From the NCBI GenBank assembly GCA_964353785.1, contig CAYGWK010000002.1, forward strand, positions 40,293 through 104,292: 64,000 bases of DNA, given 5' to 3'. Every line of letters starts with the position of its first letter. The first letter of the stretch is position 1. The translations under genes were made by a program, and so were the position numbers. This document shows positions 1 through 64,000 of this stretch, piece after piece. Origin of the DNA: an uncultured Gammaproteobacteria bacterium (GTDB lineage Bacteria; Patescibacteriota; Microgenomatia; CAYGWK01). Under the pieces are notes generated by a model. That model saw nothing but the letters and a program-made list of their open reading frames with translations, had not been told where the DNA came from and ran no database searches.

Positions 1-7
1 GGAAGAT

Positions 8-475
8 TTATTCAATCTCAAGAACAGTGTAGATTAACTTTCCAACCGGAGCTTCAACTTCAACCTTATCCCCAACCTTTTTACCCAAAAGAGCCCGACC
101 AAGGGGTGATTCGTGAGAAATTTTTTGACTGGATGGATCTGCTTCCCACTCACCCACCAAATGAAAAATCCCTTTTCTGCCGTGAACTTCAACCGTGACT
201 CTGCATCCCAAACCTACCTGCTTGTGACCTCCTCTGTCTTCACTAATCAACTCTGCTTTTCCTAAAACCTGTTCAAGTTCAGAAATTCGGCCATCAATAT
301 AAGATAAGTCTTGTTTTGCCTGGGTATAATCGCTGTTTTCCACTAGTTCTCCGACGACCCTGGTTGCTTGAAGTCTTTCAACCGCTGTCGGTCGCTTGAC
401 GCCAGTTAGCGCCTCATGTTCTTTTTTGAGGTTTTCTAAACCCTCACGGGTTAAATATACTTTATCTTCATCCAT
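8..475 (-). CDS. greA: transcription elongation factor GreA (ORF extends to 580; likely start at MDEDKVYLT)
   Basis: Translation matches GreA N-terminal coiled-coil plus C-terminal FKBP-like domain (…VEVHGRKGIFHLVGEWEADP…GKKVGDKVEV…); internal Met at 475 gives canonical ~155 aa. Confidence 0.8.
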   Translation of the reverse strand: MDEDKVYLTREGLENLKKEHEALTGVKRPTAVERLQATRVVGELVENSDYTQAKQDLSYIDGRISELEQVLGKAELISEDRGGHKQVGLGCRVTVEVHGRKGIFHLVGEWEADPSSQKISHESPLGRALLGKKVGDKVEVEAPVGKLIYTVLEIE

Positions 476-648
476 ATGACCCTTAAACAAAAAATCACCT
501 TTTGGGTGTGTTTTTGGGCAAGAGAGGTTTTTCTCTATTTCGGCATCATACAACGAGAAGAAAATTTTGTCAAGTCCCAAGGTAAAGAGAGTGAACTACC
601 GTTTCGTTGTTTCAAACCCTGGAAGAATTGGGACTATGTTCTCAATAG

Positions 649-654
649 TATAAT
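649..654 (+). promoter_or_regulatory. TATAAT -10 box 8 nt upstream of ATG of 663..1916 ORF (near-leaderless)
   Basis: TATAAT at 649-654, TTGGGA 15 nt upstream; ATG at 663. Confidence 0.3.
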
Positions 655-662
655 ACAAACAT

Positions 663-1916
663 ATGAAACGTCCGGCTCTATTAACCCTTTTTTGCGTAAC
701 TGTTTTAGTTATTGTTTCCACTCTCCAGTTAAATTATGCCCTCAGAACCCATCTTTATTTTTCTCAGGATGATTTTATGTCAATTGCTTGTTTCTCTAAC
801 AATAGTTACCTAAGTGTTCTTTCCCAATTTATTAGGTCAGGAGATCTTATAGTTCCGAAAAGAATGATTGGTAACCTTTTGGGCTATTTGAACTTTAAAA
901 TTTTACTAGACTTATTTTCTGTCAACCCGCTGCCCTTTATCATCAATGATCACCTTTTCCACTTGGCCAATATTTTACTTATCTTTTATCTGTCATTTAA
1001 ATCAACGAAAAATAGGTGGGCTTCGTTACTGATAGCGATAATTTTTAATAAGTATTATTTGTTTTATTTTTCTAATATGCATGAATACTTGGTAACCTTT
1101 TTTTCCTTACTTACTTTTATACTATTTATAAATTTACCACGTCGTTTATATCTGTCTTTAATAACCTTTATTTTAGCCCTCCTTTCAAAACAATATGCCC
1201 TTGTTGTCCCCCTATTTCTCTTATATTACTCATTTTATTTTCGTAAAAAACTCTTAAAAAACAATTTCCCTTTTCTTATCGTGGCGCTAGTCTACTTATT
1301 ATTTCAACTGGTTTTTTATTTAAAAACCGTCCATGTTTGGGTCAACCCTACCTACGAAACAAGATTCAATTTGGCTTTAATTTTCAAAAATTTAAATTTT
1401 TATATTAGCCCCTTATTCTTATTAATATTATCCTTATTCCCTATATTTTCTCGAAAATATCACAGTTGGTGGTTGGAGTTAATTTTTATATTAAGTCTAT
1501 TTCCTGTTTTAGTTTTAGCAAACCGGCGTGACTTATATTATTTTTATTATCCGGCAATGTATCTTTTATTGTACGTTGTCGTTAATCTGCCAAAATCTAT
1601 TACGAAGCAATTACCTGTCTTTATTTTAGTCATCTTTCTTTTTGGTGGCCGACAAGCTTTCCCCATCATTGCCCGGCAGGATTACCCAAATTGGGAACTA
1701 GTTTCTATTAATAATTTACTTTTTACTATAAGAGAGGAGCTTAAGTCTAAACCACAAATTGCAACAATTGATACGAAGAAGCTAAATCTTTACCGAGATG
1801 CCCGTTCTGTCTTGGAATATAAAACCTTGCCGATTTTTTTAGGATCTCCCTTAAACCAAGAATATACTTTTAGCTACAATTCCCAAACCTCAACCATTAC
1901 CTGCGTAAAAAAATAG
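663..1916 (+). CDS. polytopic integral membrane protein, possibly GT-C-type glycosyltransferase / O-antigen-polymerase-like; strongly AT-rich gene
   Basis: 417-aa ORF, >10 predicted hydrophobic segments, F/L/Y/N/K-rich, DD motif after first TM; no recognisable soluble domain. Confidence 0.45.
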   Translation: MKRPALLTLFCVTVLVIVSTLQLNYALRTHLYFSQDDFMSIACFSNNSYLSVLSQFIRSGDLIVPKRMIGNLLGYLNFKILLDLFSVNPLPFIINDHLFHLANILLIFYLSFKSTKNRWASLLIAIIFNKYYLFYFSNMHEYLVTFFSLLTFILFINLPRRLYLSLITFILALLSKQYALVVPLFLLYYSFYFRKKLLKNNFPFLIVALVYLLFQLVFYLKTVHVWVNPTYETRFNLALIFKNLNFYISPLFLLILSLFPIFSRKYHSWWLELIFILSLFPVLVLANRRDLYYFYYPAMYLLLYVVVNLPKSITKQLPVFILVIFLFGGRQAFPIIARQDYPNWELVSINNLLFTIREELKSKPQIATIDTKKLNLYRDARSVLEYKTLPIFLGSPLNQEYTFSYNSQTSTITCVKK

Positions 1917-1921
1917 CCTCG

Positions 1922-1996
1922 GGTGACCCTGCCCGGATTCGAACCGGGGTTTGTAGGATGAGAACCTACTATCCTAAACCGCTAGATGACAGGGCC
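1922..1996 (-). tRNA. tRNA-Glu (anticodon CUC)
   Basis: Reverse complement folds as cloverleaf: acceptor GGCCCTG/CAGGGTC, D-stem ATCT/GGAT, anticodon stem GTAGG/CCTAC with loop TTCTCAT, T-arm CCCGG-TTCGAAT-CCGGG, discriminator A. Confidence 0.8.
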
Positions 1997-2042
1997 GGTT
2001 ACAGGGTGGATTTTACTCTATTTTTCCCTTGAAGACAAGATT

Positions 2043-4448
2043 TTAGGAAGGAAGATAGACTGGAGCAAAACCTTTAAGGCTTTCTCTTTTAGGAAAGATT
2101 TTCTTTTCTTTCTTAAGATAAAGAGCAACCCTCAAGGCTTCCTCAAGGCTTGAGACAAAGACAAATTTAATATCTTTTTTGACTCTGGAAGGAACGTCTT
2201 CCAAATCTTTTTTATTTTCCTTTGGTAAAACTATCACTTTAAGTCCGGCCCGATGAGCGGCAATTACTTTTTCTTTAACTCCGCCAATCTCCAAAACCCG
2301 ACCCCGAAGAGTTATTTCTCCAGTCATCCCTACTTCCCGATGGGTGGGAATTTTTGTTAAGGCGGAAACCAAGGCGGCGGCCATGGCCACTCCGGCCGAG
2401 GGTCCATCTTTTGGAACCGCTCCCTCAGGAACATGAATATGAACATCCAAATTTTTGGCAAAATTTTCTTTAAGACCCAGAGTTTTCCAGTGACTGCGAG
2501 CAAAAGAAAAAGCAGCTTGGGCTGATTCTTTCATTATATCTCCCAAGTGACCAGTCAGAATGAGTTGTCCTTTACCGGGCATTAAAGCCACTTCAATGAA
2601 AAGAACGTCTCCGCCTGCTTCGGTCCAGGCCAGACCAGTCGCCATTCCCACTTCATTTTTCTTTTCCGCCAAAGCTGAAGTGTATTTTTGTGGTCCTAAA
2701 AACTTCCGAGCCTCCAAAATTCCAACTTCTCCTTTAACTTTTTTCCCTTGGGCTTTTTTCTTAGCTACTTTTCGTAAAATCGTTGCCAACATTCTCTCAA
2801 GTTCCCGAACTCCAGCCTCTCTGGTATAGCGACGAATCACCTCGTAAAGTGCCTCATCTTGAATTTTTATTTTTTCAAGCCCGTGAGCCCTAACTTGTTT
2901 TGGCCAAAGAAATTGCCTGCCGATATGAAATTTTTCTTCCTCGGTGTATCCTGGGAAACTGATGACTTCAAACCTGTCCCGAAGCGCTGGCGGAACAGTA
3001 TCTAAAATATTCCCAGTGCAGATAAACATCACCTCTGATAAATCAAAAGGAACCTCAAGATAATGGTCCGAGAATTCTTTATTTTGTTCCGGATCTAAAG
3101 CCTCAAGAAGTGCCGCCGAAGGGTCTCCTCGAAAATCAATGCCAACTTTATCAATTTCATCAAGCATAAAAACTGGGTTTCTGGTTCCGGCGTTTCTCAC
3201 TCCTTGAATTATTCTTCCAGGCAAAGCACCAACATAAGTTCGTCTATGTCCCCGAATTTCTGCCTCATCCCGAATTCCCCCCAAAGAAATCCGAATAAAT
3301 TTTCGTCCTAACGCCCTGGCGATTGATTTTCCAATCGAAGTCTTTCCCACCCCGGGAGGTCCAATAAAACAAAGAATTGAGGGAGTCCCGACCTCTTCTT
3401 TTTTCTGTTTCTTGCTCTTTAATTTCATTACCGCCAAATACTCAACCACCCGCTCTTTCACCTTCTTTAAACCATAGTGGTCTTCCTCCAAAATTTTGGC
3501 GGCTCGGCTAATTCCGGTATTGTTGGGGGTGGCTTTGTTCCAAGGCATCAAGATAACCCAATCAAGCCAATTTTCAATGTAAGGTCGTTCTGGAGACATT
3601 GGCGGCATTTGGGCAAAACGAGAAAGTTCTTTCTCAACTTTTTTTCTTACGTCCGAAGACATTTTAGCCTGGTGGATTTTTTGCCTTAATTCTTTGACCT
3701 GCTCGTCTTCTTCACCAGTTAACTCTCCAAGTTCTTTTTCAATTGTTCTTTTTCTTTCGCGTAAAACCGCCTCTTTCATTTCTTTTTCAAACCGTTCCTG
3801 GGTTTTAGAGGTAATTGACCGTTCAAGTTCTAAAACCCTCAATTCTCGAGTCAAATATTCACCCACCTTTTTAAGTCTGTCTCCAACGACAGCCATTTCC
3901 AAAAGCGCCTGTTTTTCCTTGGCTTTTAAGTCTAGAGTTGAGGTAATTTGGTCAGTCAGCTCGGCCGAAGAAACCCCGGAGGAAAGTCTCATCAAAACCA
4001 TGATGTCAATTGGTTTTCCTAAATTGAAAGCCCGACGATATTCAGAAATCAAATGATTTGAAACTGCTTTGACTTCTTCTGTTTCTTTAATAATTTCTGG
4101 GATTTCTGAAACCTTGACTAAAAGAAAAGGGACATTTTGAACAATTTCTTCAAGCCTAATTCTAGCCAGTCCTCTGGCAATAGCAATAGTTGTTCCATCT
4201 GTCTCCAGGATATTTTCCAAGGAAACTAAGGTTCCAACCGGGTAGAGATCTTCTTTTTCTGGTTCAGCCACTCGGGGGTCTTTTTGGGTAAAAACGGCTA
4301 AAAATCGCTCAGGAGAGCCAGTAAAAGCGGCCTTAACGGCGCTGTTTGAGCGAGGACGACCGAAAGTTAAAGGAAATTCAGTGTAAGGAAAAACGACGCT
4401 GTCTCGTAAAGCCACGGCGGGGATAATTTTTGCTGATTTGTTTACCAT
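2043..4448 (-). CDS. lon: ATP-dependent Lon protease
   Basis: 801 aa; LON N-domain, AAA+ Walker A GPPGVGKTS, catalytic Ser motif PKDGPSAG, Lys motif in C-terminal protease domain. Confidence 0.95.
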   Translation of the reverse strand: MVNKSAKIIPAVALRDSVVFPYTEFPLTFGRPRSNSAVKAAFTGSPERFLAVFTQKDPRVAEPEKEDLYPVGTLVSLENILETDGTTIAIARGLARIRLEEIVQNVPFLLVKVSEIPEIIKETEEVKAVSNHLISEYRRAFNLGKPIDIMVLMRLSSGVSSAELTDQITSTLDLKAKEKQALLEMAVVGDRLKKVGEYLTRELRVLELERSITSKTQERFEKEMKEAVLRERKRTIEKELGELTGEEDEQVKELRQKIHQAKMSSDVRKKVEKELSRFAQMPPMSPERPYIENWLDWVILMPWNKATPNNTGISRAAKILEEDHYGLKKVKERVVEYLAVMKLKSKKQKKEEVGTPSILCFIGPPGVGKTSIGKSIARALGRKFIRISLGGIRDEAEIRGHRRTYVGALPGRIIQGVRNAGTRNPVFMLDEIDKVGIDFRGDPSAALLEALDPEQNKEFSDHYLEVPFDLSEVMFICTGNILDTVPPALRDRFEVISFPGYTEEEKFHIGRQFLWPKQVRAHGLEKIKIQDEALYEVIRRYTREAGVRELERMLATILRKVAKKKAQGKKVKGEVGILEARKFLGPQKYTSALAEKKNEVGMATGLAWTEAGGDVLFIEVALMPGKGQLILTGHLGDIMKESAQAAFSFARSHWKTLGLKENFAKNLDVHIHVPEGAVPKDGPSAGVAMAAALVSALTKIPTHREVGMTGEITLRGRVLEIGGVKEKVIAAHRAGLKVIVLPKENKKDLEDVPSRVKKDIKFVFVSSLEEALRVALYLKKEKKIFPKRESLKGFAPVYLPS

Positions 4449-4458
4449 GTTTTTTAGC

Positions 4459-4487
4459 AGTCTAGCACATTAAGTGCTAAATGTCAA
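4459..4487 (-). promoter_or_regulatory. sigma70-like promoter of lon (-35 TTGACA 4487-4482, -10 TAGACT 4464-4459, 17-nt spacer) containing palindrome TTAGCAC-N5-GTGCTAg
   Basis: Read on minus strand: TTGACAtttagcacttaatgtgcTAGACTgctaaaaaacATG; spacing and position relative to lon ATG (4448). Confidence 0.5.
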
Positions 4488-4523
4488 GGGGCGAAATGAA
4501 TTGCTTTGCAATTCAAACGCCCC
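4488..4523 (-). terminator. GC-clamped perfect hairpin (GGGGCG-aaa-TGAATTGC..GCAATTCA-aa-CGCCCC) abutting lon -35; possible terminator of upstream L,D-transpeptidase transcript or regulatory structure
   Basis: Inverted repeat seen directly; on minus strand followed by UUGACAUUU. Confidence 0.4.
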
Positions 4524-4526
4524 GCA

Positions 4527-4596
4527 CCCGCCGACCAATCTTGGCACGAGGCGTGTACGAATAGTACTGAAAAGCCGAGTGCGAAGATAAGGCGGG
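4527..4596. other. conserved ~70-nt structured intergenic motif, copy 1 (second copy at 27610..27678)
   Basis: Outer stem CCCGCC…GGCGGG; core gcacgaggcgtgta[c/t]gaata[g/a]tactgaaaagccgagtgc; compensatory change keeps gtac:gtac / gtat:atac hairpin. Confidence 0.5.
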
Positions 4597-4603
4597 AAGA
4601 GGG

Positions 4604-5260
4604 TTATTCGTGAATTATAATTCTTGTTCCCGGGTTATCTCCAGTTGACCTAACTGCATTTAGATTATCAACCGAGGGAGTTGTCCAGTAAAAAAGTTTT
4701 TCCGCTACTGGCGTGGGTAAATTAGTACATCCATGACTCATGGTTTGACCAAAGTTATTGTGCCAATAAGTTCCGTGAAGCCCAAAACCATTCTGATAAT
4801 ACATAATATAAGGGACGTTTGGAAGGTAATAATAGGTATGAAGAGCGCGACTTCCCCCAGACATTTTGGCATACTTAAACTTAGACCAGATTCTGTACTC
4901 GCCTGTCGGTGTCCTGGCCCATTTTCCAGTAGAAACCAAGGATTCTAAAAAAAGTCTCTCCCCTTCCCAAGCCCGAAGTTTTTGTTCAGATAAATCAACC
5001 TCAATCCATTTTTCCTCGCCAGTTGCCTCTCCCAGAACTTTTCGTTCGTTTGGGGAAAGTTCCCATCTGGCTGCCAAAGGGGCAGAAATTTCTTTTCCCT
5101 CAAAATAAGCCTGCGTCTCCCCAAACTGGAATCCTCCAGTTCCTTGACAGTGACAACCAGGTTTTTCAAGCAAAAATTTTTGGCTAGACAAAAACAAAAC
5201 CAAAATCGCCAAAAACAAAGCCGAGGAAAGAAGAATTAAGAAAAATCCTTTTTGTTTCAT
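4604..5260 (-). CDS. L,D-transpeptidase (YkuD/ErfK domain), secreted
   Basis: N-terminal signal/TM, catalytic motif HGTYWHNNFGQTMSHGCTNL (His…Ser-His-Gly-Cys). Confidence 0.8.
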   Translation of the reverse strand: MKQKGFFLILLSSALFLAILVLFLSSQKFLLEKPGCHCQGTGGFQFGETQAYFEGKEISAPLAARWELSPNERKVLGEATGEEKWIEVDLSEQKLRAWEGERLFLESLVSTGKWARTPTGEYRIWSKFKYAKMSGGSRALHTYYYLPNVPYIMYYQNGFGLHGTYWHNNFGQTMSHGCTNLPTPVAEKLFYWTTPSVDNLNAVRSTGDNPGTRIIIHE

Positions 5261-5311
5261 TCTAAATTAATAATATCACGAACTGGCAAAATATAGTATT
5301 ATTGATATTGT

Positions 5312-5593
5312 ATGGACTCTCAAACCAGCACCTACGAGAAACCATTGTCAACAACTTTTTTAAGACAACTGCTGATTTACTCTGTAAGCTTATTTTTACC
5401 CCCTCTGGGAATTTGGCCTGCTATTAAATATTTGCGTCAACAGGATGAAAAATCAAAAAAGATTGGTTTAGTAGCGCTTTTTTTAACCATAATTTCAATA
5501 GTGATAACAAGTTGGTTAACTATTAGTTTCATAAACTCATTCAACAAAGAACTTGGTAACCAGCTCAATCTTTACCAAGGTATAGAGTACTAA
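5312..5593 (+). CDS. small hypothetical membrane protein (2 TM)
   Basis: 93-aa ORF with two hydrophobic helices; no homolog recognised. Confidence 0.35.
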   Translation: MDSQTSTYEKPLSTTFLRQLLIYSVSLFLPPLGIWPAIKYLRQQDEKSKKIGLVALFLTIISIVITSWLTISFINSFNKELGNQLNLYQGIEY

Positions 5594-5620
5594 TATTAGC
5601 CTCGCAAGGGGAAATTGTCT

Positions 5621-6172
5621 TCAGGGCATACACGAGGGCCAAATATAGGTTTGACCAAGAGATAAAATAAAAGCGGCTGTCTGGACAGCCTCCTCAGCAT
5701 TGAAACGCAGGTCTGGGTTGATGTCTTCACCTAATAAATTACGGTACTTAATCCAGGTACTCGACGTGAATTGATAAAGTCCGGCGTAGCTAAGATTTGT
5801 TGCCAAGGGATTGAATCCGGACTCGCAAACAGCAATATATCTTAAGACATTCGGGTCAACGCCATATTGTCCTGCAAATCTTTCGATAAAACCATTTATC
5901 TGCTCAGAGCTAACCGATGATTGAGGAGTTGGGGTTGGCGTTGGTTTGAGGGTGGGCGTCGGCGTGGGTTTAGGCTTGGGCGTAGGAGTTGGAGTATTCG
6001 TTGGTTCTGGAGTTGGAGTTGGCGTCAAAGTTGGAAAAGGGGTCGGAGAAATAATCGCAGATCGCTGAGAAAGAATGTCTCCTTCCGAAAAGATATTTTT
6101 TTCAAAAAGGAAAATTCCCCCGCCTCCGATAAGAAGACCTACAAAAACCGACATAAAAAAAGCTTTCCACAC
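5621..6172 (-). CDS. membrane-anchored transglycosylase-like (Rpf/SLT-type) protein with Pro/Thr-repeat linker
   Basis: N-terminal TM, (PT)n linker, C-terminal motif [10 protein letters not shown]…[12 protein letters not shown] typical of Rpf-like transglycosylase domain. Confidence 0.6.
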
Positions 6173-6266
6173 CTTAACACCATATTAAAGCATTGTTTAG
6201 GAAAATTGAAAAGTGGAAAAAATTGTCTTCAGGCTCAAAATTTGCTAAAATTAATCTGCATTTTAT

Positions 6267-6337
6267 TGGAGAGTCGTCTAACGGTAGGACAGTAGCCTCT
6301 GGAGCTACGAATCTAGGTCCGAATCCTAGCTCTCCAG
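6267..6337 (+). tRNA. tRNA-Gln (anticodon CUG)
   Basis: Acceptor TGGAGAG/CTCTCCA (U1-A72 as in bacterial tRNA-Gln), U8, D-stem GTCT/GGAC, anticodon stem GTAGC/GCTAC loop CTCTGGA, T-arm CTAGG-TCCGAAT-CCTAG, discriminator G. Confidence 0.75.
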
Positions 6338-6342
6338 CAAAA

Positions 6343-6410
6343 TCTAGGTTCGCCTGCCCCGCTGAAGCCGAATGCTAAACTTTTGTGGGGAATCCTAGTC
6401 CCGCAGCAAA
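6343..6410 (+). repeat. two partial direct copies of tRNA-Gln 3' half (6343-6362 aatctaggtTCGcctgcc; 6389-6410 gaatcctagtcccgcagcaaa) immediately downstream of the tRNA
   Basis: Direct comparison with tRNA T-arm/acceptor 3' strand gaatcctagctctccagcaaaat. Confidence 0.55.
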
Positions 6411-6976
6411 TGAAAGATAAGATTCTCAGAAAAATTTCTAAAGTTGATTATCTTCGAGAGATATTATTACGTCACAGAACTGAGTATAAAAAAATACTAG
6501 AGATAATAACCAAGCGCAACCTCACGCATAAAAGGGGTATTGGATTCTGGTCACTTACCAGAATGATTTTCCCAGTTATTGAAACCGTTGCCGATGTTGT
6601 CGAAAAGGAAAAAGAAAAATTTCTTAGTGAGGAACTGGGAGTCCCTTTTGGATTTGTTGTTTGGGAAATGTATCGCAATTCACTGATGCATACTGATGAA
6701 TTAAGGTACATAGTCTATAAAAGGAAAACAATTTTTTGGTCAATTCAATTAGGAAATGAAGATATTGGCCACCTAATTACCAAGCAGACTGATTCAATGT
6801 ATGCTGCAATACATTTGAGTATTCCTAAACTATATAGAGATTTAGAAACATTTTTAATATCAGAAATTTCCAAAAACGACAAGTCGATTATAAATGTTCA
6901 AGTTGGTAGTTACTTTTCGAAAAAAAGTAAAGGAATTCTATTAAAAGAACTCAAAGAAATACATTCAAAATATTAG
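6383..6976 (+). CDS. hypothetical protein with HEPN-like R-N-x3-H motif (YRNSLMH); possible start at 6410
   Basis: 197-aa ORF; alpha-helical-looking, motif EMYRNSLMHTDE matches Rx4-6H of HEPN RNases (inference only). Confidence 0.45.
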   Translation: MWGILVPQQMKDKILRKISKVDYLREILLRHRTEYKKILEIITKRNLTHKRGIGFWSLTRMIFPVIETVADVVEKEKEKFLSEELGVPFGFVVWEMYRNSLMHTDELRYIVYKRKTIFWSIQLGNEDIGHLITKQTDSMYAAIHLSIPKLYRDLETFLISEISKNDKSIINVQVGSYFSKKSKGILLKELKEIHSKY

Positions 6977-6988
6977 CTATGAAGAAAG

Positions 6989-7030
6989 TTATAAGGATTA
7001 ATTGGGTCCTGACCGACACGCCCAGCCAAG
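6989..7030 (+). repeat. island inter-cassette repeat R2 (tataaggatTaaTTgggtcctgaccgacacgcccagccaag)
   Basis: Homologous to R3 (8306-8347) and R5 (9378-9413). Confidence 0.5.
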
Positions 7031-7070
7031 ACGGGCACCCAAGTGTAGCTGAATTCCATCAATCAATTCC

Positions 7071-7709
7071 ATGTCAATAAACGACGCGGTAACAATTCCA
7101 GAAGAGATAAAGATTCAAATGCAAATGCAGGCGTACCTCGACAGAGCGATTGATTATTATATTTTTGCACGCAAGGCAGTTATGCTTGGTGTGTTACCCG
7201 TAGGCGGTAGCTTGTTTCATATAGCGGTGGAGATGGCGCTACACTGCGGATTATCAACTAAGTATTCCCAGACTGAACTTGAGAAAAGATTCTTGCATCA
7301 CGAACTTCCTTATATGTGGTCTGAGTTTAAAACAACTTTTATAAGTACTAAACTTTCTAAGTTTGATAAATTCGTAAATCATCACCGGCAGTGGAAAGAA
7401 TTGAGATATCCGAAGAGTAAATCAAAAGGATCGATAATCTTTTTTGGTCGTACTAAACCTGATCCTGAAGTTATGAAGAGAAATATGGCGAATTTTCCTA
7501 AGAGCAACATTCAAATAGAAATAAACCTTGAAGACATGGATGAGTTTATGACCGCTTTAATTCTAGCAATTGGTATAAACCCTGACCATATTAAACTCCA
7601 CCTTCAACACAACGCTGAGTTGCAGAAACTTTATCTTGACGAGAATGTTCATCCATTGTTTAGCGCCGATACAAAGGTTAGCTCTACTACTCTCTTACAA
7701 AGGCAATGA
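7071..7709 (+). CDS. hypothetical protein, classical HEPN-domain-like N-terminal half
   Basis: SLFHIAVEMALHCGL…HHELPYM…QWKELRYP resembles PF05168-type HEPN helix pattern (FHaqQavEkaLK…RYP); inference. Confidence 0.45.
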   Translation: MSINDAVTIPEEIKIQMQMQAYLDRAIDYYIFARKAVMLGVLPVGGSLFHIAVEMALHCGLSTKYSQTELEKRFLHHELPYMWSEFKTTFISTKLSKFDKFVNHHRQWKELRYPKSKSKGSIIFFGRTKPDPEVMKRNMANFPKSNIQIEINLEDMDEFMTALILAIGINPDHIKLHLQHNAELQKLYLDENVHPLFSADTKVSSTTLLQRQ

Positions 7710-8311
7710 TGGGAAATAACATGAATAAAAAAATTAAATGTCAAGAATGTAATAGAGAATTCACAAATATGACCACGCATTTAATAAAAGCGCATGGTCT
7801 AAGTAAAAAAGACTATCTTCTGAAATATCCTGGAGCCAAAATAGTTTCAGATACCTTTCGAGAATGGCAGAGAAATAGAATGAAAAAATTATACGAAAGT
7901 GACAATGTTGGTTATAGAAAGATAGCTGGTAGTAGAACATTCGATTTTGTTAAAAATAATAAATTAAGATTATTACTCCAAAGAGACTACCAATCTGCAA
8001 AAAAATGTTTACAAAACGAATTATGGAAACCCGCAATCATTCTTTACGGTTCTCTAATTGAGGCAGTTTTAAGAGAGGCCACAGAGACAGAAGATTTCAA
8101 GTCTGCGCTAGATAAGGCGCTTAAAGAAGAAATAATTTCCGACACGGAATTTCATCAAATACATGTCGTGAAGGACTTTAGAAATTTTGTCCATTTACAT
8201 AAAGAGCTATCAGAAGGAGGGGTAAGGGTAATAAGTGACTATTGGGCAAGAACCCTTTCCGAAATATGCGAGTCGCTTATAAAAAGATTTAGAAAAGTGG
8301 GGAAACTATAA
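7706..8311 (+). CDS. Ros/MucR-type C2H2 zinc-finger protein fused to HEPN-like C-terminal domain
   Basis: KCQECNREFTNMTTHLIKAHGLSKKDY = C-x2-C-x9-H-x4-H-G-L-S-x3-Y as in Ros/MucR (PF05443); C-terminal DFRNFVHLH R-x4-6-H; start overlaps previous ORF stop by 4 nt (operon). Confidence 0.55.
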   Translation: MMGNNMNKKIKCQECNREFTNMTTHLIKAHGLSKKDYLLKYPGAKIVSDTFREWQRNRMKKLYESDNVGYRKIAGSRTFDFVKNNKLRLLLQRDYQSAKKCLQNELWKPAIILYGSLIEAVLREATETEDFKSALDKALKEEIISDTEFHQIHVVKDFRNFVHLHKELSEGGVRVISDYWARTLSEICESLIKRFRKVGKL

Positions 8312-8347
8312 GGATGAAAGGGTCCTAGACCAGCCTGCTCAGCAAAA
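8306..8347 (+). repeat. island inter-cassette repeat R3 (tataaggatgaaagGGTCCTAGACCagccTGCTCAGCAaaat)
   Basis: Contains palindromes GGTCCTAGACC and TGCTCAGCA and tRNA-Gln-3'-end-like tcctag…cagcaaaat. Confidence 0.5.
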
Positions 8348-8420
8348 TAAAAAATCCTTAAGTATCTACCTATCACACACCGGGCTATGATATAATAAGT
8401 TGCCATAAAAAAATATTTCT

Positions 8421-8996
8421 ATGCCAAACTTAGATGAACTTCTTAAAGAAAGAGCCGAAAGACAAAAAGAGTCAGATGAAAGATGGGAAGAATTAAAAAG
8501 ACAGAGAGTAGAAGAAGAGAGAAAAGATCAAGAATATTTTGATCAACAAGTTGCACCATATGAAGAGGCTTTTAGGGTAGCAGGCCTTTATATTGATTTA
8601 AAGGCCTTGTTTCATCATCTTGACACTCAAGGTGCCCCACCACGGGTTGATGAAGTTATTCACATAAGAGCACATCCGGAAAATGATTATTTTGTTTATT
8701 CCTCGATGCAACCAAAAGATAAAACACTAAGCACTGTTATGTCTGCAATGCTTCGAAGAGAACTCAGAGAATACCATAGAACTATTATCGGTTATGGATT
8801 CAGGATTGACTGGAATTATCATTCTATAGATATCCTATCGGAAATTGATCCTACGAGTGACCAACAGATATTTGTTATAAAAGAATATCAACTCGATGTG
8901 CATCATGACCGCCTCATTCCCAATCGGCCATTGCGATCCTTCAAGACTCTTGAGCCAGATGCAATTCGACAAAAACTTTTAAATATTATTACTTAA
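8421..8996 (+). CDS. hypothetical protein (charged N-terminal coiled region)
   Basis: 191-aa ORF preceded by TATAAT-like box at ~8388; no recognised domain. Confidence 0.4.
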   Translation: MPNLDELLKERAERQKESDERWEELKRQRVEEERKDQEYFDQQVAPYEEAFRVAGLYIDLKALFHHLDTQGAPPRVDEVIHIRAHPENDYFVYSSMQPKDKTLSTVMSAMLRRELREYHRTIIGYGFRIDWNYHSIDILSEIDPTSDQQIFVIKEYQLDVHHDRLIPNRPLRSFKTLEPDAIRQKLLNIIT

Positions 8997-9012
8997 ATAC
9001 ACCAGTGACTAT

Positions 9013-9038
9013 TCTAGTCTAGGCCAGTCTGCTCGGGG
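9013..9038 (+). repeat. island inter-cassette repeat R4 (tctagtctaggccagtctgctcgggg)
   Basis: Shares ctag-N-ccag-N-ctgctc-gg core with R1/R3/R5. Confidence 0.4.
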
Positions 9039-9112
9039 AATTTTTATTCCAATATTCTTAAGAATTTGAGAATAGCGAAAAAGATTACCACAATTTGAGG
9101 CAGTTTTGAAGT

Positions 9113-9141
9113 GTTGACAAACTACCATCGCGCGTTGATAC
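9113..9141 (+). promoter_or_regulatory. candidate promoter TTGACA-17-GATACT upstream of small membrane ORF
   Basis: TTGACA at 9113-9118, GATACT 17 nt downstream. Confidence 0.3.
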
Positions 9142-9195
9142 TTTTAATTTATAGTGTTATATTTTAATCATATGAAGAAAGGGAGGTGGAAAAAA

Positions 9196-9366
9196 ATGCA
9201 TGATACTGCCGGTGCGGGCGCTGTTTATGGCTTGGGTTTAGTCGGCGCAGTAGTCTATTACATCCAACATGCAAAAACATTTGGGGAAGGAGTGCTTGGT
9301 TTCCTCAAGGCCTTGGTCTGGCCTGCCATGCTAATATATAAACTTCTGGAATTTCTGAAAATGTAG
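9196..9366 (+). CDS. small hydrophobic protein (2 TM, ~56 aa); ORF track start 9154 less likely
   Basis: Strong SD GGGAGGTG 7 nt before ATG at 9196; MHDTAGAGAVYGLGLVGAVVYY… two helices. Confidence 0.45.
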   Translation: MHDTAGAGAVYGLGLVGAVVYYIQHAKTFGEGVLGFLKALVWPAMLIYKLLEFLKM

Positions 9367-9377
9367 ACACTTTTACG

Positions 9378-9413
9378 GGACTGAAAGTTTCTAGCCCGGC
9401 CTGCTCAGCACGA
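9378..9413 (+). repeat. island inter-cassette repeat R5 (ggactgaaagtttctagcccggcctgctcagcacg)
   Basis: ~80% identical to R3. Confidence 0.5.
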
Positions 9414-9429
9414 ACAAAGGAGATCAATT

Positions 9430-10005
9430 ATGGAAAGAACTACAATAAGTCAAATATCGGTTACAGAGCCGAAAGAAAAAGAAAGTAATCTTGATGAATT
9501 GTACATAAAACAGGGACTAACAAATAATCAAGTTGAGCAGTTAATCTTCTACTCGAACACGGACAAAGAAGTCCAAAGATTCACTTCTGACCCAAAACGC
9601 TTCAAAGATAAAAAAGCATTCGAAAAATGGAGACAAAAAGGTAGGATTATTTACACCATAACAGACCTTGAGGATAATTTACTTGGAATTATCTGGTTTG
9701 GCGAGGAACCCTTACCTCAAAGAGAATTTACCCAAACCTTTAACCCTCAAGAATTCGGGATTACTTTTGCTATCAGAATTTATGGAGAAGCCAGAGGTAA
9801 AGGTCTAGCAAGAAAATTTATGACCGAAACTTTTAAACACCTTATGAGCTCTAGTGTTTACGAAAAAATGGAGAATAAAGGAATCTGGCTAGAGACATCC
9901 ATAGATAATACTCCGGCTCTTAAAGCCTATGAGAAATTCGGCTTCAAGCAAATCACAAATCCAAATGAGAACCAAAAGATATTAATGATTCTTAAAGAAT
10001 TTTAA
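9430..10005 (+). CDS. GNAT-family N-acetyltransferase
   Basis: Motif A-like RGKGLARKF and C-terminal …ALKAYEKFGF; 14-nt convergent overlap with gltX. Confidence 0.7.
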   Translation: MERTTISQISVTEPKEKESNLDELYIKQGLTNNQVEQLIFYSNTDKEVQRFTSDPKRFKDKKAFEKWRQKGRIIYTITDLEDNLLGIIWFGEEPLPQREFTQTFNPQEFGITFAIRIYGEARGKGLARKFMTETFKHLMSSSVYEKMENKGIWLETSIDNTPALKAYEKFGFKQITNPNENQKILMILKEF

Positions 10006-11275
10006 TCGCCGCCTTTAGTCGTTTTAGTGTTTCTTCTTTTCCTAAAATTTCCACTGAATCCGTAATTGGGGGGGTGATTTTGGAACCGGTGATGGCGATG
10101 CGAAAATTCATAAAAAATTCTCCTGTTTTCCAACCTTTCTCTTTTACTAATTCCTGAAGTGTTTGTCCCAGATTTTTCTTATCCCAGGTTTTGAGTTTTT
10201 CTAAGACTTCAAGGGCTAAAGATAATTGTTCTTTTGCCTCTTTAGTAAATAATTTTTTGTCAACCCTGGGCTCTTTGAAAAAGAATCCAGCCAGAGCAGG
10301 ATAATCTGAAAGTTTTGTCAGTCTTTCCTTGACCAAAGGAATAGTTTGATTAATTAAATTGGGGCTGGCTCCTTTTGGAGCAAATTGTTCAATTAATTGA
10401 ACTAGTTGGCTATCAGACTTTTTTCTAATATATGCTCCATTTATCCAGTCAAGTTTTTCAAAATTAAAAATTGGAGCAGTCGTCACCACTCTTTCAAAAC
10501 TAAAAAGTTTTATAAATTCCTCTAAAGGAAAAATATCTTTTTCTTTTGGATGAGACCAGCCTAAAAGACAAAGAAAATTAACTAAGGCTTCGGGTAAATA
10601 TCCTTGGTCTTTATACCAAGATAAAGCGACCGGGTTTTTTCTTTTTGATATTTTTGACCGGTCCGGATTTCGCAAAAGTGGCATATGGGCAAAAAATGGT
10701 AGTTTTTCTCCTAGAGCTTGGTAAAGGAGAATTTGTTTTGGGGTATTTGAAATATGTTCTTCAGCCCTGATGACATGAGAAATTTTCATGGCCAAATCAT
10801 CAACCACGCAAGCAAAATTATAAGTCGGATAGCCATCAGATTTAAGCAAGACAAAGTCTTCGATATTCTCATTTTTGAAAATAATTTTTCCCCGAACTAA
10901 ATCATCCCAAGAAGTTTGGCCAGTTTTGGAAACTTTGAGACGAACCGCTCCCTCATCTTCGTAGGCTTGTTTTTTCTCCAAAAGTTTTTGACAAGTTTTT
11001 TTATAAAGAGAAAGTCGCTCCGATTGCCGATATGGTCCAAAAGGACCGCCAACATCCGGTCCTTCATCGTAGAGTAAACCAAGCCAACGAAGACCCTCAA
11101 AAATTGCTTTTTCCGCTTCGGGGACATGACGCTTAACATCAGTATCCTCAATCCGCAAAATAAATTTGCCTTTAAATGCCCGCGCAAAAGCGAAATTAAA
11201 AAGAGAAAGATAGGCGGTGCCAACATGAGCAAAACCGGTTGGCGAGGGAGCAATTCTTGTCCGAACTTTTTCCAC
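9992..11275 (-). CDS. gltX: glutamate--tRNA ligase (short form)
   Basis: HIGH-type motif PTGFAHVGT, RIEDTD, KISKR (KMSKS). Confidence 0.9.
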   Translation of the reverse strand: MEKVRTRIAPSPTGFAHVGTAYLSLFNFAFARAFKGKFILRIEDTDVKRHVPEAEKAIFEGLRWLGLLYDEGPDVGGPFGPYRQSERLSLYKKTCQKLLEKKQAYEDEGAVRLKVSKTGQTSWDDLVRGKIIFKNENIEDFVLLKSDGYPTYNFACVVDDLAMKISHVIRAEEHISNTPKQILLYQALGEKLPFFAHMPLLRNPDRSKISKRKNPVALSWYKDQGYLPEALVNFLCLLGWSHPKEKDIFPLEEFIKLFSFERVVTTAPIFNFEKLDWINGAYIRKKSDSQLVQLIEQFAPKGASPNLINQTIPLVKERLTKLSDYPALAGFFFKEPRVDKKLFTKEAKEQLSLALEVLEKLKTWDKKNLGQTLQELVKEKGWKTGEFFMNFRIAITGSKITPPITDSVEILGKEETLKRLKAAIKIL

Positions 11276-11325
11276 TTCACCTTGATTTTAACACAAGCGA
11301 AAGTTATACTCAAAATATACCTGCC

Positions 11326-12378
11326 ATGGCCACTTTAACCGTCACTGCCTACTACACCCGCAAAGGAATAAAATACGGAGCAATTTTTTTTGTTGGGTTT
11401 TTGATTTTTCGCTTTATTTGGGGAGTAACCACGGCTTATCTTCGCAAAATTCATCCTCCTCCCCCGCCTCCACCAACGGTTTCTTTTGGTAAATTGCCAA
11501 AGATTGATTTTCCTAAAAGGGAGGGGTTTCCAACTCTTTCTTTCAAACTTGAAACAATCCAAGGAACAATCCCCACCCTTTCCTCAATTGGTAAAGTTTA
11601 TTTTTCGGTTAAGCCCGGAGCCACTCTTCTTTCTTTAGACCGAGCCAAAGAGACCGCCAGAAAAATGGGTTTTAGCTCCGCGCCCCAAGCTTTGTCCTCG
11701 CGAGTCTATCGTTTCTCCACCCAGACGGCGCCGCCAACAACCTTAGATATAGACATCGTTACTGGAAATTTTAGGCTCCATTACGATTTTTCAAGCGACC
11801 AATCTATCTTTGTTGAAAAAAAGCTACCTTCAAATGACCAGGCAATTTCGGAAAGCAAAAGTTTTCTCCAAGGAGCCGGACTTCTAGTTGAAGACCTGGC
11901 GTCCGGAAAAGCCGAGGTTTCTTATCTTAAATATCAAGCACCAAATTTGCTTTCTGCCATCTCTTTATCCGAAGCAGACCTTGTTAAAGTCGGGCTTTTC
12001 CGCCAAGACCTAGATAGCTTGCCAGTTTTGCCAGAAAATCCAAAAGAAGGTTTAATTTATTTTATTTTCTCCGGAGCAAGGGAGCGAGGAAAAAGAATTG
12101 TTGAGGCAAGTTATAACTACAACAAGGTTGAAAAAGAGAATTTTTCCACCTATCCTTTAAAATCGACGACAGTGGCCTGGCAAGAACTTCAGGGAGAAGG
12201 GGGATTTATTTCAAACTTAGGAGAAAACACTGATGGCAAAATTACTATTAGAAAAATTTATCTTGCCTATTTTGATTCGCCCCAAGCACAAAATTTTCTT
12301 CAGCCAGTCTTTGTCTTTGAAGGAGACGACAACTTTGTTGCCTACGTCTCGGCGGTTGATTCTAAGTGGGTGGAATAG
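11326..12378 (+). CDS. hypothetical membrane-anchored protein with poly-Pro segment (ORF track start 11239 overlaps gltX; Met at 11326 preferred)
   Basis: One N-terminal TM then PPPPPPPT; no recognised domain. Confidence 0.45.
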   Translation: MATLTVTAYYTRKGIKYGAIFFVGFLIFRFIWGVTTAYLRKIHPPPPPPPTVSFGKLPKIDFPKREGFPTLSFKLETIQGTIPTLSSIGKVYFSVKPGATLLSLDRAKETARKMGFSSAPQALSSRVYRFSTQTAPPTTLDIDIVTGNFRLHYDFSSDQSIFVEKKLPSNDQAISESKSFLQGAGLLVEDLASGKAEVSYLKYQAPNLLSAISLSEADLVKVGLFRQDLDSLPVLPENPKEGLIYFIFSGARERGKRIVEASYNYNKVEKENFSTYPLKSTTVAWQELQGEGGFISNLGENTDGKITIRKIYLAYFDSPQAQNFLQPVFVFEGDDNFVAYVSAVDSKWVE

Positions 12379-13345
12379 ACCAACTAAAATTTCCAAAAAC
12401 CCAATCTAGCAATTTTTCTGTTTCCCCAAATCTGTCCTGACTTCCCAAGACAACAGTAATAATTTGTTTTCCGTTTTGCTCATCAAAACCAACCAAACAT
12501 TCTCCAGCGGAAATCGTCCAGCCAGTTTTAATCCCCTTAAGACCAGGGACACTTCCCAGAAGAACATTGATATTTGAGATTGGATGGACAAATTTCTTAT
12601 CATAAGAGTAAACAACAACTTTTTTGGTAGCGACAATTTTGGCAAAAACAGGATTTTGAATGGCAATTTTAGCCAGCCTGGCTAAATCAGAGGCGGTGGT
12701 AAACTGTCCCTCTTCGTCTATTCCGGTCGGGTTTGTAAAATGGGTATTTAAAAGACTTAACTTTTTGGCTTTTTGGTTCATCTGGCTAATAAAATTTTCT
12801 CTCCCTCCAGGATAATTTTGGGCTAGGGTTTCGGCCGCATCATTGGCTGAGGCCACCAAGAGAGCGTAAAGGAGATTTTCAGCTGTCAGTCTTTCTCCTT
12901 TTTGAAGTTTAATATCTTGACCTTCAGAAAAAACCTCTAAAACTTCCAAAACTTGGTTTAGTTGATAGAAATCTAAAGCGACTAAAGCAGTCATTATTTT
13001 TGTGGTTGAAGCTGGTAAAAGTTCTAAATCTTTATTTTTTTCATAGATTATTACCCCAGAAAAAACATCAGAAACCAAAGCCGATTTTGCTGAAAGAGAA
13101 GGCGCTGGAATGCCAGTTTTGTTTTTGGGGAGAGGTACCGGCGGGGAAATAACAAAATGAGAAGCGAAGACTTTTGGTCTCTGCCAAGAGAGTCTTAAAT
13201 TATCATAATAAGTTTGCCCAGGAAGAAAGAAAATAATTAAGAAAGTTAAAAGAAAATCAAATCCCAGTATTTTTCTTTTCCACAAAAATTTGAAGAATTT
13301 TTTGAGATTTCTTAACTCCCTTGAAATCTTTTTTACGGGGCTCAT
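12362..13345 (-). CDS. dacA: D-alanyl-D-alanine carboxypeptidase (S11, PBP5-like)
   Basis: SxxK ASTTKIMTA, SxN ASANDAA, KTG KTGWT; N-terminal TM. Confidence 0.85.
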   Translation of the reverse strand: MSPVKKISRELRNLKKFFKFLWKRKILGFDFLLTFLIIFFLPGQTYYDNLRLSWQRPKVFASHFVISPPVPLPKNKTGIPAPSLSAKSALVSDVFSGVIIYEKNKDLELLPASTTKIMTALVALDFYQLNQVLEVLEVFSEGQDIKLQKGERLTAENLLYALLVASANDAAETLAQNYPGGRENFISQMNQKAKKLSLLNTHFTNPTGIDEEGQFTTASDLARLAKIAIQNPVFAKIVATKKVVVYSYDKKFVHPISNINVLLGSVPGLKGIKTGWTISAGECLVGFDEQNGKQIITVVLGSQDRFGETEKLLDWVFGNFSWSIPPT

Positions 13346-14667
13346 TTCTTCTTCGTTGAAAGCCTGATGTCAACTCTTTCCATGTCTCTGGGGAACGGTG
13401 TCGCCTCGCGAATATTTTTAAGCCCTAAAATCTTCATCACTACCCTTTCCGCTCCTATGGCAAACCCGCCTTCTTGGGGCATTCCGTATTTGAAAACCTC
13501 AGGATAAATACCAAAGTTTTTTGGGTCATTTCCCCACTTTTTAATATTTTCAATCAACTTGCCGTATTCATTGATTCTTTGACCACCGGTAATCCACTCC
13601 AGTCCCCGGCCAAGCATATCAAAACTTAAAGTATGTTCTTTATCTTTAGGGTCAGGATGGGTATAGAATGGACGCTTTTTAACTGGATAATGGGTAACAA
13701 AAACCAACTCTGTCCCTTTTTCTTCCTTGGCCCACTGACAAATTTCTTCCTCGTCAGCTGGTTCAAGATCTGGTTGTCCCCGATTATCTCTTTTGGTTCT
13801 TTTGTAAATAATTTCCTGCGCCTCCCTAAGTTTAAGCCGAGGGATTTTCTTCCCAACCAAAGGAACAGTTGCTTTATACATCTTTAATTGTTCCTGACAA
13901 TCTTTTTTAACTACCTTGAGAATTTCTTTAATAACATATTCAGCCGTGTCCATTAAATCTTCCCAGGAATCAATAAAAGCCATCTCTGCATCAAGACTGG
14001 TGTATTCTGTTAGATGGCGAGTGGTCACGCTTGGTTCAGCCCGAAAAGCATGGGTGACGGTAAAAACCCGCTCAAAAGCACCAAGCATCATCTGTTTATA
14101 AAATTGAGGGCTTTGACCAAGATAGGCATTGTAATCAAAATACTTTACCTGAAAAACTTCGGCCCCACCCTCGGCAGTTGCTGGAACAATTATCGGCGAT
14201 TCATACTCGGTAAAACCAATTTTCTTTAAACTTTTTCGGAAAGTATCAACCACCGCCTCCGAAACCTCAAAAATCGCCCTGGCTGATTTATGTCTTATGG
14301 TTAAAGCCCGGTGATCAAGAAGGGTTGGTAATTCCACATCAAGCCATTCTTTCCCCATATCTATCGGCAGGGTCGCGGACTTAGAAAGAATTTTTATTTT
14401 CTCTACCGCAATTTCAACTTCTCCTGTAGGAATCTTGGGGTTAGTCATCTCTTTCGGTCGTTTTCTAACAGAACCTGTAACCTCAATTGCATCTTCCGGT
14501 CTTAAATCGCTCATTTCGTCCCCCCCGACCACCTGGACAATCCCAGACCTATCCCGCAAATCAATAAAAACTAATTTCCCATGGTCTCGGCGAGTTTGCA
14601 CCCAACCACGAAGCAGAACTTTTTCACCAACTTTTTTAACCGTTTCTGAAGTGAGCGTTCTTTCCAT
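13342..14667 (-). CDS. aspS: aspartate--tRNA ligase (archaeal/short type)
   Basis: Class II aaRS motifs; QSPQFYKQ flipping-loop signature of AspRS; GGFAIGAERVVM motif 3. Confidence 0.8.
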   Translation of the reverse strand: MERTLTSETVKKVGEKVLLRGWVQTRRDHGKLVFIDLRDRSGIVQVVGGDEMSDLRPEDAIEVTGSVRKRPKEMTNPKIPTGEVEIAVEKIKILSKSATLPIDMGKEWLDVELPTLLDHRALTIRHKSARAIFEVSEAVVDTFRKSLKKIGFTEYESPIIVPATAEGGAEVFQVKYFDYNAYLGQSPQFYKQMMLGAFERVFTVTHAFRAEPSVTTRHLTEYTSLDAEMAFIDSWEDLMDTAEYVIKEILKVVKKDCQEQLKMYKATVPLVGKKIPRLKLREAQEIIYKRTKRDNRGQPDLEPADEEEICQWAKEEKGTELVFVTHYPVKKRPFYTHPDPKDKEHTLSFDMLGRGLEWITGGQRINEYGKLIENIKKWGNDPKNFGIYPEVFKYGMPQEGGFAIGAERVVMKILGLKNIREATPFPRDMERVDIRLSTKKK

Positions 14668-14675
14668 ACTCCCAA

Positions 14676-16175
14676 TTATACTTTATAACCAGCCTCTTTG
14701 CTAGAGCGAAAATGTTTCAAGATTTCTTTTTTGGCAACTTGAGTAACCACAAAAGAGAGCCAGTCGCGCGAGGGACCTTTCTTTTTTTCTGAAGTCAAAA
14801 TCTCAACCATATCTCCACTTTTAAGTCTTGAGTCTAAGGAAACCATTTTTCCATTAACTTTTGCTCCGACCGCCTTATCTCCCAACTCCGTGTGAACTGC
14901 ATAAGCAAAGTCAATTGGGGTCGCTCCAGCAGGCAAATCAAAAACATCACCTTTTGGGGAAAAAACAAAAATCCGGTGTTTCAAAGCATCAAATTTTAAG
15001 GCTTGGAGAAATTCTTGGGAACCAACAATTTCTTTTTGCCATAAAACAAGTTGCTTAACCCAGGAAAGTTTCTCATTGGGAGCAAAAACTCCGTCTTCAA
15101 GCTTTTTGTCCGAGACGCCAGCTGTTTTTAGATGTCCATAATACCAGTGAGCGGCAATTCCATTTTCTGCCTCTTCGTGCATCTGGTAAGTTCTTATTTG
15201 AACCTCAATAATTTTTCCTTTTGGACCAAAAACCGTGGTGTGGATTGAGCGATAGCCATTTGGTTTAGGTTGGGCAATAAAATCACTTACTCCCCTGAAC
15301 GGAACCGGTTTCCAAGTTTTGTGAACTACTCCTAAGGTAGCGTAGCAATCTCGAACCGAGGAGACTAAAATCCGCAAAGCGACTAAATCATAAATTTTTG
15401 AAATATCTTTCTCAATTTCCGGACGCAAAAGTTTTTGCCATAAAGAATATAAATGCTTGGCTCGACCCGAAACCTCTCCTTTAATTTTTTCTTTTTTAAG
15501 TTCTTCCAAGATTTCTTCTTTTGCTTTTTCAATTATTTCCTCTGCTTGATGATAAAAAGGCGTTGAGAAACTTTTAACCCAAACATAATCTTGGGGGTAA
15601 ATGTAAGGAAAAGCCAAATCTTCAAGTTTGCCAGCCATCTCCTCAATCCCCAGCCTTTCGGCTAAAGGGGCATAAACCTCCAAGGTTTCCTTAGTAATTC
15701 TTTTTTGTTTTTCTAATGGTAAAAAGGCAAGGGTTTGCATATTGTGATAACGGTCAGCCAGTTTTATTAAAACAACCCGTAAATCGTGGGCCATTGTCAC
15801 CAACATTTTTCTTAAATTCTCGACAAATTCTTCTTCTTCCGAACCCCGAAGTTTTAGTTCACCAATTTTCGTCACTCCGCTAACAAGCTCGCCAACTTCT
15901 TCTCCAAATTCTTTTTCTACAAACTCGGGAGAAACACCACCATCTTCAACACTGTCATGTAAGAACCCTGCCTCAATCGAGGTTGAATCAAGTTTCCAGT
16001 CAGCTAAAACCAAAACAACCGAAAGTAAATGTCTTAAAACTGGCTCACCAGAAAGACGAACCTGTCCAGAATGAACTCCAGAAGCAAAGTCAAAGGCTTT
16101 TTTTATTTTTTCAAAATCTGCTTGCGGATTATAATGTTTAATTTTCTCAATTAATTTTTTAAATTCTTTCTCCAT
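14676..16175 (-). CDS. relA: bifunctional (p)ppGpp synthetase/hydrolase Rel/SpoT (short, lacks full C-terminal regulatory region)
   Basis: HD hydrolase HLLSVVLVL…FLHDSVED and synthetase GRAKHLYSLWQKL…YRSIHTTV…EVQIRT. Confidence 0.85.
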   Translation of the reverse strand: MEKEFKKLIEKIKHYNPQADFEKIKKAFDFASGVHSGQVRLSGEPVLRHLLSVVLVLADWKLDSTSIEAGFLHDSVEDGGVSPEFVEKEFGEEVGELVSGVTKIGELKLRGSEEEEFVENLRKMLVTMAHDLRVVLIKLADRYHNMQTLAFLPLEKQKRITKETLEVYAPLAERLGIEEMAGKLEDLAFPYIYPQDYVWVKSFSTPFYHQAEEIIEKAKEEILEELKKEKIKGEVSGRAKHLYSLWQKLLRPEIEKDISKIYDLVALRILVSSVRDCYATLGVVHKTWKPVPFRGVSDFIAQPKPNGYRSIHTTVFGPKGKIIEVQIRTYQMHEEAENGIAAHWYYGHLKTAGVSDKKLEDGVFAPNEKLSWVKQLVLWQKEIVGSQEFLQALKFDALKHRIFVFSPKGDVFDLPAGATPIDFAYAVHTELGDKAVGAKVNGKMVSLDSRLKSGDMVEILTSEKKKGPSRDWLSFVVTQVAKKEILKHFRSSKEAGYKV

Positions 16176-17802
16176 CGCTTGCTCTTAAATCTTTAATTTT
16201 AAGTTGTAATCTTTTTTCTTGGTTCCATTGGTCACAAATTAGGTTGTAGACCAAATCAACCTCTTCATTCGGTGAAAGCTCTTGAAAAATGTTTCCCATT
16301 CTAAAACCAATGGCGTCAAAGGTGACAGGTGACAAGGGACAAGCAACACGTAATTTGAGATGCTGATTTCCATTGCCAACAGTTTTGGCATCTGAAACAA
16401 TCAAATTTCGGCTTAAGAAAACTGGTTCGGGGTTACCAAAACCAAATGGTTCAAGTTTTTTTAAATTTTCCCAAAGGTCAAAATTTATACTCTTAAGGTC
16501 TAATTCTAAATCAATTTTTACAACTGGAGTTAGTTTTTCTTCATCAAGCTCTCTTTCAGCAATTTTCTCAAGTCTTTCTCTTAACTCTTCAAGTTTTATT
16601 GTTTCAACTGAAAACCCAGCTGCCATCGGGTGTCCTCCATGAGGACCTAAGATATCGCTACAGGCCCTTATCGCTTCAACCACATTAAAACCATTAATTG
16701 ACCGGGCTGAAGCCCGAGAATATTTTTCACCTTTAGCAACAATAATCGCCGGCCGATAAAACTCTTCCGCCAATTTCCCTGCTACCAACCCAACAATTCC
16801 TTCCTCGTAAGACTGGTGAGAAACAAAAATTAATTTTCCCTTTCCCCCTTGAGTAAGCCACAAATCCCGAGCATGAAGAGTCGTCTCTTCTGTTAAAAGT
16901 TGGCGCTGTCGATTGTGTTGGTCTATTTTTTTAGCCAATAAAACTGCTCTTTCTTGATTAGGAGTTAAAACTAGTCGCAGCGACTCTATCGGGTCCTCCA
17001 TTCGGCCGGCGGCATTTAAACGGGGTCCAATGATAAAACCGATTTCATAGGTGCCAATATTCTCTGGTAATATTCCAACCACTCTGTAAAGTTCCCGAAG
17101 CCCGGCTCTTTTTGTCTTCTGGACCTCCGGCAGCCCATGATAGACAATAGAGCGGTTTACCCCGATTAGGGGCATCACATCCGAAACTGTACCAATGGTC
17201 ACTAAGTCAAGACCCGGTTCTCTCAAATTTTTTGCCAAAAACCAGGAGACTCCCGAGCCAGAGAGTTTGGTCGTATGAACAGTCGAGAAGGCTTTTGGTT
17301 TTTCTTTTCCAGGTATGTGATGGTCGGTGACAATAACATCAACACCGAGTTTTTTGGCATGTTCAACTTGTTTTACGGCAACAATCCCCTGGTCAACGGT
17401 AATTATCAAACTTACTCCACTTTTCCCAAACTCCTCAATTCTTTCGACTTTTAGTCCATAGCCTTCTTCTCGGGTCGGGATAAAGGGCATAACTTTGGCT
17501 CCAAGTTTATTTAATGTTTCCCATAAAATAGCGGTGGCACAAACTCCGTCGGTATCATAATCACCATAGACGATTATTTTTTCTTTTTTTTTAATTGCCT
17601 TTTTAATCCGCCCGACAGCTTTGGAAAGTTGTTTTGGATTGATGCCTAAATCTTTAGCAGTTATTTTATAAGGATCAGGAGGGTTTAAAAATTCTTTTAT
17701 TTCTTTTTTTGTTTTTATCCCCCGATTTTTAAGAAGGATCTCGATAATCCTGTTTTCTTGTTTCTTGTCTCTTGTTGCTGATAATACCATCCATTTTTTC
17801 AT
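16159..17802 (-). CDS. recJ: single-stranded-DNA-specific exonuclease RecJ
   Basis: DHH motifs VYGDYDTDGV, IVTDHHIPG; DHHA1 GGHPMAAG. Confidence 0.85.
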   Translation of the reverse strand: MKKWMVLSATRDKKQENRIIEILLKNRGIKTKKEIKEFLNPPDPYKITAKDLGINPKQLSKAVGRIKKAIKKKEKIIVYGDYDTDGVCATAILWETLNKLGAKVMPFIPTREEGYGLKVERIEEFGKSGVSLIITVDQGIVAVKQVEHAKKLGVDVIVTDHHIPGKEKPKAFSTVHTTKLSGSGVSWFLAKNLREPGLDLVTIGTVSDVMPLIGVNRSIVYHGLPEVQKTKRAGLRELYRVVGILPENIGTYEIGFIIGPRLNAAGRMEDPIESLRLVLTPNQERAVLLAKKIDQHNRQRQLLTEETTLHARDLWLTQGGKGKLIFVSHQSYEEGIVGLVAGKLAEEFYRPAIIVAKGEKYSRASARSINGFNVVEAIRACSDILGPHGGHPMAAGFSVETIKLEELRERLEKIAERELDEEKLTPVVKIDLELDLKSINFDLWENLKKLEPFGFGNPEPVFLSRNLIVSDAKTVGNGNQHLKLRVACPLSPVTFDAIGFRMGNIFQELSPNEEVDLVYNLICDQWNQEKRLQLKIKDLRASDGERI

Positions 17803-17824
17803 AGCGTGATATAATCATATCAGG

Positions 17825-19183
17825 ATGAATCTTGAACTTCCAGAGTTTGTTCGCCAAATTTTTGAAAAATTCCAAAAAAAAGGTTTTGAGATCTATTTGA
17901 TTGGAGCCGGTAGTCGCAATCTCCTGACTGGTAAAGAAATTGTTAATCCTGATTTTACCACCAACGCCACGCCAAACGAAATTCAAAAGCTCTTTCCCAA
18001 GAGTTTTTATGACAACAAATTTGGAACGGTTGGGATGAAGATTGACGATCAACTTTATGAGATTACCACCTATCGCTTAGAATGGGGTTATTCAGATCGG
18101 AGGCATCCGGATAAAATTCTGTTTGGAAAAAAACTGGAAGAAGATTTAGCCAGAAGAGAATTTACCATTAGTGCGATTGCTATTGGATCAACAAGGACTA
18201 AGAAAGGTTTTGAAATTATCGATCTTTTTGGCGGACAAGAAGACTTAAAAAATAAAGTCGTCAGGGCGGTTGGCGATCCAAATAAAAGATTTTCCGAGGA
18301 TGCTCTGCGAATGATGCGAGCAATTCGTCTTGCAACAGAGCTTGGTTTTACCATTGAACCAAAAACCTTCCAGGCAATTCAGAATAACGCCACTTTAACT
18401 GGCCAAATCGCCAAAGAACGGGTAAGAGATGAACTCTTTAAAATTTTAAAAAGTGATTTTCCCGCTGATGGCGTAATGCTTTTGCGAAATAGCGGGCTTC
18501 TAGAGCAGATTATTCCCGAATTAGTTAAGGCTTTTGATATTCCCCAACAATCTCCAAAAAGGCATCATATTTATGACGTCGGCACCCACAGTATTTTATC
18601 TTTGAAACATTGCCCTTCGCCTGACCCATTAGTCCGCTTGGCGGCTCTTATCCATGATTTAGGAAAAGTGGCCACCTTCAAAAAACAAAAAGATGGAACG
18701 ATTACTTTTTACAATCATGAATTGATTAGCACCTCAATCGCTGAAAATTTAGCCGGTAAATTAAGGCTTTCTAAAAAAGAGAAACAAAAACTGGTTACCT
18801 TAGTTCGTTGGCATCAATTTACCTGCGATGAACGTCAAACCGATTCGGCAATCCGTAGATTTATCAGAAATGTTGGTAAAGAAAATTTAAAAGATATGTT
18901 AGACCTCCGGGTTGGCGACCGACTTGGGGGTGGAGCCAGAGAAACATCTTGGAGACTTGAAAAATTCAAAAAAAGACTGGTTGAAGTTCAAAAACAACCA
19001 TTTTCTGTGACCGATTTAAAAGTTGATGGCAATGATGTAATGAAAATCTTAAAAATTGGTTCAGGACCAACGGTTGGAAAAATTTTAGAAACTCTTTTTG
19101 CGGAAGTGGTTGAGGACAAAACAAAAAACAAAAGAGAATTTCTTCTCAAACGAATAGGAGAACTTGGCAAATCTCTAGGTTAA
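17825..19183 (+). CDS. cca: CCA-adding tRNA nucleotidyltransferase with HD domain
   Basis: Pol-beta NTase head IGAGSRNLL…, RRHPDKI, DALRMMRAIRLA, HD motif LIHDLGK. Confidence 0.8.
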   Translation: MNLELPEFVRQIFEKFQKKGFEIYLIGAGSRNLLTGKEIVNPDFTTNATPNEIQKLFPKSFYDNKFGTVGMKIDDQLYEITTYRLEWGYSDRRHPDKILFGKKLEEDLARREFTISAIAIGSTRTKKGFEIIDLFGGQEDLKNKVVRAVGDPNKRFSEDALRMMRAIRLATELGFTIEPKTFQAIQNNATLTGQIAKERVRDELFKILKSDFPADGVMLLRNSGLLEQIIPELVKAFDIPQQSPKRHHIYDVGTHSILSLKHCPSPDPLVRLAALIHDLGKVATFKKQKDGTITFYNHELISTSIAENLAGKLRLSKKEKQKLVTLVRWHQFTCDERQTDSAIRRFIRNVGKENLKDMLDLRVGDRLGGGARETSWRLEKFKKRLVEVQKQPFSVTDLKVDGNDVMKILKIGSGPTVGKILETLFAEVVEDKTKNKREFLLKRIGELGKSLG

Positions 19184-19455
19184 ACTGGTTTTTGGTAGGC
19201 TTCAAAAGACGCGGCTACGGTTGGATTAGCGCTTCGTAAAAGTTCAAGAACTTTGGTCCTAATATCGGCAGTTTTTACGATGTTATTCACCGCTGTTGTC
19301 TGCGCCCAGGTTTCGGCCTGACTGGTAATACTTTCTGCTTCCGCCTCTGAAGCCCCTGACTTAATAAGCCCATTTTTTATTTTATTTCGGTCAAAAGGTT
19401 CAAGACTACCGTCTTTTTTTTGAGCTTGAAGATTCATTTTCTCACCTCCTTTCAA
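19180..19455 (-). CDS. stand-alone ATP-cone domain protein (likely start MNLQ at 19437)
   Basis: KKDGSLEPFDRNKIKNGLIKSG…ESI pattern of ATP-cone (as in NrdR/NrdA N-termini). Confidence 0.5.
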   Translation of the reverse strand: MKGGEKMNLQAQKKDGSLEPFDRNKIKNGLIKSGASEAEAESITSQAETWAQTTAVNNIVKTADIRTKVLELLRSANPTVAASFEAYQKPV

Positions 19456-19477
19456 TAATTCTTATTTTATCAGATTT

Positions 19478-20710
19478 TTAGAAAATAAAAATGAGAGCAG
19501 AAGAAGGACGAAGAACAATTGGAACAATTGGGAAATAGGAAAAAGGTTTTTCAAAAAGTTTTTCACCAGTTGGTGTCCAAATTTGATGACAGCCCGGTTT
19601 TGGGGGAACTACAATTTTCTCCTTTCCTTCATTCCAAACAAAACAAGCTGAAGGTCGTCCTTGATTAGAAACATTGACTTCAACTAAGCCCAACGGTTTT
19701 TTAACCAAGTCTATTTCGCCTACAAGTAATCGCTGGCATAACAAAAAAGCAAAAAGTCCTGGTTTGGACTTAAATTCTTTGAGAGTTGAGAAAGATAAAG
19801 CATTTTCATTATTAGGTCCGGCATAGGCACAATACCAAGCAGATAACTCAATTTTCCCCTGTTTTTCCAAATAAGCGGCAGTGGCTAAATTTTGAATCAC
19901 CAGGCGAGCCTGTTGGTCTTGGGTAAGATGAGCACCAATTGGTTTGCCTAATTCAGAAATCACTACCGGTAGGCGGGAAAGACCATATTGATTAAGAATT
20001 TGCTGATAAAGACTAACTCTCTCTTCGATTTTTTCACTGGTATCATAAAGGTTAAAAGCCAAGCCATCAATTTTGCCTTTCATTTCTTCTTTGCTTAAAA
20101 ATTCTTGCAAAGCCTCCCCTTTACCATAATAAGCCTCCTGCCAAGGAAAAACTAAACTTTGGGAGCTGGTGGTTTTAATTTTCTCATAAGCAACAAGATA
20201 AAGTTCTTTATATTGGTCCAAAGAATTTCTCCAAGGTGAATAGGGAGTATTAATCTCATTACCGATGATAAAAGTCCTGGCTCCTTGAAAATATTCGGCG
20301 ATTTTTTCCATACCTTGTGTCCAAGATTGAGAATCATACTCATCGGGCTTATATGGGATTTCGACCACCAAAACTACCTTTTGTCCCCGTTTTATCGCCT
20401 CTTTAAGACCAGATGCATAGCCGTAAATATCCAACTCTCCCTTTTGAATGTCTCGATAAGGAACCGTCATCACCAAAGATTCTTGGGGATGATGAAAACC
20501 AATGCTTTGACCCACAAATCTATCGGGAATGCAAGAGAGATTGACGGCCGTTATTTTAGGGTTGATTTGAGGATAGCATCCAAGAATCTCTTCAAAAGGA
20601 AGGGTTTTTGGTTGAGATTCTTCGGGAAAGAAGGATTCTACAGGTGGCACAAAAAATGTCGCCGCTAAAGCGCTTAATTTTAAAAATTCTCTTCTGTTAA
20701 TTTCTTTCAT
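19478..20710 (-). CDS. Tat-secreted glycoside hydrolase (clan GH-A TIM-barrel-like)
   Basis: RREFLKLSALAA twin-arginine signal; IIGNEIN (acid/base Glu) and VISELG (nucleophile Glu) motifs. Confidence 0.5.
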   Translation of the reverse strand: MKEINRREFLKLSALAATFFVPPVESFFPEESQPKTLPFEEILGCYPQINPKITAVNLSCIPDRFVGQSIGFHHPQESLVMTVPYRDIQKGELDIYGYASGLKEAIKRGQKVVLVVEIPYKPDEYDSQSWTQGMEKIAEYFQGARTFIIGNEINTPYSPWRNSLDQYKELYLVAYEKIKTTSSQSLVFPWQEAYYGKGEALQEFLSKEEMKGKIDGLAFNLYDTSEKIEERVSLYQQILNQYGLSRLPVVISELGKPIGAHLTQDQQARLVIQNLATAAYLEKQGKIELSAWYCAYAGPNNENALSFSTLKEFKSKPGLFAFLLCQRLLVGEIDLVKKPLGLVEVNVSNQGRPSACFVWNEGKEKIVVPPKPGCHQIWTPTGEKLFEKPFSYFPIVPIVLRPSSALIFIF

Positions 20711-20759
20711 AGCTGGCGGGCAGATGGAACATATTTTATCATATTATAGGGACTGGGGC

Positions 20760-20787
20760 TTGACATTGGTGAAAAAGGGGATATAAT
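20760..20787 (+). promoter_or_regulatory. sigma70 promoter TTGACA-16-TATAAT giving near-leaderless transcript for 20796 ORF
   Basis: TTGACA 20760-20765, TATAAT 20782-20787, ATG 20796. Confidence 0.55.
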
Positions 20788-20795
20788 TTCTTTTA

Positions 20796-21233
20796 ATGAA
20801 GAAAATTGGAATCGGATTGGTAATTGCAATCTTGCTGATTTTCATAAATCCAGTTCGAGCAAATGCTCTCGACCTCAGTCCATATCTTAAATTCAAAATT
20901 CCTGCTGGTCTTTTAACAACAACTCCCACCCCAACACCGACACCGACTCCTACTCCAACTGTTGGACCAACTCTGACGCCAACACTTAGCCCAACTCCGA
21001 CCGTGGCAGAAGAAGAGACAACTGAAGAAGAGGTGACGGCTGAAGAGGAGGCAGTTGAAGAGGAAATTACTCCAACTCCTACTCCCGCCCCAGTCGTTTC
21101 TCAAAATATTTGGCAATTGGCGACGATTGGTTTGGCCGCTGCCATTATCGGTGGAATAATCGTTTTTCTCCTGGCAGGTAAGAAAAAAGAAAAGAAAGAA
21201 GAAAAAGAAGAAAAACCTGAAGAGGAAGAATAA
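20796..21233 (+). CDS. secreted/anchored Pro-Thr-repeat acidic protein with C-terminal TM
   Basis: Signal peptide, (TP)n, acidic E-rich block, C-terminal TM plus KKKEKKEE tail. Confidence 0.5.
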   Translation: MKKIGIGLVIAILLIFINPVRANALDLSPYLKFKIPAGLLTTTPTPTPTPTPTPTVGPTLTPTLSPTPTVAEEETTEEEVTAEEEAVEEEITPTPTPAPVVSQNIWQLATIGLAAAIIGGIIVFLLAGKKKEKKEEKEEKPEEEE

Positions 21234-21234
21234 A

Positions 21235-22122
21235 TTACTTCTTCCTTCTCTCCTCAATCTGGCTCCAGAGAACTAACAAAGGTGCGGCGGTAAAGGTAGA
21301 AGAATAAGTTCCGGAAATGGTGCCAATTAAAAGGGCGGCCACAAACCATTTGATTGTCGTTCCTCCCAAAAGCAAAAGGGCAATTAACATAAAAATAATG
21401 GTTAAAGAATTATTCAAAGACCGCGAGAGGGTCTCTGTCACCGCTTTATTGACTAAATCCGAGAAAAGTGTTTGAGGAAATCTTTTTTGCGACTCCCGAA
21501 TTCGGTCATAAACAACGACCGTATCGTGAACCGAGAAAGAAAGAATCGTCAGCATGGCGGTCACAAATAAAGTATCAATCTCAACGCCCAAAAAATGTCC
21601 TAAAAGAGAAAAACTTCCCAATAAAACAAGAGAGTCATGGAACATAGCCAAAATGGCACAAATTCCAAATTTGGCATTTTTAAAAGCCCAGGCAACATAA
21701 CCTAAAATAAATCCGGCCGCCAAGACAATGGCCACTGCCGTTTTTATTAAAAGTTCTCGACCCAAAATCGGACCAACAGTTTCAAATCGAAGTTCTTCTG
21801 GCATCTCGGCAAATTTTTCTGCTAAAGCGGCTTTAATGGTTGAAGCATCATCTTTGGTAATAGGGGCTAAGCGAAAAAGAAAAGTATTTTCACCGGAAGA
21901 TTGAACAGAGCTAACCTGAAAATTAGATTGTTCAACAGTCTCTTTCAATGATTGATGATTAATGGTTGATGATTGATGGCTGAATTTCAGTTCGAGCAGA
22001 GACCCGCCGGTAAAATCAATTGAAGGTCTAAGTCCGAAGAAAACTAAAGAAATTATTCCTGGCACCAAAACTAGGGCGGAGAGCAAAAAATATAACCATT
22101 TAAATTTCATAAAGTTAATCAT
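21235..22122 (-). CDS. secF: protein translocase subunit SecF
   Basis: SecF N-terminal motif IDFTGGSLLEL and 6-TM SecDF fold. Confidence 0.85.
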   Translation of the reverse strand: MINFMKFKWLYFLLSALVLVPGIISLVFFGLRPSIDFTGGSLLELKFSHQSSTINHQSLKETVEQSNFQVSSVQSSGENTFLFRLAPITKDDASTIKAALAEKFAEMPEELRFETVGPILGRELLIKTAVAIVLAAGFILGYVAWAFKNAKFGICAILAMFHDSLVLLGSFSLLGHFLGVEIDTLFVTAMLTILSFSVHDTVVVYDRIRESQKRFPQTLFSDLVNKAVTETLSRSLNNSLTIIFMLIALLLLGGTTIKWFVAALLIGTISGTYSSTFTAAPLLVLWSQIEERRKK

Positions 22123-23381
22123 GTTGCTATCTCCTTCCCTCGGTAAAACACCCTAAGTAATGTTCTGGTGACAACGATTCCGGTAAAAAGAGAAATAAAT
22201 ATTCCCAAGCCTAAAGTTAGGGCAAAACCCCGAACCATACCCGAGACATTTAAGAAACTAAAATTAAAAGGATTAAACAAAATAAAACAAGTAATTAAAG
22301 TACAAGTATTGGCATCCCGAATTGAATCCCAAGCCCGACCAAATCCAAGTTCCATGGAAACACCCAAGGGCTTGCCACTTCTGATTTCCTCTTTCATTCT
22401 CTCAAAAATCAAAATATTTGCATCAACCGCCATCCCAACTGAAAGAATAAATCCAGCAATACCAGGAAGAGTAAGAGTAACAGGTATGAGTTTATACAAA
22501 GCCAGAGTAATTAACCCATAAATTATCAAAGCTAAATCCGCCAAAATTCCCAACCTCCCATAATAAGCTCCCATAAAAAAGACTACCATTAAAAGTCCAA
22601 CCAAGCCGGCTTTAAGACTTTTTTGAACTGACTCCTGACCCAAAGTGGCGCCAATATTTCGCTGTTCAATAATTTTAATGGGGACAGGGAGGGCTCCGGC
22701 ATTAAGTTTAATTGACAAATCTTTGGCCTCATCAATGGTAAAATCTCCCCTGATGATGGCATCTCCTGAAGTAATCGGCTCTTCAACCACCGGCGAGGAA
22801 ACCATTCTCTGGTCTAGGAAAATCGCTACCAGTTTACCCACATTTCTTGAAGTGATATCAGCAAATTTTTTTCCGCCTTCAGGAGAAAACTCAAGACTAA
22901 CCACTGGCTGTCCAGTATTTTGGTCAAACTGAACCTGAGAACGCTTTAAATCTTTACCAGTTAAGTCAGTTGGGATAAAACCGGCTGAGGGAGTTGCTTC
23001 TTTCTGCTCCCAAAATTCAAGTTGGGCGGTTGAACCAATTAAATCAATGGCTCGGTCGATTTCTTTTATTCCTGGCAACTCGACAATTAAACGATAATCT
23101 TCACCAGTTTTTGAGGTTTGAATTACTGGTTCAGAAACTCCAAAGAAATTAACCCTTCTCTCAATATTATTTTTGGCGGCCTCAATGGCTGACTGGCGGT
23201 CTTCGGCAGGGATACCTTTAACCTCTGCCTGAAAAACCAAATGCGTTCCCCCAGCCAAATCAAGCCCTTGTTTGATGACCAGTTCTCGTTTTAAAAGAGT
23301 TGGTCCAGGAGGAATATCAATAAAAATTGAAGCAATTGTCAAAAAAATAATAAGTAAAAGGAGCAGTCTTTTTTGTTTCAT
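22119..23381 (-). CDS. secD: protein translocase subunit SecD
   Basis: KQGLDLAGGTHLVFQAEV periplasmic domain motif; C-terminal TM bundle. Confidence 0.85.
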   Translation of the reverse strand: MKQKRLLLLLIIFLTIASIFIDIPPGPTLLKRELVIKQGLDLAGGTHLVFQAEVKGIPAEDRQSAIEAAKNNIERRVNFFGVSEPVIQTSKTGEDYRLIVELPGIKEIDRAIDLIGSTAQLEFWEQKEATPSAGFIPTDLTGKDLKRSQVQFDQNTGQPVVSLEFSPEGGKKFADITSRNVGKLVAIFLDQRMVSSPVVEEPITSGDAIIRGDFTIDEAKDLSIKLNAGALPVPIKIIEQRNIGATLGQESVQKSLKAGLVGLLMVVFFMGAYYGRLGILADLALIIYGLITLALYKLIPVTLTLPGIAGFILSVGMAVDANILIFERMKEEIRSGKPLGVSMELGFGRAWDSIRDANTCTLITCFILFNPFNFSFLNVSGMVRGFALTLGLGIFISLFTGIVVTRTLLRVFYRGKEIAT

Positions 23382-23575
23382 TTTTTCTGGCGGTGGAGAA
23401 AGTTTTCTGAAAGAGGAAGCTGTTTGGCGCCTTTAAAAATATAAATTATTTTTCCTTTATCTTTCTCAAAGACAGTTTTGACTGGATCGCCAATTCTTAT
23501 CCCTAAATCCTTAACAAATTCTGAAGGAATCGTTAAGGCAGCCGAATTTCCAGTTTTAATTACTTTTTGCGCCAT
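23378..23575 (-). CDS. AbrB/MazE/SpoVT-type swapped-hairpin DNA-binding protein (antitoxin-like)
   Basis: VIKTGNSAALTIPSEFVKDLGIRIGDPV matches SpoVT_AbrB fold signature; 4-nt overlap with secD start. Confidence 0.5.
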   Translation of the reverse strand: MAQKVIKTGNSAALTIPSEFVKDLGIRIGDPVKTVFEKDKGKIIYIFKGAKQLPLSENFLHRQKK

Positions 23576-23578
23576 ATG

Positions 23579-24157
23579 TTAAGAAACAAGGTCTTGCTCC
23601 TCACCAATAATCATTATTTTTGAGGAAGATAAAATTCCAAGTAAAAATGGATCTCTTCTCTCCCGTCGAAAAGAAAATTCTTCGTTGGTCATCACTGTAT
23701 AATTTATTTCCTGGTCTCTTTTTTGCTCTTCGGCTTTAATTAAAGCCGCCAGCTCCGGTAAGACTATTTGGCCAACAACTAGAATATCAACCTCATTTTT
23801 CTCCCTGGGAATTCTTTTAACAAATTTCCCGGAAAAAGAAACAAAAGAAACTTTGCCAATTTTTTCTTTATTTTTTAAAATCTCTCGGCCAAGACCGGTA
23901 GTTTTTGAAATAATGGCTAAAAGCTCATTGTAGAAAAGATAATCTTTTCTAAACCAATAATAGAGTCTGTTTCCTCTTGGTTCTTTTTTGACCATGCCTG
24001 AGGCTTCCATATGAGAAAGCTCACGCCTGACGGCGTTTATTTCCTCGCCTGTTCGGCGGACCAATTCTCGAACATGATACATCTCTCTTGGGTCAGAGAG
24101 AAATGTTTCCAGCAGCTTTACCCTAACCTTCGAAATTAAAAGATCGCGAAGTTCCAT
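23579..24157 (-). CDS. putative winged-helix transcriptional regulator with C-terminal uncharacterised domain
   Basis: N-terminal HTH-like MYHVRELVRRTGEEINAVRRELSHMEASGMV; remainder unassigned. Confidence 0.4.
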   Translation of the reverse strand: MELRDLLISKVRVKLLETFLSDPREMYHVRELVRRTGEEINAVRRELSHMEASGMVKKEPRGNRLYYWFRKDYLFYNELLAIISKTTGLGREILKNKEKIGKVSFVSFSGKFVKRIPREKNEVDILVVGQIVLPELAALIKAEEQKRDQEINYTVMTNEEFSFRRERRDPFLLGILSSSKIMIIGEEQDLVS

Positions 24158-24175
24158 AAATTTTTTGGGGCAGGA

Positions 24176-25381
24176 TTAGTAACTAACTTCTTGTCCGGTG
24201 GGCAAAACTTCAATCCAAATTTGTCCTCGATTAAGTTTTATTTCTTTCCCTTTTTGGTCTTTAAAAACCATTCTCCCTTCTCGGTCTTTCTTATTCCAGG
24301 TTCCCTCTAAAACTTGACCATCTTGAAAAATAAGTGTCTTCCCCGAACCTTTGGTGCCGTACAGAAGATGAAGGTTTCCTTCATAGCCATCATTGGCTCG
24401 CGATTCTTTCATAAAAGCAATAACAATTACTTTTCCCCGAATTTCCGTCTCATCATTTCTATCTTTCTGAAGTGTTCCTCCATTTATCCTTTTATAATCG
24501 TTGGTGGCCGGATCATATTCCCATTTAACATCATAATCCGAATAGCCTTTCCAAAAAGAAAATGATGGGCTTTTTGTTCCTCTTTCGCCTTCCTTAACAT
24601 CATCCTTAAATTGCCATTTGACAAAATTTTTATCCCAAGAAACTTTATCTTCGTCAACACTGGTTAAATTTCTTTTCTCAGCCATCTCGTATAGTTTGTC
24701 AGTGGTTGAATACATCGTATGCTCGGTAGCTACCGAGTGTCCGAGTCGCTCATAATCACGCCAAAAAGTGGGAAAACCGATTGAAAATTGATTTAAATCA
24801 TTTCCTTTCCTAAGCCATCCATAATCGCCAATTTGGCCCAAAGCATTGGCTTTCCCTGGAGTATTGGCCCCGCCAACATGGACATATAAAGGAAAATCTC
24901 CATATTCTGAAGCAAAGTCAAGAAAATAAGTTCTGGCTGAGCGAATCGGTCCAATTTGGATATCCAAAGCTGAGGCGCCGCAGTAAAAAATGGCTAAAAA
25001 TCGAGTGATTCCTCCTTCGGCCACTGCCTCGTAAACTACATCCGCTCGAGAAATTCCTGATTCTGGGCGGCATTCTTGGTGATTTTCAATCATTACAGTT
25101 AAAGGTCGGCGCTTGCTCCAGATGTCTTTTTCTGCCTTAGTAAACATCTGTCCATTTAAAGGACATTCCTCGGTTTTGGGAGCCGATAAATCAACCCTGA
25201 ATTTACTTTCTCCAGAGGGGAGTGGCGAAACAATCGAGGTAGTAGGGACCTTTAAATAAGAAAAAGTGGCATAAGAAATCCCAGTTGACAGAAGATAAAG
25301 ACCAACTCCGGCTAGTGTCAAAAGTATTATTTTTTTCTTTTCTCCAACTTTTTCCATATCAGTGTTTTTGGGCTTTTCCAA
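24176..25381 (-). CDS. DUF3048 (YerB-like) membrane-anchored extracytoplasmic protein
   Basis: N-terminal TM; RADVVYEAVAEGGITRF…GPIRSARTYF pattern recalled from DUF3048 family. Confidence 0.5.
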   Translation of the reverse strand: MEKPKNTDMEKVGEKKKIILLTLAGVGLYLLSTGISYATFSYLKVPTTSIVSPLPSGESKFRVDLSAPKTEECPLNGQMFTKAEKDIWSKRRPLTVMIENHQECRPESGISRADVVYEAVAEGGITRFLAIFYCGASALDIQIGPIRSARTYFLDFASEYGDFPLYVHVGGANTPGKANALGQIGDYGWLRKGNDLNQFSIGFPTFWRDYERLGHSVATEHTMYSTTDKLYEMAEKRNLTSVDEDKVSWDKNFVKWQFKDDVKEGERGTKSPSFSFWKGYSDYDVKWEYDPATNDYKRINGGTLQKDRNDETEIRGKVIVIAFMKESRANDGYEGNLHLLYGTKGSGKTLIFQDGQVLEGTWNKKDREGRMVFKDQKGKEIKLNRGQIWIEVLPTGQEVSY

Positions 25382-25826
25382 TTGCCTCTTTCTCTTCTTT
25401 AGAAAATTCGTAACTCACCGGCTTCCCGCTTTTTACTGGTTTGCTATAAATTCTTGTCTGGTCCCGACTATGCAAACTTGAGATAACAATTCCGTCGTCC
25501 CGACCATCCAAAAGGGCTAAAGCAAAACTGTGACTGCCACCGGTATCAGAAAACGGATTAAATCTTACCAAACCTGTCTTCTGAACATGAAATGTCCCAT
25601 CTTTCTCCAGTCCCTCAATTCTTTTTAAAAGTTTATCAATTCTATCAGTACTTTCTTCTTCCTCTTTTAAAATCTTCTCCAAAATCGAACCCAAGTCTCC
25701 TTTAGTCACTCCAGTGGTCAGTTTTCGATAATGGGAAACTGCCCGAAAAAGAAAAAAAGACAAGGCTCCAAGCCAGATAAAAAGTGCTCCAAACAAAACT
25801 AAGAGAATTTCTTGATTGAGTAACAT
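25359..25826 (-). CDS. DUF4446-like membrane protein
   Basis: N-terminal TM, VRFNPFSDTGGSHSFALALLD…SSLHSRD core. Confidence 0.45.
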   Translation of the reverse strand: MLLNQEILLVLFGALFIWLGALSFFLFRAVSHYRKLTTGVTKGDLGSILEKILKEEEESTDRIDKLLKRIEGLEKDGTFHVQKTGLVRFNPFSDTGGSHSFALALLDGRDDGIVISSLHSRDQTRIYSKPVKSGKPVSYEFSKEEKEAIGKAQKH

Positions 25827-25868
25827 TTTACCACATTATTTTATCCCTCTTGCCTGCCTTGTGTCAAT

Positions 25869-26159
25869 ATGTTAATATGCGAATACATTCGAATGTCTAA
25901 AAAAACTCGCCAGGAAAAAATAATTGCCGACCTGCGGAGGAAACTTCAAACGCAAATGACGCAGGTGAGCAAACCCTCGATAGAACTTCCAGAACCAGAG
26001 AGAAAATTAACTGAACATGTAAAAGTGGAAGGCGCTCAAGTCCCAGAAATTCAGGTCTCTTTAATTAAAAAAGACTTGACAAAAACCCTAATCTTGACAA
26101 TACTTGCAATTAGCCTTGAGCTTGTGCTATACTTCTTAACCAGGGTAGGCAGATTCTAA
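25869..26159 (+). CDS. hypothetical protein with C-terminal TM (start possibly MSKKTRQ at 25893)
   Basis: ORF only; co-directional with following zinc-ribbon ORF. Confidence 0.3.
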   Translation: MLICEYIRMSKKTRQEKIIADLRRKLQTQMTQVSKPSIELPEPERKLTEHVKVEGAQVPEIQVSLIKKDLTKTLILTILAISLELVLYFLTRVGRF

Positions 26160-26215
26160 AAACTACCCAAAACTTTAAAAATTTTCTGCCCAAAGAGAGG
26201 AGGTGACAAAAATTT

Positions 26216-26359
26216 ATGGCAACCATGTACTGTGTTAAGTGCCGCGCCAAGAAAGACGTCGCCAATCCACAGAAGGTGACGATGAAAAATGGCAAGCCGG
26301 CAATGAAAGCCTCTTGTCCAACTTGCGGCACAACCATGTTCAGGATTGGTGCTGCGTAA
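26216..26359 (+). CDS. small zinc-ribbon protein (DUF5679-like), 47 aa; not in ORF track
   Basis: Strong SD GAGAGGAGGTGA 8 nt upstream; MATMYCVKCRAKKDVANPQKVTMKNGKPAMKASCPTCGTTMFRIGAA with CxxC…CxxC. Confidence 0.65.
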   Translation: MATMYCVKCRAKKDVANPQKVTMKNGKPAMKASCPTCGTTMFRIGAA

Positions 26360-26401
26360 ACTGCCTAAAAACACCAACTCTCTTTGGTATCAAAGAGAAC
26401 T

Positions 26402-26436
26402 AAAAACCCCGCTCCATCTAAGGACGGGGTTTTTGT
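26402..26436. terminator. bidirectional intrinsic terminator (AAAAACCCCG-loop-CGGGGTTTTT)
   Basis: GC stem CCCCG/CGGGG with 13-nt loop flanked by A5 and T5; lies between convergent ORFs. Confidence 0.65.
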
Positions 26437-26446
26437 GAACAAGGAA

Positions 26447-27196
26447 TCAATCTAGAAATTTTAAGCCGAGCATTATGCCGATTCCCAAAAGCAAACCGAG
26501 GAGTTGGACCAGAGATTTTTTGAGATTTACTTCTTTATGAAGTTCGGGAATAAGGTCTGAACCGGCAATATAAATAAAGCCGCCGGCGGTAAAAGGAACT
26601 AGATTTTCCGACAATCCAGAAATTCTTGAGCCAAAAATCAAAACAAAGACTGCTCCCAAAATTGCCACCAAACTTGAGCAAAAATTAAAAAGCAAGGCTT
26701 TTTCTTTTGAAAATCCTCCATGAACCAAAACTCCAAAATCACCAATCTCTTGAGGAATCTCATGAGCAATCACCGCCAGCGAAGTTGCCATCCCTAAAGG
26801 AAAACTTATCAAAAAACTTCCGGCGACAATGGCTCCATCAATAAAGTTATGAAGACCATCGCCTACCAAATTCATAAAAACAACTGGATGAGGATGGTCT
26901 TTTGAGGTTGGTACATGGCAGTGTCGCCAGGCGATAAATTTTTCCAAAACAAAAAATAACAAGACTCCAGTTAAAACTACCAAACCCGCTCCAAGACCAA
27001 ACCCTTGATTTTTGGAAACCTCCGGCAAAAGATGGATAAAAGTATCTCCCAAAAGTCCGCCGCAAGCAAAAGAAACTAAAACCAAAAGGGCTTTTTCTGT
27101 CTTTTCCTTTCCCAAAGCAAGGGTTAAAACACCAACAAAAGAGGCAAGACTGATAATTGCCACCGAGGCAATTGAGTAGAACCAGACTGCAATCAT
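26447..27196 (-). CDS. zupT: ZIP-family zinc transporter ZupT
   Basis: HEIPQEIGDFGVL and HNFIDG metal-binding motifs, 8 TM. Confidence 0.8.
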   Translation of the reverse strand: MIAVWFYSIASVAIISLASFVGVLTLALGKEKTEKALLVLVSFACGGLLGDTFIHLLPEVSKNQGFGLGAGLVVLTGVLLFFVLEKFIAWRHCHVPTSKDHPHPVVFMNLVGDGLHNFIDGAIVAGSFLISFPLGMATSLAVIAHEIPQEIGDFGVLVHGGFSKEKALLFNFCSSLVAILGAVFVLIFGSRISGLSENLVPFTAGGFIYIAGSDLIPELHKEVNLKKSLVQLLGLLLGIGIMLGLKFLD

Positions 27197-27199
27197 TTT

Positions 27200-27589
27200 T
27201 TAAACTTGTTCTTCTTCTGTAGGCGGCGTGGTCGTACCTCCAGGTATAGGTGTTTCCGCCGGTGGCGTCTCAGCTGCTGACGTTTCAGTTGGTGCTGTTC
27301 CAGTTGGTCCGGCTCCAGTTGTTGGTGGTGTCGGTGCTGCCGGCTCTGAGACTGGCGCTTGCCAGACAGGCATTGTGCTCATGTGTTGGTCAACTTCTAC
27401 TGCTACTTCCTCGCGAGTTTTTCCCGGAGACTGCTGCATCTGGAAATTAATCATTCCTTCTCTAACTTCCTCTTTTGTTTTTAGATTTCCACTCTCGTCA
27501 GTACAATATTTGCAATAAGGATTATCCGGCTTTCCTCCGCCATGATCGGCATCGGTGGCCATCGGTATTCCGCATGATTGGCAGTTCAT
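27200..27589 (-). CDS. zinc-ribbon (Zn_ribbon_2-like) protein with Pro/Thr-rich acidic tail
   Basis: MNCQSCGIPMATDADHGGGKPDNPYCKYCTD CxxC…CxxC; strong SD AAGGGGGTGA. Confidence 0.55.
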   Translation of the reverse strand: MNCQSCGIPMATDADHGGGKPDNPYCKYCTDESGNLKTKEEVREGMINFQMQQSPGKTREEVAVEVDQHMSTMPVWQAPVSEPAAPTPPTTGAGPTGTAPTETSAAETPPAETPIPGGTTTPPTEEEQV

Positions 27590-27609
27590 AATTTTTCACC
27601 CCCTTCTTG

Positions 27610-27678
27610 CCCGCCTAAAATCGCTGCACGAGGCGTGTATGAATAATACTGAAAAGCCGAGTGCTAAGATTAGGCGGG
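27610..27678. other. conserved ~70-nt structured intergenic motif, copy 2
   Basis: See 4527..4596; ends 20 nt upstream of start codon of 27589 gene and 27 nt after yifB stop. Confidence 0.5.
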
Positions 27679-27704
27679 TCTTATTCCTTCCAGTATAACA
27701 TTTT

Positions 27705-29246
27705 TCAACTTTCCTGTCTTGGTCGATATTGTAAAGCTTCGGCGATATGGCTAGGAGAAGTCTCTTTTTCACCTGCCAAATCAGCAATAGTTCGGGCAAT
27801 TTTAATTATTTTAAAATAACTCCTGGCAGTTAAATTCATCTGAATTGTTGCCTGACGAAGAAGATTTTGACACTCAAGCGAAAGCTTACAGAAGCGTTTA
27901 ACGTCCCGAGTGGTCATTTCTCCATTTGAGACAATTTTTGTTCCCTTAAATCTTTTGGTCTGAACATCTCTGGCTTTCTGAACCCGCTTTTTAATTGTTT
28001 TTGAATTCTCTGTGTCCTCCGTTTCTTTCTGTGTTCTCTGTATTACAAGTTTATCCACCTTCACCGCTGGCACATCCAAATGCAAATCTATGCGGTCAAT
28101 AATTGGTCCGGAAACTCTTTTTTGATATCGTTGAACTTGACCGGGAAGACAGGTGCAGGGTTTTACCGGGTCTCCTAAATATCCACAAGGACAGGGATTT
28201 GAAGCAGCCACCAAAATAAATTTTGCCGGAAAAGTCAAAGTTCCAGCCGCCCGGGAAACAGTCACAATCCCATCCTCCATCGGTTGCCGCAAAGCCTCGA
28301 GAACACTGCGGGGAAATTCGGGAAACTCGTCCAGGAAGAGAACGCCTCGATGGGCTAAAGAAATTTCTCCAGGGGTAGGATGGCTTCCGCCGCCAATCAG
28401 TCCTATCCGGGAAGTGGTGTGATGGGGTGAACGAAAAGGGCGATATTTTATGACCGATTCACCTGGGGGCAGGTTTCCCGTCACTGAATAAATTTTGGTT
28501 ACCTCAAATGCCTCCCTTTCGGTCAAGTCAGGCAAAATCCCAGGGAGGGCTCGGGCCAACATGGTTTTCCCCGCTCCCGGAGGACCCTTCATAAAAACAT
28601 TATGACCACCTGAGGCAGCAATTTCCAAAGCCCGCTTAACATGCTCTTGTCCCCGAACATCAACCATATCAAATTCAACTATAACCTGGGAGGTAATTTT
28701 GGAAAAAGGAGTATGGGGGACAGGTTTTATTTCCTCTCCGCCTTGCAAATGATAAAAAAGTTGCAAAAGAGAAGAAACTGGATAAATTTTAAGACCTTTG
28801 ATAACCGAGGCTTCTTTGCTATTTACTTTTGGTAGAAAAATTCTCTTAAACTTTTTCTCTTTTGCCAAAAGAGCCATGGCCAAAACGCCGTTGGTATGCC
28901 GAAGCGAACCATCTAAAGACAATTCGCCTAAAACTAAAGCGTCTTTTAAGTCTGCTTTAAGTTGTCCAGAAGCGACCAAAATCCCTAAAGCAATGGGCAA
29001 ATCATAAGAAGGACCCATTTTGGGTAAATCTGCCGGCGCCAGGTTAACGGTAATTCTTCTTGGAGGAAAGTCAGCACCAGAATTTTTTAAAGCCGACCTC
29101 ACTCTTTCTTTGGCTTCCTCAACTGCTTTATCCGGAAGACCAACAATAGTGAAGGATGGAAGTCCGGCAGAAGCAATATCAACCTCAACCTCAATAGGAA
29201 CCGACTCCAAACCAACCGTCGCTCCAGAAAAAACCCGGGCAAGCAT
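27705..29246 (-). CDS. comM: Mg-chelatase-like AAA+ ATPase YifB/ComM
   Basis: N-terminal Lon-like domain, Walker A GPPGAGKT, Walker B LFLDEF, C-terminal ChlI fold. Confidence 0.85.
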   Translation of the reverse strand: MLARVFSGATVGLESVPIEVEVDIASAGLPSFTIVGLPDKAVEEAKERVRSALKNSGADFPPRRITVNLAPADLPKMGPSYDLPIALGILVASGQLKADLKDALVLGELSLDGSLRHTNGVLAMALLAKEKKFKRIFLPKVNSKEASVIKGLKIYPVSSLLQLFYHLQGGEEIKPVPHTPFSKITSQVIVEFDMVDVRGQEHVKRALEIAASGGHNVFMKGPPGAGKTMLARALPGILPDLTEREAFEVTKIYSVTGNLPPGESVIKYRPFRSPHHTTSRIGLIGGGSHPTPGEISLAHRGVLFLDEFPEFPRSVLEALRQPMEDGIVTVSRAAGTLTFPAKFILVAASNPCPCGYLGDPVKPCTCLPGQVQRYQKRVSGPIIDRIDLHLDVPAVKVDKLVIQRTQKETEDTENSKTIKKRVQKARDVQTKRFKGTKIVSNGEMTTRDVKRFCKLSLECQNLLRQATIQMNLTARSYFKIIKIARTIADLAGEKETSPSHIAEALQYRPRQES

Positions 29247-29293
29247 TAGAATCCATTATTCCAGACCTTCCCCGAAATCTCAAGAACTTTATC

Positions 29294-29626
29294 TTAGGTA
29301 ACGACAAAAAAGAGGAGGAAAAGAAGAGTAAAGAAAGCTAACCACAAAGTGGTGTAAATAACCAGTTTTAAGGCCTCAAGCGTCTTTTTCTTTTCCCAGA
29401 ATAAAATGAAAGGATAGCCTAAAACTAAAAGAGCAGAAATTATAGCCGAAACAACAAAAAGGACCAAGACCATTGCTGGTCCCAAAGGAGTAAATACTGG
29501 CCCAAACCACTCTTCTCCCCGCCAGAAAAAGAATCCAATTAAAATACAATAAACCACTAAACCTAAGGCTTGTAAAAAGGCAATAAAAGGCAAAGAAAAT
29601 TTTTTCTCTTTAAAGAAATTCTTCAT
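29294..29626 (-). CDS. hypothetical membrane protein (3-4 TM)
   Basis: Hydrophobic 110-aa ORF, 4-nt overlap with upstream gene. Confidence 0.4.
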   Translation of the reverse strand: MKNFFKEKKFSLPFIAFLQALGLVVYCILIGFFFWRGEEWFGPVFTPLGPAMVLVLFVVSAIISALLVLGYPFILFWEKKKTLEALKLVIYTTLWLAFFTLLFLLFFVVT

Positions 29627-30081
29627 CGCGTGATTAATTTACTGGTGGTCTCGTCCCAACATTCGGGTACCATATCGGTTGGGAAATCATAAGGTTCAAT
29701 TGTCGAACAAGGGATTGTTCCCTGACCATCAAAAACGATTATCCACTTCCCTTTATCATTATATCCCAACCACATCGCTCCACCGATTTCTCCAGCAAAT
29801 TTGACTCCTCCTGAAGCATGGGTACCGGTGTTTTTGCTAATCGTTACCTCAACTTCAGCCAGAGGTTTGCTGTATTTTTGGGCAAAAGCCTCTTTGATTT
29901 GCTCAAGAGCGGATTTTGTTTCTTTTGGTGTTGGAGTAGGCGTTGGTCTTAAGGAAACGGTTGGTGTGGGCATCGGTCCAACCGAAGGCACTTTTGATTT
30001 ATTGGTCCACCAAAAAATCCCACCGACGAAAACCAAAACCGCCAAAATTATGCCAATCAAAAAAACGCTTGTCTTATCCAT
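29623..30081 (-). CDS. membrane-anchored hypothetical protein with PT-linker and Cys-containing C-terminal domain
   Basis: N-terminal TM, PTPTPTP linker. Confidence 0.45.
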   Translation of the reverse strand: MDKTSVFLIGIILAVLVFVGGIFWWTNKSKVPSVGPMPTPTVSLRPTPTPTPKETKSALEQIKEAFAQKYSKPLAEVEVTISKNTGTHASGGVKFAGEIGGAMWLGYNDKGKWIIVFDGQGTIPCSTIEPYDFPTDMVPECWDETTSKLITR

Positions 30082-30109
30082 ATCTTTAGATTATAACATA
30101 ATAACATTT

Positions 30110-31015
30110 TTAATTTTTCTTTGCTGCTCTTAGTTTTGCGCTGTCGGCGCGAGGATTTTGAGAAATTTCTTCTGGGGTTGCCATGACTAGTTTTTTGGTT
30201 AAAATTTCTACTAAACCAGATTTCTGCCACTCCAAAAACTGATGCTTAACAATCCTGTCTTCAAGCGAATGAAAAGAAATGACGACTAACCTACCTCCAG
30301 GTTTCAGCGACTCCAGCGCTTGGGGCAGGGTTTCTTCTAGGGTAGGCAGTTCTTGATTTACTTCCATCCGCAAAGCCCGAAAAATTTTTGAAGCCCAATG
30401 GCCTTTTCTTGAAAAACGATAATCTGGCGGAGTAGCCCGACGAATTAAATCCAAAAGTTCTCCACAAGTTTTAATTTTTTTCTTGTCTCTCTGCTTTATA
30501 ATTTCTCTGGCAATTTTTCCTCCAAATGGTTCCTCGCCTAATTTAAAAAATAATTCTCTTAATTTTTTCTCCGGATAAAAATTGACAACATCATAAGCCT
30601 TAAACTGTTGCGCCGGGTTCATGCGCATATCTAAAGGAGCATCCTGACCTTTTTCTCTTAAAGAAAATCCTCTCTCTGGAGCATCAAGTTGGTGCCAGGA
30701 AACTCCTAAATCAAAAAGAATTCCATCTATGCCAGAGATCCCAAGATTTTGCAGAATATTTTTTAAATTTACAAAATTATCATTAACCAAAATCATCTGA
30801 TCTTTAAATTTTGCCAGCTTATTTTTACTTTCCTTAATCGCCTCTGGGTCGCAATCGATGCCAACAAGTTTTCCGCTGGGACCAATTCTCTCAAGGATTT
30901 TTTCCGCATGTCCTCCACCGCCCAAAGTGCAATCCACAAAAATTTCTCCAGGCGAGGGATTTAAAAATTCAATTGTTTCTTTAGGCAAAACCGGAATATG
31001 GAAGAGAGTATTCAT
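30110..31015 (-). CDS. rsmH: 16S rRNA (cytosine1402-N4)-methyltransferase RsmH
   Basis: HIPVLPKE…DCTLGGGGHA SAM-binding signature. Confidence 0.9.
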   Translation of the reverse strand: MNTLFHIPVLPKETIEFLNPSPGEIFVDCTLGGGGHAEKILERIGPSGKLVGIDCDPEAIKESKNKLAKFKDQMILVNDNFVNLKNILQNLGISGIDGILFDLGVSWHQLDAPERGFSLREKGQDAPLDMRMNPAQQFKAYDVVNFYPEKKLRELFFKLGEEPFGGKIAREIIKQRDKKKIKTCGELLDLIRRATPPDYRFSRKGHWASKIFRALRMEVNQELPTLEETLPQALESLKPGGRLVVISFHSLEDRIVKHQFLEWQKSGLVEILTKKLVMATPEEISQNPRADSAKLRAAKKN

Positions 31016-31057
31016 AAAAACTAACCAGATTATATTTTATATGATAAACTAAAAATA

Positions 31058-32209
31058 GTGAAAAGGTTAAACTTTTTAAAGATAAAAAAATCCTTTTCTG
31101 TCCCTGTCGCCTTCGGTCTCCTATCAGCCGTTGCCGTATTCCTTATTTTCGGCTTAAAAACTGAAAAAATTAGTCTTGAACAAAGACTAACCTTAATTTC
31201 TGAAGAATTAAATGTTTTAAAAAACCAGGACCAGTATTTGGAAAATAAAAAACTCGAAGAAGAGATAAAAAATATCCAAAAAACCTACAATCAAGCTGTC
31301 CAAACTTATGAAAAATTATTAGACCTTAAAGGGACTGGCCAGAAAACAGAGAAATTAGATGAATTGTTTGCTGGCGCCTTAAATCTTCTCTCTCAGAAAA
31401 ACTACGCCTCAGCCGAAGCCAAACTTACTGACCTTACCAACCAGATCGAAAAGGAAAGAGAAAGAATTGCTACCTCTTTTAAAATCCCTACCAATGTAAC
31501 CGAAACAAATACTCCTCCTCAGGGAGGATATCAGCGTCAAAAAGTCAAAACCGAGATAGGCGATTTCATGGTTGATATTATTTCGGCTGACCTTAACCTG
31601 ACCCGAGTTATTGTTGATACCGCCTCGGATTCGGACTGTGCTAACGATTGCCCGGTTTTGCCTTTGGCTGACTATGTTTCAAGAAACGGTGCCTTTGCCG
31701 GAGTTAATGGTTCTTATTTTTGTCCAGCGACTTATCCTTCCTGCAACGATAAAAAGAATGCTTTTGATACTCTTTTGATGAACAAAAACAAAAAATATAT
31801 TAATTCTGGCAACAATGTCTACAGCACTGTTCCGGCGGTTATTTTTTATGGTAATACCGCTCGCTTTGTCAGCCAATCTTTAGAATGGGGCAGGGATACA
31901 GGCGTTGATGCTGTTATCGCCAATCACCCTCTTCTTCTCTTAAACAGCCAAATAAAATTCACTGGTGACGGCGAACCAAAGCAAGGCAATAAAGGAAACA
32001 GAAGTTTTATCGGCACAAGAGGAAGCACAGTTTATATCGGCGTAGTTCACAATGCAACCGTGGCCGAATCTGCACGCGCCCTTCAGGCTCTTGGTCTTGA
32101 TAATGCCTTAAATCTTGACGATGGTGGCTCAACCGCTCTTTGGTTTGGGGGCTACAAAGTTGGTCCAGGTCGCAATATCCCCAACGCTGTCTTACTTGTC
32201 AGAAAGTAA
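31058..32209 (+). CDS. phosphodiester glycosidase family (DUF2233/NAGPA-like) secreted protein
   Basis: N-terminal TM/signal, coiled segment, C-terminal ALNLDDGGSTALW motif. Confidence 0.55.
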   Translation: MKRLNFLKIKKSFSVPVAFGLLSAVAVFLIFGLKTEKISLEQRLTLISEELNVLKNQDQYLENKKLEEEIKNIQKTYNQAVQTYEKLLDLKGTGQKTEKLDELFAGALNLLSQKNYASAEAKLTDLTNQIEKERERIATSFKIPTNVTETNTPPQGGYQRQKVKTEIGDFMVDIISADLNLTRVIVDTASDSDCANDCPVLPLADYVSRNGAFAGVNGSYFCPATYPSCNDKKNAFDTLLMNKNKKYINSGNNVYSTVPAVIFYGNTARFVSQSLEWGRDTGVDAVIANHPLLLLNSQIKFTGDGEPKQGNKGNRSFIGTRGSTVYIGVVHNATVAESARALQALGLDNALNLDDGGSTALWFGGYKVGPGRNIPNAVLLVRK

Positions 32210-32956
32210 TTAAACTAGAAGAATAATTATTCCTAAAACTAAACAATATATTCCAAACCAGAAAAATTTGGCAGACTTAAGAATTTTTTCTAAAAGTTTC
32301 AAAGAATAAAATCCGACAATGCCAGCAATGACCATTCCCCAAAGTCCCTGGATTAGTTCGGTTTGAGAATAAACCAGAAGATCGCCTGATTTTAAAACCA
32401 AGGCTCCTAAAATTGCCGGAATAGCCAGATAAAAAGAAAAAACAAAAGCAGTTTCTCTTTCCACCCCCCGCCAAAGACCAGAAACGATAGTTGAACCAGA
32501 ACGAGAAATTCCTGGAAGAATCGCTACTGCCTGGAATATACCTACAAATAGAGCATCCAGCCACTTTAATTGATTAAAGTGCCTATTTGGCTTTTTTACC
32601 CATCTTGCCGAAAATAGTAACCCAGCCGTAAAAAGAAACGCCAGTCCGACTGCTTTAAAAGAGTCAAAAGCCAGTTCTATCTGTTTCTCAAAGAAAAAAC
32701 CGACCAGTCCGGCTGGAATGGTGCCCAAGAACACCAACCACAGAATTTTGGTTGATAAAATCTGCGCTAATCCTTTACGAAAATAAAAAATGATTGCTCC
32801 TAAAGTCCCCATATGAAGAAGAATATCAAATAAAACTGGGGCTTGAGAAAAACCAAAAATTTTCTGTAAAACCACCAGATGACCACTTGAAGAAACTGGC
32901 AGAAATTCGGTTAATCCCTGAACTACCGCCAAAATTATCACCCTTTTAGCATCCAT
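32210..32956 (-). CDS. uppP: undecaprenyl-diphosphatase UppP/BacA
   Basis: VQGLTEFLPVSSSGHL and PGISRSGSTI motifs. Confidence 0.9.
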   Translation of the reverse strand: MDAKRVIILAVVQGLTEFLPVSSSGHLVVLQKIFGFSQAPVLFDILLHMGTLGAIIFYFRKGLAQILSTKILWLVFLGTIPAGLVGFFFEKQIELAFDSFKAVGLAFLFTAGLLFSARWVKKPNRHFNQLKWLDALFVGIFQAVAILPGISRSGSTIVSGLWRGVERETAFVFSFYLAIPAILGALVLKSGDLLVYSQTELIQGLWGMVIAGIVGFYSLKLLEKILKSAKFFWFGIYCLVLGIIILLV

Positions 32957-32966
32957 TCCTCAATCC

Positions 32967-33650
32967 TCACTTCTTCAATTTATCGTACCAATCGCCAAGA
33001 ATTTTAGCAATAATATCTTTTGCTCCAAGCCCAATTGCCAAACCTATCGCCAAAACGATTGTCCAGGTCAAGCCAGTAAAAAAGGTTTCCACCAGTCCCT
33101 GGGCAATTTTAAGTTCGGAAATGGCCGCAAAAAAGGCAACTATCAAAACAACCCAACGGGAAAGTTTGCCTAATGGCTTGGCTGCCTCGTGGTCAACTGT
33201 GGCCAAGGCTCCTTTAACCAGTCCCTCAACTAAATTGGCGACAAAAAATCCAACAGCCAAAATCAAGGTTGCCGAAACAATATTGGGAATATAGCCAAGA
33301 AATCCGCTCAAGACTACAGAAACAGTGGTTAAGCCCAAAATGTCAACTGCAGCAATAAAGAAAACCAAAACTATAAACCACTTTACAAAAGCGCCAATGA
33401 GTTCAATCGTCGTTAGTTTTATCTCCGCCTTTTTCCAAAAAGCCTCGACTCCTATCTTTCTGACTGCTTCTTGAAAACGAATAAGCGTAAGAACTCTCTC
33501 AACAATTTTTCTGGCCCAATGAGCAACTAAAAGACCAACAATAAAAACAATAAGGGCTCCAAAAAACTTTGGCAAAAAACCAATAAAAGAGGACCAGATT
33601 GGTTGCCAGGCTTCAAGAAGAGCCTGCTGCCAGGTTAGCCAAAAGTTCAT
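32967..33650 (-). CDS. membrane protein of the Conserved-TM-helix family (putative mechanosensitive-channel-associated)
   Basis: Repeated amphipathic TM helices; family assignment tentative. Confidence 0.45.
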   Translation of the reverse strand: MNFWLTWQQALLEAWQPIWSSFIGFLPKFFGALIVFIVGLLVAHWARKIVERVLTLIRFQEAVRKIGVEAFWKKAEIKLTTIELIGAFVKWFIVLVFFIAAVDILGLTTVSVVLSGFLGYIPNIVSATLILAVGFFVANLVEGLVKGALATVDHEAAKPLGKLSRWVVLIVAFFAAISELKIAQGLVETFFTGLTWTIVLAIGLAIGLGAKDIIAKILGDWYDKLKK

Positions 33651-33723
33651 TTTTTCACCTCCTTTCTCTCTAAAGATTACTATTTAATTGTGGAAAATTT
33701 TTCCGTGTTTGTCAAATTTCTCC

Positions 33724-33752
33724 ATAAAAATTGTCCCCCAAAAAGGGACAAT
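33724..33752 (-). terminator. intrinsic terminator of rnpB (TTGTCCCC-loop-GGGGGACAA + U-tract)
   Basis: Read on minus: AUUGUCCCuuuuuGGGGGACAAUUUUUAU directly after RNase P RNA 3' end. Confidence 0.6.
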
Positions 33753-33761
33753 TTTGTGCTT

Positions 33762-34068
33762 TTGGGAAACCCGTAAGCCAGATTTTGTTTTAGGTAATCA
33801 TCAATCTAGCGCTCTCAAACCTCGACCCTTGGGAAAGCATCCTTTTACCCCGTCAAACGGGGCAAGCGGGTCTTTCGGAGATTGCAGCGGGGAGGGTTGC
33901 CTCGTTTCACTCCCGCCAGAGGCGGGACTCGTCTCTGTGGCCCTATCTTGGTCCCGCCTTTAGGGCGAGACATCCTGGTATTAGTCAGGACACCCTGCTT
34001 TCTGCTGTCTGGACTTTCCTCACTAAAAAATTGAATAATTTTTCAGTGCGATTACCCAGTCTCCCAAA
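33762..34068 (-). ncRNA. rnpB: RNase P RNA (bacterial type A-like, compact ~307 nt)
   Basis: Minus strand contains P4 signature GAGGAAAGUCCAGAC near 5' end, ACAGAGACGAG, GGUAAAAGG, and 3' CUGGCUUACGGG; P1 pairing UUGGGAGAC/GUUUCCCAA; P3 hairpin ACUGAAAAA…UUUUUUAGU. Confidence 0.75.
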
Positions 34069-34075
34069 AGCAAGA

Positions 34076-34086
34076 GAATTATAGCA
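34076..34086 (-). promoter_or_regulatory. extended -10 promoter (TGcTATAAT) for rnpB
   Basis: Minus strand ctgcTATAATtctcttgcTTGGGAG; TATAAT at 34083-34078, ~8 nt before predicted P1 5' end. Confidence 0.45.
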
Positions 34087-34100
34087 GATTTAAGCAAAAA

Positions 34101-35087
34101 TTACAAGTTTTGGAGGCGTTTTGAAGTAAAAATTTCTGAGGCGGCGACCTGAATAACCAAAACAATAGGAACCGCCAAAATTGCTCCTGTTACACCAGCT
34201 AGTTTAAATCCGATCGCCAAAGATAAAATCGTTACCAACGGATTAAGACCAACAACTTTCTGCATCACTCGGGGAACAATGAGGCTGTTTTCAATTTGTT
34301 GAATTAAAAAATATAAGGCGACAATGGCCACGCCCATAAGAGGGGAAATCGCCAGCCCCGTTAAGACTGCAGGAATAGCAGAGACAACTGGTCCAATATT
34401 GGGAATAATCTCTAAAAGTCCAGCCAAAATTGCCAAAGGCAAGGCAAATTCAATACCCAAAAGCCGAAGTCCAACAAAAGACAAAACTCCCACAATTGTC
34501 ATTAAACTAAGTTCTCCCCTCACCCAACCACCAAGTCTTTTTTCAATCTTATTGATAAACAATTCTGCTTCTTTTTCTTTACCCTCGCCAAAAATAACTA
34601 AAAGATACTGGTTGAGGTTTTTCCGCTCAAGCAAAAGATAAAAAGTAATCACTGCCAAAGCCAAAAGAGCAATTAGATTTGAAAAAAAGCTAATAGTCAA
34701 TTTTAAGATATTGGCTGGAAGAGCCGAAAGATTGGTAAATTGAGTGGCAATTATATTTGGGTCAATTCCAAATCCGCCAAATTGTTTTAAGAAAACGGCT
34801 GTTTTACTGATAAATTCGGCAGTTTGATTAACCAAGGGAGTAATTATGGCGGTCAGTAAAGTCCCAACAGAACCAAAGAAAATTAAATAAATCAAAAGAA
34901 TGGCTAACCAGCGGGGAAGGTGCCACTTTCCAAGTTTATCGACCGCCGGATTTAAGGCAGACATAAAAATTAGAGAAACAAAAAGGGCAACAATAATCTG
35001 GCGGATTTCGAACAAAAGCCAAAGACCGATTAAGAAAAAAACGGTAAAAATTATCGTTCGGTGAGAAATTTCAACTTTTCTCGGCAT
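34101..35087 (-). CDS. AI-2E family transporter (PerM/YhhT-like)
   Basis: 8-TM topology and N-terminal pattern typical of AI-2E/UPF0118. Confidence 0.75.
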   Translation of the reverse strand: MPRKVEISHRTIIFTVFFLIGLWLLFEIRQIIVALFVSLIFMSALNPAVDKLGKWHLPRWLAILLIYLIFFGSVGTLLTAIITPLVNQTAEFISKTAVFLKQFGGFGIDPNIIATQFTNLSALPANILKLTISFFSNLIALLALAVITFYLLLERKNLNQYLLVIFGEGKEKEAELFINKIEKRLGGWVRGELSLMTIVGVLSFVGLRLLGIEFALPLAILAGLLEIIPNIGPVVSAIPAVLTGLAISPLMGVAIVALYFLIQQIENSLIVPRVMQKVVGLNPLVTILSLAIGFKLAGVTGAILAVPIVLVIQVAASEIFTSKRLQNL

Positions 35088-36105
35088 CTGAATAGGAATT
35101 ATACCATGCTTTAATTAACTGCTCAACTTTTTTTTGCCAGCCCCGCCGCGTAATATCAAACCGGTGAATTTTTGGGTCTCTACGAAACCAAGTCATTTGC
35201 CTGCGGGCATAAGCATGTTCATCAAACTTCCATTTCTGGACAACTTCAGCCAAAGATTTCTTGTCTTCAAAATACTCTCTCCAAACCCCATATCCCATGG
35301 CCGTCATTGCTGGCAGGTCCCAAGCACACCCTTGTTTTAGGAGTTTTCTCACTTCTTTTTCTGCTCCCATTTTTATCTGCTCGTTTATTCTTTTATCAAT
35401 CCGTTGGTAAAGAGTTTTATATGGCGCCTTTAAACCAATAAATATAGGGTTTAGGGTATAGCGTCTAGGGACTAGGGCTCGTTTTGGAGTTTTACTAGCC
35501 AGTTCTATTGCTCGAATAAGTCGTCTTGGGTTTTTTCGGTCTGAAGCATTCATTGAGGCTGCTTTTTCTGGATCAATTCTGGCCAACATTTCGAAAAGTT
35601 TTTGGACAGACAAATCCTGGAGTTTTTGCCGAAGTTCCCAATCTGGAGGAACGCCTAAAGTCTCAATCCCATCAACTAATCCTTTGATATAAAATCCTGT
35701 TCCGCCCACAATAATCGGCAATTTTTTTCTTTTCCAGATATCAGAAATTACTTTCCAAGCCAAATTTACATAATCTGCCACCGAAAACTCCTGGGCAGGA
35801 GTCACTACATCCAGAAGCCAGGTTCTTATGCCAGCAAACAAATAATAACCAATTTGAAATTTGAAATTTGAAATTTGAAATTGTTTAGGATTTAGGATTT
35901 TGAACTTAGAATTTGCTGGCAGGTCTTTCCCAGTCCCGATATCCATTCCTTTATAAACCTGTCTTGAATCCGCGGAAACTATTTCTCCATTAAATTTCTT
36001 TGCCAAACGAAGTGCTAACGACGTTTTCCCAACGCCTGTTGGTCCGCAGATAACTAAAAGTTTGTTCATGATTTTTTGTTTATTAATTCCTCCAAAATCC
36101 TCCAT
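35071..36105 (-). CDS. miaA: tRNA dimethylallyltransferase MiaA (carries 31-codon in-frame insertion)
   Basis: P-loop GPTGVGKTS, SADSRQVYKGMDIGTGK; insertion between GTGK and LLDV relative to E. coli MiaA. Confidence 0.85.
   Translation of the reverse strand: MEDFGGINKQKIMNKLLVICGPTGVGKTSLALRLAKKFNGEIVSADSRQVYKGMDIGTGKDLPANSKFKILNPKQFQISNFKFQIGYYLFAGIRTWLLDVVTPAQEFSVADYVNLAWKVISDIWKRKKLPIIVGGTGFYIKGLVDGIETLGVPPDWELRQKLQDLSVQKLFEMLARIDPEKAASMNASDRKNPRRLIRAIELASKTPKRALVPRRYTLNPIFIGLKAPYKTLYQRIDKRINEQIKMGAEKEVRKLLKQGCAWDLPAMTAMGYGVWREYFEDKKSLAEVVQKWKFDEHAYARRQMTWFRRDPKIHRFDITRRGWQKKVEQLIKAWYNSYSDAEKS
35829..35921. mobile_element. 93-nt AT-rich palindromic mini-element inserted in frame in miaA; 10-bp terminal inverted repeats TGCCAGCAAA/TTTGCTGGCA; internal (aatttgaa)x4 and (ttaggatt)x2
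   Basis: Seen in sequence; homologous core aaattgtttaggatttag…cttagaattt shared with 63561..63653. Confidence 0.5.
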
Positions 36106-37100
36106 CTTCGTTTTTTCTCCTCTGGAGAAACATCATCTTTTAATTTAAAGGCAACGGTGCCGGGGCGGGGCGAATAGCGGGCAATATAGGCTTTAACAAA
36201 GCCAACTTTTTGACAAAGTTTGACTGTATTTTCAAACTGTTTTTTTGTTTCTCCAGGAAATCCAACAATAATATCGGTTCCAATTTTAATATCGGGAATT
36301 TGTTTTCTAATTTTGGCAGTTAAACTAAGATATTGTTTGGCTGTATAGGGTCGGTTCATCTTTTTTAAGACTTTGTCATCTCCTGACTGAACTGGTAAAT
36401 GAAGATATTTTTCTATTTTAGGCAGTTTAATTGATTGAATTATGTCGTCAGTTAGATCCCAAGGATTGGAAGTTAAAAAAGAAATTTTCTCAAGCCCAGG
36501 AACTTCGTGCAACCTGCCCAAAAGTTTGGCAAACGATGGCTTGTAGGAATTAACATTTTGCCCAATTAAAGTAATTTCTTTGTATCCCTGCTTAACCAAT
36601 TTTTCTACTTCACAGATAATCTCCTCAAAAGGTCTTGATTTTTCCCGACCCCGAGCATAAGGAACAACGCAATAAGAACAAAATTGATTACAACCTTCCA
36701 TTATCGGCACCAAGGCAGTCTTTTTTTCTCCTCTCACCGAAGGTAAATCAAAAGAATAATCTTCCATTCTTAAAAACTCATCAACTCCAGGCAATTTTTT
36801 TCTGAGAGTAGTAATCCCATACCGCAGCATACAACCAGCCAAAACGACCTTTGGTCGTTTAGCGCATAGCGCATAGCGCATAGTAATATTTTTAATTAAG
36901 CCGAACACTCTATTCTCGGCGGATTCGCGAACAGAACAAGTGTTGATTATCACTACATCTGCTTTATCAAGGCTCTGGGCAGGCTGGAAACCTTTTTTCT
37001 GATAAAACCGAGCAATTCTCTCCGAATCCGCCTCATTGGCTTGGCAGCCGAAAGTTTTAATAAACAAAGTTTGTTGCTTCGCAATAAAATATTTCTTCAT
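36066..37100 (-). CDS. miaB: radical-SAM methylthiotransferase MiaB-like (short, no obvious TRAM domain)
   Basis: MTTase N-domain FGCQANEADSE, radical SAM CSYCVVPYARG; adjacent to miaA. Confidence 0.75.
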   Translation of the reverse strand: MKKYFIAKQQTLFIKTFGCQANEADSERIARFYQKKGFQPAQSLDKADVVIINTCSVRESAENRVFGLIKNITMRYALCAKRPKVVLAGCMLRYGITTLRKKLPGVDEFLRMEDYSFDLPSVRGEKKTALVPIMEGCNQFCSYCVVPYARGREKSRPFEEIICEVEKLVKQGYKEITLIGQNVNSYKPSFAKLLGRLHEVPGLEKISFLTSNPWDLTDDIIQSIKLPKIEKYLHLPVQSGDDKVLKKMNRPYTAKQYLSLTAKIRKQIPDIKIGTDIIVGFPGETKKQFENTVKLCQKVGFVKAYIARYSPRPGTVAFKLKDDVSPEEKKRRWRILEELINKKS

Positions 37101-37127
37101 TGCGGATAATTATATCACGGTTTGAGG

Positions 37128-37940
37128 CTAACTGGAAGCCGAAGAATAGCGGGTAAGGGCAAATTTCCAGAATTTTAAAGAGGCAAAAAGAAAAATACCA
37201 GCAATTAGAAACGAAAAAACCACCCATGGCCAAGATAAAAGTCCCATTAAGGCTTTGGCGGGAAAAGTCACCAAAACCGCCACTGGAATAACGACTGTTA
37301 AAACTGTTCGCAAGGGTTCCCGATAAATATCAATTGGTATTCTTCCCATTCCCGCTAAATCTCGGTAAATCCAAAGTATATTATCAACTTCAGTTGTTAA
37401 AACCCCAATTGCTAAAACGGCAATATGGAAAGCCAAGCCAAGAATAAATGAGGAGATTGTCAGCAATAGATAAAGAATCGCTCCTCCTAGGGTTACAGTA
37501 ACATACCCCTTTACCAGAAAAATTATTATATAAATTATTAAAGCAACCAGAGTTAAAAAATCATAAATATCTGTTCTTTCTGAAAGACTCCGAAATAATG
37601 GATTAATCGGCTTAACCAAAACTAAATCGAAACTTCCAGTTACAATTTGCCCTCGGAAATTATAAACTCCTCGAAGGAAAAACTGGAGCGAAATATCAAT
37701 TAAATTAAAGGTTAAAAAGAAAAAGACTGCCTGATAAAGACTATAACCTGCTAAAGTTTTGGTTTTACTAACTAACAAAAATAAAAATCCTAAAAAGAAC
37801 AAAAATCTTAAAACTTTACCGGTAATAGCAAAAACAGTTGTAAACCGATTAGAAAGGTCAATATTAAAGGAATAAGCCGTAAGTTTAAGCCAAACTTTTA
37901 AATATTTTTTAAAATTCATTTTATCTTCCCCAAGCCGCAT
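37128..37940 (-). CDS. ABC-2 type transporter permease
   Basis: 6-TM hydrophobic ORF downstream of ABC ATPase. Confidence 0.6.
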   Translation of the reverse strand: MRLGEDKMNFKKYLKVWLKLTAYSFNIDLSNRFTTVFAITGKVLRFLFFLGFLFLLVSKTKTLAGYSLYQAVFFFLTFNLIDISLQFFLRGVYNFRGQIVTGSFDLVLVKPINPLFRSLSERTDIYDFLTLVALIIYIIIFLVKGYVTVTLGGAILYLLLTISSFILGLAFHIAVLAIGVLTTEVDNILWIYRDLAGMGRIPIDIYREPLRTVLTVVIPVAVLVTFPAKALMGLLSWPWVVFSFLIAGIFLFASLKFWKFALTRYSSASS

Positions 37941-38727
37941 AATTTTTAACTCCGAGACGGAACATTAGTTTGACTGACTGATAAAAGACAAAAATCCAGA
38001 AAACAGAAACTGCCAAACCAGATAAAATTTCCCAAGTAGTTACTTTTCCTAAATAGACGTTTAAAGGAAAAAATAAAAGATAGGAAAAAGGCAAGATTCG
38101 TAAAACATTAAAAATACCAACTGGTAAAATGTCCAAAGGAAAAAGACTACCGGCAAAAAATTCAATAATAATAGTGGCTAAAAACCTTGGTGGCCAGACA
38201 TTTTCTGGAGTCCAAAAGGTAAGTGTCGAAAGTAAAAAGGAGAGATAAAAATACAAAATTATTCCTAAAATTATCGCTATCAAAGTAAACATTAAAATCG
38301 TTGGGTCTCTCTGAATGATAACCGGTGGCCGAAGCAAAATAAAAATTAAAGAAACCTCAATCGTTGAGAAAAACAGATTTAAAATTTTATCGGAAACATC
38401 TATGGTAAACCAGCATTTTAAATAGCTTATTGGCCTTAAAAGAGAATTGGAGATATCGCCAGAGGCAATCTCACCAGCCACATCAATACTCCTTGAGGAA
38501 AGAATAAAAGAGCGGATAATTGAAGTTCCTAAAATATAAGTTAAAATTTTTGCTTGGTCGTAACCAAAAACTGTTGTTCCTTGAGGAACAACGGCAAACC
38601 ATAAAAAATATAAAACTAAAAGTTGAATAAAAGCCCGAAATCGCCAAAGCAAAAAATTCAATCGATAGACAAAATATCCCTCAAAAGTAATTTTTAAAAC
38701 TTGAAGATATTTTCTCCAGCTTTTCAT
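37921..38727 (-). CDS. ABC-2 type transporter permease
   Basis: 6-TM hydrophobic ORF, overlaps neighbours. Confidence 0.6.
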   Translation of the reverse strand: MKSWRKYLQVLKITFEGYFVYRLNFLLWRFRAFIQLLVLYFLWFAVVPQGTTVFGYDQAKILTYILGTSIIRSFILSSRSIDVAGEIASGDISNSLLRPISYLKCWFTIDVSDKILNLFFSTIEVSLIFILLRPPVIIQRDPTILMFTLIAIILGIILYFYLSFLLSTLTFWTPENVWPPRFLATIIIEFFAGSLFPLDILPVGIFNVLRILPFSYLLFFPLNVYLGKVTTWEILSGLAVSVFWIFVFYQSVKLMFRLGVKNYAAWGR

Positions 38728-39710
38728 TATTCTTTCTTGCCGGTAAAAATCTGGCGGATAATGTCTTCTATGGGAATTTCTTCAATATTTAAGTCAGCCA
38801 CGGGGAAATGGTGAAGAAGTTCGGCCGCAGCCGAATTTGAAGCTTCTCTTGAAACCAGAATTCGGGCTTTGGGAAAATCAAGTTCTTTAACTTCCCCGAT
38901 TTCATCAAGTTTTTTAAGGTCAAATTCTTTGGAAAAGACAACTGACAAAACTTTTTGGGGAGCGAATTTCTCGACAATCTCGGATAACTTCCCATCAAAA
39001 ATAATTTTTCCTTTATCAATAATAATAACTCTTTGACAAAGTTCTTTAACATCACCCATATAATGAGAGGTCAAAAGAATAGTTGATTTTTTCTGGCGAT
39101 TATATTCTTTGATAAAATCGCGCATTTTTTTCTGCATCACCACATCAAGGCCAATGGTCGGCTCGTCTAAAAATAAAACTTTGGGAGAGTGTAAAAGAGC
39201 AGCAATCAGTTCGCATTTCATCCGCTGTCCTAAAGAAAGTTTTCTTACCTGAACTTTCAAAATATCTTCAACCTCAAGTAATTTCACTAGCTCGTCTAAA
39301 GTTTTTTTAAATTGCCCCTCTGGAATTTCATAGATTTCTTTATTTAATATAAAAGTTTCCATCGGGGGTAAATCCCACCAAAGTTGGTTTTTTTGACCCA
39401 TCACAAGAGCAATTTGTTTTAAAAACTCTGCCTTTCTATCCCAGGGAGTAAAACCTAAAACAGAAATTTCTCCCAGAGTTGGATAAAGAAGGCCAGAAAG
39501 ACATTTCAAGGTCGTCGTTTTCCCGGCTCCGTTTGGACCAATAAATCCAACCAGTTCTCCTTCCTCTATCTCAAAAGAAATTCCGTCAACCGCCTTGACA
39601 TCCTTATATTTTCTTTTGAATAAAGATTTAATTGAACCAAAAACTCCCGGTTCTTTTTCGTGGACCTGATAATATTTCTTGAGGCGAGAGACCGAAATTG
39701 TGGACATCAA
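38727..39710 (-). CDS. ABC transporter ATP-binding protein
   Basis: Walker A GPNGAGKTT, signature LSLGQRMK, Walker B VLFLDEPT. Confidence 0.85.
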   Translation of the reverse strand: MMSTISVSRLKKYYQVHEKEPGVFGSIKSLFKRKYKDVKAVDGISFEIEEGELVGFIGPNGAGKTTTLKCLSGLLYPTLGEISVLGFTPWDRKAEFLKQIALVMGQKNQLWWDLPPMETFILNKEIYEIPEGQFKKTLDELVKLLEVEDILKVQVRKLSLGQRMKCELIAALLHSPKVLFLDEPTIGLDVVMQKKMRDFIKEYNRQKKSTILLTSHYMGDVKELCQRVIIIDKGKIIFDGKLSEIVEKFAPQKVLSVVFSKEFDLKKLDEIGEVKELDFPKARILVSREASNSAAAELLHHFPVADLNIEEIPIEDIIRQIFTGKKE

Positions 39711-39721
39711 GAAAAATTATA

Positions 39722-40003
39722 TCACCCTTTGATAATTTTGCGAAGGGAGCGGCCTGGAGAAAAACGAGGAGCTCGATGAGATTTAACGATTTTTTTCTCA
39801 CCCGTTTTGGGAACAATAACCGCTTTATCTTTAACTGTCACTACTCTAAATGTTCCAAATCCAGACAAAATTACCTTTTCTCCTTTAATTAGGGCTTTTT
39901 CAATCTCCGACAAAAAATTCTCAATCGCCTCCAAAGAGGCTTTTTTGGTTAAGTGGGCTTTGCGGGCAACAATCTCCACTAATTCGCTTTTTCGCATGGC
40001 CAT
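39722..40003 (-). CDS. hup: DNA-binding protein HU
   Basis: 93 aa, GFGTFRV…R-x-PRFSPG arm motif. Confidence 0.85.
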   Translation of the reverse strand: MAMRKSELVEIVARKAHLTKKASLEAIENFLSEIEKALIKGEKVILSGFGTFRVVTVKDKAVIVPKTGEKKIVKSHRAPRFSPGRSLRKIIKG

Positions 40004-40046
40004 ACTATTTAAATATAAAAATTAAAATTTGTCAAGATGCTTCCAA

Positions 40047-41288
40047 TCATTTAGCTGTTTCTGTCGCTCTCGTTTCCCTAATTGCCACCACTTTAATTTG
40101 ACCGATTGCCCTAGCTTCTTCTTCAAGTTTCTCGGCAATTTTTTTGGTTAAGGCTGGAAGTTCGCTATCAAGAACCTCTTCTGGCTTAACTATAACCCGA
40201 ATCTCTCCTCCTCCCTGGTAGGCGGCTACATCCGAAACTTGAGGAAAGCTTTTTACCAACTCCTCAATATGGGTCATTCTTTTAAGATATTCTTCAATTG
40301 GCTCATAACGAGCACCCGGACGGCTACCTGAGGCGCTATCGGCAATCCAAACAATGGCCGACTCAATCGAGGAAAAAGGCTTGTCCTCATGATGTTCGGC
40401 AACAGCCGCAATCACCTTCTCGGAAATCCGGTATTTCTTTAAAAACTCAACCCCAAGTTCAACATGGGTACCCTCTTCTTCAGTTATAACTTTGCCAATA
40501 TCATGAAGAAGGCAACCCAAACGGACAGTATTTATATCTGCTTTAAGTTCCAAAGCAATGGCTACCCCAATTTTTGTTTCCTCAATTGTGTGCTGGGCCA
40601 GATTTTGACCAAAGGAGAATCGGTATTTATACTTACCAATTGTTTTTATTAAATCTAGGTGAAGGTTATAGACTCCGACAGAATGGCAAATTTTTCTTCC
40701 TTCCTCAAAAAGAATGTGCTCCATTTGTTTTTTGGTTTGGGAAACGAGTTCTTCTATTCTCCCAGGTTGGATTCGGCCGTCACGAATAAGTTTTTCCAAA
40801 GAAATTTTGGCAATTTCTCTCCTTATTGAGTCAAATGAAGAAATCCGAAGATCTAAGGTCTCGTCAAGTTCAATTTCAACCCCGGTCGCCTGTTCAAAAG
40901 CGCGAATATTTCTTCCTTCTCGGCCAATAATTCTCCCTTTTATTTCCTCATCCGCCAGCCTTATGGTTGAAACAGTATATTCAGAAACCCAATCAGTTAC
41001 CCCATGCCTCATTGCCTCAACCAAAACCTCTTTGGCAATCTCTGCGGCAGTGGCTTTAATTTCATCCTCTGCTTCCTTAATTTTCCGGGAAATCTCGGCG
41101 GCTAACTTTTTCTCTGTTTCCTCAAGAACAAGTTTCCTTGCTTCATCCTTTGAAAGGCCTGAAGTTTTCTCCTTTTCTTTCTCAAGTTCTTCTTCTTTCT
41201 TTCGCAGTTCTTCTTCTTTTTTTACCAAATAAGAAGCCAGCTCAAGCTCGCTTGTTTTTTTCTTTGTTTGTCCACCAAAAATAGGCAT
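40047..41288 (-). CDS. rny: ribonuclease Y (KH + HD domains)
   Basis: KH GRIIGREGRNIRAFE, HD LLHDIGK, coiled N-terminus. Confidence 0.8.
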   Translation of the reverse strand: MPIFGGQTKKKTSELELASYLVKKEEELRKKEEELEKEKEKTSGLSKDEARKLVLEETEKKLAAEISRKIKEAEDEIKATAAEIAKEVLVEAMRHGVTDWVSEYTVSTIRLADEEIKGRIIGREGRNIRAFEQATGVEIELDETLDLRISSFDSIRREIAKISLEKLIRDGRIQPGRIEELVSQTKKQMEHILFEEGRKICHSVGVYNLHLDLIKTIGKYKYRFSFGQNLAQHTIEETKIGVAIALELKADINTVRLGCLLHDIGKVITEEEGTHVELGVEFLKKYRISEKVIAAVAEHHEDKPFSSIESAIVWIADSASGSRPGARYEPIEEYLKRMTHIEELVKSFPQVSDVAAYQGGGEIRVIVKPEEVLDSELPALTKKIAEKLEEEARAIGQIKVVAIRETRATETAK

Positions 41289-41427
41289 AAGTTTTCGACG
41301 AGAGAAAGGGGACGATGAAGAAAACGCTTTTTAAGCGCTTAAGTCAGGAAGAATTTTTGAGAATCTGAAATTCATGATTGTTTCTTTCATCATCCTGAAT
41401 TCTACTTTCGTCTTGAAAGAGATTATA

Positions 41428-42075
41428 CTACTTTTCCAATTTTTCGTCAATGATTTCTTTTACCGTCTCCCAAGAAAAGCCTCTTCTGGCTAAAGCGGAA
41501 GCCAGTTTCTGTTTCTGTTCAAGGTGAGAATAATGTTTTAGTGATTTCAATTTTTTTTCAGCCACCTTTTTGGCTAAGTCGTGCTCACTAAATGGCTTAA
41601 TGGCTAAATTGCTTAATTGCTGGTCAATAATTTCTCGCGTGACCCCTTTTTGCCGCAACTCTAGGGCTAATAATCTGGTTCCAGAAGGTCTAAAGGTAGT
41701 TCTTTGCTCAATCCACCATTTAGCAAATTCTTCATCATTAAGATATCCTAAGTGTTTTAATTTCTGGTATATTAATTTTTGAGTTTCTTCGCCGACTTGT
41801 TTTTTCTTAAACCAGTCTTTGAGTTCTTTTTCTGAACGGGGACGGTAGGAGAAAAATTTTAAAACTCGGTCATAAACTTTGACAAATTCATTTTCCTTAA
41901 CTAATTTTTCTATTTCTTCCTGGGAAATTTCTTGGTTAATCTTCAAACCTGATTTAACCAAAGTATCAGCATCCAGCCCAAAAGAGAATCTTCCATCAAC
42001 ATAAATATTAAATCTCTGTTTTCTTCTTTGGGGTTTAATATCAGTTATCTGTGGCACTTTATTGCAAAGCAACAA
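41428..42075 (-). CDS. recX: regulatory protein RecX
   Basis: RecX helical-repeat pattern; immediately downstream of recA. Confidence 0.7.
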   Translation of the reverse strand: MLLCNKVPQITDIKPQRRKQRFNIYVDGRFSFGLDADTLVKSGLKINQEISQEEIEKLVKENEFVKVYDRVLKFFSYRPRSEKELKDWFKKKQVGEETQKLIYQKLKHLGYLNDEEFAKWWIEQRTTFRPSGTRLLALELRQKGVTREIIDQQLSNLAIKPFSEHDLAKKVAEKKLKSLKHYSHLEQKQKLASALARRGFSWETVKEIIDEKLEK

Positions 42076-42082
42076 GCTCTGC

Positions 42083-43129
42083 TTATTCTTCCGAAGTCTC
42101 TTCGCCGATTTCTTTAGGAACTACTTTTTTGCCGGACTTGACCGTTTCCCAAATTTTCTTAGTGATCTCTCCGGAAAGCTTTGGATTTTCCTCTAAATAT
42201 AACTTGGCTGCTTCTCGTCCTTGACCTAAAAGTTTCTCACCATATTTTAAGAACGCCCCCGATTTGCCAATTATTCCCATTTCTATCCCTACATCCAAAA
42301 TTCCTCCGCTTTTTGAAATTCCCCCAATATTCATGATGTCAAATTCGGCGGCTCTAAAAGGTGGAGCAACTTTATTTTTGACTACCCTGGCTCGGTGGCG
42401 AGAACCAACCACCACTCCTTGCTGGTCTTTAATAGTATCAATTTTCCGGGTATCAATTCTCACCGAGGCGTAAAATTTCAAAGCCATTCCCCCTGTAGTT
42501 ACCTCGGGATTGCCAAACATCACCCCAATTTTATGGCGAAGTTGATTGGTAAAAATAACCACGGTTTTTGATTTGGAAATTGCTCCAGTAAGCTTGCGAA
42601 GCGCCTGACTCATCAATCTTGCCTGAACTCCAATCATGGCGTCTCCCATTTCTCCTTCAATTTCGGCCCTGGGAACCAAAGCGGCAACCGAATCAATGGC
42701 AATAACATCAATTGCACCAGAGCGAACCAGGGTTTCGACTATTTCCAAAGCCTGCTCACCAGTATCTGGTTGAGAAATCAACAAATCATCAAGTTTAACT
42801 CCAATTGATTCTGCCCGGAGAGGGTCTAAACCATGTTCGGCATCAACAAAGGCGGCCGTTCCCCCCATTTTTTGGGCTTCGGCAATAATGTGAAGAGCTA
42901 AGGTGGTTTTTCCTGAAGCCTCTGGTCCGTAGATTTCGCTAATTCTCCCTCGAGGAACTCCACCAACTCCCAAAGCCAAATCTAAAGCAATTGAGCCAGT
43001 GGGAATAACTTCAGTCATCATTCGACCAGCCGGCTGCTCACCCAACTTCATAATCGAACCCTTACCATACTGCTTTTCAATTTGCTCCATGGCAATTTTT
43101 ATTGCTTCAAGTTTTTGATTGGTAGCCAT
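42083..43129 (-). CDS. recA: recombinase RecA
   Basis: Walker [11 protein letters not shown]1/L2 loops, near-identical core to RecA family. Confidence 0.95.
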
Positions 43130-43179
43130 GGCGTTTTCTTTTTATCACAATTTTTGCTAAAATACAAGCAAGAGTTTTT

Positions 43180-43256
43180 CGGAGAGTGGCGCAATTGGTT
43201 AGCGCACCAGGCTGGGGGTCTGGGGGTTGGGGGTTCGAGTCCCCCCTCTCCGACCA
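43180..43256 (+). tRNA. tRNA-Pro (anticodon GGG), CCA encoded
   Basis: Acceptor CGGAGAG/CTCTCCG, D-stem GCGC/GCGC, anticodon stem CCAGG/TCTGG loop CTGGGGG, T-arm GGGGG-TTCGAGT-CCCCC, ACCA 3' end. Confidence 0.8.
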
Positions 43257-43261
43257 AAAGA

Positions 43262-43681
43262 TTATCTCTTCGGGCTCTGTTTCTTCCTTCTCGCCTTCCC
43301 GCCCATACCCACCTTGCGGCGTTCACGGGTCCGAGAATCACGAGTAAGAAGTTTGGCTTTTTTAAGTACTGGTCTAAAATTTTCTTTGTCAAGTGAGGCC
43401 AACGCCCGAGAAAGACCGTGAACCACCGCCCCAAGTTGGCCATTTTTTCCTCCACCAGAGACCTTAATCGTCGCATAATATTTACCGGCTGTATCAGTCA
43501 ATTCAAAAGGACTCGTGTGTGCAACTCTGGAAACCTCACTCGGAAAATACTCTCCGATGGGCAGGTTATTAACTAAAGTTTCTCCTTTACCTTTATATAA
43601 TCTTATCCGAGCAATAGATTCTTTTCTCCGGCCAACGGCATGGATAATTTCTGGTTTTTCTACTTTTTTTGTTCTTGGCAT
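43262..43681 (-). CDS. rpsI: 30S ribosomal protein S9
   Basis: Translation matches S9 C-terminal GGGKNGQ…RRKVG…KR. Confidence 0.9.
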   Translation of the reverse strand: MPRTKKVEKPEIIHAVGRRKESIARIRLYKGKGETLVNNLPIGEYFPSEVSRVAHTSPFELTDTAGKYYATIKVSGGGKNGQLGAVVHGLSRALASLDKENFRPVLKKAKLLTRDSRTRERRKVGMGGKARRKKQSPKR

Positions 43682-43683
43682 AT

Positions 43684-44100
43684 TTACTCTTTGAATTTAT
43701 CTTTATAAGGATGCTCTTCTGCCGCAAAGACAAATAATCTTTTAAGCATTCTATCCCTTAATTTATTTTGGGGTAGCATTCCGGAAACGGCGTGGATAAT
43801 GATTTTTTCCGGCTGTTTCGACCGAAGTTCTCCAAGAGAAACTGCTTTAAGTCCTCCTGGATATCCAGAGTGGCGAAAGTATGTTTTTTGTTTTTCTTTC
43901 TTGCCAGTCACCGCCACATGTGCCGCATTTATCACCACCACAAAGTCTCCACAATCCAAATAAGAGACAAAATAAGGCTTTTTCTTGCCAATTAAAAGTT
44001 CGGCAATTTCAGTAGACACTCTTCCTAAAATTTTCTCTTTGGCGTCAACTAAATGCCATGCTCGTTTGATATCTTTAATGCTTGGTGAATAAGTTCTCAT
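43684..44100 (-). CDS. rplM: 50S ribosomal protein L13
   Basis: L13 family translation; operon partner of rpsI. Confidence 0.9.
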   Translation of the reverse strand: MRTYSPSIKDIKRAWHLVDAKEKILGRVSTEIAELLIGKKKPYFVSYLDCGDFVVVINAAHVAVTGKKEKQKTYFRHSGYPGGLKAVSLGELRSKQPEKIIIHAVSGMLPQNKLRDRMLKRLFVFAAEEHPYKDKFKE

Positions 44101-44504
44101 CGTGTTGCAGGTTTTTCCTTCGGTTTCTTAACTTCAGGCTTTTCTTCGACTCCTTCCATAAACTCTATTTTAACCATCATCGCCTGGTCTCCCTCTCTTT
44201 TTCCCAAACGCAAGATCCTGGTAAAACCACTTTGGCGCTCCTTAAATTTTGGGGCAATTTCATCAACTAGCCTTGAAACTACTTTTTTATCTTGTAAAAA
44301 GGCAATTAAAAGCCGCCGGGCTGACAGAGTCTGCTGTTTTGCTCGAGTAACTAATTTATCAACTAATTTTTTAATCGCCTTAGCCTTTGCTTCGGTAGTT
44401 TTAATCTCGCCATGAAGGATAAGGGAAGAAGTTAAATTTTTAAAAAGGGCTTTTCTCTCGTTCCGATTGCGCCCCAATTTTTTCCCAGAAACCCGATGCC
44501 TCAT
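44097..44504 (-). CDS. rplQ: 50S ribosomal protein L17
   Basis: MRHRVSGKKLGR… L17 signature. Confidence 0.9.
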   Translation of the reverse strand: MRHRVSGKKLGRNRNERKALFKNLTSSLILHGEIKTTEAKAKAIKKLVDKLVTRAKQQTLSARRLLIAFLQDKKVVSRLVDEIAPKFKERQSGFTRILRLGKREGDQAMMVKIEFMEGVEEKPEVKKPKEKPATR

Positions 44505-45415
44505 TGTGGAAACTCAACCCCTTTTTCCGAAAGAGCGGCTTCAATAATTTTAATTGATTTAGTACCTAAATTTTTAACCTTGGAGATATCCTTCTTTGAA
44601 ACAGAAACAAGATCCTCGATAGTCTTATAACCGGCTTTCTCCAAAGCGTTAACAATTCTTGTTGGCAGCGCCAATTCCTCAACCATAAGCTTTAAAACCT
44701 CTGGGGAAATTTGGACTTTTTCTTCTTCTTTAACTTTTGGTTTCTTCGGCTCAACAATCTGCTCAAAATAAGGAATGATAGTTTTTGCCGCTTGTTTGAC
44801 CGCTGCCAAAGGAGAAATTGTTCCATCGGTTGATACTTCTAATATAAGTTTGTCAAAATTAGTCATTCTGCCAACCCGAGTTGCCTCAACCCTAGAATTT
44901 ACTCGGACCACTGGAGAAAAGAGAGCATCTATTGGGACTGTTCCCAAGGTCTCGGATTTTCTCTCCTCAAAAGGAGAATAGCCGTATCCTTTCTCAACCG
45001 TCATTTCAAGTGAGACTTTTGACTTTTTATCAGCCAAGGTCCCCAAAACTAAATCTTTATTAACAACCTGAACACTTGCCGGAGTTTTGATTTCTGAAGC
45101 CTTAATTTCTCCCGGGCCTGAAGCCTCAAGTTTAATTTTGACTTCTTTGTCTCCACCATAACGGATTCTTAATTTTTTAATATTTAAAATAAACTCAACT
45201 ACATCTTCCTTAAGACCAGGGATGGTGGTAAATTGATGGCGAACTCCAGCAATCTTAACAAAAGTAACCGCCGCCCCAGGGAGAGAAGTTAAAAGAACCC
45301 TCCGTAAGGCATTCCCAACCGTTAATCCATAACCCTGTTCTAGGGGTTCAAGAATAAAAACTCCTTCTGTTGGAGTTTCTTTTTCGGTTTTAATTTGAAA
45401 AATAGGTTGAGTCAT
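44501..45415 (-). CDS. rpoA: DNA-directed RNA polymerase alpha subunit
   Basis: NTD dimerisation motifs GYGLTVGNALRRVLLTS; alpha-operon position. Confidence 0.9.
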   Translation of the reverse strand: MTQPIFQIKTEKETPTEGVFILEPLEQGYGLTVGNALRRVLLTSLPGAAVTFVKIAGVRHQFTTIPGLKEDVVEFILNIKKLRIRYGGDKEVKIKLEASGPGEIKASEIKTPASVQVVNKDLVLGTLADKKSKVSLEMTVEKGYGYSPFEERKSETLGTVPIDALFSPVVRVNSRVEATRVGRMTNFDKLILEVSTDGTISPLAAVKQAAKTIIPYFEQIVEPKKPKVKEEEKVQISPEVLKLMVEELALPTRIVNALEKAGYKTIEDLVSVSKKDISKVKNLGTKSIKIIEAALSEKGVEFPQ

Positions 45416-45417
45416 AA

Positions 45418-46041
45418 TTACCGTGAGTAATATTCTACTATCAATTGCTCTAAAATTTCACCTTCTCCCTCTTCTCTTTTAGGAAGCCGCTTTACCCTGC
45501 CAACCGCTCCCTTTCTCTCAAACCACTCAGGTATTATAACATTTTTTTGAGCTAAAATCTCTTTGATTTCAGGAATTTCAAAAGCCTTAAGTGAGAGGGT
45601 TATTATCTCGCCCACCTTAACTTGATAAGAAGGAATGCTTACTTTTTTATCATTAACCAAAACGTGGCCATGAGAAACAAGTTGTCGGGCAATTGAACGT
45701 GATGGGCTAAATCCCAACCGAAAAATCGCATTATCAAGCCGTCGTTCAAGCATCCCAAGTAAGGCTTCACCAGTTACTCCTTTGAATTTTCTCGCCTTTT
45801 CAAAATATTTTTTAAACTGCCGCTCTCCTACCCCATAGATTCTTTTTGCCTTTTGTTTCTCCCGAAGTTGAAGTCCATATTCTGAAGGCCTTCTTTTTCT
45901 CTTACTTCCCACCATTCCTGGAGGAACTGCTCCTTTTCTCTCAATTGGGCATTTTGGGCTAAAACATCTTTTCCCTTTTAGAAAAAGTTTTACTCCTTCT
46001 CGGCGACAAAGCCGGCATTTTGCGTCAAGATATCTTGCCAT
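45418..46041 (-). CDS. rpsD: 30S ribosomal protein S4
   Basis: MARYLDAKCRLCRREG zinc-finger-like N-term and S4 domain. Confidence 0.9.
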   Translation of the reverse strand: MARYLDAKCRLCRREGVKLFLKGKRCFSPKCPIERKGAVPPGMVGSKRKRRPSEYGLQLREKQKAKRIYGVGERQFKKYFEKARKFKGVTGEALLGMLERRLDNAIFRLGFSPSRSIARQLVSHGHVLVNDKKVSIPSYQVKVGEIITLSLKAFEIPEIKEILAQKNVIIPEWFERKGAVGRVKRLPKREEGEGEILEQLIVEYYSR

Positions 46042-46418
46042 TAGACTCTCCTTTTTTTCTTTGCTCTTGTTCCATTATGAGGAATGGGGGTGATATCGGC
46101 AATTAAATTCATCTTAATCCCAGAGGCGCGAATTGCCCGAAGAGTAGCGTCTCTACCTGGACCTGGTCCTTTAATATAAACTTCAACTTCACGCACACCA
46201 AGCTCCAAGATTTTTTTGGTAAGTTTCTCCACTGTGGTCGTGGCCGCAAAGGGAGTAGCTTTCTTGGTTCCCCGAAATCCGGCGCTTCCGCAAGATTGCC
46301 AAGCAATGGTATTTCCCAAAAGATCGCAAGCGGTCACTAAAGTATTATTGAAGGTGGCGGTCACATAAATTTTTGCTTGCTCAGTTAATTTTTTCTTTTT
46401 CGTTTTTACTTTTTTCAT
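46041..46418 (-). CDS. rpsK: 30S ribosomal protein S11
   Basis: S11 family translation. Confidence 0.9.
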   Translation of the reverse strand: MKKVKTKKKKLTEQAKIYVTATFNNTLVTACDLLGNTIAWQSCGSAGFRGTKKATPFAATTTVEKLTKKILELGVREVEVYIKGPGPGRDATLRAIRASGIKMNLIADITPIPHNGTRAKKKRRV

Positions 46419-46855
46419 ACCTTAGTAGCCTCCTCGGTTGGCTTTGGCGACGGTGGGGTTGGGGCGGTCACTTCTCCTGTCCTGGTCAAAATTTCTTTTT
46501 TCATGGCGCCAATAGTCACCCTTTTGCCTCTTTTGGTTCGGGCATTAGTTCTGGTCCGCTGTCCCCGAACCGGAAGGTTTCTGGCATGCCTTACCCCCCG
46601 GTAACTTCCGATTTCCTTAAGCCGTTTGATATCTTCGCTCACTTCTCTACGGAGTTCACCCTCAATTTTAAGGGTTTCTAGGACTTTTGAGATTTTGGCA
46701 ATCTCCTCACCAGTTAGGTCTTTTGCTTTCTTTGTCCCGTCTACGCCAGCCTTTTTAAGGATTAAATCCACGTTTTTTCTCCCTACTCCATAAAGGTAGG
46801 TTAAAGAAATCCAAGTTGGTTTTTCCTCGGGTATATCAACTCCAGCGATTCTTGG
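46415..46855 (-). CDS. rpsM: 30S ribosomal protein S13 (true start MPRIAGVDIP; ORF track extends to 46942)
   Basis: S13 N-terminus MPRIAGVDIP. Confidence 0.9.
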   Translation of the reverse strand, partial: PRIAGVDIPEEKPTWISLTYLYGVGRKNVDLILKKAGVDGTKKAKDLTGEEIAKISKVLETLKIEGELRREVSEDIKRLKEIGSYRGVRHARNLPVRGQRTRTNARTKRGKRVTIGAMKKEILTRTGEVTAPTPPSPKPTEEATKV

Positions 46856-46866
46856 CATAAATAATC

Positions 46867-46980
46867 TTATCCTTGCCTTTGTTTGTGCCGGGGATTTGAA
46901 CAGATAACAAAAAGCATCCCCCGCCGCCTGACAATTTTGCAATTTTTACACCTTTTTTTGACTGATGCTTGAACTTTCAT
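46867..46980 (-). CDS. rpmJ: 50S ribosomal protein L36 (37 aa; not in ORF track)
   Basis: Minus-strand translation [37 protein letters not shown] matches L36 zinc-ribbon. Confidence 0.85.
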
Positions 46981-46981
46981 A

Positions 46982-47200
46982 CTATTTATATCGAAAAACA
47001 ATCCTTCCTTTCGTCTCATCATATAGGGTGACTTCTACCTTAACTTTGTCTCCAGGCAAAATCCGAATATGGTTCATCCTCATTTTTCCAGAAAGATGAC
47101 AAAGCAAAATTCTTCCATCGAGAATTTTTACCCGAAAAAGGGTATTGGGCAAGGCTTCAACTACCTCGCCATCATGTTCAACTGTTCCCTGGTGTATCAT
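46982..47200 (-). CDS. infA: translation initiation factor IF-1
   Basis: S1-like OB fold sequence [19 protein letters not shown]. Confidence 0.9.
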
Positions 47201-47952
47201 CTGGTTAAAACCAAAGGACCGCCAGCGGTAACCGCTACGGTCTCTTCAAAAAGCCCGGCTATTTTACCATCTTTTGTTTTAATTGTCCAGCCATCAGAGG
47301 TTAAAACCACTTCTGGCAAGCCAAGATTATAGATAATCTCAATTGCCAACGTCATCCCTTTTTTAAGTTTTGGTGTTTTTTCTACTTCTCCTTCAAAAAA
47401 ACAAGGAATTTGGGGTTCCTCATGAAGTTTCCTGCCAACCCCGTGCCCTGTCAAAGCCCGCACCGGAGAAAATCCCGCCTTTTTAATTTCCTCCTCAATC
47501 ACCTTGCTTATCTGCCCCAAATAATTCCCGGGTCTTACCATTTCAATCGCCTTCTCCAGGGCTCTTTTTCCCGCCTCCAAAAATTCTTCGCTTTTCACTA
47601 GCCACTTGCCACTACCCACTACTATCGTTGTCGCTTTATCGGTGTGGAATCTCTGATAAAAAATTCCTGCATCAAGACTCAAAAGATCGCCCTCTTTTAG
47701 TCGGTAACCGCCAGGAATTCCATGAACCACTCCTTGATTGATATTAATACAGGTGCTCCAGTGGTATCCTGGAACCATTTTAAACGATGGTTTCCCTTTT
47801 TCTTTTTTAATGAGCGCTTCGGCTTGCTCATCAAGCCTTTTAGTTTTAAGTCCTGGTTTTGCCTCTTTTAAAACCTGGTCAAAAACTCGGGCCAGCCTTC
47901 TCCCTCCCTCTCTCATAATTTCTATTTCTTCTTCGGTTTTTAGCGGAATCAT
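47197..47952 (-). CDS. map: methionine aminopeptidase type I
   Basis: Pita-bread fold metal ligands (D…D…H…E…E) pattern. Confidence 0.9.
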
Positions 47953-48479
47953 TTCTTAAGTCTTCCTAAAATGTCTTGGTGAATTTCTTCAATTGGCCGT
48001 TCCCCCCAAACCGCCAACAAAATCCCCTTTTGCCGATAAAATTCTAAAACTGGTTCGGTTTGATGATGATAAATTTCTAACCGCTTTTTAATTAATTCCG
48101 GAGTGTCGTCTTTTCTTTCCCTCTTAAGTAAACGTTTCATATTCTCCTCGTCGGAGACATCAACGTAAATCACCATATCTTGAGGAAATTGAAAATCCCG
48201 AGCCTGAGAAAGCGATCTCGGAAATCCGTCAATCACCACTCCATTTTTATAACTTGGAGATTTTAGTTGTTCGCTTATGATATCAACCGTCAGTCTCCCC
48301 TCAACCAAACTTCCAGTTTCCATTGCCTCCTTAATCTTTCGTCCTCTTTCTGAGTTTTCTTGGGAAAGATAATAAAGTAAGTCACCTGCCTCAAGACAAG
48401 GAACGCTAAGAAACTCCGCTAAAAGTTTTGCCTGGGTTGATTTACCAGAACCAGGTGGTCCCATGATTATAATATTCAT
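47949..48479 (-). CDS. adk: adenylate kinase (short-LID form)
   Basis: P-loop GPPGSGKST, 176 aa. Confidence 0.9.
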   Translation of the reverse strand: MNIIIMGPPGSGKSTQAKLLAEFLSVPCLEAGDLLYYLSQENSERGRKIKEAMETGSLVEGRLTVDIISEQLKSPSYKNGVVIDGFPRSLSQARDFQFPQDMVIYVDVSDEENMKRLLKRERKDDTPELIKKRLEIYHHQTEPVLEFYRQKGILLAVWGERPIEEIHQDILGRLKK

Positions 48480-49772
48480 TTAATATCCCTCCAAAAACTT
48501 TTCGTAACCTCGCATTTGAATCATGTTTTCAATTACTTTAACTGTCTCCAAAACCACCGAGACGACAATTAATATTCCCGTTCCGCCAATGGTTAAAGTC
48601 GCCACCCCAGTCATTCCTTGGGCAATCGAGGGCAAAACGGCGATAAGTCCCAAAAAGATGGCCCCGGCCAAAGTAATTCTAGTTAAAATCCAATTTAAAA
48701 AGTCTGCCGTTGGCGGTCCAGGACGAATTCCCGGAATAAACCCTCCATATTTTTTAATCTCGTCAGCAATTTTTGTCGGATTAAAAATAACCGCAGTGTA
48801 AAAATAGGTAAAACCAACTACCAGGAAAAAGTAGGTAAGATTGTAGATAAAACTTCCGGGGTTAAAAAGAGTAGCCAGCGAGCGAGCAATTGTGGAGATG
48901 GTTGGGTTTGGAACTTGCTCTAAAAATCTGCCAAACATTGAGGGGAGCAAAACTAAAGAGATGGCAAAAATAATAGGAATCACCCCGGCTTGGTTAACCC
49001 GTAAAGGTAAATAGGTGCTTTGACCGCCATACATTCGGCCACCCCTTATTCTTTTAGCATATTCAACCCGAATTTGGCGCGAAGCCTCATTAACAATAGT
49101 AATTGCCCCAATGACCAAAACCGCCATTACCAGAAAAACCAAAAGATTAAAAAAGTTTTGGGCTTCAAAAGTGGCCAAGGTCTGACCTAAAGCCACCGGA
49201 AATCGACCAACAATTCCGGCAAAAATAAGAAGAGAAATCCCATTGCCAATCCCCTCTTCTGAAATAAGTTCTCCAAGCCACATTAGAAAAATCGTTCCAC
49301 AAGTCATCGTCGTCACCATTGAAAGAATTTGTAAAGGAGAAAGACTCCCCATTATTCCTTGATTTTTCAAAAGGGCATACATTCCCAAAGCCTGAAGAGC
49401 GGCCAGAGGAACAGTCAAAATTCTGGTGTATTGATTAATCTTTTCCCGACCATATTCTCCTTCTTTTGAAAGCTCCTCAAGGCGAGGAAAAACCATCGTT
49501 AAAAGTTGAAAAATAATCGAGGCGTTAATATAAGGATTAAGCCCTAAAGCCATAACCGAGAAATTTGCCAGAGTGCCGCCAGAGAAGATATCTAAAAGTC
49601 CTAAAAACTGACTTCTTTGAAAAAGAGCTCGCAAAGAGGCAAGATCAACTCCAGGAACAGGAATGTGGGCCGCCAGCCTGAAAATGACAAAAATTCCGGC
49701 AGTAAAAAGAAGTTTCTTTCGAAGATCTGGAATTTTAAAAGCGGTGGTCAAGATTTCAATAATCTTATTCAT
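48480..49772 (-). CDS. secY: preprotein translocase SecY
   Basis: 10-TM SecY family, conserved plug/hinge motifs. Confidence 0.95.
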
Positions 49773-50233
49773 TTCTTTTTCTGGGAAAGTTCCACCTTTC
49801 CCCCTGCTTCCTCTATTTTTTTCTTTGCCCCTTTTGAGCAGGGAAGTAAAACTTTTAGAGGAATATTAAGTTTTCCCTCACCTAAAATTTTAACACCTAA
49901 TGCTTTCCCATCTTCAAGTTTTATTATTCCTTTCTCGCTCAAGGTCTTAACCGTTACTTCTTCTTTTGGAGAAAAAAGATTTAAATATTTAAGGTTAACC
50001 ACAACTGATTTCTTTGAAACCGGTTTAAATTTGCCTTTACCCCTAAGCAAGGGCAGTCTTTTAAGAAGAGACTTTTTAATCTTTGTTCCTTCAAAAAGAA
50101 GAGGCACTTTTCCTCGAGCCTTCTGGCCTTTGGCACCCCGACCGACGGTGTGACCACCCTTACCAGAACCGATTCCTCGGCCAATTCGTTTCTTCTTTTT
50201 CGTTTTAATTTTAGGGAGTTTTTCTAGTTTCAT
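49769..50233 (-). CDS. rplO: 50S ribosomal protein L15 (directly follows S5; no L30 gene)
   Basis: L15 family; overlaps rpsE by 23 nt leaving no room for rpmD. Confidence 0.9.
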
Positions 50234-50699
50234 GGCTTTGTAACCTCTTCAGGGCTTCAAAAGTGGCATAAACATTTGAAGCCTGATTTCGAGTTCCTAA
50301 AATCTTAGAAACTATATCTTTAATTCCGGCCGCCTCAACAACGGAACGGACCGCCCCGCCGGCAATCACCCCTGAACCTTTTGGGGCAGGCTTAAGCAAA
50401 ACTTTGGCTGCTCCTAGTTTAACAAAAATTTGGTGGGGAATAGTTGTATCTTTGAGGGAAACAGAGATTAAATGTTTTTTAGCGTAATTTGTTCCTTTTA
50501 AAACTGCCGAGGAGACATCAGTCGCCCTACCTAAACCAACGCCAACCTTTCCCTTTTTGTCCCCAACCACCACCAAAACCGAAAAGGCAATTCTATTTCC
50601 TCCTTTTGTTTTTTTAGAAACCCTATTTACCTGAACTACTTTCTCCTCAAACTCTTCTTCGGTTTTTACTTCTTGGGAAATTTTTGGTTTTTGAAACAT
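50211..50699 (-). CDS. rpsE: 30S ribosomal protein S5
   Basis: S5 dsRBD plus C-terminal domain sequence. Confidence 0.9.
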   Translation of the reverse strand: MFQKPKISQEVKTEEEFEEKVVQVNRVSKKTKGGNRIAFSVLVVVGDKKGKVGVGLGRATDVSSAVLKGTNYAKKHLISVSLKDTTIPHQIFVKLGAAKVLLKPAPKGSGVIAGGAVRSVVEAAGIKDIVSKILGTRNQASNVYATFEALKRLQSHETRKTP

Positions 50700-50701
50700 C
50701 G

Positions 50702-51016
50702 TCAGAATTCTAAACCTCCTTCTTTAGCACCTTCGGCTAAGGCCTTAACTCGACCATGATATTTAAATTTTCCTCGGTCAAAATGGACCTTCTTAATTCC
50801 AATCTTTAAGGCTTTCTCGGCTAAAAGTTTTCCCACAAGTCTGGCTTTCTCCATTTTAAATTTCTCTGTGTTTCTTGTTTTCTTTTGTGTTTCCTGTGTT
50901 GCAAGTTTCTGATCGCTTGCCGAAACCAGAGTCTTGCCCTTTTCATCATCAATGACTTGAGCATAAATATATTTATTTGAACGAAAAACTGAGAGTCTTG
51001 TAAGTTTTCTTTTCAC
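50702..51016 (-). CDS. rplR: 50S ribosomal protein L18
   Basis: L18 family. Confidence 0.85.
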
Positions 51017-51591
51017 TGGTTTTCTCCTTTCGTTGGAACGCCAATTCCCGCAATTCCAACCTTAACTTGCTTTCCAGGTTTAAGTTTTACTGTTTCTCCT
51101 TCGTAGCGAATTCCTTTTCCTTTATAGGAATCTGGGGGTTTAATCCCCCTAATCCTGGCGGCCACCCGTCCAACCAAAGCTTTATCTGCTCCTAAAACTT
51201 GGATTTTTTTCTCCGAGACAGAAAAAGAAATTCCCGGAGGTGGAACAACCTCAATTGGATGAGAAAAACCCAAAGACAAGGAAAGTCTTTCTCCAGAAAG
51301 AGCAGCCCTAAAACCTGTTCCTTCAACCTCTAAGGTTTTTGACCAACCTTCTTTTACTCCTTTAATCATGTTAGCAAGAAGATTGCGAATTGTTCCTTGA
51401 AGGGTTTTGGCCGCTCTTGACTTGGTTTTTTGAGAAACCAAAATTTGATTTCCTCTAATCTCAACTTTTATCTCCGAGGGCAACTTTTGGGAGAGTGAAC
51501 CTTTTGGTCCGCTCGCCTGAACTTCTCCGTCTCTCGCCTCAACGGTTACTTCTTGGAGAATTTCTATTGGTTTTTTTCCGATTTTTGACAC
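51013..51591 (-). CDS. rplF: 50S ribosomal protein L6
   Basis: L6 two-domain sequence. Confidence 0.9.
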
Positions 51592-51601
51592 AATTTTTCC
51601 T

Positions 51602-51997
51602 TTACCAAACTTTGCAAATAACTTCTCCGCCTAAATTTTTCTTTCTTGCCTCCTTGTCAGTCACGAGTCCCAAGGAGGTAGAGATAATACTTATCCCAAG
51701 TCCCCTCGATAATTCTTTTAACTTTTTGGCTTTAAAATAAACCCTAATCCCGGGCTTTGAAATAATTTTCACTCCCGCCATAGCAGGCTTTTTATTTTTA
51801 TAAGCCAGCTCTATATTTAAGATTTTAAATTTTTTCTCTTTCGGTTTTTCAACTTCTACTTTTGCTAAAAAACCTTCCCGAGCCAAAATTTTTGCCAATT
51901 TTTCTCCTAAACTAAAATAGGGAAGTTCAATAGTCTTTCGTCTTGCCAAATAGGCATTTTTTATTCTTATTAACATATCAGAAACTCTATCGGTCAT
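51602..51997 (-). CDS. rpsH: 30S ribosomal protein S8
   Basis: S8 family. Confidence 0.9.
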   Translation of the reverse strand: MTDRVSDMLIRIKNAYLARRKTIELPYFSLGEKLAKILAREGFLAKVEVEKPKEKKFKILNIELAYKNKKPAMAGVKIISKPGIRVYFKAKKLKELSRGLGISIISTSLGLVTDKEARKKNLGGEVICKVW

Positions 51998-52003
51998 AGT
52001 TTT

Positions 52004-52195
52004 TTACCAGGAGGCCTTTTTTACCCCTGGCAATTCTCCTTTATGGGCAAGTTCTCTAAAACAAAGTCGACAGAGTCCAAAAAGCCGTAAATAGCCCCTT
52101 GGTCTGCCACAGAGAGCACAGCGGTTTCGAAATCGAATTTCGTATTTTAATTTTTTTAAATTTTTTTGTTTGATTACTTTGGATTTTTTGGCCAT
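52004..52195 (-). CDS. rpsZ: 30S ribosomal protein S14 type Z (zinc-binding)
   Basis: 61-aa form with CxxC…CxxC. Confidence 0.9.
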
Positions 52196-52714
52196 TTACT
52201 CCCCCTTTCTAAATGGTGCACCTAAAGATTCAAGTAAAACTTTCCCCTCTTCATCTGCTTTAGCGTTTGTGACAATTGTTACTTCAAGACCAAATATTTT
52301 TTCAGTTTTTGAAAATTCTGCTTCGGGAAAAACCGAATGCTCCTTTATTCCAATTGTATAATTTCCCCCTCCATCAAAACCTCTTTCAGAAAGCCCGCGA
52401 AAATCTCGAACCCTCGGCAAAACGATAGAAAAAAGTTTTTTTAGAAAATCTGCCATTTTCTTTCCTCGTAAAGTCACCATCAAACCAATTGGTGCCCCTT
52501 TTACAAGTTTAAAACCGGCAATTGATTTTTTGGCCCGACAAACTTTTGGTCGCTGCCCGGTTATTTTTGCCAATTCCTCTGAAACCTTGGTAAGTATCGC
52601 TTCATCGCGAGGGGCCTCTTTTATCCCCACGTTAACAACTACTTTTAAAACTCTAGGCTTTGTCAAAATATTTTCTTTCTCCATTTTTAAATCACCTCTT
52701 GGCATTTTTTGCAA
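52196..52714 (-). CDS. rplE: 50S ribosomal protein L5
   Basis: L5 family. Confidence 0.9.
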   Translation of the reverse strand: MQKMPRGDLKMEKENILTKPRVLKVVVNVGIKEAPRDEAILTKVSEELAKITGQRPKVCRAKKSIAGFKLVKGAPIGLMVTLRGKKMADFLKKLFSIVLPRVRDFRGLSERGFDGGGNYTIGIKEHSVFPEAEFSKTEKIFGLEVTIVTNAKADEEGKVLLESLGAPFRKGE

Positions 52715-52992
52715 ATCCTTACCTTTCCGTCTTTTAAAATCTTAAATCCAACTTTAGCTGGTTTTCCACATTTTGGGCAAATTAAAACTACCGATGAAGA
52801 GGATATTGGAACAACAATATCGACTATTCCTCCAGCCTGACCTCCTTTTTGAGCCCGGGCGTGCTTTTTATAAATATTTATCCCAGAAACCAAAATTTTT
52901 CCTTTTTTGAGAAAAATCTTTTCAATAGTTCCCTGCCTATCTTTATCTTTTCCTGTAGTAATTTTTACCTTATCGCCTTTTTTCAATCTCAT
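52687..52992 (-). CDS. rplX: 50S ribosomal protein L24 with C-terminal CxxC…CxxC zinc-ribbon
   Basis: KOW motif GDKVKITTGKDKDRQG; C-term CPKCGKPAKVGF…CKKCQ. Confidence 0.9.
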   Translation of the reverse strand: MRLKKGDKVKITTGKDKDRQGTIEKIFLKKGKILVSGINIYKKHARAQKGGQAGGIVDIVVPISSSSVVLICPKCGKPAKVGFKILKDGKVRICKKCQEVI

Positions 52993-53345
52993 ACCAACTC
53001 CTCTGCCAAAGAGGCAATTTTTGAAAATCCTTTTTCTTTGACTTCCCTGGCTACTGGTCCAAAAATTCTTGAACCCAGCGGATTTCTATCTTTATCAACT
53101 AAAACCGCGGCGTTATCATCAAAACGGACATAGGAACCATCTAATCTTTTGAATTCTTTTTTGGTTCTGACAATTAGGGCTTTGACAATTTGTGAGTCGG
53201 AAACTACTCCACTTGGGTTAGACTCGTCAACCACGCAAGTGACCACATCGCCAATTTTGGCAAATCGCCTTTTAGTCTGAATTACCCGAAATCTTTTTGC
53301 TCCGGTGTTATCGGCAGGAACTAAAATTGAGTGTAATTGAATCAT
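52989..53345 (-). CDS. rplN: 50S ribosomal protein L14
   Basis: L14 family. Confidence 0.9.
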   Translation of the reverse strand: MIQLHSILVPADNTGAKRFRVIQTKRRFAKIGDVVTCVVDESNPSGVVSDSQIVKALIVRTKKEFKRLDGSYVRFDDNAAVLVDKDRNPLGSRIFGPVAREVKEKGFSKIASLAEELV

Positions 53346-53572
53346 TTTTTAATCACCTCTACTGTCCTCCACCTCTTAGTTTTTGAGAAAGGCCTGCTTT
53401 CCACAAATTTAACCTCATCCCCCACTTTTACCCCCAATAGATCTTCAACATGGTATTTTTTGGCAAATTTTACTCTTTTTCTGTAAAGAGGATGAATTTT
53501 TTGCCTTAAAACCAAAACAGTGGCTGTTTTTGCCATTTTGGCGGAAACAACTTTACCTTTGAATTCTTTCAT
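53342..53572 (-). CDS. rpsQ: 30S ribosomal protein S17
   Basis: S17 OB fold. Confidence 0.9.
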   Translation of the reverse strand: MKEFKGKVVSAKMAKTATVLVLRQKIHPLYRKRVKFAKKYHVEDLLGVKVGDEVKFVESRPFSKTKRWRTVEVIKK

Positions 53573-53819
53573 TTTTTTTACCCGCTGTAGCTTTAGCGAT
53601 GGCGGGCTCTCCTTTTAAAATTTCTTTTTCTTTAATTATGGTTAAAATTTGGGCTATCTCATCTCTTTTTCGGGCCAGAGCTTTAACATTTTTAGTTTTT
53701 CCGCTCGCCAAGTCTGTTCTTAACTTGACTAAAGAGAGCCTTTCCTCCCCAAGTATTTTTTCTAACTCCTCTTTGGTCTTCTCGTGTAATGCTTTTATCT
53801 CTTTTCTTTTCATAATCAT
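53553..53819 (-). CDS. rpmC: 50S ribosomal protein L29 (with C-terminal extension)
   Basis: L29 helical hairpin N-terminal 60 aa. Confidence 0.8.
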   Translation of the reverse strand: MIMKRKEIKALHEKTKEELEKILGEERLSLVKLRTDLASGKTKNVKALARKRDEIAQILTIIKEKEILKGEPAIAKATAGKKNERIQR

Positions 53820-54229
53820 AGATTTTTGCTGACAAAACGAGTTTTCAGAGGAAGTTTGTCAGCCGCTCTACCTAGGGCTCTTTTTGCTTCCCCAAAGGGA
53901 ATACCGGAAACTTCAAAAATTATCCTTCCGGCCGAAACTGGAATGACAAAGCCGACAACCTCCCCTTTGCCTGAACCCATCCCCATTCCGGCGGGCTTTT
54001 TGGTAATTGGCTTGTCGGGAAAAACTCGAATCCAAATCTTTCCCCCTTTGCGAGTGAAAAAAGAAATGGCCCGGCGGGATGCCTCAATCTGCTTCTCGCT
54101 AAGTATTCCTCTTGAAACCGCCTTTAGACCAAATTCACCAAAGGCAATTTCCGAGCCTTTTTGGGCTAAGGATAAAAGTTTCCTTCTTCGAAATTGTTTT
54201 TTATATTTTTGTTTTTTTGGTTGAAGCAT
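53816..54229 (-). CDS. rplP: 50S ribosomal protein L16
   Basis: L16/L10e family. Confidence 0.9.
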   Translation of the reverse strand: MLQPKKQKYKKQFRRRKLLSLAQKGSEIAFGEFGLKAVSRGILSEKQIEASRRAISFFTRKGGKIWIRVFPDKPITKKPAGMGMGSGKGEVVGFVIPVSAGRIIFEVSGIPFGEAKRALGRAADKLPLKTRFVSKNL

Positions 54230-54864
54230 TACTCTCCTTTATATATCCAAACCTTAACCCCAATATATCCAGACCGGGTCAAGGCGGCGGTTTTGGCAAA
54301 ATCAATATCTGCCCTAATCGTTGATAAAGGAAGTTTTCCCTTAACGAATCTTTCTCGGCGGGAAATCTCTGCTCCAGCTATTCGGCCAGAAAGAACAATT
54401 TTTATCCCTTTTGCCCCAGCACTCATCACTCTTTCGATTGTCTTCCTAATCACCCTTCGGTGGGGAAAACGTCTTTCAAGTTCGCTGGCAATCCGGGTGG
54501 CAACCAAAATAGCGGAAAGTTCAGGGTCAGAAACCTCAACTACTTCAATCTGAACATTTTTTTCAGGTTCAGGTAAAGAAACGAGGGGGATTATCATTTT
54601 TTTCAACTCCTCAAGCCCCGAACCTCCCCGACCAATAACTACCCCGGGCCTTGAAACATGAATGGTAATTTTCATTTTATGGATTAACCGATCAATGTTC
54701 ACCCCGACTATTCCGGCTAATTTTAACTTTTCAAATAAAAACTTCCGGATATGCAAGTCCTCAAGCAAATTTTTAGGATACTCTCTTTTGCCGGCAAACC
54801 AAGTTGACTGCCAGGATTTTTTTGTTCCGAGCCTGAAACCAATTGGATTAACCTTTTGCCCCAT
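54229..54864 (-). CDS. rpsC: 30S ribosomal protein S3 (start MGQKVNPIGFRLG; ORF track extends to 54906)
   Basis: KH domain N-terminus of S3. Confidence 0.9.
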   Translation of the reverse strand: MGQKVNPIGFRLGTKKSWQSTWFAGKREYPKNLLEDLHIRKFLFEKLKLAGIVGVNIDRLIHKMKITIHVSRPGVVIGRGGSGLEELKKMIIPLVSLPEPEKNVQIEVVEVSDPELSAILVATRIASELERRFPHRRVIRKTIERVMSAGAKGIKIVLSGRIAGAEISRRERFVKGKLPLSTIRADIDFAKTAALTRSGYIGVKVWIYKGE

Positions 54865-55216
54865 TTTTTTTACCTTTCTCCACTTTTTCCGGTGCTTCCA
54901 AAACAATCATAATATGACTGGTTCTTTTTTTAATTGGGTGAGCCTGGCCCCTTGAGACTGGTTGCCATCTTTTATATATCGACCCTTCGTTAATTTGGAT
55001 TTCTTTAATTTTTAAATCCTCCTCGGCAAGATTAAAATTGTTTTTGGCGTTTGATATTGCCTGTTTTAAAGTCTCCTTAAGAACTTTCCCTTTTTTCCCT
55101 GCTTGAGAAAGAAAAATAAGGGCCAATTTTGCTTTTTGGCCACAAATTTTTTCTGCGACGAGGCGCAGTTTTTGCGGGCTTGCTCTAACAAAACTTGAGC
55201 GAGCGATAATTTCCAT
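54848..55216 (-). CDS. rplV: 50S ribosomal protein L22
   Basis: L22 family. Confidence 0.9.
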   Translation of the reverse strand: MEIIARSSFVRASPQKLRLVAEKICGQKAKLALIFLSQAGKKGKVLKETLKQAISNAKNNFNLAEEDLKIKEIQINEGSIYKRWQPVSRGQAHPIKKRTSHIMIVLEAPEKVEKGKKNGAKG

Positions 55217-55501
55217 TTAAGTTTTCTCCAAAATTCTCTTAACAACTTGACCGTGGCCTCGAAAAGTTCGGGTTGGAGCAAATTCACCAAGTCTGTGTCC
55301 AACCATCGCTTCGGTCACAAAAATTTCTTTAAAATCTCGACCGGTATGAACCAAAAATTTCTGGCCAACAAACTCGGGTGGAATTTGGCTCGCCCTTGCC
55401 CAGGTTTTAATTGGCTCTCTCAAATCTTTGGTTTTTTGAGCCTGAACTTTTTTTAGTAATTTAGGGTCTACGTATGGACCTTTTTTAGATGAACGAGACA
55501 T
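55217..55501 (-). CDS. rpsS: 30S ribosomal protein S19
   Basis: S19 family [13 protein letters not shown]. Confidence 0.9.
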
Positions 55502-55508
55502 ATTATGC

Positions 55509-56270
55509 TTATTTCCTCCGATTAATAATCAATTTATCGCTATATTTTTTCTTCTTTCTAGTTCTCTTTCCCAGGGTTGGTTTTCCCCAGGGAGATTTAG
55601 GGCCAGGCATACCAATTCCAGACCGACCTTCTCCGCCTCCATGAGGATGGGAGTGCGGATTTTGAGCTGTTCCTCGAACTGTTGGTTTTATTCCCATATG
55701 TCTTTTTCTGCCGGCTTTGCCAAGTTTTCTGATCTTCCAGGAAAGACCGCTAACCTGACCAATGGTGGCGAAACATAAGAGGGGAATTTTTCTTGTCTCT
55801 CCAGAAGGAAGTTTAACCACGGCAAATTCTTCCTCTTTAGCCAAGATGGTGGCGAAGCTGCCCGCAGACCTTATAATCTGCCCACCTTTCCCCGGAGTAA
55901 GCTCAAAATTGTGAATTGGAGTTCCAATAGGAATTTTTGCCAAAGGCAGGTGATTACCAATTTTTACTTCAACCTCGCTACCTGAGACTACCTCATCCCC
56001 AACTTTTAGTCCTTCGGGAGCCAGAATGTAGCGTTTTTCTCCATCTTGATAGTTTAAAAGAGCCAAATTAGCGCTTCTATTTGGGTCATATTCAAAGGCC
56101 AAAACCTGGGCTGGCACTCCAATTTTTTCTCTCTTAAAGTCCACCTCACGCATGTATCTTTTTTCCCTGCCGGCTTGATGACGAACTGCTAGCTTTCCAG
56201 CTGAAGCCCTGCCGGCCTTCTTTTTAAGAATTCTAATTAAAGATTTTTCAGGTTCAGTTTTAGTTATCAT
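55509..56270 (-). CDS. rplB: 50S ribosomal protein L2
   Basis: L2 family, conserved His-containing C-terminal region. Confidence 0.95.
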
Positions 56271-56575
56271 TTCTTTTCTTCCTTCTTGCCGGTTTCAAAA
56301 ATATCAATTTTTTGCCCTTCAGCGACTCTGACAATGGCTTTTTTAAAATCAGCCAACCGATATCTTTTCCTGGTTCGCATAGCGCGCCTGGTTTTTCCTT
56401 TAACAATTGCTGTTCTGACTTTTTCTACCTTAACCCCAAAAACTTCTTCAACTACCTTGGCAATTTCTCTCTTCCTGGCTTTTTTATCTACCATAAAGGT
56501 GTATTCCCGAAAACCCGAAGCTTCAAGTGACTTTTCCGAGATTATTGGTTTTTTTAAAATTAATCCTTGGTCCAT
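56267..56575 (-). CDS. rplW: 50S ribosomal protein L23
   Basis: L23 family. Confidence 0.9.
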
Positions 56576-57195
56576 TTTTCCTCCAAAGCTTTAAGTGTCT
56601 CTCTCGATATTAAAATTTTTCTGGCTTTTAAGACCTCATAAGTGTTTAAAGATTGCGCTTGAATCATCTTCAAAAAAGAAATATTTCTAATCGCTTGGTT
56701 TACATTTTCAGTTTTTTCAGAGAGAACAAGTAAAATATTCTTTTTTTTATCAGGAACAATTTTCTCAAGCATTGAAACCACCTCTTTTGTTTTTTTTGCT
56801 TTCTCCAGTCCTTCAACCACAATTATTTCTTTATCGTGCGCTTTGGCGGATAAAGCAGACAAAAGAGCAGTTCGACGCATTTTCTCAGGCATTACCTTTT
56901 TATAATTCTCTCTTCCAGTTGGCCCATGAGCCCGGCCACCGCCAACAAAAATTGGAGCAGACCGCGCCCCATGGCGAGCCCGACCCGTTCCTTTTTGGCG
57001 GTACCACTTGGCTTTGGTTCGCTTGACCTCGCTTCTGGTTTTAGTTTTTGCTCGGGCTTCTCTTTGATTTGAAAGAAAAACTCGCACCGCTTGGGCCATA
57101 AGAGCCGGGTTTGGTTTTGCCCCAAAAATCTTTGCGGGCAGGGAAATTTTTGGTTTTTTTGTTCCTGATAAACTGATTACCTCTGCATAAATCAT
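56560..57195 (-). CDS. rplD: 50S ribosomal protein L4
   Basis: L4 family. Confidence 0.9.
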
Positions 57196-57824
57196 GTTTG
57201 TTCGCCAACCTTTTTAATAATTAGAAGTCCCTTTTTTGCTCCAGGGACTAAACCTTTAACTAAAAGTAAATTCTTCTCCGGGTCAATTTCAAATACGCTC
57301 AAGTTTTTAATTGTCACTCTCTCTTGTCCCATTCTTCCCGCCATTTTCTTCCCTTTTAAAACCCTTCCTGGGGTGGTGGTTGAACCAATTGAACCTGGGG
57401 CTCTTTCTCTGTCTGATTGACCATGAGTTCGCGGCCCGCCAGCAAAACCCCATCTTTTAACCACGCCAGCAAAACCTTTTCCTTTTGAGATTCCAGTGAC
57501 GTCAACAGTGTCTCCAGGTTTTAAAACATCCCCAACCTTTATTTCGTCTCCAACTTTCAGATTAGCATTGATTTCTTCCTGATTAGCGGAGACTTCTCGT
57601 AAAAAGCGGGGAATAACTTTTAACCCCGCTTTTTTGATATGTCCCAAAATTGGTTTTAAGGTTTTCTTTTCTTTTCTTTCGCCAAATCCAAGCTGAACCG
57701 CCCCAGGTTTAACCTCAACCACGAAACAGGGACCAGCCTGAATTTCCGTTACCGGAATCCGCTGGCCGTCGCTTAAAAATTTTTGCGTCTGTCCTAATTT
57801 TATTCCTAAAATTGAATTAATCAT
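57192..57824 (-). CDS. rplC: 50S ribosomal protein L3
   Basis: L3 family. Confidence 0.9.
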   Translation of the reverse strand: MINSILGIKLGQTQKFLSDGQRIPVTEIQAGPCFVVEVKPGAVQLGFGERKEKKTLKPILGHIKKAGLKVIPRFLREVSANQEEINANLKVGDEIKVGDVLKPGDTVDVTGISKGKGFAGVVKRWGFAGGPRTHGQSDRERAPGSIGSTTTPGRVLKGKKMAGRMGQERVTIKNLSVFEIDPEKNLLLVKGLVPGAKKGLLIIKKVGEQT

Positions 57825-57977
57825 TTCTCTGTTTCAGGCACCAAAAAAGGTGCCGCTGGCACCCTCTCAAAAACTTGTGCCAAGCCGAAAAATTACTCTT
57901 TAATCGGGTGAAATCACCTCCATTTCGATTTGGAAATATTATACAAAAAGAAGCAATAAAATGCAAATCAGGCTGAT

Positions 57978-58286
57978 TTACATCTTAATTTCAATATCAA
58001 CCCCGGCTGGAAGATCTAAATGTTGAAGGGAGTCAATGGTTTTTTCCGTGGGCTCTAAAATATCAATTAAGCGCTTGTGGGTTAGAATTTCAAAATGTTC
58101 TCGGGCGTCTTTGTCAGTATGAGGTGAGGTAGTAACAGCAATTAATTTTCTATCAGTAGGAAGGGGAATTGGGCCGGAGATTTTTGCGCCGGAGGAAAGG
58201 GCCGCCTCCAAAATTTTGGTAGCAGCCTCATCTATAACCCTGTGGTCGTAAGATTTTAAACGTACCCTAATGCGCCCCTTTGGCAT
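57978..58286 (-). CDS. rpsJ: 30S ribosomal protein S10
   Basis: S10 family. Confidence 0.9.
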
Positions 58287-58288
58287 TT

Positions 58289-59488
58289 TTAAGCTACAAT
58301 CTTTGAGATTACTCCAGCTCCAACCGTGTGTCCGCCTTCTCGGATGGCAAACCGTAGACCTTCTTCCATGGCTACTGGCTGAATAAGTTTAATTTTCATC
58401 TTGGCATTGTCTCCAGGCATAACCATTTCAACTCCTGAGGGCAGAGTGGTCTCTCCAGTCACATCGGTGGTTCTGATATAAAACTGGGGTCGGTACCCTG
58501 TGAAAAAAGGTGTATGTCTTCCCCCTTCCTCTTTGGTTAAAATGTAAACTTCGGCTTCAAATTCGGTATGGGGAGTGATTGTCCCCGGTTTTGCCAAAAC
58601 CTGACCCCGTTCAACATCCTCTTTTTCAATTCCCCGGAGAAGTATCCCAATATTGTCTCCAGCCTGACCCTCATCCAAAGATTTTCTAAACATCTCTATT
58701 CCGGTAACAACTGTTTTCTTTGTCGGTTTTATTCCCACAATCTCAATTTCATCATTTAACTTTACTTTTCCTCTCTCAACCCTTCCGGTCACGACCGTCC
58801 CCCGGCCTTTAATTGAAAAAACATCCTCAATCGGCATCAAAAATGGTTTATCCAAATCACGAGTTGGCGTTGGAATATTTTCATCAACTGCCTTCATCAA
58901 TTCCAAAATGGCTTTTTCTGCTTCGGGGTCTTTCTCGAGGGCTTTTAAGGCTGAACCTCGAATAATGGGAACTTTGTCGCCTGGAAATTGATATTTAGTC
59001 AAAAGTTCGCGAATTTCCATCTCAACTAAATCCAAAAGTTCTGGATCATCAACCATATCAACCTTATTTAAGAAAACCACAATCGCCGGAACGTTCACCT
59101 GGCGAGCCAAGAGAATGTGTTCTCGGGTTTGGGGCATTGGTCCGTCAGGAGCAGAAACCACCAAAATGGCTCCATCCATCTGGGCCGCTCCGGTAATCAT
59201 GTTTTTGACAAAATCTGCGTGCCCTGGACAGTCGATGTGGGCATAATGGCGCTTATCTGTTTCATATTCGGAGTGGTGGATATTGATAGTTACCCCTCGC
59301 TCTTTTTCTTCTGGAGCATTATCAATATCGTAGAAATCCAGGGCTTTGGTTTTGTTTCCGGACTGCTTTGCCAGAACATGGGTGATAGCCGCAGTTAGGG
59401 TTGTTTTTCCGTGGTCGACGTGACCAATTGTCCCGATGTTTAGATGGGGCTTGGTTCTTTCAAATTTTTGTTTTTTTTCTTCTGGCAT
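58289..59488 (-). CDS. tuf: elongation factor Tu
   Basis: [20 protein letters not shown]-motifs. Confidence 0.97.
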
Positions 59489-59532
59489 ATTTTTGACTTA
59501 AAAAAGAGGTCTAAACCTCAATTCTTTTTTGT

Positions 59533-59561
59533 ATTTTACAGATTTATTTTACTCCTGTCAA
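59533..59561 (-). promoter_or_regulatory. sigma70 promoter for tuf (-35 TTGACA 59561-59556, 17-nt spacer, -10 TAAAAT 59538-59533) overlapping fusA stop
   Basis: Minus strand cTTGACAggagtaaaataaatctgTAAAATac; flanked by 9-bp inverted repeat AAGAGGTCT/AGACCTCTT. Confidence 0.5.
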
Positions 59562-61666
59562 GACCTCTTGGCAAGTAGCTGTTCTTGAATATTTTTGGGG
59601 ACTTCTTCGTAATGAGATGGTTCCATGTAATAGGAGGCTCGGCCTTGAGTTAAGGAACGCAAAGTGGTGGCATAACCAGGAATTTCCGCTAAAGGAACCA
59701 AGGCGGTAATCACTCTGGCCGTCCCTCTTGTCTCTGAACCCAAAATTTGGGCCCGACGAGAAGATAGGTCCCCGATAACTGTTCCCATAAATTCATCAGG
59801 AGTGGTCACCTCAAGCTTCATAATGGGCTCAAGTAAAGTCAAATCAGCTTGCTTTACCGCCGACTGTAAAGCCATGCTACCGGCGATTTTAAAGGCAATC
59901 TCTGATGAGTCGACTTCATGAAATGTTCCATCATACACAATCACCTTCATATCAACTAGCGGGTGACCAGACAGAACTCCATTTTCCATTGCCTCTCGGG
60001 CTCCTTTTTCAATTGCCGGAATAAATTCTGAAGGGATGGCTCCACCTTTAATTTCTGATTTAAATTCATAGCCCTCGCCTCTTCCTTTTGGCTCAACTCG
60101 CAAAAAACAGTGTCCATATTGTCCCCGACCTCCGGTTTGCCGGATATACTTTCCTTCAGCTTGAGCTACTTTTTTAATTGTTTCCTTATAAGCAACCTGG
60201 GGAGCGCCGGTTTCTGCTCCGACACCAAATTCCCGCTTCATCCGGTCAACCAAAATCTCCAAATGAAGTTCTCCCATCCCAGAAATTATAGTTTGGCCAG
60301 TTTCAAGGTCAGATTTAATCTTAAATGTTGGGTCTTCTTCGGAAAGCCTACCTAAAGCATAACCTAACTTTTCCTGGTCGGCTCGGGTTTTTGGTTCAAT
60401 CGCCAAAGAGATAACTGGCTCAGGAAATTTGATTGATTCCAAAAGAATAGGATGAGCGGGACCAGCTAAAGTGTCGCCAGTGGTGGTTTTAACCAAGCCT
60501 ATGGCGGCCACAATTTCTCCGGCAAAAACTTCGGAGATCTCCTCACGTTTATTGGCATGCATTAAAAGCAGCCGGCCAACCCTCTCCGGTTCATTTCGGG
60601 TCACGTTTAGGACATTTGAGCCTGATTTTAAGGTCCCTGAATAAATCCGAAGATAAGTCAGTTTTCCAACATGGGGGTCGGTTTGGATTTTAAAAGCCAA
60701 AGCTGAGAAAGGCGCCTCATTTTTAGGCTCGCGGGTCTCTTCCTCATTGGTCTTCGGATTTATTCCCCGGACTGGCGGAACATCCAAGGGAGAAGGAAGA
60801 AAATCAACCACTCCATCCAAAACTGGCTGAACCCCCTTATTACGAAGGGCTGAACCACAAAAAATAGGCACAAGTCTTCCGGAAATAGTTGCTTTCCGCA
60901 AGGCCATCTTTAAATCCGAAAGTGGCGGCTCTTCACCTTTAAGAAATTTCTCAATTAAAACCTCATCTTCAGAGCAGATTTCCTCAACAAGCTTTGCCCG
61001 AGCCTCGTTTACTTCTTTTTCCATCTCTTGGGAAATTTCTATCTCCTCAAACTTGGCTCCAGTTTCATCACTTTGCCAAACTAAGGCTTTCCTTTCTAAA
61101 AGTAGAACTACTCCTAGAAAATCTTGTTCTTTGCCGATAGGTAAGGTTAAAACTGCTGGTTTTGCTCCAAGGCGATCTTTAATCATCTCAATCGTTCGAG
61201 AAAAATTTGCTCCAAGTTTGTCCATCTTGTTAACAAAAACAATCCTGGGAACATTATATCTTGAGGCTTGATGCCAAACAGTCTCTGATTGAGACTGAAC
61301 CCCCTCTTCGGCATCAAAGACAACCACCCCGCCATCTAAAACCCGAAGTGAGCGTTCAACTTCAGCCGTAAAATCAACGTGACCGGGGGTGTCAATAATA
61401 TTTATTCGGGTATCTTTCCAAAAAGCGGTTACTGCTGCGGAAACAATGGTAATCCCTCGCTCCCTTTCTTGAGCCATCCAATCAGTTACCGTTGTTCCCT
61501 CATCAACGGTCCCAAGTTTATAGGTTCTTCCGGTATAAAAAAGAATCCGCTCGGTAGTGGTGGTTTTCCCAGCATCAATATGGGCAATGATGCCAATATT
61601 ACGGACTTTCTCAAGCGGAACAACTCTTTCTTTGGTAATTTCAATTTTTGGTTGTTGTTGAGCCAT
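59558..61666 (-). CDS. fusA: elongation factor G
   Basis: [21 protein letters not shown] plus domains III-V. Confidence 0.97.
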
Positions 61667-61694
61667 AAAGTTATTTTACCATTTTTAAGCGTAC

Positions 61695-61720
61695 AAAAAA
61701 CTGCTCCATTTCGAAGCAGT
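61695..61720 (-). terminator. intrinsic terminator after SIMPL-domain gene (ACUGCU-loop-AGCAGU + U6)
   Basis: Minus strand ACTGCTtcgaaatggAGCAGTTTTTTG. Confidence 0.45.
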
Positions 61721-61770
61721 TTCGCTTCAGAGAATAGTTTAACAGAATTTTGCTCTCTTTTCAAGAAGAC

Positions 61771-62514
61771 TTATTTTAACTCGAAGACAACGGTAACAAC
61801 TTTACTAACTGTTTCCGTTCCAGGTTCGACAGGCGAACCTCCACCTCCACCTTCTAAGGCCATTCGAAGGACAGTTGGCTGCTGATAACCCTCGGAAACA
61901 GATAGTATCTTTCCTAATTTTCCTCCACTTGAGGTAGCAATCGTTTCAGCTTTTTTCCGGGCATCTTCAATTGCTTCCTTAAGAAGTTCTTCTTCTTTTT
62001 GTTGACCCTCCTCCAGAGAAAAATTAGGTCCAGAAACATTGGTCGCCCCACTTTTCACCAGTAAATCAGCTAAAGCCGAAGCTCGATCAACCTCTCGCAG
62101 GGTGATAGTTATCGAATTATTTACCCGCCATTGCCCTGGCCGGCTTTTCTGTCTTCCTTCCTCATAATAAGTCTCCTCCTGTTGATAAACGCTTAGGTTT
62201 TGAGTTTTTATATCTTCGCTTTTGATACCAAATTCCTTAACCGTTTTAATAATTGCCTCTATTTTTTTGTTAACTTCCTCAATAGCCACATCTTTATTGT
62301 CATTAACAGCACTTACCCCAGCGCTAAAAGTAGCAATCTGGCTTTTTTGTTGCGTTTGGGCTTCTCCAAGAACAGTTATCGTCTTCCCAGGAATAATGGA
62401 AATTTTTCCCCAATTAATTTGGTCCCAGGGAATGAAATAAACACTGGCGAGAAGAATTCCACTTAAAATTAATACCCCGAAGAAAAGCTTAAAACCACCA
62501 AATTTATTATTCAT
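61771..62514 (-). CDS. SIMPL-domain (DUF541) membrane-anchored protein
   Basis: N-terminal TM, SIMPL-like core …QNLSVYQ…ITITLREVD…; inserted between rpsG and fusA. Confidence 0.6.
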   Translation of the reverse strand: MNNKFGGFKLFFGVLILSGILLASVYFIPWDQINWGKISIIPGKTITVLGEAQTQQKSQIATFSAGVSAVNDNKDVAIEEVNKKIEAIIKTVKEFGIKSEDIKTQNLSVYQQEETYYEEGRQKSRPGQWRVNNSITITLREVDRASALADLLVKSGATNVSGPNFSLEEGQQKEEELLKEAIEDARKKAETIATSSGGKLGKILSVSEGYQQPTVLRMALEGGGGGSPVEPGTETVSKVVTVVFELK

Positions 62515-62576
62515 GAGTAAAAATTAACTAATGTTATCTTAGCGAGCACCAGGGGAAGTTGTCAACCACCAGGAGT

Positions 62577-63059
62577 TTACCATCTAAAGTGGGCGAAGGC
62601 TTTATTCGCTTCGGCCATGCGGTGAACATTTTCTTTTTTCTTCACCGCTCCGCCAGTGCCGGCGGCGGCATCTTCAATCTCCGCTGCCAGTTTTTCGGCA
62701 AAAGTATGAAATTCTTTATTGGAACGAGCTAGGGCAGACTGAATTAACCAGCGAATAGCCAGGGCTTCCTGTCTTTCTCCTCGAACCGGCGCTGGCACCT
62801 GATAAGCCGCTCCCCCGATCCGTCTTGGGCGGACCTCCATTTGCGGCTTAATATTCTCTATTGCCAAATTAAAAACCGAAATAGGTTCCTTTTTAGTTTT
62901 CTCCTTAAGTAAATCAAAAGCCTGAAAAATTTCCCTTTGGGCAACTGTCTTTTTACCTGACCTCATTGTCCGGTTTATCAACTTCGTCACCAAGACTGAC
63001 CCAAAAAGTGGGTCTGGGGAAATTTTTCTTTTTTTAATCCTCTTTTTGCCCCTCGGCAT
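62577..63059 (-). CDS. rpsG: 30S ribosomal protein S7 (start MPRGKK; ORF track extends to 63131)
   Basis: S7 family. Confidence 0.9.
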
Positions 63060-63552
63060 TTTCTCCTCCTTCTGCTTTTGGCTCTTCTGTTTTTGGTTCT
63101 TCAGCAGCCTGAACTCCGACAGTTGCCCCAACCGGAGTTACCGCTCCGGAAATTTTAGTTCCGTAGCGAGAACGACCTTTCTTTCGGCCAACTACTCCAG
63201 TGGTATCGTATTTACCTCGAACAACGTGGTATTTAACTCCAGGCAAATCTTTAACCCTTCCTCCTCTGACTAAAACGATTGAATGCTCGGCTAACTCATG
63301 GCCAATTCCTGGGATATAGGCAGTAATTTCTTGTTTGTTGGAAAGTCTAACCCGAGCCACTTTGCGCAGGGCCGAGTTTGGTTTTTTAGGAGTCATGGTT
63401 TTGACCAACAAAACCACACCCTTTTTAAAGGGACTTTTTACCTCCTTCATCCGTCTTTGTCTAGCATTAAAATATTTTCGCAGGGCGACAACCCGAAGTT
63501 TCTTTTTAATTTTTTTCCTGCCTTTTCGAACCAGTTGATGAATAGTTGGCAT
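63034..63552 (-). CDS. rpsL: 30S ribosomal protein S12 with ~40-aa acidic C-terminal extension overlapping rpsG start by 26 nt (start MPTIHQLV)
   Basis: S12 core [11 protein letters not shown]…[10 protein letters not shown]…; extension …[22 protein letters not shown]. Confidence 0.85.
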
Positions 63553-63560
63553 AATTACGA

Positions 63561-63653
63561 AAATTTCCAAATCCTAATTTCTAAGTTCTAAATAAATCCA
63601 AATGACCAAAATTCAAAATTGTTTAGGATTTAGATATTAGTGCTTAGAATTTT
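63561..63653. mobile_element. second copy (~93 nt) of AT-rich palindromic mini-element in rpsL-rpoC spacer
   Basis: Core aaattgtttaggatttagatattagtgcttagaattt vs miaA copy; left arm aaatcctaatttctaagttctaaa is near reverse complement of right arm. Confidence 0.45.
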
Positions 63654-63667
63654 ACCACAATTTAGGT

Positions 63668-64000
63668 TCACTTTTCAATCTTTGCTCTCTCTGGAAGAAC
63701 AGGGATAAGTCTTCCAATAATCACATTTTCTTTAAGTCCCAAAAGTTTATCTTCTCTCCCCTGAACCGCCACATCTGCTAAAACATTAGTTGTCTCCTGA
63801 AAAGAGGCGGCCGAAAGCCAAGACTCGGTATTTATAGCTGTTCTAATTAGCCCCAGAATAACGGTTTGGCCAGTCGCTGGTTGTCCACCACCTTTTTTAA
63901 TTTGAGAATTTTCTTCTTCAAAACGAACTTTATCCACCAGATCCCCAGGCAAAAGAGTCGTCTCTCCCGAAGAAGCAATTCTTACCTTCTCGCTCATTTT
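63668..64000 (-). CDS. rpoC: DNA-directed RNA polymerase beta' subunit, C-terminal end (gene continues beyond window)
   Basis: …LKENVIIGRLIP… conserved beta' C-terminus; no start within window. Confidence 0.8.
   Translation of the reverse strand, partial: KMSEKVRIASSGETTLLPGDLVDKVRFEEENSQIKKGGGQPATGQTVILGLIRTAINTESWLSAASFQETTNVLADVAVQGREDKLLGLKENVIIGRLIPVLPERAKIEK

Follow-up and report, generated by a model that had tools for sequence, protein, structure and literature searches.

The ERIC (IRU) sequences and the Correia elements (NEMIS) of Neisseria are non-coding hairpin repeats of about 70–150 nt that occupy transcribed intergenic regions in both orientations. Their sequences are highly conserved across species, at locations that differ and that lie beside promoters, and their effects on mRNA processing, involving RNase III and RNase E, are documented. 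The 64-kb stretch of DNA analyzed here (the window) contains two copies of an element whose family resembles these repeats in being hairpin-forming, non-coding, present in both orientations and conserved in sequence at differing sites; however, it shows no sequence similarity to them, comes from another host phylum, has neither a TA target duplication nor an IHF site, and is also built into the leaders and trailers of rRNA operons. Like the REP, BIME and REPIN sequences, the element is a multi-copy extragenic imperfect palindrome, one strand of which is the defined structured one; it occurs singly, as inverted doublets or in tandem arrays, in both orientations (with a per-genome copy number that is an estimate) and frequently no more than about 15 nt from a stop codon, its orthologous positions are kept, and its lineage has a RAYT-family gene. 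It differs from REPs in being about twice as long, with three conserved internal loops, in its low apparent copy number here, whereas REPs usually occur in hundreds, in a core conserved across class-level divergence and in some insertions with long target duplications; no GTAG/CGTC terminal tag was seen at the element ends. With a probability of about 0.55, we interpret it as a family of ~70-nt imperfect palindromes dispersed in the non-coding DNA of Microgenomates-type Patescibacteria, that is, a REP/ERIC/MITE-like repeat with a suggested role in RNA punctuation.

Two Copies of a Structured Element

The 39-nt core GCACGAGGCGTGTAYGAATARTACTGAAAAGCCGAGTGC occurs twice in the window, at 4544-4582 and 27626-27664, both on the + strand, with 0 occurrences expected per 100 dinucleotide shuffles of the window. 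The original prediction had reported this shared core enclosed by a CCCGCC...GGCGGG stem, and the sequence is as it described, with closing stems at 4527-4532/4591-4596 (copy 1) and 27610-27615/27673-27678 (copy 2). The complete copies (4527..4596 and 27610..27678, both +) are 88% identical over 60 nt in a gap-free alignment, and their cores show only two differences, C4558->T and G4564->A, which are the two sides of a single base pair of the tip hairpin (GTAC:GTAC vs GTAT:ATAC), in agreement with the compensatory change that had been claimed. The regions beyond copy 1 and copy 2 are unrelated in sequence, indicating that the copies are not pieces of a larger duplication, an objection that the prediction had itself foreseen. 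A covariance model run with filters off found just these two copies in the 64-kb window (78.2 bits, E 3e-19 for copy 1; 95.7 bits, E 4e-24 for copy 2), the next match having E=0.42.

From its base to its tip, copy 1 comprises, on the + strand, the outer stem, a middle stem (ATCTT/AAGAT), the stem GCAC (4544-4547)/GTGC (4579-4582), a tandem G.A (4548-4549/4577-4578), the stem GGC (4550-4552)/GCC (4574-4576), an internal loop GT (4553-4554)/TGAAAA (4568-4573), and the tip stem GTAC (4555-4558)/GTAC (4564-4567) closed by the tip loop GAATA (4559-4563). Copy 2 has the same architecture, with a GTAT/ATAC tip stem, and belongs to the commoner sequence subtype, with TAAAATCGC...TAAGATTA linkers, while copy 1 is of the subtype with GACCAATCTTG...GAAGATAA linkers. 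The folding z-scores of the two copies were -5.9 and -4.1 for the + strand vs -3.7 and -1.7 for the gene strand; the stable structured strand in the window is therefore the + strand, which is antisense to all four flanking genes.

A Family with Strong Covariation

Rfam at gathering thresholds returned no match anywhere in the window, and at E<=10 the region 4450-4660 gave only chance-level miRNA/CRISPR-DR matches; for related loci, Rfam matched only rRNA, tRNA and one group II fragment. We found no account of the element in the literature, including searches with literal sequence strings, and a study of rRNA insertions in CPR bacteria (PMC11270868) makes no mention of such a hairpin. Going by Rfam and the literature searched, the element is a previously undescribed family.

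We obtained 150 covariance-model matches (122 + 28), several per locus, in Patescibacteria (Microgenomates-type) MAGs and metagenomes, and 100 of the first 122 were distinct. The genome scan contributed 24 loci, some 20 of which are true; most come from Patescibacteria MAGs labeled as Woesebacteria, Shapirobacteria, Roizmanbacteria, Levyibacteriota or Collierbacteria. Groundwater (Hainich H41/H43/H51) and JGI groundwater and sediment sets were the source of many loci. The metagenome scan contributed 98 stretches among the matches listed, and a scan of viral contigs gave 0 matches. By extrapolation there would be roughly 5-25 copies per genome, an apparently low number; one locus (L120) has 5 copies within 5.8 kb. 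The prediction of a conserved structured element, which a failure to find further copies would have undermined, thus stands: the covariance model and the collection scans revealed well over 100 of them, with very strong covariation once aligned. The collection scans demanded exact core patterns, and the invariance of the core is partly due to this.

In the family alignment, 89.7% of cells are paired and 22 of the 23 pairs change on both sides; none of 500 shuffles reached the observed covariation values, slid controls were 26-43% paired, and RNAalifold recovered the same fold independently. The strand that carries the conserved pattern (the pattern strand, + in the window) shows an invariant tandem G.A, a GAAUA loop of the G-N-R-N-A type and a UGAAAA bulge, and is the more stable one in 94 of 98 copies. 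The tip loop variants GAAUA, GAACA and GGAUA all fit G-N-R-N-A, and the unpaired nucleotides are near-invariant across organisms with S9 proteins merely 56% identical. The element ends in CCCKCC...GGMGGG, and its flanks are CTTG, GCA(GA), TCAAG or AAG. Copy 1 is identical to its orthologous copy in L105 at 65 of 70 positions (93%), with flanks at 55-77%, and copy 2 to that in L044 at 68 of 69 positions; judging from such alignments, orthologous copies are held in place by strong purifying selection.

Few pairs are of the G.U type (about 1.5% of cells overall), and on the pattern strand they exceed A.C mismatches both in all copies (33 vs 16) and in copies with neighbors on the opposite strand (9 vs 2). 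This excess in antisense contexts, albeit in small numbers, lends no support to selection of the hairpin on the transcribed strand, whichever of the two that is. In 64 of 95 copies the pattern strand coincides with the C-rich strand, but a strict replication-strand rule was rejected because of adjacent inverted copies and a skew bias of only 64:31. Pairing in trans of sense with antisense copies is not favored either, since tip stems differ within a genome and copies keep their own pairing by compensation. The likeness to the helix II/III arm of 5S rRNA (UGAAAC-GCCGUAGCGC vs UGAAAA-GCCGAGUGC) is superficial, with differing pairing partners and no match to the 5S model, and a self-cleaving ribozyme was considered unlikely, as the predicted hairpin is unbranched.

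Genomic Placement of the Copies

Every copy lies outside ORFs; the element fills short intergenic gaps in either orientation, and many copies are within 0-25 nt of stop codons; an in-frame protein insertion like the Rickettsia palindromic elements was discarded, as the open frames that span copies begin at the copy. The neighbors form 140 sequence clusters, with 103 neighboring proteins in 96 Pfam families and no transposase gene among these 103, and the four orientation classes relative to them are all filled (about 24, 14, 21 and 16). Such diversity of orientation and neighbors is not the placement of a riboswitch or a gene-specific leader. Of stress genes, before which the original prediction had proposed to look for additional copies, Lon and GroES appear among the neighbors only 2 times each, amid L10, S9, NusG and EF-Tu-type GTPases. 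There are also inverted pairs (L048, L070, L087, L101, L095), tandem arrays (L023, L113) and a tandem triple. In co-directional gene arrays, reverse-complement (gene-sense) copies outnumber pattern-sense copies, and about a third of all copies, including the pair in the window, are antisense to both neighbors, with no credible pattern-strand promoter; these are as canonical and conserved as the others.

Many copies reside in rRNA/tRNA operons. Inverted copies bracket 16S and 23S genes, sense copies lie ~25 nt upstream of 5S (L031, L071, L106), others are found in 16S and 23S leaders and trailers or directly upstream of tRNA, and one lineage (L100/L047/L055) has a copy inside 23S domain VI. The bracketing copies, beside the complementary strands of leader and trailer, recall the stems at which rRNA is processed, and the copy in domain VI is a helix-tip insertion like the 23S intervening sequences, with putative cleavage by RNase III. 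Unlike rRNA processing stems, the element is found in the untranslated regions of mRNAs and ahead of promoters as well. Compensatory changes, rather than leader-trailer complementarity alone, preserve the hairpin of each individual copy. One subgroup has a promoter/boxA-like segment ahead of the element in rRNA and L10 leaders (for example, GATTTCTTTAACAAG in L032), and the 3′ arm of the element, AGGAGG(G), is the Shine-Dalgarno sequence for L10 or GreA genes located 8-16 nt further downstream. By inspection only, the short tip stem, the GAAUA pentaloop and the G-N-R-(N)-A pattern also resemble lambda nut boxB and rrn boxA-boxB; however, most copies are not in leaders and many are antisense, and we know of no N-like partner for the element.

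Insertion of the Element

Comparisons of orthologous loci revealed sites with and without the element. The site of the copy in 23S domain VI is uninterrupted in L031, L032, L039 and L071, and no flanking repeat was found at this insertion site; likewise, L052 and L100 have 100% identical flanks and a different 23S-5S spacer unit. In L113, an 87-nt block composed of a hairpin, GCA, the motif and AAG is inserted between TTGTCAAG and CCCC, and the orthologous site of L062 is empty. The hairpin, GCA(GA) and the motif form a recurrent unit that is elsewhere inserted as one block, with a hairpin whose sequence is not conserved. This unit type is bordered by GTCAAG in at least 14 loci, with (T)CAAG/AAG recurring at the right end, and hairpin-containing units are flanked by TCAAG...TCAAG in about 10 loci. 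Additionally, direct repeats of 14-29 nt flank 8 of 96 copies, whereas none of about 475 mismatched controls reached 13 nt; the duplicated sequence is the end or the start of a gene or the 5′ portion of a tRNA. A generic test for 5-mer target duplications was not significant overall (29 copies vs a background of about 21). Together, the orthologous sites with and without the element and the 14-29-nt target duplications indicate that the element gets inserted.

In MITEs, terminal inverted repeats go with a target duplication of fixed length; here the outer stem is an inverted repeat by construction and the flanking repeats are variable. The GTCAAG and (TC)AAG borders and the empty site described above recall the left and right cleavage sites of IS200/IS605-type elements, which have subterminal hairpins and insert 3′ of a specific 4-5-nt target without duplicating it, but the left hairpin is not conserved and the duplications are long. 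A search for genes of RAYTs (Y1_Tnp), the transposases that mobilize REPs and whose genes typically have the repeats on their flanks, found a homolog in the motif-bearing L068, 1.8 kb from a copy, and none among the 103 neighbors or in the window. In Microgenomates, a RAYT-like Y1_Tnp gene lies inside comEC, in the order comEA - comEC(N) - rayT - comEC(C), which the L068 gene shares with those of L124 and L128; there were no copies of the element within ±10 kb of these genes in three contigs (0 copies in 58 kb; L124, L128, L130).

Gene Context in the Window

Copy 1 is located 7 nt past the stop codon of a YkuD L,D-transpeptidase gene (4604-5260, -), whose 3′ UTR holds its reverse complement, and upstream of lon (2043-4448, -). 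Copy 2 is 26 nt from the stop codon of yifB/comM (Mg-chelatase-like ATPase; 27705-29246, -) and 6 nt before the GGGGGTG Shine-Dalgarno sequence of a Zn_ribbon_2 gene (27200-27589, -), which is followed by a ZIP transporter gene (26447-27196). This context was correctly given in the original prediction; its reading as a cis-regulator tied to gene 3′ ends or to downstream genes was not sustained, given the four orientations, the 96 Pfam families and the copies in rRNA/tRNA operons, and because the strand bearing the conserved tandem G.A and the purine-rich loops runs antisense to the window's genes.

Copy 1 is joined through GCA (4524-4526) to a perfect GC-closed hairpin, GGGGCG...CGCCCC (4488..4523, +), and the resulting unit is bordered by TGTCAAG (4482..4488) on the left and by AAG (4597-4599) on the right. 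The reverse complement of TGTCAAG supplies TTGACA, the -35 hexamer of the lon promoter (TTGACA-17-TAGACT with TG; 4459..4487, -), which has orthologs in L105 and L063, where the motif-lon layout recurs. On the gene strand, this promoter is directly downstream of the hairpin and copy 1 and leaves nearly no leader before the lon ATG at 4448; lying between copy 1 and lon, it places copy 1 outside the lon transcript. The reverse complement of copy 2 is immediately upstream of the Zn_ribbon_2 Shine-Dalgarno sequence, a layout shared with L044, L034/L062 and L113. A promoter-like site (AAGACA-17-TATACT with TG; 27692..27720, -) inside the end of yifB, proposed from its match to the consensus, has a predicted start ~7 nt ahead of that reverse complement, and the homologous position of L062 reads TTGACA-18-TACGAT.

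A complete CIRCE, TTAGCAGTC-N9-AAGTGCTAA, overlies the lon promoter at 4454-4480 with 2 mismatches (0.02 expected by chance), and it is the sole match in the window with <=3 mismatches, with none at the element. The CIRCE-like half site predicted in copy 2, GAGTGCTAAG, is indeed present, and copy 2 contains GAGTGCTAA, identical to one arm of the CIRCE/HrcA operator; however, the inverted repeat TTAGCACTC-N9-GAGTGCTAA does not occur at the element, which has no second arm at the N9 spacing, and GAGTGCTAAG is the consensus of the family's commoner subtype, so the suggested link to heat shock is coincidental. Riboswitch-like or heat-shock control by the element is very unlikely.

Discussion

The comparisons show that insertion or duplication gives rise to new copies, in many cases along with the neighboring GC hairpin and with duplication of 14-29 nt of target, that these settle in short gaps between genes, whatever their orientation, and that purifying selection then retains them. 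On the REP/ERIC/MITE-like reading, each copy would be passively transcribed within its host transcript, where the repeat was probably exapted as RNA "punctuation": the stable hairpin could act as a processing or stability site, insulate a gene from the next promoter or, where its GGAGG-like 3′ arm is a Shine-Dalgarno sequence, occlude the ribosome-binding site. In rRNA operons, the inverted copies might join the long leader/trailer repeats around 16S and 23S, in the manner of processing stems. In the window, the reverse complement of copy 1 would be part of the YkuD 3′ UTR, ahead of the GC hairpin and the CIRCE-controlled lon promoter, and that of copy 2 would form the 5′ edge of the Zn-ribbon/ZIP transcript. 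Against this reading can be counted the low copy number, the absence of a GTAG/CGTC tag and of a fixed-length target duplication, the lack of an adjoining transposase, and a RAYT-like gene unflanked by the element.

The near-invariant unpaired nucleotides, the purifying selection and the regular placement around rRNA genes are easier to reconcile with a functional RNA that a conserved factor recognizes than with a selfish repeat. Such an RNA module, acting on the pattern strand, would have its primary sites in rRNA/tRNA operons and a secondary dispersal; its partner could be a factor for rRNA processing or assembly, an antitermination complex or a ribosomal protein, and secondary mRNA sites (rplJ, greA, rpsI, the lon region) would tie these genes to that factor too. 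The tip loop that fits G-N-R-N-A, the excess of G.U over A.C, the sense copies before 5S, those in 16S/23S leaders and trailers and before tRNA, and the subgroup with a promoter/boxA-like segment and a Shine-Dalgarno 3′ arm all agree with it. We nonetheless regard it as possible but on the whole unlikely, because the third of copies antisense to both neighbors is equally conserved, gene-sense copies predominate in co-directional arrays, G.U pairs are scarce and the insertion polymorphisms are clear. It seems doubtful too that the element is a functional RNA module belonging to the rRNA operons of Patescibacteria, a signal for processing, antitermination or assembly that a conserved factor reads, and that an RNA-mediated or template-switch mechanism copied it around the genome, although such copying would explain the precise boundary at the hairpin base, the variable other boundary and the 14-29-nt target duplications. 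Somewhat more doubtful is a single-stranded-DNA element of the REPIN/PATE type, inserted 3′ of a TCAAG-like target and mobilized in trans by an HUH (Y1) transposase, for which the candidate is the RAYT-like protein encoded between the comEC halves. The conservation of a strand-specific hairpin whatever the direction of transcription, the borders of the unit, the RAYT homolog close to a copy, the conserved comEC arrangement and the bias to the C-rich strand speak for it; against it are the RAYT-like genes with no copies around them, a window without RAYT-like sequence, the adjacent inverted copies, the unconserved sequence of the adjoining hairpin and the long variable target duplications, which are foreign to HUH transposition.

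Transcription termination and gene-specific regulation are less probable still. The GC-rich outer stem, the many loci close to stop codons and the U-rich right flank of some copies would suit an intrinsic, possibly bidirectional, terminator, but most copies lack the immediate U-tract, canonical terminators (GC hairpin and U-run) lie beside other copies, no terminator-like site was called at copy 1 or copy 2, some copies are found within 23S, rRNA leaders or 5′ UTRs, and the conserved internal loops would be needless, all of which makes this function highly improbable. Scarcely credible, finally, is a cis-regulatory RNA (riboswitch, thermometer, or protein-binding leader or trailer) specific for lon and the Zn-ribbon/ZIP operon, perhaps with CIRCE-linked heat shock: the recurrence of the motif beside lon and Zn-ribbon genes and the Shine-Dalgarno sequence adjoining copy 2 are outweighed by the 96 neighbor families in both orientations, the lon promoter between copy 1 and lon, a structured strand antisense to the genes, and a half site that is a subtype consensus, with the real CIRCE elsewhere.

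The tiny genomes of Patescibacteria leave little space for repeats, and the non-coding elements of these bacteria are almost uncharted; here, a family of >100 members combines textbook covariation, loops invariant across deep divergence, insertion polymorphisms and a regular 16S/23S/5S placement. If mainly a mobile repeat, as we favor, it would be a REP/ERIC-type family new to the phylum, going by Rfam and the literature searched, and would also help in following genome dynamics and be a source of breaks in assemblies. Should a cellular factor read its conserved loops, it would point to a new signal in RNA processing or ribosome biogenesis, and if the rRNA-module reading were true, to a bacterial "SINE-like" structured RNA wiring housekeeping mRNAs to ribosome synthesis. 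For the annotation of the window, the analysis removes a tempting but mistaken story of lon regulation by the element and places the real heat-shock operator at 4454-4480.

Two copies of one hairpin in the window

Direct reading of the sequence at 4527–4596 (copy 1) and 27610–27678 (copy 2) agreed with the original prediction of a repeated, structured motif, and its 39-nt core occurs exactly twice in the window, both times on the + strand, with none expected from shuffles. The copies share 60 gapless nt at 88% identity, and their flanks bear no relation to each other. As had also been claimed, the only two core differences (C/T at 4558 and G/A at 4564) affect both partners of a single tip-stem pair. 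Each copy folds into one long hairpin, with an outer stem, a short middle stem and a 9-bp stem broken by tandem G.A/G.A, beyond which there are an asymmetric GU/UGAAAA loop and a 4-bp tip with loop GAAUA. The + strand (copy 1, −39.5 kcal/mol, z −5.9; copy 2, −33.3 kcal/mol, z −4.1) is clearly stabler than the gene strand (−33.3 kcal/mol, z −3.7, and −25.2 kcal/mol, z −1.7, respectively). The flanking genes are on the minus strand throughout: lon (2043–4448) and a YkuD L,D-transpeptidase gene (4604–5260) for copy 1, and a Zn_ribbon_2 gene (27200–27589), followed by a ZIP transporter gene, and yifB/comM (27705–29246) for copy 2. No Rfam family matches the element. Two sequence subtypes recur among genomes, and the window has one of each.

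A large and strongly covarying family

The element is real, and its family is larger than was visible from the window. An exact-pattern scan of one genome per species yielded 24 loci, some 20 of them true, mostly from MAGs labelled Woesebacteria, Shapirobacteria, Roizmanbacteria, Levyibacteriota, Collierbacteria or "Patescibacteria group"; another eight matches came from third-party assemblies deposited with the label "uncultured Gammaproteobacteria", and a metagenome scan with a complementary pattern listed 98 stretches. A covariance model (R1), based on an alignment of 84 sequences, retrieved only copies 1 and 2 from the window and gave 122 + 28 matches, with one more from a separate run, on the fetched loci (given L numbers here), including diverged copies beyond the reach of exact patterns. 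In an alignment of 100 distinct rows, 89.7% of cells were paired and 22 of the 23 pairs showed both-sided changes (334 cells); none of 500 shuffles attained any observed measure, pairing fell to 26–43% with slid partners, and RNAalifold recovered the same helices from an independent alignment. Near-invariance of the core is owed partly to the exact-pattern scans. Diverged copies have Watson-Crick pairs in place of the tandem G.A, and in some the tip hairpin is replaced or extended, but they still keep the GU/UGAAAA loop, the GC/AA (or G.G) loop and a G-N-R-N-A-type tip loop. As expected of an assembly-breaking repeat, several contigs end inside the element (those of L001, L026 and L058 stop there), and five others (L036, L070, L081, L102 and L106) end at most 200 nt from it; the element probably breaks short-read assemblies of these genomes.

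Genomic distribution and evidence for insertion

The element is not gene-specific: the genes adjoining copies form 140 sequence clusters, and 103 adjoining proteins match 96 Pfam families, with no transposase among them. The commonest neighbour is L10 (three times), and EF-Tu-type GTPase, S9, NusG, GroES, Lon, Pth, SpoU and others appear twice each. Relative to the strand with the conserved G.A and purine-rich loops (pattern strand), unique contexts comprise roughly 24 with both neighbours opposite, 14 with both the same, 21 divergent and 16 convergent. Copies lie a few nt from stop and start codons because they essentially occupy whole short intergenic gaps; at some loci nearly every gap has one (five copies in 5.8 kb in L120), including successive gaps between co-directional genes in L008 and L113. 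No ORF interrupted by a copy was found.

In L113, an extra 87-nt block (GC hairpin-GCA-motif-AAG) sits exactly at TTGTCAAG|CCCC, and the orthologous site of L062, with 79% flank identity, is empty. A second presence/absence case is in 23S domain VI, where L100, L047 and L055 carry a copy at the tip of a small helix and four other Microgenomates 23S genes are uninterrupted. Additionally, L052 and L100, with flanks that are 100% identical, differ in their 23S-5S spacer unit. Units containing the GC hairpin, copy 1 included, have at many loci a left border GTCAAG and a right border (TC)AAG. On the opposite strand, the left border reads as the −35 TTGACA of a well-formed promoter that points away from the unit: the lon promoter in the window, L105 and L063, and a tRNA-23S promoter in L100.

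Direct repeats of 14–29 nt flank 8 of 96 copies, whereas all repeats in ~475 mismatched-flank controls are shorter than 13 nt; in four of the eight, the right repeat begins exactly at the end of the outer stem. These repeats duplicate the gene 3′ end with its stop codon in L061 and behind rpsI in L003/L023, the gene start in L102 and the first 17 nt of a tRNA in L053, and insertion therefore left a gene copy intact. Behind rpsI in L023 (3164–3479, minus strand) there are three tandem copies with a period of ~118 nt, separated by degraded duplicates of the final ~35 nt of the S9 coding sequence, indicating that the array grew by duplicating the gene end plus element.

Association with rRNA and tRNA operons

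The element is strikingly common around rRNA genes. A sense copy precedes 5S by ~25 nt in L031, L071 and L106, and by 72 nt in L100. In the 16S leaders of L095, L048, L087 and L101, a promoter/boxA-like segment is directly followed by a sense copy, with another copy, inverted, closer to the gene; sense copies also occur in the 16S leaders of L114, L121 and L123 and in the 16S trailers of L005 and L095, and inverted copies in the 23S leaders of L039, L065, L089 and L100. Complementary leader and trailer strands adjoin these copies (CAAUCAAGAAGUGGUAGGAA and UUCCUACCACUUNUUGRUUG, respectively, for 16S, with an analogous pair for 23S), so that long inverted repeats including the element bracket 16S and 23S. 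The leader and trailer copies of L095 have a derived tip sequence in common, each keeping its own hairpin through compensatory changes. Copies also lie between a promoter-like segment and a tRNA (L069) and between two tRNAs (L100).

At the usual site in domain V (8570–9320), the 23S gene of L100 also has an insertion of ~750 nt containing a LAGLIDADG-type ORF, which together with the hairpin element in domain VI (9450–9530) makes the Rfam LSU envelope end early; WYLVGF-like motifs were seen in L095 as well. Directly after the 16S-trailer copy of L095 there is a match to a group II intron D1–D4 fragment (1030–1113, 46 bits) and then a LAGLIDADG-like ORF, and an insertion may separate this 16S from its true 3′ end.

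One subgroup has a canonical terminator (GC hairpin plus T-run), then a promoter-like segment, ~60 nt upstream of the motif (L037, L060, L018, L090, L048:1006–1086, L095:2951–3031, L101:2367–2446 and L061:3499–3578, as well as L032, L025, L069 and L072). Here, a TTGnnnn after the T-run is complementary to the 5–8 nt directly 5′ of the motif (e.g., TTGTGCA...TGCACAA), enclosing an AU-rich, boxA-like ACCTTAAAAA...AAATAG stretch; downstream genes include rplJ, greA, 16S rRNA and tRNA. Over all copies, this complementarity reaches at least 6/7 in 23, vs. 6.6 expected.

The structured strand and the nature of the element

RNA parameters make the pattern strand the stabler one in 94 of 98 copies, and DNA parameters in 92 of 98, largely because of the conserved G.A pairs and purine loops. 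Wobble pairs are rare, stem variation being nearly all fully compensatory; in well-supported stems, G.U/U.G exceed A.C/C.A (33 vs. 16), also where the neighbours are on the opposite strand (9 vs. 2, small numbers). Of 95 copies, 64 have their pattern strand on the C-rich strand, and GC skew is negative throughout the window + strand, where no credible promoter precedes copies 1 and 2 on that strand. The same strand is thus the structured one, transcribed or not, and a function at the RNA level alone would not easily account for this. A dedicated RNA signal, dispersed only secondarily, is a serious rival, and it is mainly this independence from transcription that leads us to rank an autonomous repeat above it. 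The description that fits the element best is a new family of extragenic palindromic repeats, structured and insertion-prone, in Microgenomates-type Patescibacteria. The known kinds that come closest are REP/BIME, ERIC and Correia elements, from which it is set apart by its length, conserved internal loops, deep sequence conservation and regular use around rRNA genes.

These repeats also appear constrained in place, judging from sequence comparisons. In L105, the counterpart of copy 1, likewise between the YkuD gene and lon, matches it at 65 of 70 positions, two of the five differences forming one compensatory pair, whereas the flanking coding DNA is 55–77% identical. Likewise, copy 2 and its L044 counterpart share 68 of 69 nt (flanks 83–95%), and rpsI-associated copies are present in genomes with only 56% identity between their S9 proteins. 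At the lon site the adjacent hairpin is completely different between the window and L105, so a possible alternative to retention is that one subtype inserted at this target independently in each.

A promoter and a promoter-like site next to the window copies

Read in the direction of the genes, copy 1 (as its reverse complement) starts 7 nt after the YkuD stop. Next come GCA, a perfect GC-closed hairpin of 36 nt (4488–4523) and, immediately, the lon promoter TTGACA-17-TAGACT (4487–4459, minus strand); the lon transcript thus does not include copy 1. Overlapping the −10 region is a complete CIRCE-type inverted repeat, TTAGCAGTC-N9-AAGTGCTAA (4454–4480), with two mismatches and a chance expectation of 0.02, and the lon ATG (4448) is ~11 nt past the −10, making the mRNA nearly leaderless. 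The orthologous promoters of L063 and L105 bear this operator too, and lon thus appears to be under HrcA control in these organisms.

Copy 2, again as its reverse complement, is placed between yifB and the Zn-ribbon/ZIP genes, 6 nt ahead of the Shine-Dalgarno. Upstream, a promoter-like site ends at a distance of 13 nt from the copy, with TTGACA-18-TACGAT at the homologous place in L062, from which we infer that the reverse complement of copy 2 may be the 5′ terminal hairpin of the Zn-ribbon/ZIP mRNA.

Search for a mobilising enzyme and other features

A tblastn search of 0.86 Mb of fetched DNA, with IS200, IS608 and RAYT proteins as queries, uncovered a single family: a Y1_Tnp/RayT-like protein of 178 aa, encoded in L068/L086 at 1.8 kb from a copy, with homologues in the thousands. 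The corresponding IS200-type genes (L068 2762–3298, L124 10001–10534 and L128 10001–10549) have a conserved place in Microgenomates, between the Competence and metallo-beta-lactamase halves of comEC and downstream of comEA; an HUH single-strand DNA nuclease embedded in a DNA-uptake operon is unusual. The protein is a candidate mobiliser, although the element does not flank RAYT-like genes, with no copy within ±10 kb in three contigs.

The window also contains a second intergenic repeat of 44 nt, AAATTTGAAATTGTTTAGGATTTAGGATTTTGAACTTAGAATTT, at 35871–35914 and 63609–63652 (82% identical), with a weaker third copy at 51819–51862. Its bacterial class A RNase P RNA (33758–34067, minus strand) is only 310 nt long and lacks several segments of the model, scoring 121 bits (threshold 100 bits), which is consistent with a reduced genome.

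Follow-up and report, generated by a model that had tools for sequence, protein, structure and literature searches.

Integrons and the integrase-less clusters of attC sites (CALINs) combine a fixed entry site with co-oriented, compact cassettes in which a repeat comes right after each ORF, show no excess of internal promoters and carry a cargo rich in small toxin- or defence-type proteins; the gene array described here is alike in all these respects. Integrons differ by their IntI integrase, their RYYYAAC/GTTRRRY inverse cores, hairpin sites conserved in structure and attI entry, whereas here no IntI was found, the junction repeats (R) are conserved in sequence, without inverse cores or a predicted hairpin, and the end of a tRNA gene is the entry. 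Streptococcal CIMEs and att-site accretion offer another parallel, as att-bounded units without recombination genes, served by an integrase in trans, reportedly stack in tandem at one site, like the units of the array. CIMEs are said to derive from, and to be mobilised by, ICEs or IMEs with known integrases, whereas the units here are much smaller and we know of no ICE- or IME-like partner element for them. Like the array, the islands at the Dehalococcoides ssrA gene reportedly form tandem stacks in which the ssrA 3' end recurs as direct repeats, but they are said to have their own recombinase, to be kilobases long and to target a tmRNA gene. They share with the present locus a streamlined genome and horizontally acquired islands that are site-specific at a single-copy small-RNA gene (PMC3146451).

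The islands, tandem arrays included, formed by tyrosine integrases at tRNA and tmRNA genes, on which the Islander database builds (PMC4383910), have in common with the locus an intact tRNA gene at one end, displaced 3' tRNA fragments that form direct repeats and begin in the T loop (here R1 and an 18-nt repeat of locus L051), and contents that vary between relatives. Here, however, no integrase was found in or near about 20 arrays, each unit is one gene, 0.4-1.3 kb long, and most junction repeats are diverged, independently conserved 40-nt elements rather than copies of the resident tRNA end. The tycheposon islands of Prochlorococcus are likewise hypervariable islands adjoining specific tRNA genes in small, streamlined genomes, with successive integrations split by partial tRNA copies and with defence and niche cargo; they are defined by their own site-specific integrase and by replication hallmark genes (10.1101/2020.12.28.424599), which were not found here, where the target is tRNA-Gln and the host belongs to the Patescibacteria. 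The array resembles both tRNA-anchored islands and integrons, and corresponds fully to the definition of neither.

The locus lies in a 64-kb stretch of DNA, the whole of which is called the window hereafter. The source is an uncultured ultrasmall bacterium whose genome is small and streamlined. In agreement with the preliminary description, ARAGORN, Rfam and the ORF list place five ORFs, all co-oriented and set apart by repeats, 3' of a tRNA-Gln(CUG) gene (Table 1). This gene does not encode CCA, its T loop reads TCCGAAT, and the promoter-like site listed in Table 1 is the only one that the consensus scan finds positioned to drive it. Database gene calls and homologues point to start codons at 6410 (ATG; ORF1), about 7721 (ORF3) and 9196 (ORF5). 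As the ORF2-ORF3 junction has no R, some gene boundaries are not sites. The GC content is 32-36% in the island, compared to mostly 39-44% in the upstream flank, but only 35% on the gltX side just downstream.

Table 1. Features of the tRNA-Gln locus (positions in the window).
Feature	Position	Strand	Description	Basis
Promoter-like site	6223..6251	+	5' of tRNA gene; TTGTCT, 17 nt, TAAAAT, with TG	Consensus scan, 9/12
tRNA-Gln(CUG)	6267..6338	+	Array anchor	ARAGORN; Rfam tRNA, 56.7 bits, E 1.1e-10
R1	6340..6410	+	Displaced 3' fragment of a different tRNA-Gln allele	Halves 6340-6352 plus 6391-6410
ORF1	6410..6976	+	188 aa, cargo, moderately HEPN-like	
R2	6986..7031	+	R-family repeat, 9 nt past ORF1 stop	nhmmer, E 2.8e-9
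Trailer box	7022..7056	+	CAGCCAAGACGGGCACCCAAGTG...	Trailer profile, E 6e-5
ORF2	7071..7709	+	212 aa, cargo with HEPN fold	
ORF3	7721..8311	+	196-201 aa, Ros/MucR-type zinc finger and DUF4145 (HEPN-like)	Pfam, profile search
R3	8305..8348	+	R-family repeat overlapping ORF3 stop codon	nhmmer, E 4.6e-9
ORF4	8421..8996	+	191 aa, cargo	ORF list
R4	9004..9041	+	Degenerate R-family copy, 7 nt past ORF4 stop	nhmmer, E 0.085 despite seed use
ORF5	9196..9366	+	56 aa, small hydrophobic protein	Gene call in public assembly (L001)
R5	9372..9414	+	R-family repeat, 5 nt past ORF5 stop	nhmmer, E 6.7e-7
GNAT gene	9430..10005	+	GNAT acetyltransferase	Pfam Acetyltransf_3, E 1.7e-8

R2, R3 and R5, initially noticed as sharing about 40 nt, are members of one conserved family of that length in an nhmmer profile, and R3 and R5 are 81% identical over 27 nt. 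In the first search, with a profile whose seeds included R2, R3 and R5 themselves, these three were recovered at E 2.7e-9, 7.2e-9 and 4.9e-8, respectively; independent copies that were not seeds occur in other genomes, e.g., in L003 at E 1e-5. Beyond these, no hit below E 1.8 came up anywhere in the 64 kb of the window, and the expanded profile led to the same outcome; R2-R5 are thus the only copies that the profile finds there. As read from the sequence, the motif TCTAGnCCnGnCTGCTC is common to R4, R3 and R5, and R3 terminates in CAGCAAAAT, a 9-mer that also closes the tRNA-Gln gene. Two palindromes pointed out at the outset, GGTCCTAGACC and TGCTCAGCA, are present in R3, but the 11-mer CCTGCTCAGCA, with up to two mismatches, is not enriched on its own (9 occurrences seen for 9.3 expected). 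As a structured RNA, R yielded neither an RNAalifold consensus structure nor an Rfam match, its mean folding z-score being -0.58, and it is unlike an intrinsic terminator. T runs come after some R copies.

The same preliminary description had likened all five repeats to the 3' end of the tRNA and treated R1 as an element of the same kind as R2-R5. The latter view, i.e., R1 as an R-family copy, was rejected, as R1 is a split tRNA-Gln 3'-end fragment. Its T loop is interrupted by a 38-nt hairpin-forming insert (6353-6390), and its halves, when joined, read AAATCTAGGTTCGAATCCTAGTCCCGCAGCAAA, a perfect T arm and acceptor strand identical at 29 of 33 positions to the tRNA-Gln 3' end of L056 (in local alignment, 18/19 with L056 and 18/20 with L024, p<=0.001). 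The R1 acceptor strand, TCCCGCA, is unpaired with the 5' strand of the functional gene, TGGAGAG; because of this mismatch, the functional tRNA gene itself appears to have been replaced, which a single simple integration does not explain. In L050, as in the window, a functional tRNA gene is followed by the 3' fragment of a different allele. As for the general likeness, when tested against the window's own tRNA 3' end it is significant in two cases only, at p about 0.0005 for R1 and p about 0.002 for R3, and not for R2, R4 and R5, although R2 can be aligned over 46 nt with the tRNA-Gln 3' half and trailer of L056 (p<0.001). The 5' two-thirds of R have diverged from the tRNA, and the R profile matches no real tRNA-Gln 3' end at E<1; the terminus of R, GCTCAGC(C)A, imitates the final acceptor-strand bases of tRNA-Gln, followed by the discriminator G and by C(C)A.

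The trailer box lies 3' of tRNA-Gln in L003, L047 and L056, and 3' of R copies in L057, L046 and L018; the box of the window is identical to the L003 trailer at 16 of 17 positions. It comes after R in only a subset of copies. A second repeat family, R' (GGTTCnAACnTCGTCC...CCGCAGC(C)A), occupies positions equivalent to those of R. The results on R1, R2, R' and the trailer box support a descent of the repeats from the tRNA-Gln 3' end with its trailer, or a mimicry of these. L051 shows a classical att duplication, an exact 18-nt repeat, GAATCCCTGTCGGGCAGC, which starts in the T loop and encloses 69 nt of inserted DNA immediately 5' of the ORF3 homologue.

The same arrangement is found in about twenty related genomes. 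In 18 non-redundant loci, a tRNA-Gln (CUG or UUG) in the same orientation precedes an ORF3 homologue by 30-2750 bp. As the related loci were gathered via ORF3 homology, the association is ascertained through one gene; independent cases are L003 (reached via gltX) and L097 (via ORF2). Exceptions are three loci with 10 kb of upstream DNA devoid of tRNA-Gln and two with tRNA-Ser instead. Across 464 kb of sequence from 52 related loci, 22 copies of R or R' share a contig with tRNA-Gln; every one of them is downstream of it, 0.46-3.9 kb past its 3' end, and none upstream, with 20 on the same strand. With no other copy in the window either, R is confined downstream of tRNA-Gln rather than ubiquitous in intergenic regions. 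Of 32 copies with a co-oriented ORF upstream, 25 start between -16 and +24 nt from the stop codon of that ORF, and R is found 3' of ORF3 homologues and of unrelated genes alike. The nucleotide homology to the ORF3 cassettes of nine other loci breaks sharply at 8343-8346, within the GCTCAGCA core or at most 2 nt past it.

As an ORF3 homologue precedes about half of the R copies, as R itself supplies the final codons (...SYKD stop) in many of these, and as the loci were collected via ORF3, R could be no more than a conserved sequence flanking ORF3 genes on the 3' side. Wherever it follows another gene, an ORF3 gene would have been deleted and R left over, with no cassette system at all. We consider this highly improbable. 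R lies behind unrelated genes in the ORF3-independent loci L003 (twice) and L097 (four or five copies, on a contig without ORF3), and no ORF3-like sequence is found 5' of GTTAT in these copies; the separate R' family at equivalent positions also speaks against it, and the link to tRNA-Gln and the common trailer box would be left unexplained.

The content of the array varies between relatives. In the nearest one, L002 (gltX 85% identical), all five ORFs are missing, as are the GNAT and SLT genes, and tRNA-Gln is inverted; L002 and the window differ over the entire interval from gltX to YkuD, in the tRNA-Gln gene and its direction too. The locus is thus not a conserved, syntenic one and, together with the confinement of R, this bears out the variable, cassette-like array at the tRNA-Gln 3' end that had been proposed. 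Among arrays, the neighbours of ORF3 homologues are nearly all singletons, and the ORF3 unit can be first, second or later in rank.

The difference from L002 over this entire interval would also fit a hotspot without any dedicated recombinase, at which incoming DNA is taken up and recombines next to the conserved tRNA gene by homologous or homology-facilitated illegitimate exchange. R would then be kept because it acts in the transcript (in processing, stability or the formation of 3' ends) or as a regulatory site bound by a protein. The different-allele 3' fragments after the functional tRNA, in the window and L050, fit gene replacement better than simple integration, R is invariably at the 3' end of a co-oriented gene, with T runs after some copies, and no recombinase was found in the searches made. 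Nevertheless, 40 nt is short for efficient homologous recombination, and R has no conserved structure and does not resemble an intrinsic terminator. A general 3'-end signal would be expected elsewhere, but none accompanies the remaining genes of the window, about 85 by greedy ORF calling. Site-specific exchange, moreover, predicts features such as the exact 18-nt duplication of L051, which begins in the T loop, and the end of homology within the CAGC core, and we regard recombination without a dedicated enzyme as quite unlikely.

We rather favour, as the probable explanation, a recombination hotspot at the tRNA-Gln 3' end, at which the variable array of small-gene cassettes in 6339-9414 (perhaps up to 10005) was built; on the best reading, att-like sites mimicking the tRNA tail mark the cassette junctions. 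A unit, of 0.4-1.3 kb, opens with a short leader, continues with one or two genes and closes with an R of about 40 nt that begins at or adjoining the stop codon; the single cassette, rather than a larger element since decayed, would be mobile. A site-specific recombinase encoded elsewhere in the genome would pair the tRNA-like site of a cassette with the tRNA-Gln 3' end or with another R, with a crossover at or just 3' of the acceptor end, so that the tRNA would be left intact. Each event would leave an att-type junction, and older units would be displaced away from the tRNA. Because the genes are co-oriented with the tRNA and tightly packed, its promoter may read through into at least the first units, which would then be co-transcribed. 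Successive integrations into the tRNA att site, or integron-like cassettes, had been suggested from the start; the variable array tied to the tRNA-Gln 3' end is observed, and integration events may have built it up.

The initial impression that no integrase is visible in the window was confirmed by Pfam on the island, its neighbours and ten sampled ORFs (8 to 25357), which gave housekeeping genes or nothing, and by crude motif and probe searches for an integrase across the whole 64 kb. The precomputed annotation of L018, L021 and L024 has no recombinase within 6 kb, and XerD-like and Hin-like probes (approximate sequences) had no match in 48 loci. Nor did circular forms, empty sites, excision polymorphism or strain-level differences in presence at R boundaries come to light. 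In L094, an ORF2 homologue belongs to an island carrying a large serine recombinase.

The L094 island would be in line with decay: successive larger, integrase-carrying elements (prophage-, IME- or tycheposon-like) in tRNA-Gln would have lost their integrases and backbones, leaving cargo and att scars, and single cassettes would never have been mobile alone. Partial tRNA copies and a classical 18-nt att duplication do exist, and a single element family might end in ORF3 and R as its conserved terminal module, preceded by variable genes. In the tRNA-anchored islands of Prochlorococcus, elements are documented to have integrated in tandem, with partial tRNAs and decayed remains between them (10.1101/2020.12.28.424599), and the same principle underlies the Islander database (PMC4383910). 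However, about 20 arrays, several with 6-10 kb of flank, contain no intact element or integrase fragment, and the units are far below the known size of integrative elements. Random decay predicts neither an R set right against the stop codon, as in 25 of the 32 copies downstream of a co-oriented ORF, nor a well-conserved 40-nt site kept by each unrelated single gene. We hold decay to be unlikely.

Judging from sequence, the cargo could be of a defence or toxin kind, with three HEPN-type proteins, one of them with a RAZR-like zinc-finger-plus-DUF4145 layout. This function had been suggested by HEPN-like motifs; a HEPN fold is recognised in ORF2, and the signals are weaker in ORF1 and ORF3. For ORF3, whose reading frame opens at 7706, the Pfam matches to DUF4145 (E 1.3e-4) and ROS_MUCR (E 8e-4) are both slightly under the gathering score, and a profile matches Ros 2jsp at E 1.3e-5. 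Residues R159, N160, H163 and H165 are invariant in its family, which has 141 homologues at E<=0.001; all source names that bear an organism are Patescibacteria lineages. ORF4 has no significant family match and no homologue in the other loci compared, and ORF5 has no family match in Pfam and further searches. The frame of ORF5 opens at 9154, with its own promoter-like sites at 9114-9163, where two matches reach 10/12. A promoter-like box for each cassette, as first proposed, is not borne out: 16 matches were counted, compared to 12.4 +/- 3.8 in shuffles, with strong ones only in the ORF5 unit. The GNAT gene begins 15 nt past R5, has no counterpart between gltX and tRNA-Gln in L002 and L003, and is possibly the last array unit; no R lies 3' of it because its 3' end overlaps gltX.

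A PADLOC scan gave no PD-T7-4 match. ORF3 alone is comparable to the antiphage RNase RAZR/PD-T7-4, as both have an N-terminal zinc finger and a C-terminal DUF4145 (divergent HEPN) domain, conserved Arg and His, and about 200 aa; the finger of RAZR is described as related to Cys4 zinc ribbons (PMC13017515), whereas that of ORF3 is of the Ros/MucR type, CxxC...HxxxxH. Finally, ORF1 and ORF2 have more distant homologues (<=73% identity) outside R arrays, away from tRNA-Gln.

The 3' end of tRNA-Gln is rather likely to be a recombination hotspot, with two families of tRNA-like repeats as the att-type junctions of small cassettes: R, conserved over about 40 nt (R2, R3 and R5, with R4 as a degenerate copy), and R', found at R-type positions in related arrays. 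In the window, an intact tRNA-Gln(CUG) gene stands at one end of the island, and five ORFs, all co-oriented, lie downstream of it, before a GNAT acetyltransferase gene. Both flanks that were checked carry housekeeping genes, namely those for GreA, Lon, a YkuD transpeptidase and an SLT transglycosylase on one side, and gltX and those for RelA/SpoT, RecJ, the CCA-adding enzyme and SecDF on the gltX side. The host is placed in the Microgenomates/Woesebacteria part of Patescibacteria, its gltX sharing 85% identity with the gene of a 'Patescibacteria group' MAG (L002, the closest of the related loci, which are designated L followed by a number) and 54% with the gene of a Woesebacteria MAG (L003). 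The GNAT gene is absent from the gltX-to-tRNA-Gln interval in both of these, and may therefore be the oldest, terminal cassette of the array. Since gltX is convergent with it and the two genes overlap at the gltX 3' end, no R is found behind it.

Features of the tRNA-Gln array in the window, and small GIY-YIG genes in related loci
Feature	Locus	Position	Strand	Length	Basis or remark
tRNA-Gln(CUG)	window	6267-6338	+		ARAGORN and Rfam, 56.7 bits
ORF1	window	likely start 6410		188 aa	database gene calls and homologues
ORF2	window	likely start 7071			database gene calls and homologues
ORF3	window	likely start ~7721			database gene calls and homologues
ORF4	window	likely start 8421			database gene calls and homologues
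ORF5	window	likely start 9196		56 aa	database gene calls and homologues
GNAT acetyltransferase gene	window	9430-10005			begins 15 nt past R5
R2	window	6986-7031			expanded R profile
R3	window	8305-8348			expanded R profile
R4	window	9004-9041			weak, E 0.085 despite being a seed
R5	window	9372-9414			expanded R profile
GIY-YIG gene	L021	3508-3807
GIY-YIG gene	L024	5656-5910
GIY-YIG gene	L085	~5900-6326
GIY-YIG gene	L057	6228-6500
GIY-YIG gene	L003	14972-15220
GIY-YIG gene	L092	7976-8212

R3 and R5 have 27 nt in common at 81%. A first profile, seeded with R2, R3, R5 and matching sites from other genomes, returns these three copies at E 2.7e-9, 7.2e-9 and 4.9e-8, and no further site in the whole 64 kb is better than E 1.8. 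Non-seed copies are recovered in other genomes (in L003, for instance, at E 1e-5), and the expanded profile again finds in the window only R2, R3, R5 and, weakly, R4. In an alignment of 31 copies, the mean column identity is 66% and the consensus reads GTTATAAGGACTAAATGGTCCTAGACCGGCAyGCTCAGC(C)AA. Specificity resides in this entire 40-mer: short fragments of R are found at chance frequency, and so is CCTGCTCAGCA, with up to 2 mismatches, in a scan of the window. As R has no other copy in the window and is not terminator-like in architecture, it is ruled out that it is a generic intergenic repeat or a terminator. A structured RNA, or a known RNA family, is ruled out as well: Rfam searches over 5500-10500 return the tRNA only and nothing for R, the intergenic folds of the island have z-scores of only -1.3 to +1.1, and RNAalifold gives no consensus pairs for R, whose mean folding z-score is -0.58. 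A possible AGGAC-N6-GTCCT hairpin appears in about 12 of 31 single-sequence folds, and the changes in it are almost all one-sided. A phage origin is unsupported, exact-pattern scans of viral contigs giving GC-rich chance matches only, ORF3 having no relatives among these contigs, and neither the island DNA nor ORF3 matching GenBank phages. The promoter-like box that the preliminary description had attributed to each cassette does not hold either: the island has no excess of such sites (16 vs 12.4 +/- 3.8) and strong ones occur only in the ORF5 unit, so that one promoter per cassette is unsupported. In two related loci (L078, 320-401; L097, 397-570 and 2163-2253), R copies are arranged in tandem, 30-70 nt apart and geneless between, and could be empty cassettes or deletions between sites.

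All five repeats had been described as resembling the 3' end of the tRNA. Compared with the window's own tRNA, this stands for R1 (p ~0.0005) and R3 (p ~0.002), which both terminate in CAGCAAAAT, and not for R2, R4 and R5, whose match to this 3' end is not significant. R2 aligns across 46 nt with the 3' half and trailer of the tRNA-Gln of locus L056 (p<0.001), and its tail, CAGCCAAGACGGGCACC, is identical at 16 of 17 positions to the tRNA-Gln trailer of L003. A 'trailer box', CAGC(C)AAGAnGGGCACCCnnnGTGACCG, is present behind the tRNA-Gln genes of L003, L047 and L056, and also behind R copies, namely R2 of the window and copies in L057, L046, L018 and L003. The R' family, which occupies the same positions in other arrays, is plainly tRNA-like (GGTTCnAACnTCGTCC...CCGCAGC(C)A); it is interleaved with R in L018, and both are present in L024. 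All R copies terminate in the acceptor-end mimic CA-G-C(C)A, and the distal repeats R2-R5 are diverged tRNA-end mimics. The R consensus shares a GGTCC start with the T loop region of the functional tRNA-Gln. The T loop of this gene (6313-6329 in the window; also 7227-7256 in L061) is TCCGAAT, with C at position 55, U55 being near-universal in tRNA T loops.

R1, located 1-2 nt past the tRNA-Gln gene, is an object distinct from the R family. When 6340-6352 is joined to 6391-6410, the resulting AAATCTAGGTTCGAATCCTAGTCCCGCAGCAAA reads as a perfect T arm followed by the acceptor 3' strand, G73 and CA, with 29 of 33 positions identical to the 3' end of the L056 tRNA-Gln. The R1 acceptor strand TCCCGCA is unable to pair with the 5' strand TGGAGAG of the functional gene, which is therefore another allele than R1. 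R1 is interrupted by a 38-nt hairpin-forming insert (6353-6390; hairpin CCCCGC/GTGGGG), which is positioned precisely between the TTCG and the AAT of the T loop, and gives the impression of an att site opened there. At one end this insert is similar to the acceptor together with the T-stem 3' strand of a second tRNA-Gln allele, and at the other end to the T-stem 5' strand of that allele. In L050 (1990-2035) and L051 (1185-1289), a second partial 3' end also lies within 20-70 nt of the functional tRNA-Gln gene, as a different, L018-like allele in the former and as an exact 18-nt repeat in the latter; stuttered tRNA-Gln 3' ends thus seem common at the site. The two copies of the L051 repeat, GAATCCCTGTCGGGCAGC, which starts in the T loop, enclose an insert of 69 nt located between the tRNA and the ORF3 homologue, and the displaced copy retains the CCAAGAC trailer. 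A footprint of this kind is the textbook sign of site-specific integration at tRNA genes.

R is closely associated with the ends of genes. At E<0.01, 33 copies are found, 32 of them with a co-oriented upstream ORF, and in 25 of these 32, R begins at -16 to +24 nt relative to the stop codon. In several genes, the final codons and the stop codon are encoded within R itself, and the next ORF usually lies 15-100 nt past R, on the same strand. When the window is compared with nine other ORF3 cassettes, nucleotide homology extends from the start codon to 8343-8346 and then stops abruptly, within the GCTCAGCA core or at most 2 nt beyond it.

ORF3 has 141 homologues at E<=0.001 which, where the organism is named, always belong to a Patescibacteria lineage. 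In 18 non-redundant loci, their contexts, taken from genomes and metagenomes, show a tRNA-Gln (CUG or UUG) that is co-oriented with the ORF3 homologue and 30-2750 bp upstream of it; as exceptions, three loci lack tRNA-Gln over the 10 kb upstream and two have a tRNA-Ser instead. In an all-against-all comparison, the genes around these homologues are almost all singletons, and the ORF3 unit, which comes first after the tRNA in L018, L024 and L067, is second to seventh elsewhere. Every R or R' copy sharing a contig with tRNA-Gln is downstream of its 3' end (22 of 22, at 0.46-3.9 kb), and 20 of the 22 are on the same strand. L003, which entered the set through gltX and independently of ORF3, has the order tRNA-Gln, 329-aa ORF, R, 253-aa ORF, R. 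The ORF2 homologue that is closest among those with context (75%) is in L097, where four or five copies of R surround two unrelated genes and ORF3 is absent. Neither R nor tRNA-Gln was seen in the contexts of distant ORF1 and ORF2 homologues, and a nucleotidyltransferase cassette compared between L024 and L074 has neither nucleotide homology nor R. Finally, L002 is syntenic with the window on both sides of the array region. Its interval from gltX to YkuD contains a tRNA-Gln(CUG) that is different and inverted, together with a small coiled-coil ORF and foreign, GC-rich ORFs over about 1.1 kb, and lacks ORF1-ORF5, the GNAT gene and the SLT gene. Such replaced and inverted tRNA alleles suggest a possible recombinase-free route, by DNA uptake followed by homologous or illegitimate recombination, with R retained for an RNA or regulatory role.

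The preliminary description had seen no integrase in the window, and our searches agree with it: Pfam finds no recombinase among the island ORFs, their neighbours and ten sampled ORFs between 8 and 25357, and crude motif and probe searches, which alone cover most window ORFs beyond 25 kb, find none. No recombinase is present near the arrays in the precomputed annotation of L018, L021 and L024, and no match is obtained in 48 loci with motifs of tyrosine and serine recombinases, searched as regular expressions, or with phmmer and XerD and Hin sequences; these are weak probes, and the negatives from the XerD and Hin sequences are weak evidence. Within the array there is no recombinase or replication gene, and the fetched loci show no partner element for mobilisation in trans. 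The array could result from the decay of larger, integrase-bearing elements. We consider this less likely, because compact, conserved sites abut the stop codons of unrelated single genes and no integrase remnant was found, and for the same reasons we infer, and favour, mobility at the level of the cassette via a recombinase acting in trans.

Four known kinds of system resemble the array in part: integrase-built tRNA islands and tycheposon islands, the ssrA islands of Dehalococcoides (PMC3146451), CIMEs, and integrons with CALINs. Integrons have intI next to attI, and their attC sites are imperfect palindromes with R''/L''...L'/R' boxes, which fold as single strands and are conserved in structure more than in sequence. 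The array shares with integrons and CALINs its co-oriented, compact cassettes, its variable content and a site directly behind each ORF, but it is without intI, its upstream neighbours being the SLT transglycosylase, YkuD and Lon genes. Unlike attC, R is conserved in sequence, and has no consensus structure and, as read from the alignment, no RYYYAAC/GTTRRRY inverse cores. CIMEs are att-bounded units without genes for recombination or transfer; the units of the array, which contain cargo genes only and have R, R' or the tRNA end as their boundaries, correspond to them in a descriptive sense. With integrase-built tRNA islands (PMC4383910), the array shares the intact tRNA gene, but it differs in that no integrase was found. 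As to a displaced 3' fragment of the Islander type, R1 abuts the gene and is of another allele, R3 reaches p 0.002, and the exact 18-nt repeat is that of L051. Tycheposons are defined by a site-specific integrase of their own clade together with replication and mobility hallmark genes (10.1101/2020.12.28.424599), whereas the array has no integrase or replication genes of its own. With no integrase and no attC-type site, the array fails the defining tests of integrase-built tRNA or tycheposon islands and of integrons. Full-text literature searches returned no description of such arrays in Patescibacteria.

Among the cargo genes, a helical HEPN fold is found for ORF1, ORF2 and ORF3, with weaker signals in ORF1 and ORF3. 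The invariant residues are R89 and H94 in ORF1, and H104, H105 and R112 in ORF2, which has no clear Rx4-6H. In ORF3 they are R159 N160 ... H163 ... H165 (RNxxHxH), carried by a second, DUF4145/HEPN-like domain, and the finger is CxxC...HxxxxH, of the Ros/MucR type (Ros 2jsp, E 1.3e-5; also Pfam ROS_MUCR). ORF3 has the same domain layout as RAZR, an antiphage RNase with a zinc finger and DUF4145 (PMC13017515), but its Ros-like finger sets it apart from RAZR/PD-T7-4, the RAZR finger being related to Cys4 zinc ribbons. PADLOC gives no PD-T7-4 match, its only hit being a weak one to a type I methyltransferase model, and ORF4 and ORF5 have no family match. The recurrent ORF3-type protein, with its zinc finger and DUF4145, is a candidate abortive-infection effector in these bacteria. 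In another related locus, L094 (1621-9271), an ORF2 homologue (72% identical) closes a block that is bounded by a large serine recombinase and contains a MerR-type HTH gene, a type III-like methyltransferase, a ResIII helicase/endonuclease and an SLFN/AlbA_2 gene; this block is a different mobile context for the ORF2 cargo family.

A bolder and rather doubtful possibility is that Microgenomates (Patescibacteria) hold an undescribed integron-like gene-capture platform. The tRNA-Gln 3' end would be its entry site and R and R', as two tRNA-tail-mimicking families, its cassette sites; a recombinase encoded elsewhere would shuttle single-gene defence cassettes in and out, and the units closest to the tRNA would be expressed from the tRNA promoter. 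The genomes of Patescibacteria are tiny, and few mobile elements are recognised in them. A recurrent tRNA-Gln cassette stack with conserved junction sites and without resident integrase would be a compact exchange route for defence and toxin genes in a very large uncultured group. If the arrays are mere scars of ordinary integrative elements, they would still be a clear example of tRNA-anchored island building, which we know as described only in other lineages. The R profile, the R' profile and the trailer box provide sequence handles for searching metagenomes for circular intermediates, cassette turnover between strains and the recombinase.

Several other features were observed at tRNA-Gln. 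Behind the inverted tRNA-Gln(CUG) of L002 (11276-12800), the 1.1 kb of foreign-looking ORFs, visibly GC-rich (12145-12643), are accompanied by no R or R'. In L021 (3885-5083), and likewise in L022 and L048, tRNA-Gln(UUG) is immediately followed by an inserted Transposase_mut (IS256-type) gene; in L021, the original tRNA 3' end and trailer box (CCCTCCCCAACCAAGACGTGCATCCCGGAGTAACCGG) recur past the transposase, at 5050-5083. In L050 (3693-3803), whose contig ends at 5134, two opposite-strand R copies lie behind minus-strand genes and face the plus-strand tRNA-Gln array, and look like a second array converging from the other side. A dnaX-like gene is located upstream of tRNA-Gln in six loci (L058, L061, L071, L074, L075 and L085), five of them with tRNA-Gln(UUG), and marks the tRNA-Gln there as a chromosomal gene in a conserved setting; this recurrent gene had looked like a candidate in the recombinase search and was ruled out on its sequence, its typical clamp-loader motifs being those of the housekeeping DNA polymerase III gamma/tau. 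Finally, small GIY-YIG genes (~80-100 aa), which may be cargo or contribute to breaking DNA at the site, repeatedly adjoin tRNA-Gln or sit within arrays, and in L021 and L024 their stop codon touches or overlaps the tRNA gene.

What the first reader, a model, noticed from the sequence alone, without database searches (positions are those of the whole stretch)
6383..7709. Two adjacent HEPN-like proteins (R-N-x3-H and classical FHxxxAxE…RYP patterns)
ORF 6383-6976 contains EMYRNSLMH, the R[NH]xxxH signature seen in Abi and Cas13-type HEPN nucleases. ORF 7071-7709 shows the helix pattern SLFHIAVEMALHCGL…HHEL…ELRYP of PF05168 HEPN. A cluster of HEPN domains without an obvious MNT partner suggests an abortive-infection or toxin module rather than a canonical HEPN/MNT toxin-antitoxin pair.
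Basis: inference. Interest (0 to 1): 0.55.

Follow-up and report, generated by a model that had tools for sequence, protein, structure and literature searches.

The report
HEPN-type genes in tRNA-anchored cassette array
Two neighbouring genes of an uncultivated (CPR/Microgenomates-type) bacterium, plus a third next to them, do look like HEPN-type RNA-cutting defence/toxin proteins, but they are not a working pair: each is a separately acquired unit in a string of single-gene "cassettes" sitting behind a tRNA-Gln gene.

Summary

The next gene, ORF3 (7706-8311), is a zinc-finger + DUF4145 (HEPN-clan) protein.

The "module" reading is not supported:
- ORF1 and ORF2 relatives never co-occur elsewhere.
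- They share no conserved neighbour.
- There is no MNT or small antitoxin ORF.

ORF2 relatives lie at the ends of type I/III restriction operons, beside an OLD-like ATPase, or next to serine recombinases.

A ~42-nt repeat separates ORF1 | ORF2+ORF3 | ORF4/ORF5 | GNAT. The same repeat delimits co-oriented, mostly single-gene units in many low-GC metagenome contigs, and these arrays start behind tRNA-Gln wherever the upstream end is visible.

The HEPN genes are new members of a known superfamily. The cassette array is the more novel lead.

The parts
6267..6338 (+). tRNA-Gln (CTG), anchor of the array
   Evidence: ARAGORN and Rfam tRNA, 56.7 bits. A co-oriented tRNA-Gln precedes the repeat arrays or the ORF3 homologue in L038, L082, L096, L130, L150, L152/153, L154/155 and L156.
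6390..6409 (+). Direct repeat of a tRNA-Gln 3' end (GAATCCTAGTCCCGCAGCAA), ending directly at the ORF1 start codon
   Evidence: 81% identical to the 3' end of the tRNA at 6321-6341 (family D13). It matches the 3' end of the tRNA-Gln allele seen in L130. L154 has an analogous repeat of its own tRNA 3' end just before the ORF3 homologue.
6410..6976 (+). ORF1, 188 aa: unannotated HEPN-like family with invariant R[H/N/D]x3H (R89, H94)
   Evidence: No hit in Pfam, NCBIfam, PADLOC, PHROGs or PDB sequences.
6986..7028 (+). Junction repeat, diverged copy carrying the longer 3' extension (..CCAGCCAAGACGGGCACCC..)
   Evidence: nhmmer with an HMM built without window sequences, E = 1.1e-4. The extension is shared with copies in L082, L119, L134 and L128.
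7071..7709 (+). ORF2, 212 aa: HEPN fold (residues ~11-115) of the AF0298-like type, plus a ~95-aa C-terminal extension of unknown fold
7706..8311 (+). ORF3, 201 aa (start more likely ATG 7721): C2H2 MucR-like zinc finger + DUF4145 (HEPN clan), invariant RNxxHxH
   Evidence: Pfam DUF4145 22.4 bits (cut-off 23.1) and ROS_MUCR. Many of its 141 relatives carry PF13643 and/or PF05443. Invariant C12, C15, H25, H30 and R159, N160, H163, H165.
8304..8345 (+). Junction repeat, canonical copy (ACTATAAGGATGAAAGGGTCCTAGACCAGCCTGCTCAGCA); it contains the ORF3 stop codon
   Evidence: nhmmer E = 1.1e-11.
8421..8996 (+). ORF4, 191 aa, no recognisable domain
9018..9035 (+). Junction repeat, weak or decayed copy (core only)
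   Evidence: Matches the 16-nt core pattern exactly, but nhmmer E = 0.93.
9154..9366 (+). ORF5, small hydrophobic protein (start probably ATG 9197, after GGGAGGTGG)
   Evidence: read from the sequence.
9376..9410 (+). Junction repeat
   Evidence: nhmmer E = 1.4e-8.
9430..10005 (+). GNAT acetyltransferase, last unit, convergent with GluRS
   Evidence: Pfam Acetyltransf_3 / Acetyltransf_1.

Best explanation
Window 6339-10005 is a strain-variable array of separately acquired, mostly single-gene units. It lies directly behind a tRNA-Gln gene. The units are separated by a conserved ~42-nt repeat.

Three of the units' genes encode HEPN-superfamily proteins:
[quoted passage not shown] It most likely acts as a homodimeric, metal-independent RNase (inferred).
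- ORF2 is a divergent AF0298-like 'HEPN-T' domain. It keeps the arginine (R112), lacks the canonical histidine, and has an alternative invariant histidine (H77) in the helix-2/helix-3 insert. It also has an extra C-terminal domain. It is either an RNase with the alternative site or a non-catalytic binding/regulatory subunit (inferred).
- ORF3 is a zinc-finger + DUF4145 protein.

They are solitary defence/addiction-type cargo genes that have accumulated at an integration hot spot. They are not an ORF1-ORF2 two-component module and not a HEPN/MNT pair.

Shown: folds and motifs, non-conserved adjacency, the repeats, the tRNA anchoring, and variability of the segment.
Inferred: RNase activity, toxicity or anti-phage role, and the repeat being a recombination site.
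For: ORF1:
- R89 and H94 are the only invariant columns in 86 relatives. Position 90 is H/N/D in 85/86 and E58 is E/D in 84/86.
- The motif lies at the end of predicted helix 81-93, followed by non-helical residues. Anantharaman et al. 2013 (PMC3710099) describe exactly this for HEPN.
- One relative (P0157) is fused to a Pfam HEPN_AbiU2 domain.

ORF2:
- Its residue pattern matches the AF0298 type described in PMC3710099.

ORF3.

Independence of ORF1 and ORF2:
- tblastn finds no co-occurrence in L001-L013, and neighbours share no similarity.
- ORF2 relatives follow type I or type III R-M genes (L010, L011, L012), or sit beside an OLD-like ATPase (L002). ORF1 and ORF2 relatives lie near related large serine recombinases.

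Array:
- The repeat occurs 3-4 times in 6.9-9.4 kb and nowhere else in 64 kb.
- In 23 of 23 multi-copy metagenome loci, all copies are on one strand.
- Of 60 inter-repeat units (median ~690 bp), 47 hold one ORF, with heterogeneous functions.
- Unit order is swapped between L051 and L095.
- A syntenic relative, L014, lacks the whole segment.
Against: - No sequence profile links ORF1 or ORF2 to any Pfam HEPN family or PDB chain.
- hhalign between the three families is null.
- The AbiU2 fusion is a singleton.
- ORF2 lacks the catalytic histidine, so nuclease activity is uncertain.
- ORF2 and ORF3 are only ~0-11 nt apart with no repeat between them, so a local functional pairing cannot be excluded.
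- No recombinase lies near the locus in the window.
- The repeat has no conserved hairpin.
- No experiment or transcript data are available.
Confidence: 0.62

Rival explanations
1. One reading: ORF1 and ORF2 (possibly with ORF3) form one multi-HEPN abortive-infection or toxin module whose parts work together, for example as a heteromeric composite active site.
For: All genes are co-oriented and closely spaced. ORF2 and ORF3 overlap or abut. HEPN domains act as dimers, and tandem or fused HEPNs exist (P0157; PMC3710099).
Against: There is no co-occurrence of the families in any other locus, and no conserved neighbour. A junction repeat separates ORF1 from ORF2. ORF3 relatives occur directly behind tRNA-Gln without ORF1 or ORF2 in L150, L152 and L154.
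Confidence: 0.1
2. ORF1 is not a HEPN nuclease but another helical-bundle protein (for example DinB-like or another four-helix scaffold). In this reading its conserved Arg/His serve ligand or metal binding.
Against: The full HEPN signature, with the H/N/D after R and the acidic residue in helix 2, sits at the correct topological position. The best five structural matches are all HEPN clan. DinB-type His triads are not conserved: H135 is variable.
Confidence: 0.2
3. The 42-nt repeat is not a recombination or junction site but a shared regulatory signal (promoter, 5' leader, terminator or RNA-processing site). In that case the gene string is an ordinary operon-like stretch and not a cassette array.
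For: No hairpin and no adjacent integrase. The 5' part contains a TATAAT-like box. Downstream start codons often follow within 4-25 nt.
Against: It is confined to the variable segment in 64 kb. 22 of 77 unit ORFs lie on the opposite strand. The same gene occurs in either orientation relative to the repeats (L048 versus L128), and unit order is permuted between L051 and L095. Arrays are anchored at tRNA-Gln, with direct repeats of the tRNA 3' end.
Confidence: 0.25

Closest known systems
AF0298-like HEPN-T domains (Pfam PF05168 clade; PDB 2hsb, 1ufb, 3o10 sacsin HEPN)
   Different: No match to the PF05168 HMM, even at E = 5, in any of 17 relatives. No MNT partner. Extra ~95-aa C-terminal domain.
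MNT-associated HEPN toxins (type II/VII HEPN-MNT; PDB 7ae2, 8xdj, 5yep)
   Same: For ORF1: best structural matches, with an Rx4H motif having a polar residue after R.
   Different: No adjacent nucleotidyltransferase. ~50 aa longer, with a beta-rich insert after the motif and two extra helices. No sequence similarity.
Abi-type solitary HEPN proteins (AbiU2, AbiJ, AbiV) and the integron-cassette HEPN family (PDB 3jrt)
   Different: No profile match to those families. Anti-phage activity untested.
DUF4145 (PF13643) fused to zinc ribbons
   Same: For ORF3: a HEPN-clan domain with conserved R..H, fused to a Zn-binding module. This architecture is listed in PMC3710099 Table 1.
   Different: The N-terminal module is a MucR-like C2H2 finger. 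The gene is conserved directly downstream of tRNA-Gln in several CPR lineages.
Integron cassette arrays, and tandem accretion of integrase-less elements at tRNA genes (CIME-type)
   Same: Co-oriented repeats delimit mostly single-ORF units of ~0.4-1.5 kb with heterogeneous functions. Units are permuted between genomes. The array is anchored at one site, with new units apparently entering next to the anchor. Direct repeats of the tRNA 3' end are present.
   Different: No attC-type hairpin or core sites, and no IntI next to the array. The units are far smaller than typical tRNA islands. The repeat is conserved across genomes rather than copied from the resident tRNA.

Membership tests
HEPN superfamily (ORF1) | Rx4-6H motif, polar N/D/H after R, at the end of helix 3 | tested here: met
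   R89 and H94 are invariant in 86/86. Position 90 is H/N/D in 85/86. The motif lies at the C-terminal end of predicted helix 81-93. Criterion from PMC3710099.
HEPN superfamily (ORF1) | Conserved acidic residue in helix 2 | tested here: met
   E58 is E/D in 84/86 and lies in predicted helix 46-63.
HEPN superfamily (ORF1) | Four-helix up-down bundle matching solved HEPN structures | tested here: inconclusive
HEPN superfamily (ORF1) | Profile match to a described HEPN family | tested here: not met
   No Pfam, NCBIfam, PADLOC, PHROG or PDB-sequence hit. Only a fusion partner (P0157) matches HEPN_AbiU2.
HEPN superfamily (ORF1, ORF2, ORF3) | Metal-independent endoribonuclease activity | not testable with these tools
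   Needs biochemistry.
HEPN-T / PF05168, AF0298-like (ORF2) | HEPN fold | tested here: met
HEPN-T / PF05168, AF0298-like (ORF2) | Basic residue of the motif kept, canonical H absent, alternative conserved H in the helix-2/3 insert | tested here: met
   R112 is invariant at the end of helix 93-112. No H lies within 6 residues after it. H77 is invariant, between helices 67-73 and 79-89. Criterion from PMC3710099.
HEPN-T / PF05168, AF0298-like (ORF2) | Score above the Pfam PF05168 gathering threshold | tested here: not met
   No PF05168 hit for ORF2 or any of 16 relatives, even at E <= 5.
DUF4145 / PF13643 (ORF3) | HMM match and conserved R..H | tested here: met
   ORF3 itself scores 22.4 bits against a cut-off of 23.1. 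Dozens of its relatives carry precomputed PF13643 hits. R159, N160, H163 and H165 are invariant.
HEPN-MNT toxin-antitoxin pair | Adjacent minimal nucleotidyltransferase (antitoxin) gene | tested here: not met
   No NTP_transf_2-type hit in ORF1-ORF5. The spacers hold only 22-35-aa ORFs overlapping the repeat. Relatives' loci also lack one next to the gene.
Integron | attC sites: imperfect hairpins with R''/R' core sites | tested here: not met
   RNAalifold on 79 copies predicts no pairs. The core-site consensus was recalled from memory and is not matched by the sequence.
Integron | IntI integrase adjacent to the array | tested here: not met
   No recombinase is near the locus in the window. 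Flanks of other arrays show no recurrent integrase; there is one XerC/D-like gene in L034.
Integron | Array of co-oriented repeats delimiting mostly single, functionally unrelated ORFs that reshuffle | tested here: met
tRNA-targeted integrative islands (tandem accretion) | Location at the 3' end of a tRNA gene, with direct repeats of that end | tested here: met
   tRNA-Gln precedes the array in the window, L038, L082, L096 and L130. Repeat 6321-6341 / 6390-6410. Analogous repeat in L154.
tRNA-targeted integrative islands (tandem accretion) | Integrase encoded in the island | tested here: not met
   None in window 6339-10005.

The most novel reading that the evidence does not exclude
The locus may be one instance of an undescribed, integron-like gene-cassette system of CPR (Microgenomates-type) bacteria.

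Its features would be:
- Arrays of up to at least 8-10 mostly single-gene units.
- Anchoring at the 3' end of tRNA-Gln.
- Units delimited by a conserved, non-hairpin ~42-nt repeat. The last 25 nt of that repeat have the length and register of a tRNA-Gln T-loop-to-CCA end.
- Mobilisation in trans by a recombinase not encoded at the array.
- A cargo pool that includes HEPN-type and other defence or housekeeping-variant genes.

A sub-lead: the Zn-finger + DUF4145 gene (ORF3) is conserved as the neighbour of tRNA-Gln in several divergent lineages. It could be part of the platform rather than cargo.
Probability: 0.35. Interest if true: 0.8.

Novelty: new member of a known kind. Interest (0 to 1): 0.45.

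Why it matters
For the HEPN genes themselves the gain is modest.
- ORF1's family has at least 169 cluster representatives at E <= 0.001 and no database annotation. It can now be proposed as a further HEPN family with a clean catalytic signature.
- ORF2 extends the AF0298-type 'alternative histidine' HEPN group, and its relatives are linked to R-M operons.
- Both are testable candidates for RNA-targeting defence or addiction functions in CPR bacteria, whose immune repertoire is poorly known.

The context is the larger point. Suppose the repeat-delimited, tRNA-Gln-anchored arrays are genuine cassette platforms. Then CPR bacteria, with tiny genomes and no reports of integrons in the papers I could search, would have their own way of stockpiling and shuffling single accessory genes. 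The conserved 18-nt core gives a direct handle for mining them.

Tried and rejected
Protein-level searches that gave nothing:
- Pfam, NCBIfam, PADLOC and PHROGs scans of ORF1 and ORF2.
- PDB sequence searches with single-family and deep profiles; only noise was returned.
- hhalign among the ORF1, ORF2 and ORF3 family alignments: probability < 1%.
- hhalign of A5 against the C-terminal half of P0157 gave a spurious 99.9%, because P0157 itself is a row of A5. Discarded.
- Foldseek-PDB for ORF1.
- The afdb50 library was unavailable.
- The Pfam scan of 86 ORF1 relatives gave one HEPN_AbiU2 hit. It turned out to be a fused second domain, not homology of the ORF1 domain.

Partner genes:
- Search for a conserved partner of ORF1 or ORF2: none found.
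- Search for an antitoxin or MNT in the spacers: none found.

The repeat:
- Rfam found nothing.
- The tRNA model on the truncated element found nothing.
- RNAalifold found no structure.
- Literature searches for CPR integrons and for the core sequence found nothing relevant.
- Comparison with attC, REP and dif consensus sequences from memory showed no convincing match.
- Recombinase search in the window with serine recombinase, RAYT-like and XerC/D-like queries from array loci: none found.
- High-GC matches to the core pattern in the metagenome scan lack flank conservation and were treated as chance.
Full report
**Setting.** The window looks like a CPR/Microgenomates-type genome: 36-44% GC and small housekeeping genes. 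The named relatives come from Candidatus Amesbacteria, Microgenomates, Roizmanbacteria and 'Patescibacteria group' MAGs.

The gene order around the finding is as follows:

| Feature | Coordinates | Strand |
|---|---|---|
| Lon | 2043-4448 | - |
| L,D-transpeptidase-like | 4604-5260 | - |
| small membrane ORF | (not recorded) | (not recorded) |
| SLT transglycosylase | 5621-6172 | - |
| tRNA-Gln (CTG) | 6267-6338 | + |
| ORF1, ORF2, ORF3, ORF4, ORF5, GNAT | 6410-10005 | all + |
| GluRS (convergent) | 9992-11275 | - |

**Observation.** Both ORFs and both motif sets are present.
- ORF1's TTG start at 6383 is probably an over-extension. All nine close relatives start at the equivalent of ATG 6410, giving 188 aa. 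This ATG directly follows a 20-nt repeat of a tRNA-Gln 3' end.
- ORF2 is 7071-7709.
It is also HEPN-clan. It has a MucR-like C2H2 zinc finger (C12, C15, H25, H30 conserved) followed by DUF4145, with an invariant R159-N-x-x-H163-x-H165.

**ORF1.** No curated library recognises it.
- A word-indexed search found only 9 close relatives.
- An exhaustive profile search found 169 cluster representatives at E <= 0.001, mostly 180-230 aa.
- In an alignment of 86 of them (mean column identity 13%), the only invariant columns are R89 and H94.
- The residue after R is H (52), N (21) or D (12) of 86. Position 58 is E/D in 84/86. R51 and P55 are near-invariant.
- Anantharaman et al. [quoted passage not shown]
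- The AlphaFold model (pLDDT 79.8, pTM 0.75, from only 9 sequences) fits this mapping:
  - helices at 11-39 and 46-63 (the latter carrying E58);
  - a short inserted helix at 68-75;
  - helix 81-93, ending in R89...H94;
  - a beta-rich insert at ~100-137;
  - then helices 138-154 and 171-187.
- Foldseek finds nothing.
- One relative, P0157 (427 aa, a singleton cluster), carries an ORF1-like domain followed by a Pfam HEPN_AbiU2 domain (E = 1.3e-10) with its own RDx4H. It is therefore a two-HEPN-motif protein.
- I judge ORF1 to be a HEPN-superfamily protein of an undescribed family with probability about 0.8. The signature is strong and the fold evidence is weak.

**ORF2.** Again there is no curated hit, even at E = 5, in any of 17 relatives.
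- The invariant residues map as follows:
  - H50 and E54 in helix 2;
  - H77-E78 in the helix-2/3 insert;
  - H104-H105, K109 and R112-Y113-P114 at the end of helix 93-112.
- No histidine follows R112 within six residues.
- PMC3710099 describes exactly this variant for the AF0298-like HEPN-T group and AbiV. The basic residue is kept, the canonical H is lost, and an alternative conserved H from the helix-2/3 insert possibly forms an alternative active site.
- Residues ~120-212 form an additional, partly low-confidence domain of unknown fold.

**Are they a module?** I found no evidence that they are.
- I fetched 13 loci carrying ORF1 or ORF2 relatives. In none do the two families co-occur, and none contains ORF3 or ORF4 relatives.
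- The genes immediately next to the relatives share no similarity with each other.
- ORF1 relatives lie 4-5 kb from large serine recombinases, with PriCT primase-type and YaaC genes nearby (L001, L006), or behind a 913-aa protein (L007).
- ORF2 relatives lie in these contexts:
  - as the last gene after a type I R-M operon plus a YgjP-like gene (L010);
  - after type III R-M genes plus further unknown genes (L011, L012/L013, there abutting a serine recombinase);
  - beside an OLD-like AAA_15/TOPRIM ATPase (L002-L005);
  - at the edge of a prophage-like region (L008).
- The serine recombinases in L001, L006, L009, L012 and L013 are mutually related.
- This is the neighbourhood pattern of solitary defence-island or mobile-element cargo. 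It agrees with the reported association of HEPN-T and Abi-type HEPN genes with R-M operons (PMC3710099).
- No MNT is present. The 6976-7071 and 8311-8421 spacers contain only 22-35-aa ORFs that overlap a repeated DNA element.

**The repeated element and the array.** A 16-nt pattern, CTAGNCCRGYCTGCTC, occurs three times in the intergenic spacers of the locus, against 0.08 expected, and nowhere else in 64 kb.

A scan of public metagenome contigs with an 18-nt version returned two classes of hit:
- chance hits in high-GC contigs, without flank conservation;
- more than 50 low-GC (33-44%) contigs in which the core is embedded in a conserved ~42-nt element, consensus AGTTATAAGGATAGAAAGGTT-CTAGACCGGCCTGCTCAG-C. 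A minority carries a 3' extension, CAAGAYGGGCACCC.

An HMM built only from non-window copies finds the window copies below:

| Window position | E-value | Location |
|---|---|---|
| 8304-8345 | 1e-11 | after ORF3 |
| 9376-9410 | 1e-8 | after ORF5 |
| 6986-7028 | 1e-4 | after ORF1, with the 3' extension |
| 9018-9035 | 0.9 | after ORF4 (weak) |

Properties of the repeat in the metagenome loci:
- It occurs in dense arrays. Counting copies with up to 4 core mismatches, L128 has 9, L048 has 10 and L038 has 7. At the stricter cut-off of 3 mismatches these are 8, 8 and 6.
- In all 23 loci with at least two copies, every copy is on the same strand.
- The 60 inter-repeat units have a median length of ~690 bp. 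47 contain exactly one ORF. 55 ORFs are co-oriented with the repeats and 22 are opposite.
- Their products are functionally unrelated: GIY-YIG, RNase T, NUDIX, glyoxalase, methyltransferases, LD-carboxypeptidase, MFS and hydrolases.
- Units move. Two units occur in the order A-B in L051 and B-A in L095 (99% and 86% identity). An LD-carboxypeptidase unit has opposite orientation relative to the repeats in L048 and L128.
- RNAalifold finds no conserved pairing in 79 copies, Rfam has no match, and I found no paper containing the core sequence.
- The element is therefore unlike integron attC sites or REP hairpins.

**Anchoring at tRNA-Gln.**
- In the four array loci where a tRNA precedes the repeats, it is a co-oriented tRNA-Gln (L038, L082, L096, L130), as in the window.
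- In the window, the 3' end of the tRNA (6321-6341) is repeated at 6390-6410 in the form of another tRNA-Gln allele, immediately before the ORF1 start. L154 shows the same kind of repeat of its own tRNA 3' end before the ORF3 homologue.
- The last 25 nt of the element (GG-TTCTAGA-CC-GGC-CTGCTCA-G-CCA) have the length and register of a T-loop, T-stem remainder, acceptor strand, G73 and CCA. They are 13-16/25 identical to real tRNA-Gln 3' ends. This register was chosen post hoc, and the tRNA covariance model does not score it. I treat it as a lead only.
- ORF3 relatives (49-70% identical) lie directly downstream of tRNA-Gln in L150, L152/153 and L154/155, and 1.3 kb downstream in L156, where a NYN-domain gene and a small ORF lie in between. 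The outer flanks differ between these loci. In L150 and L152 the ORF3 relative is followed by the same element.
- Relative to those genomes, ORF1 and ORF2 in the window look like insertions between tRNA-Gln and ORF3.
- A syntenic close relative of the window genome (L014; GluRS 85%, Lon 83% identical) lacks everything from the SLT gene to the GNAT gene. It has a different, inverted tRNA-Gln in a 1.6-kb segment instead. The segment is therefore strain-variable.

**Mechanism (inference).**
- ORF1 most likely forms a homodimer. Its two R[N]x3H motifs, together with E58, would build a metal-independent RNase site, as in other HEPN proteins. The beta-rich insert and C-terminal helices could gate or target the activity.
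- How a solitary toxin-like RNase is kept in check is unknown. Trigger-dependent activation or low basal activity are the usual options.
- ORF2 may use the H77/R112 alternative site, or may be a non-catalytic HEPN. Its recurrent position at the end of R-M operons suggests an accessory, possibly suicidal or dormancy-inducing, arm of restriction systems, as proposed generally in PMC3710099.
- ORF3 combines a nucleic-acid-binding zinc finger with a DUF4145 domain that keeps R and H.
- The array itself is best explained by repeated site-specific insertion of small integrase-less units at the tRNA-Gln 3' end, with the 42-nt element as the junction. The enzyme is not identified. No recombinase is near the locus in the window, and none is recurrent beside other arrays. 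One XerC/D-like gene and a few serine recombinases were seen.
- The regulatory-signal alternative remains open at about 25%.

**Comparison and novelty.** HEPN genes as solitary cargo of mobile or variable DNA, including integron cassettes (3jrt), are known.
- ORF2 works like, and structurally belongs with, AF0298-type HEPN-T domains, but it fails the Pfam model.
- ORF1 has the HEPN signature but no profile link, so it is best called a new family of a known superfamily.
- ORF3 is a member of DUF4145 with a known type of fusion.

The finding as written is therefore a new member of a known kind, of modest interest. The repeat-delimited, tRNA-Gln-anchored arrays are, as far as my searches show, undescribed. 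They are the most novel reading not excluded by the evidence.

**Verdict.**

| Item | Verdict |
|---|---|
| Observation | confirmed |
| Interpretation | partly supported: HEPN yes, cooperative module no |
| Interest | 0.45 overall |
| Probability of the novel case | about 0.35 that the context is a new kind of cassette platform, which would deserve about 0.8 |

Noticed in passing
window 6986-7028, 8304-8345, 9018-9035, 9376-9410; loci L030-L149 (e.g. L128, L048, L038, L049): A conserved ~42-nt repeat (core CTAGACCGGCCTGCTCAG) delimits co-oriented, mostly single-gene units in many low-GC metagenome contigs. It has no hairpin, no Rfam family and no literature hit. Unit order and orientation differ between contigs.
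   Followed up: yes
window 6267-6338 and 7706-8311; L150 3888-4570, L152 3896-4597, L154 3762-4570, L156 1651-3594: The Zn-finger + DUF4145 gene family (ORF3) is conserved immediately or closely downstream of a co-oriented tRNA-Gln in at least five different genomic contexts. This suggests a functional or mobile linkage between this HEPN-clan gene and tRNA-Gln.
   Followed up: partly
window 6321-6341 versus 6390-6410 (and 6343-6363): The 3' end of tRNA-Gln is repeated 69 nt downstream in the form of a different tRNA-Gln allele, ending at the ORF1 start codon. Just after the tRNA lies a T-arm-like fragment (TCTAGGTTCG...), also seen after the tRNA in L082. These look like att-site remnants.
   Followed up: partly
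window 5261-9991 versus L014 9282-10900: A syntenic relative (77-88% DNA identity in the flanks) lacks the SLT gene, the small membrane ORF and the whole ORF1-GNAT array. It has a different tRNA-Gln in inverted orientation. The Lon-to-GluRS interval is a variable hot spot.
   Followed up: yes
P0157 (427 aa, singleton, 41.5-kb contig): A single protein combines an ORF1-like domain (Rx4H) with a C-terminal Pfam HEPN_AbiU2 domain (RDx4H). It is a natural two-HEPN fusion, seen once only.
   Followed up: partly
L153 3656-3910, L156 1402-1650, L008 6976-7212; 4 of 77 array units: Very small (78-84 aa) stand-alone GIY-YIG nuclease-domain genes recur inside the arrays, directly upstream of tRNA-Gln, and next to an ORF2 relative. 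They could be cargo or part of the mobilisation machinery.
   Followed up: no
L001, L006, L009, L012, L013, L048: Mutually related large serine recombinases (24-42% identity to the L048 query) lie beside ORF1 or ORF2 relatives. One interrupts the repeat array in L048. A RAYT-like Y1 transposase lies 1.5 kb upstream of the tRNA-Gln in L038.
   Followed up: partly
window 6383 versus 6410: The public annotation of ORF1 (P0296, 197 aa) uses the upstream TTG at 6383. All relatives and the tRNA-end repeat indicate the ATG at 6410.
   Followed up: yes
window 5921-6050 (minus-strand SLT gene 5621-6172): A tandem-like 12/24-nt periodic repeat encodes a Pro/Thr-rich linker ([24 protein letters not shown]) in the SLT transglycosylase. 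This is an ordinary low-complexity linker.
   Followed up: no
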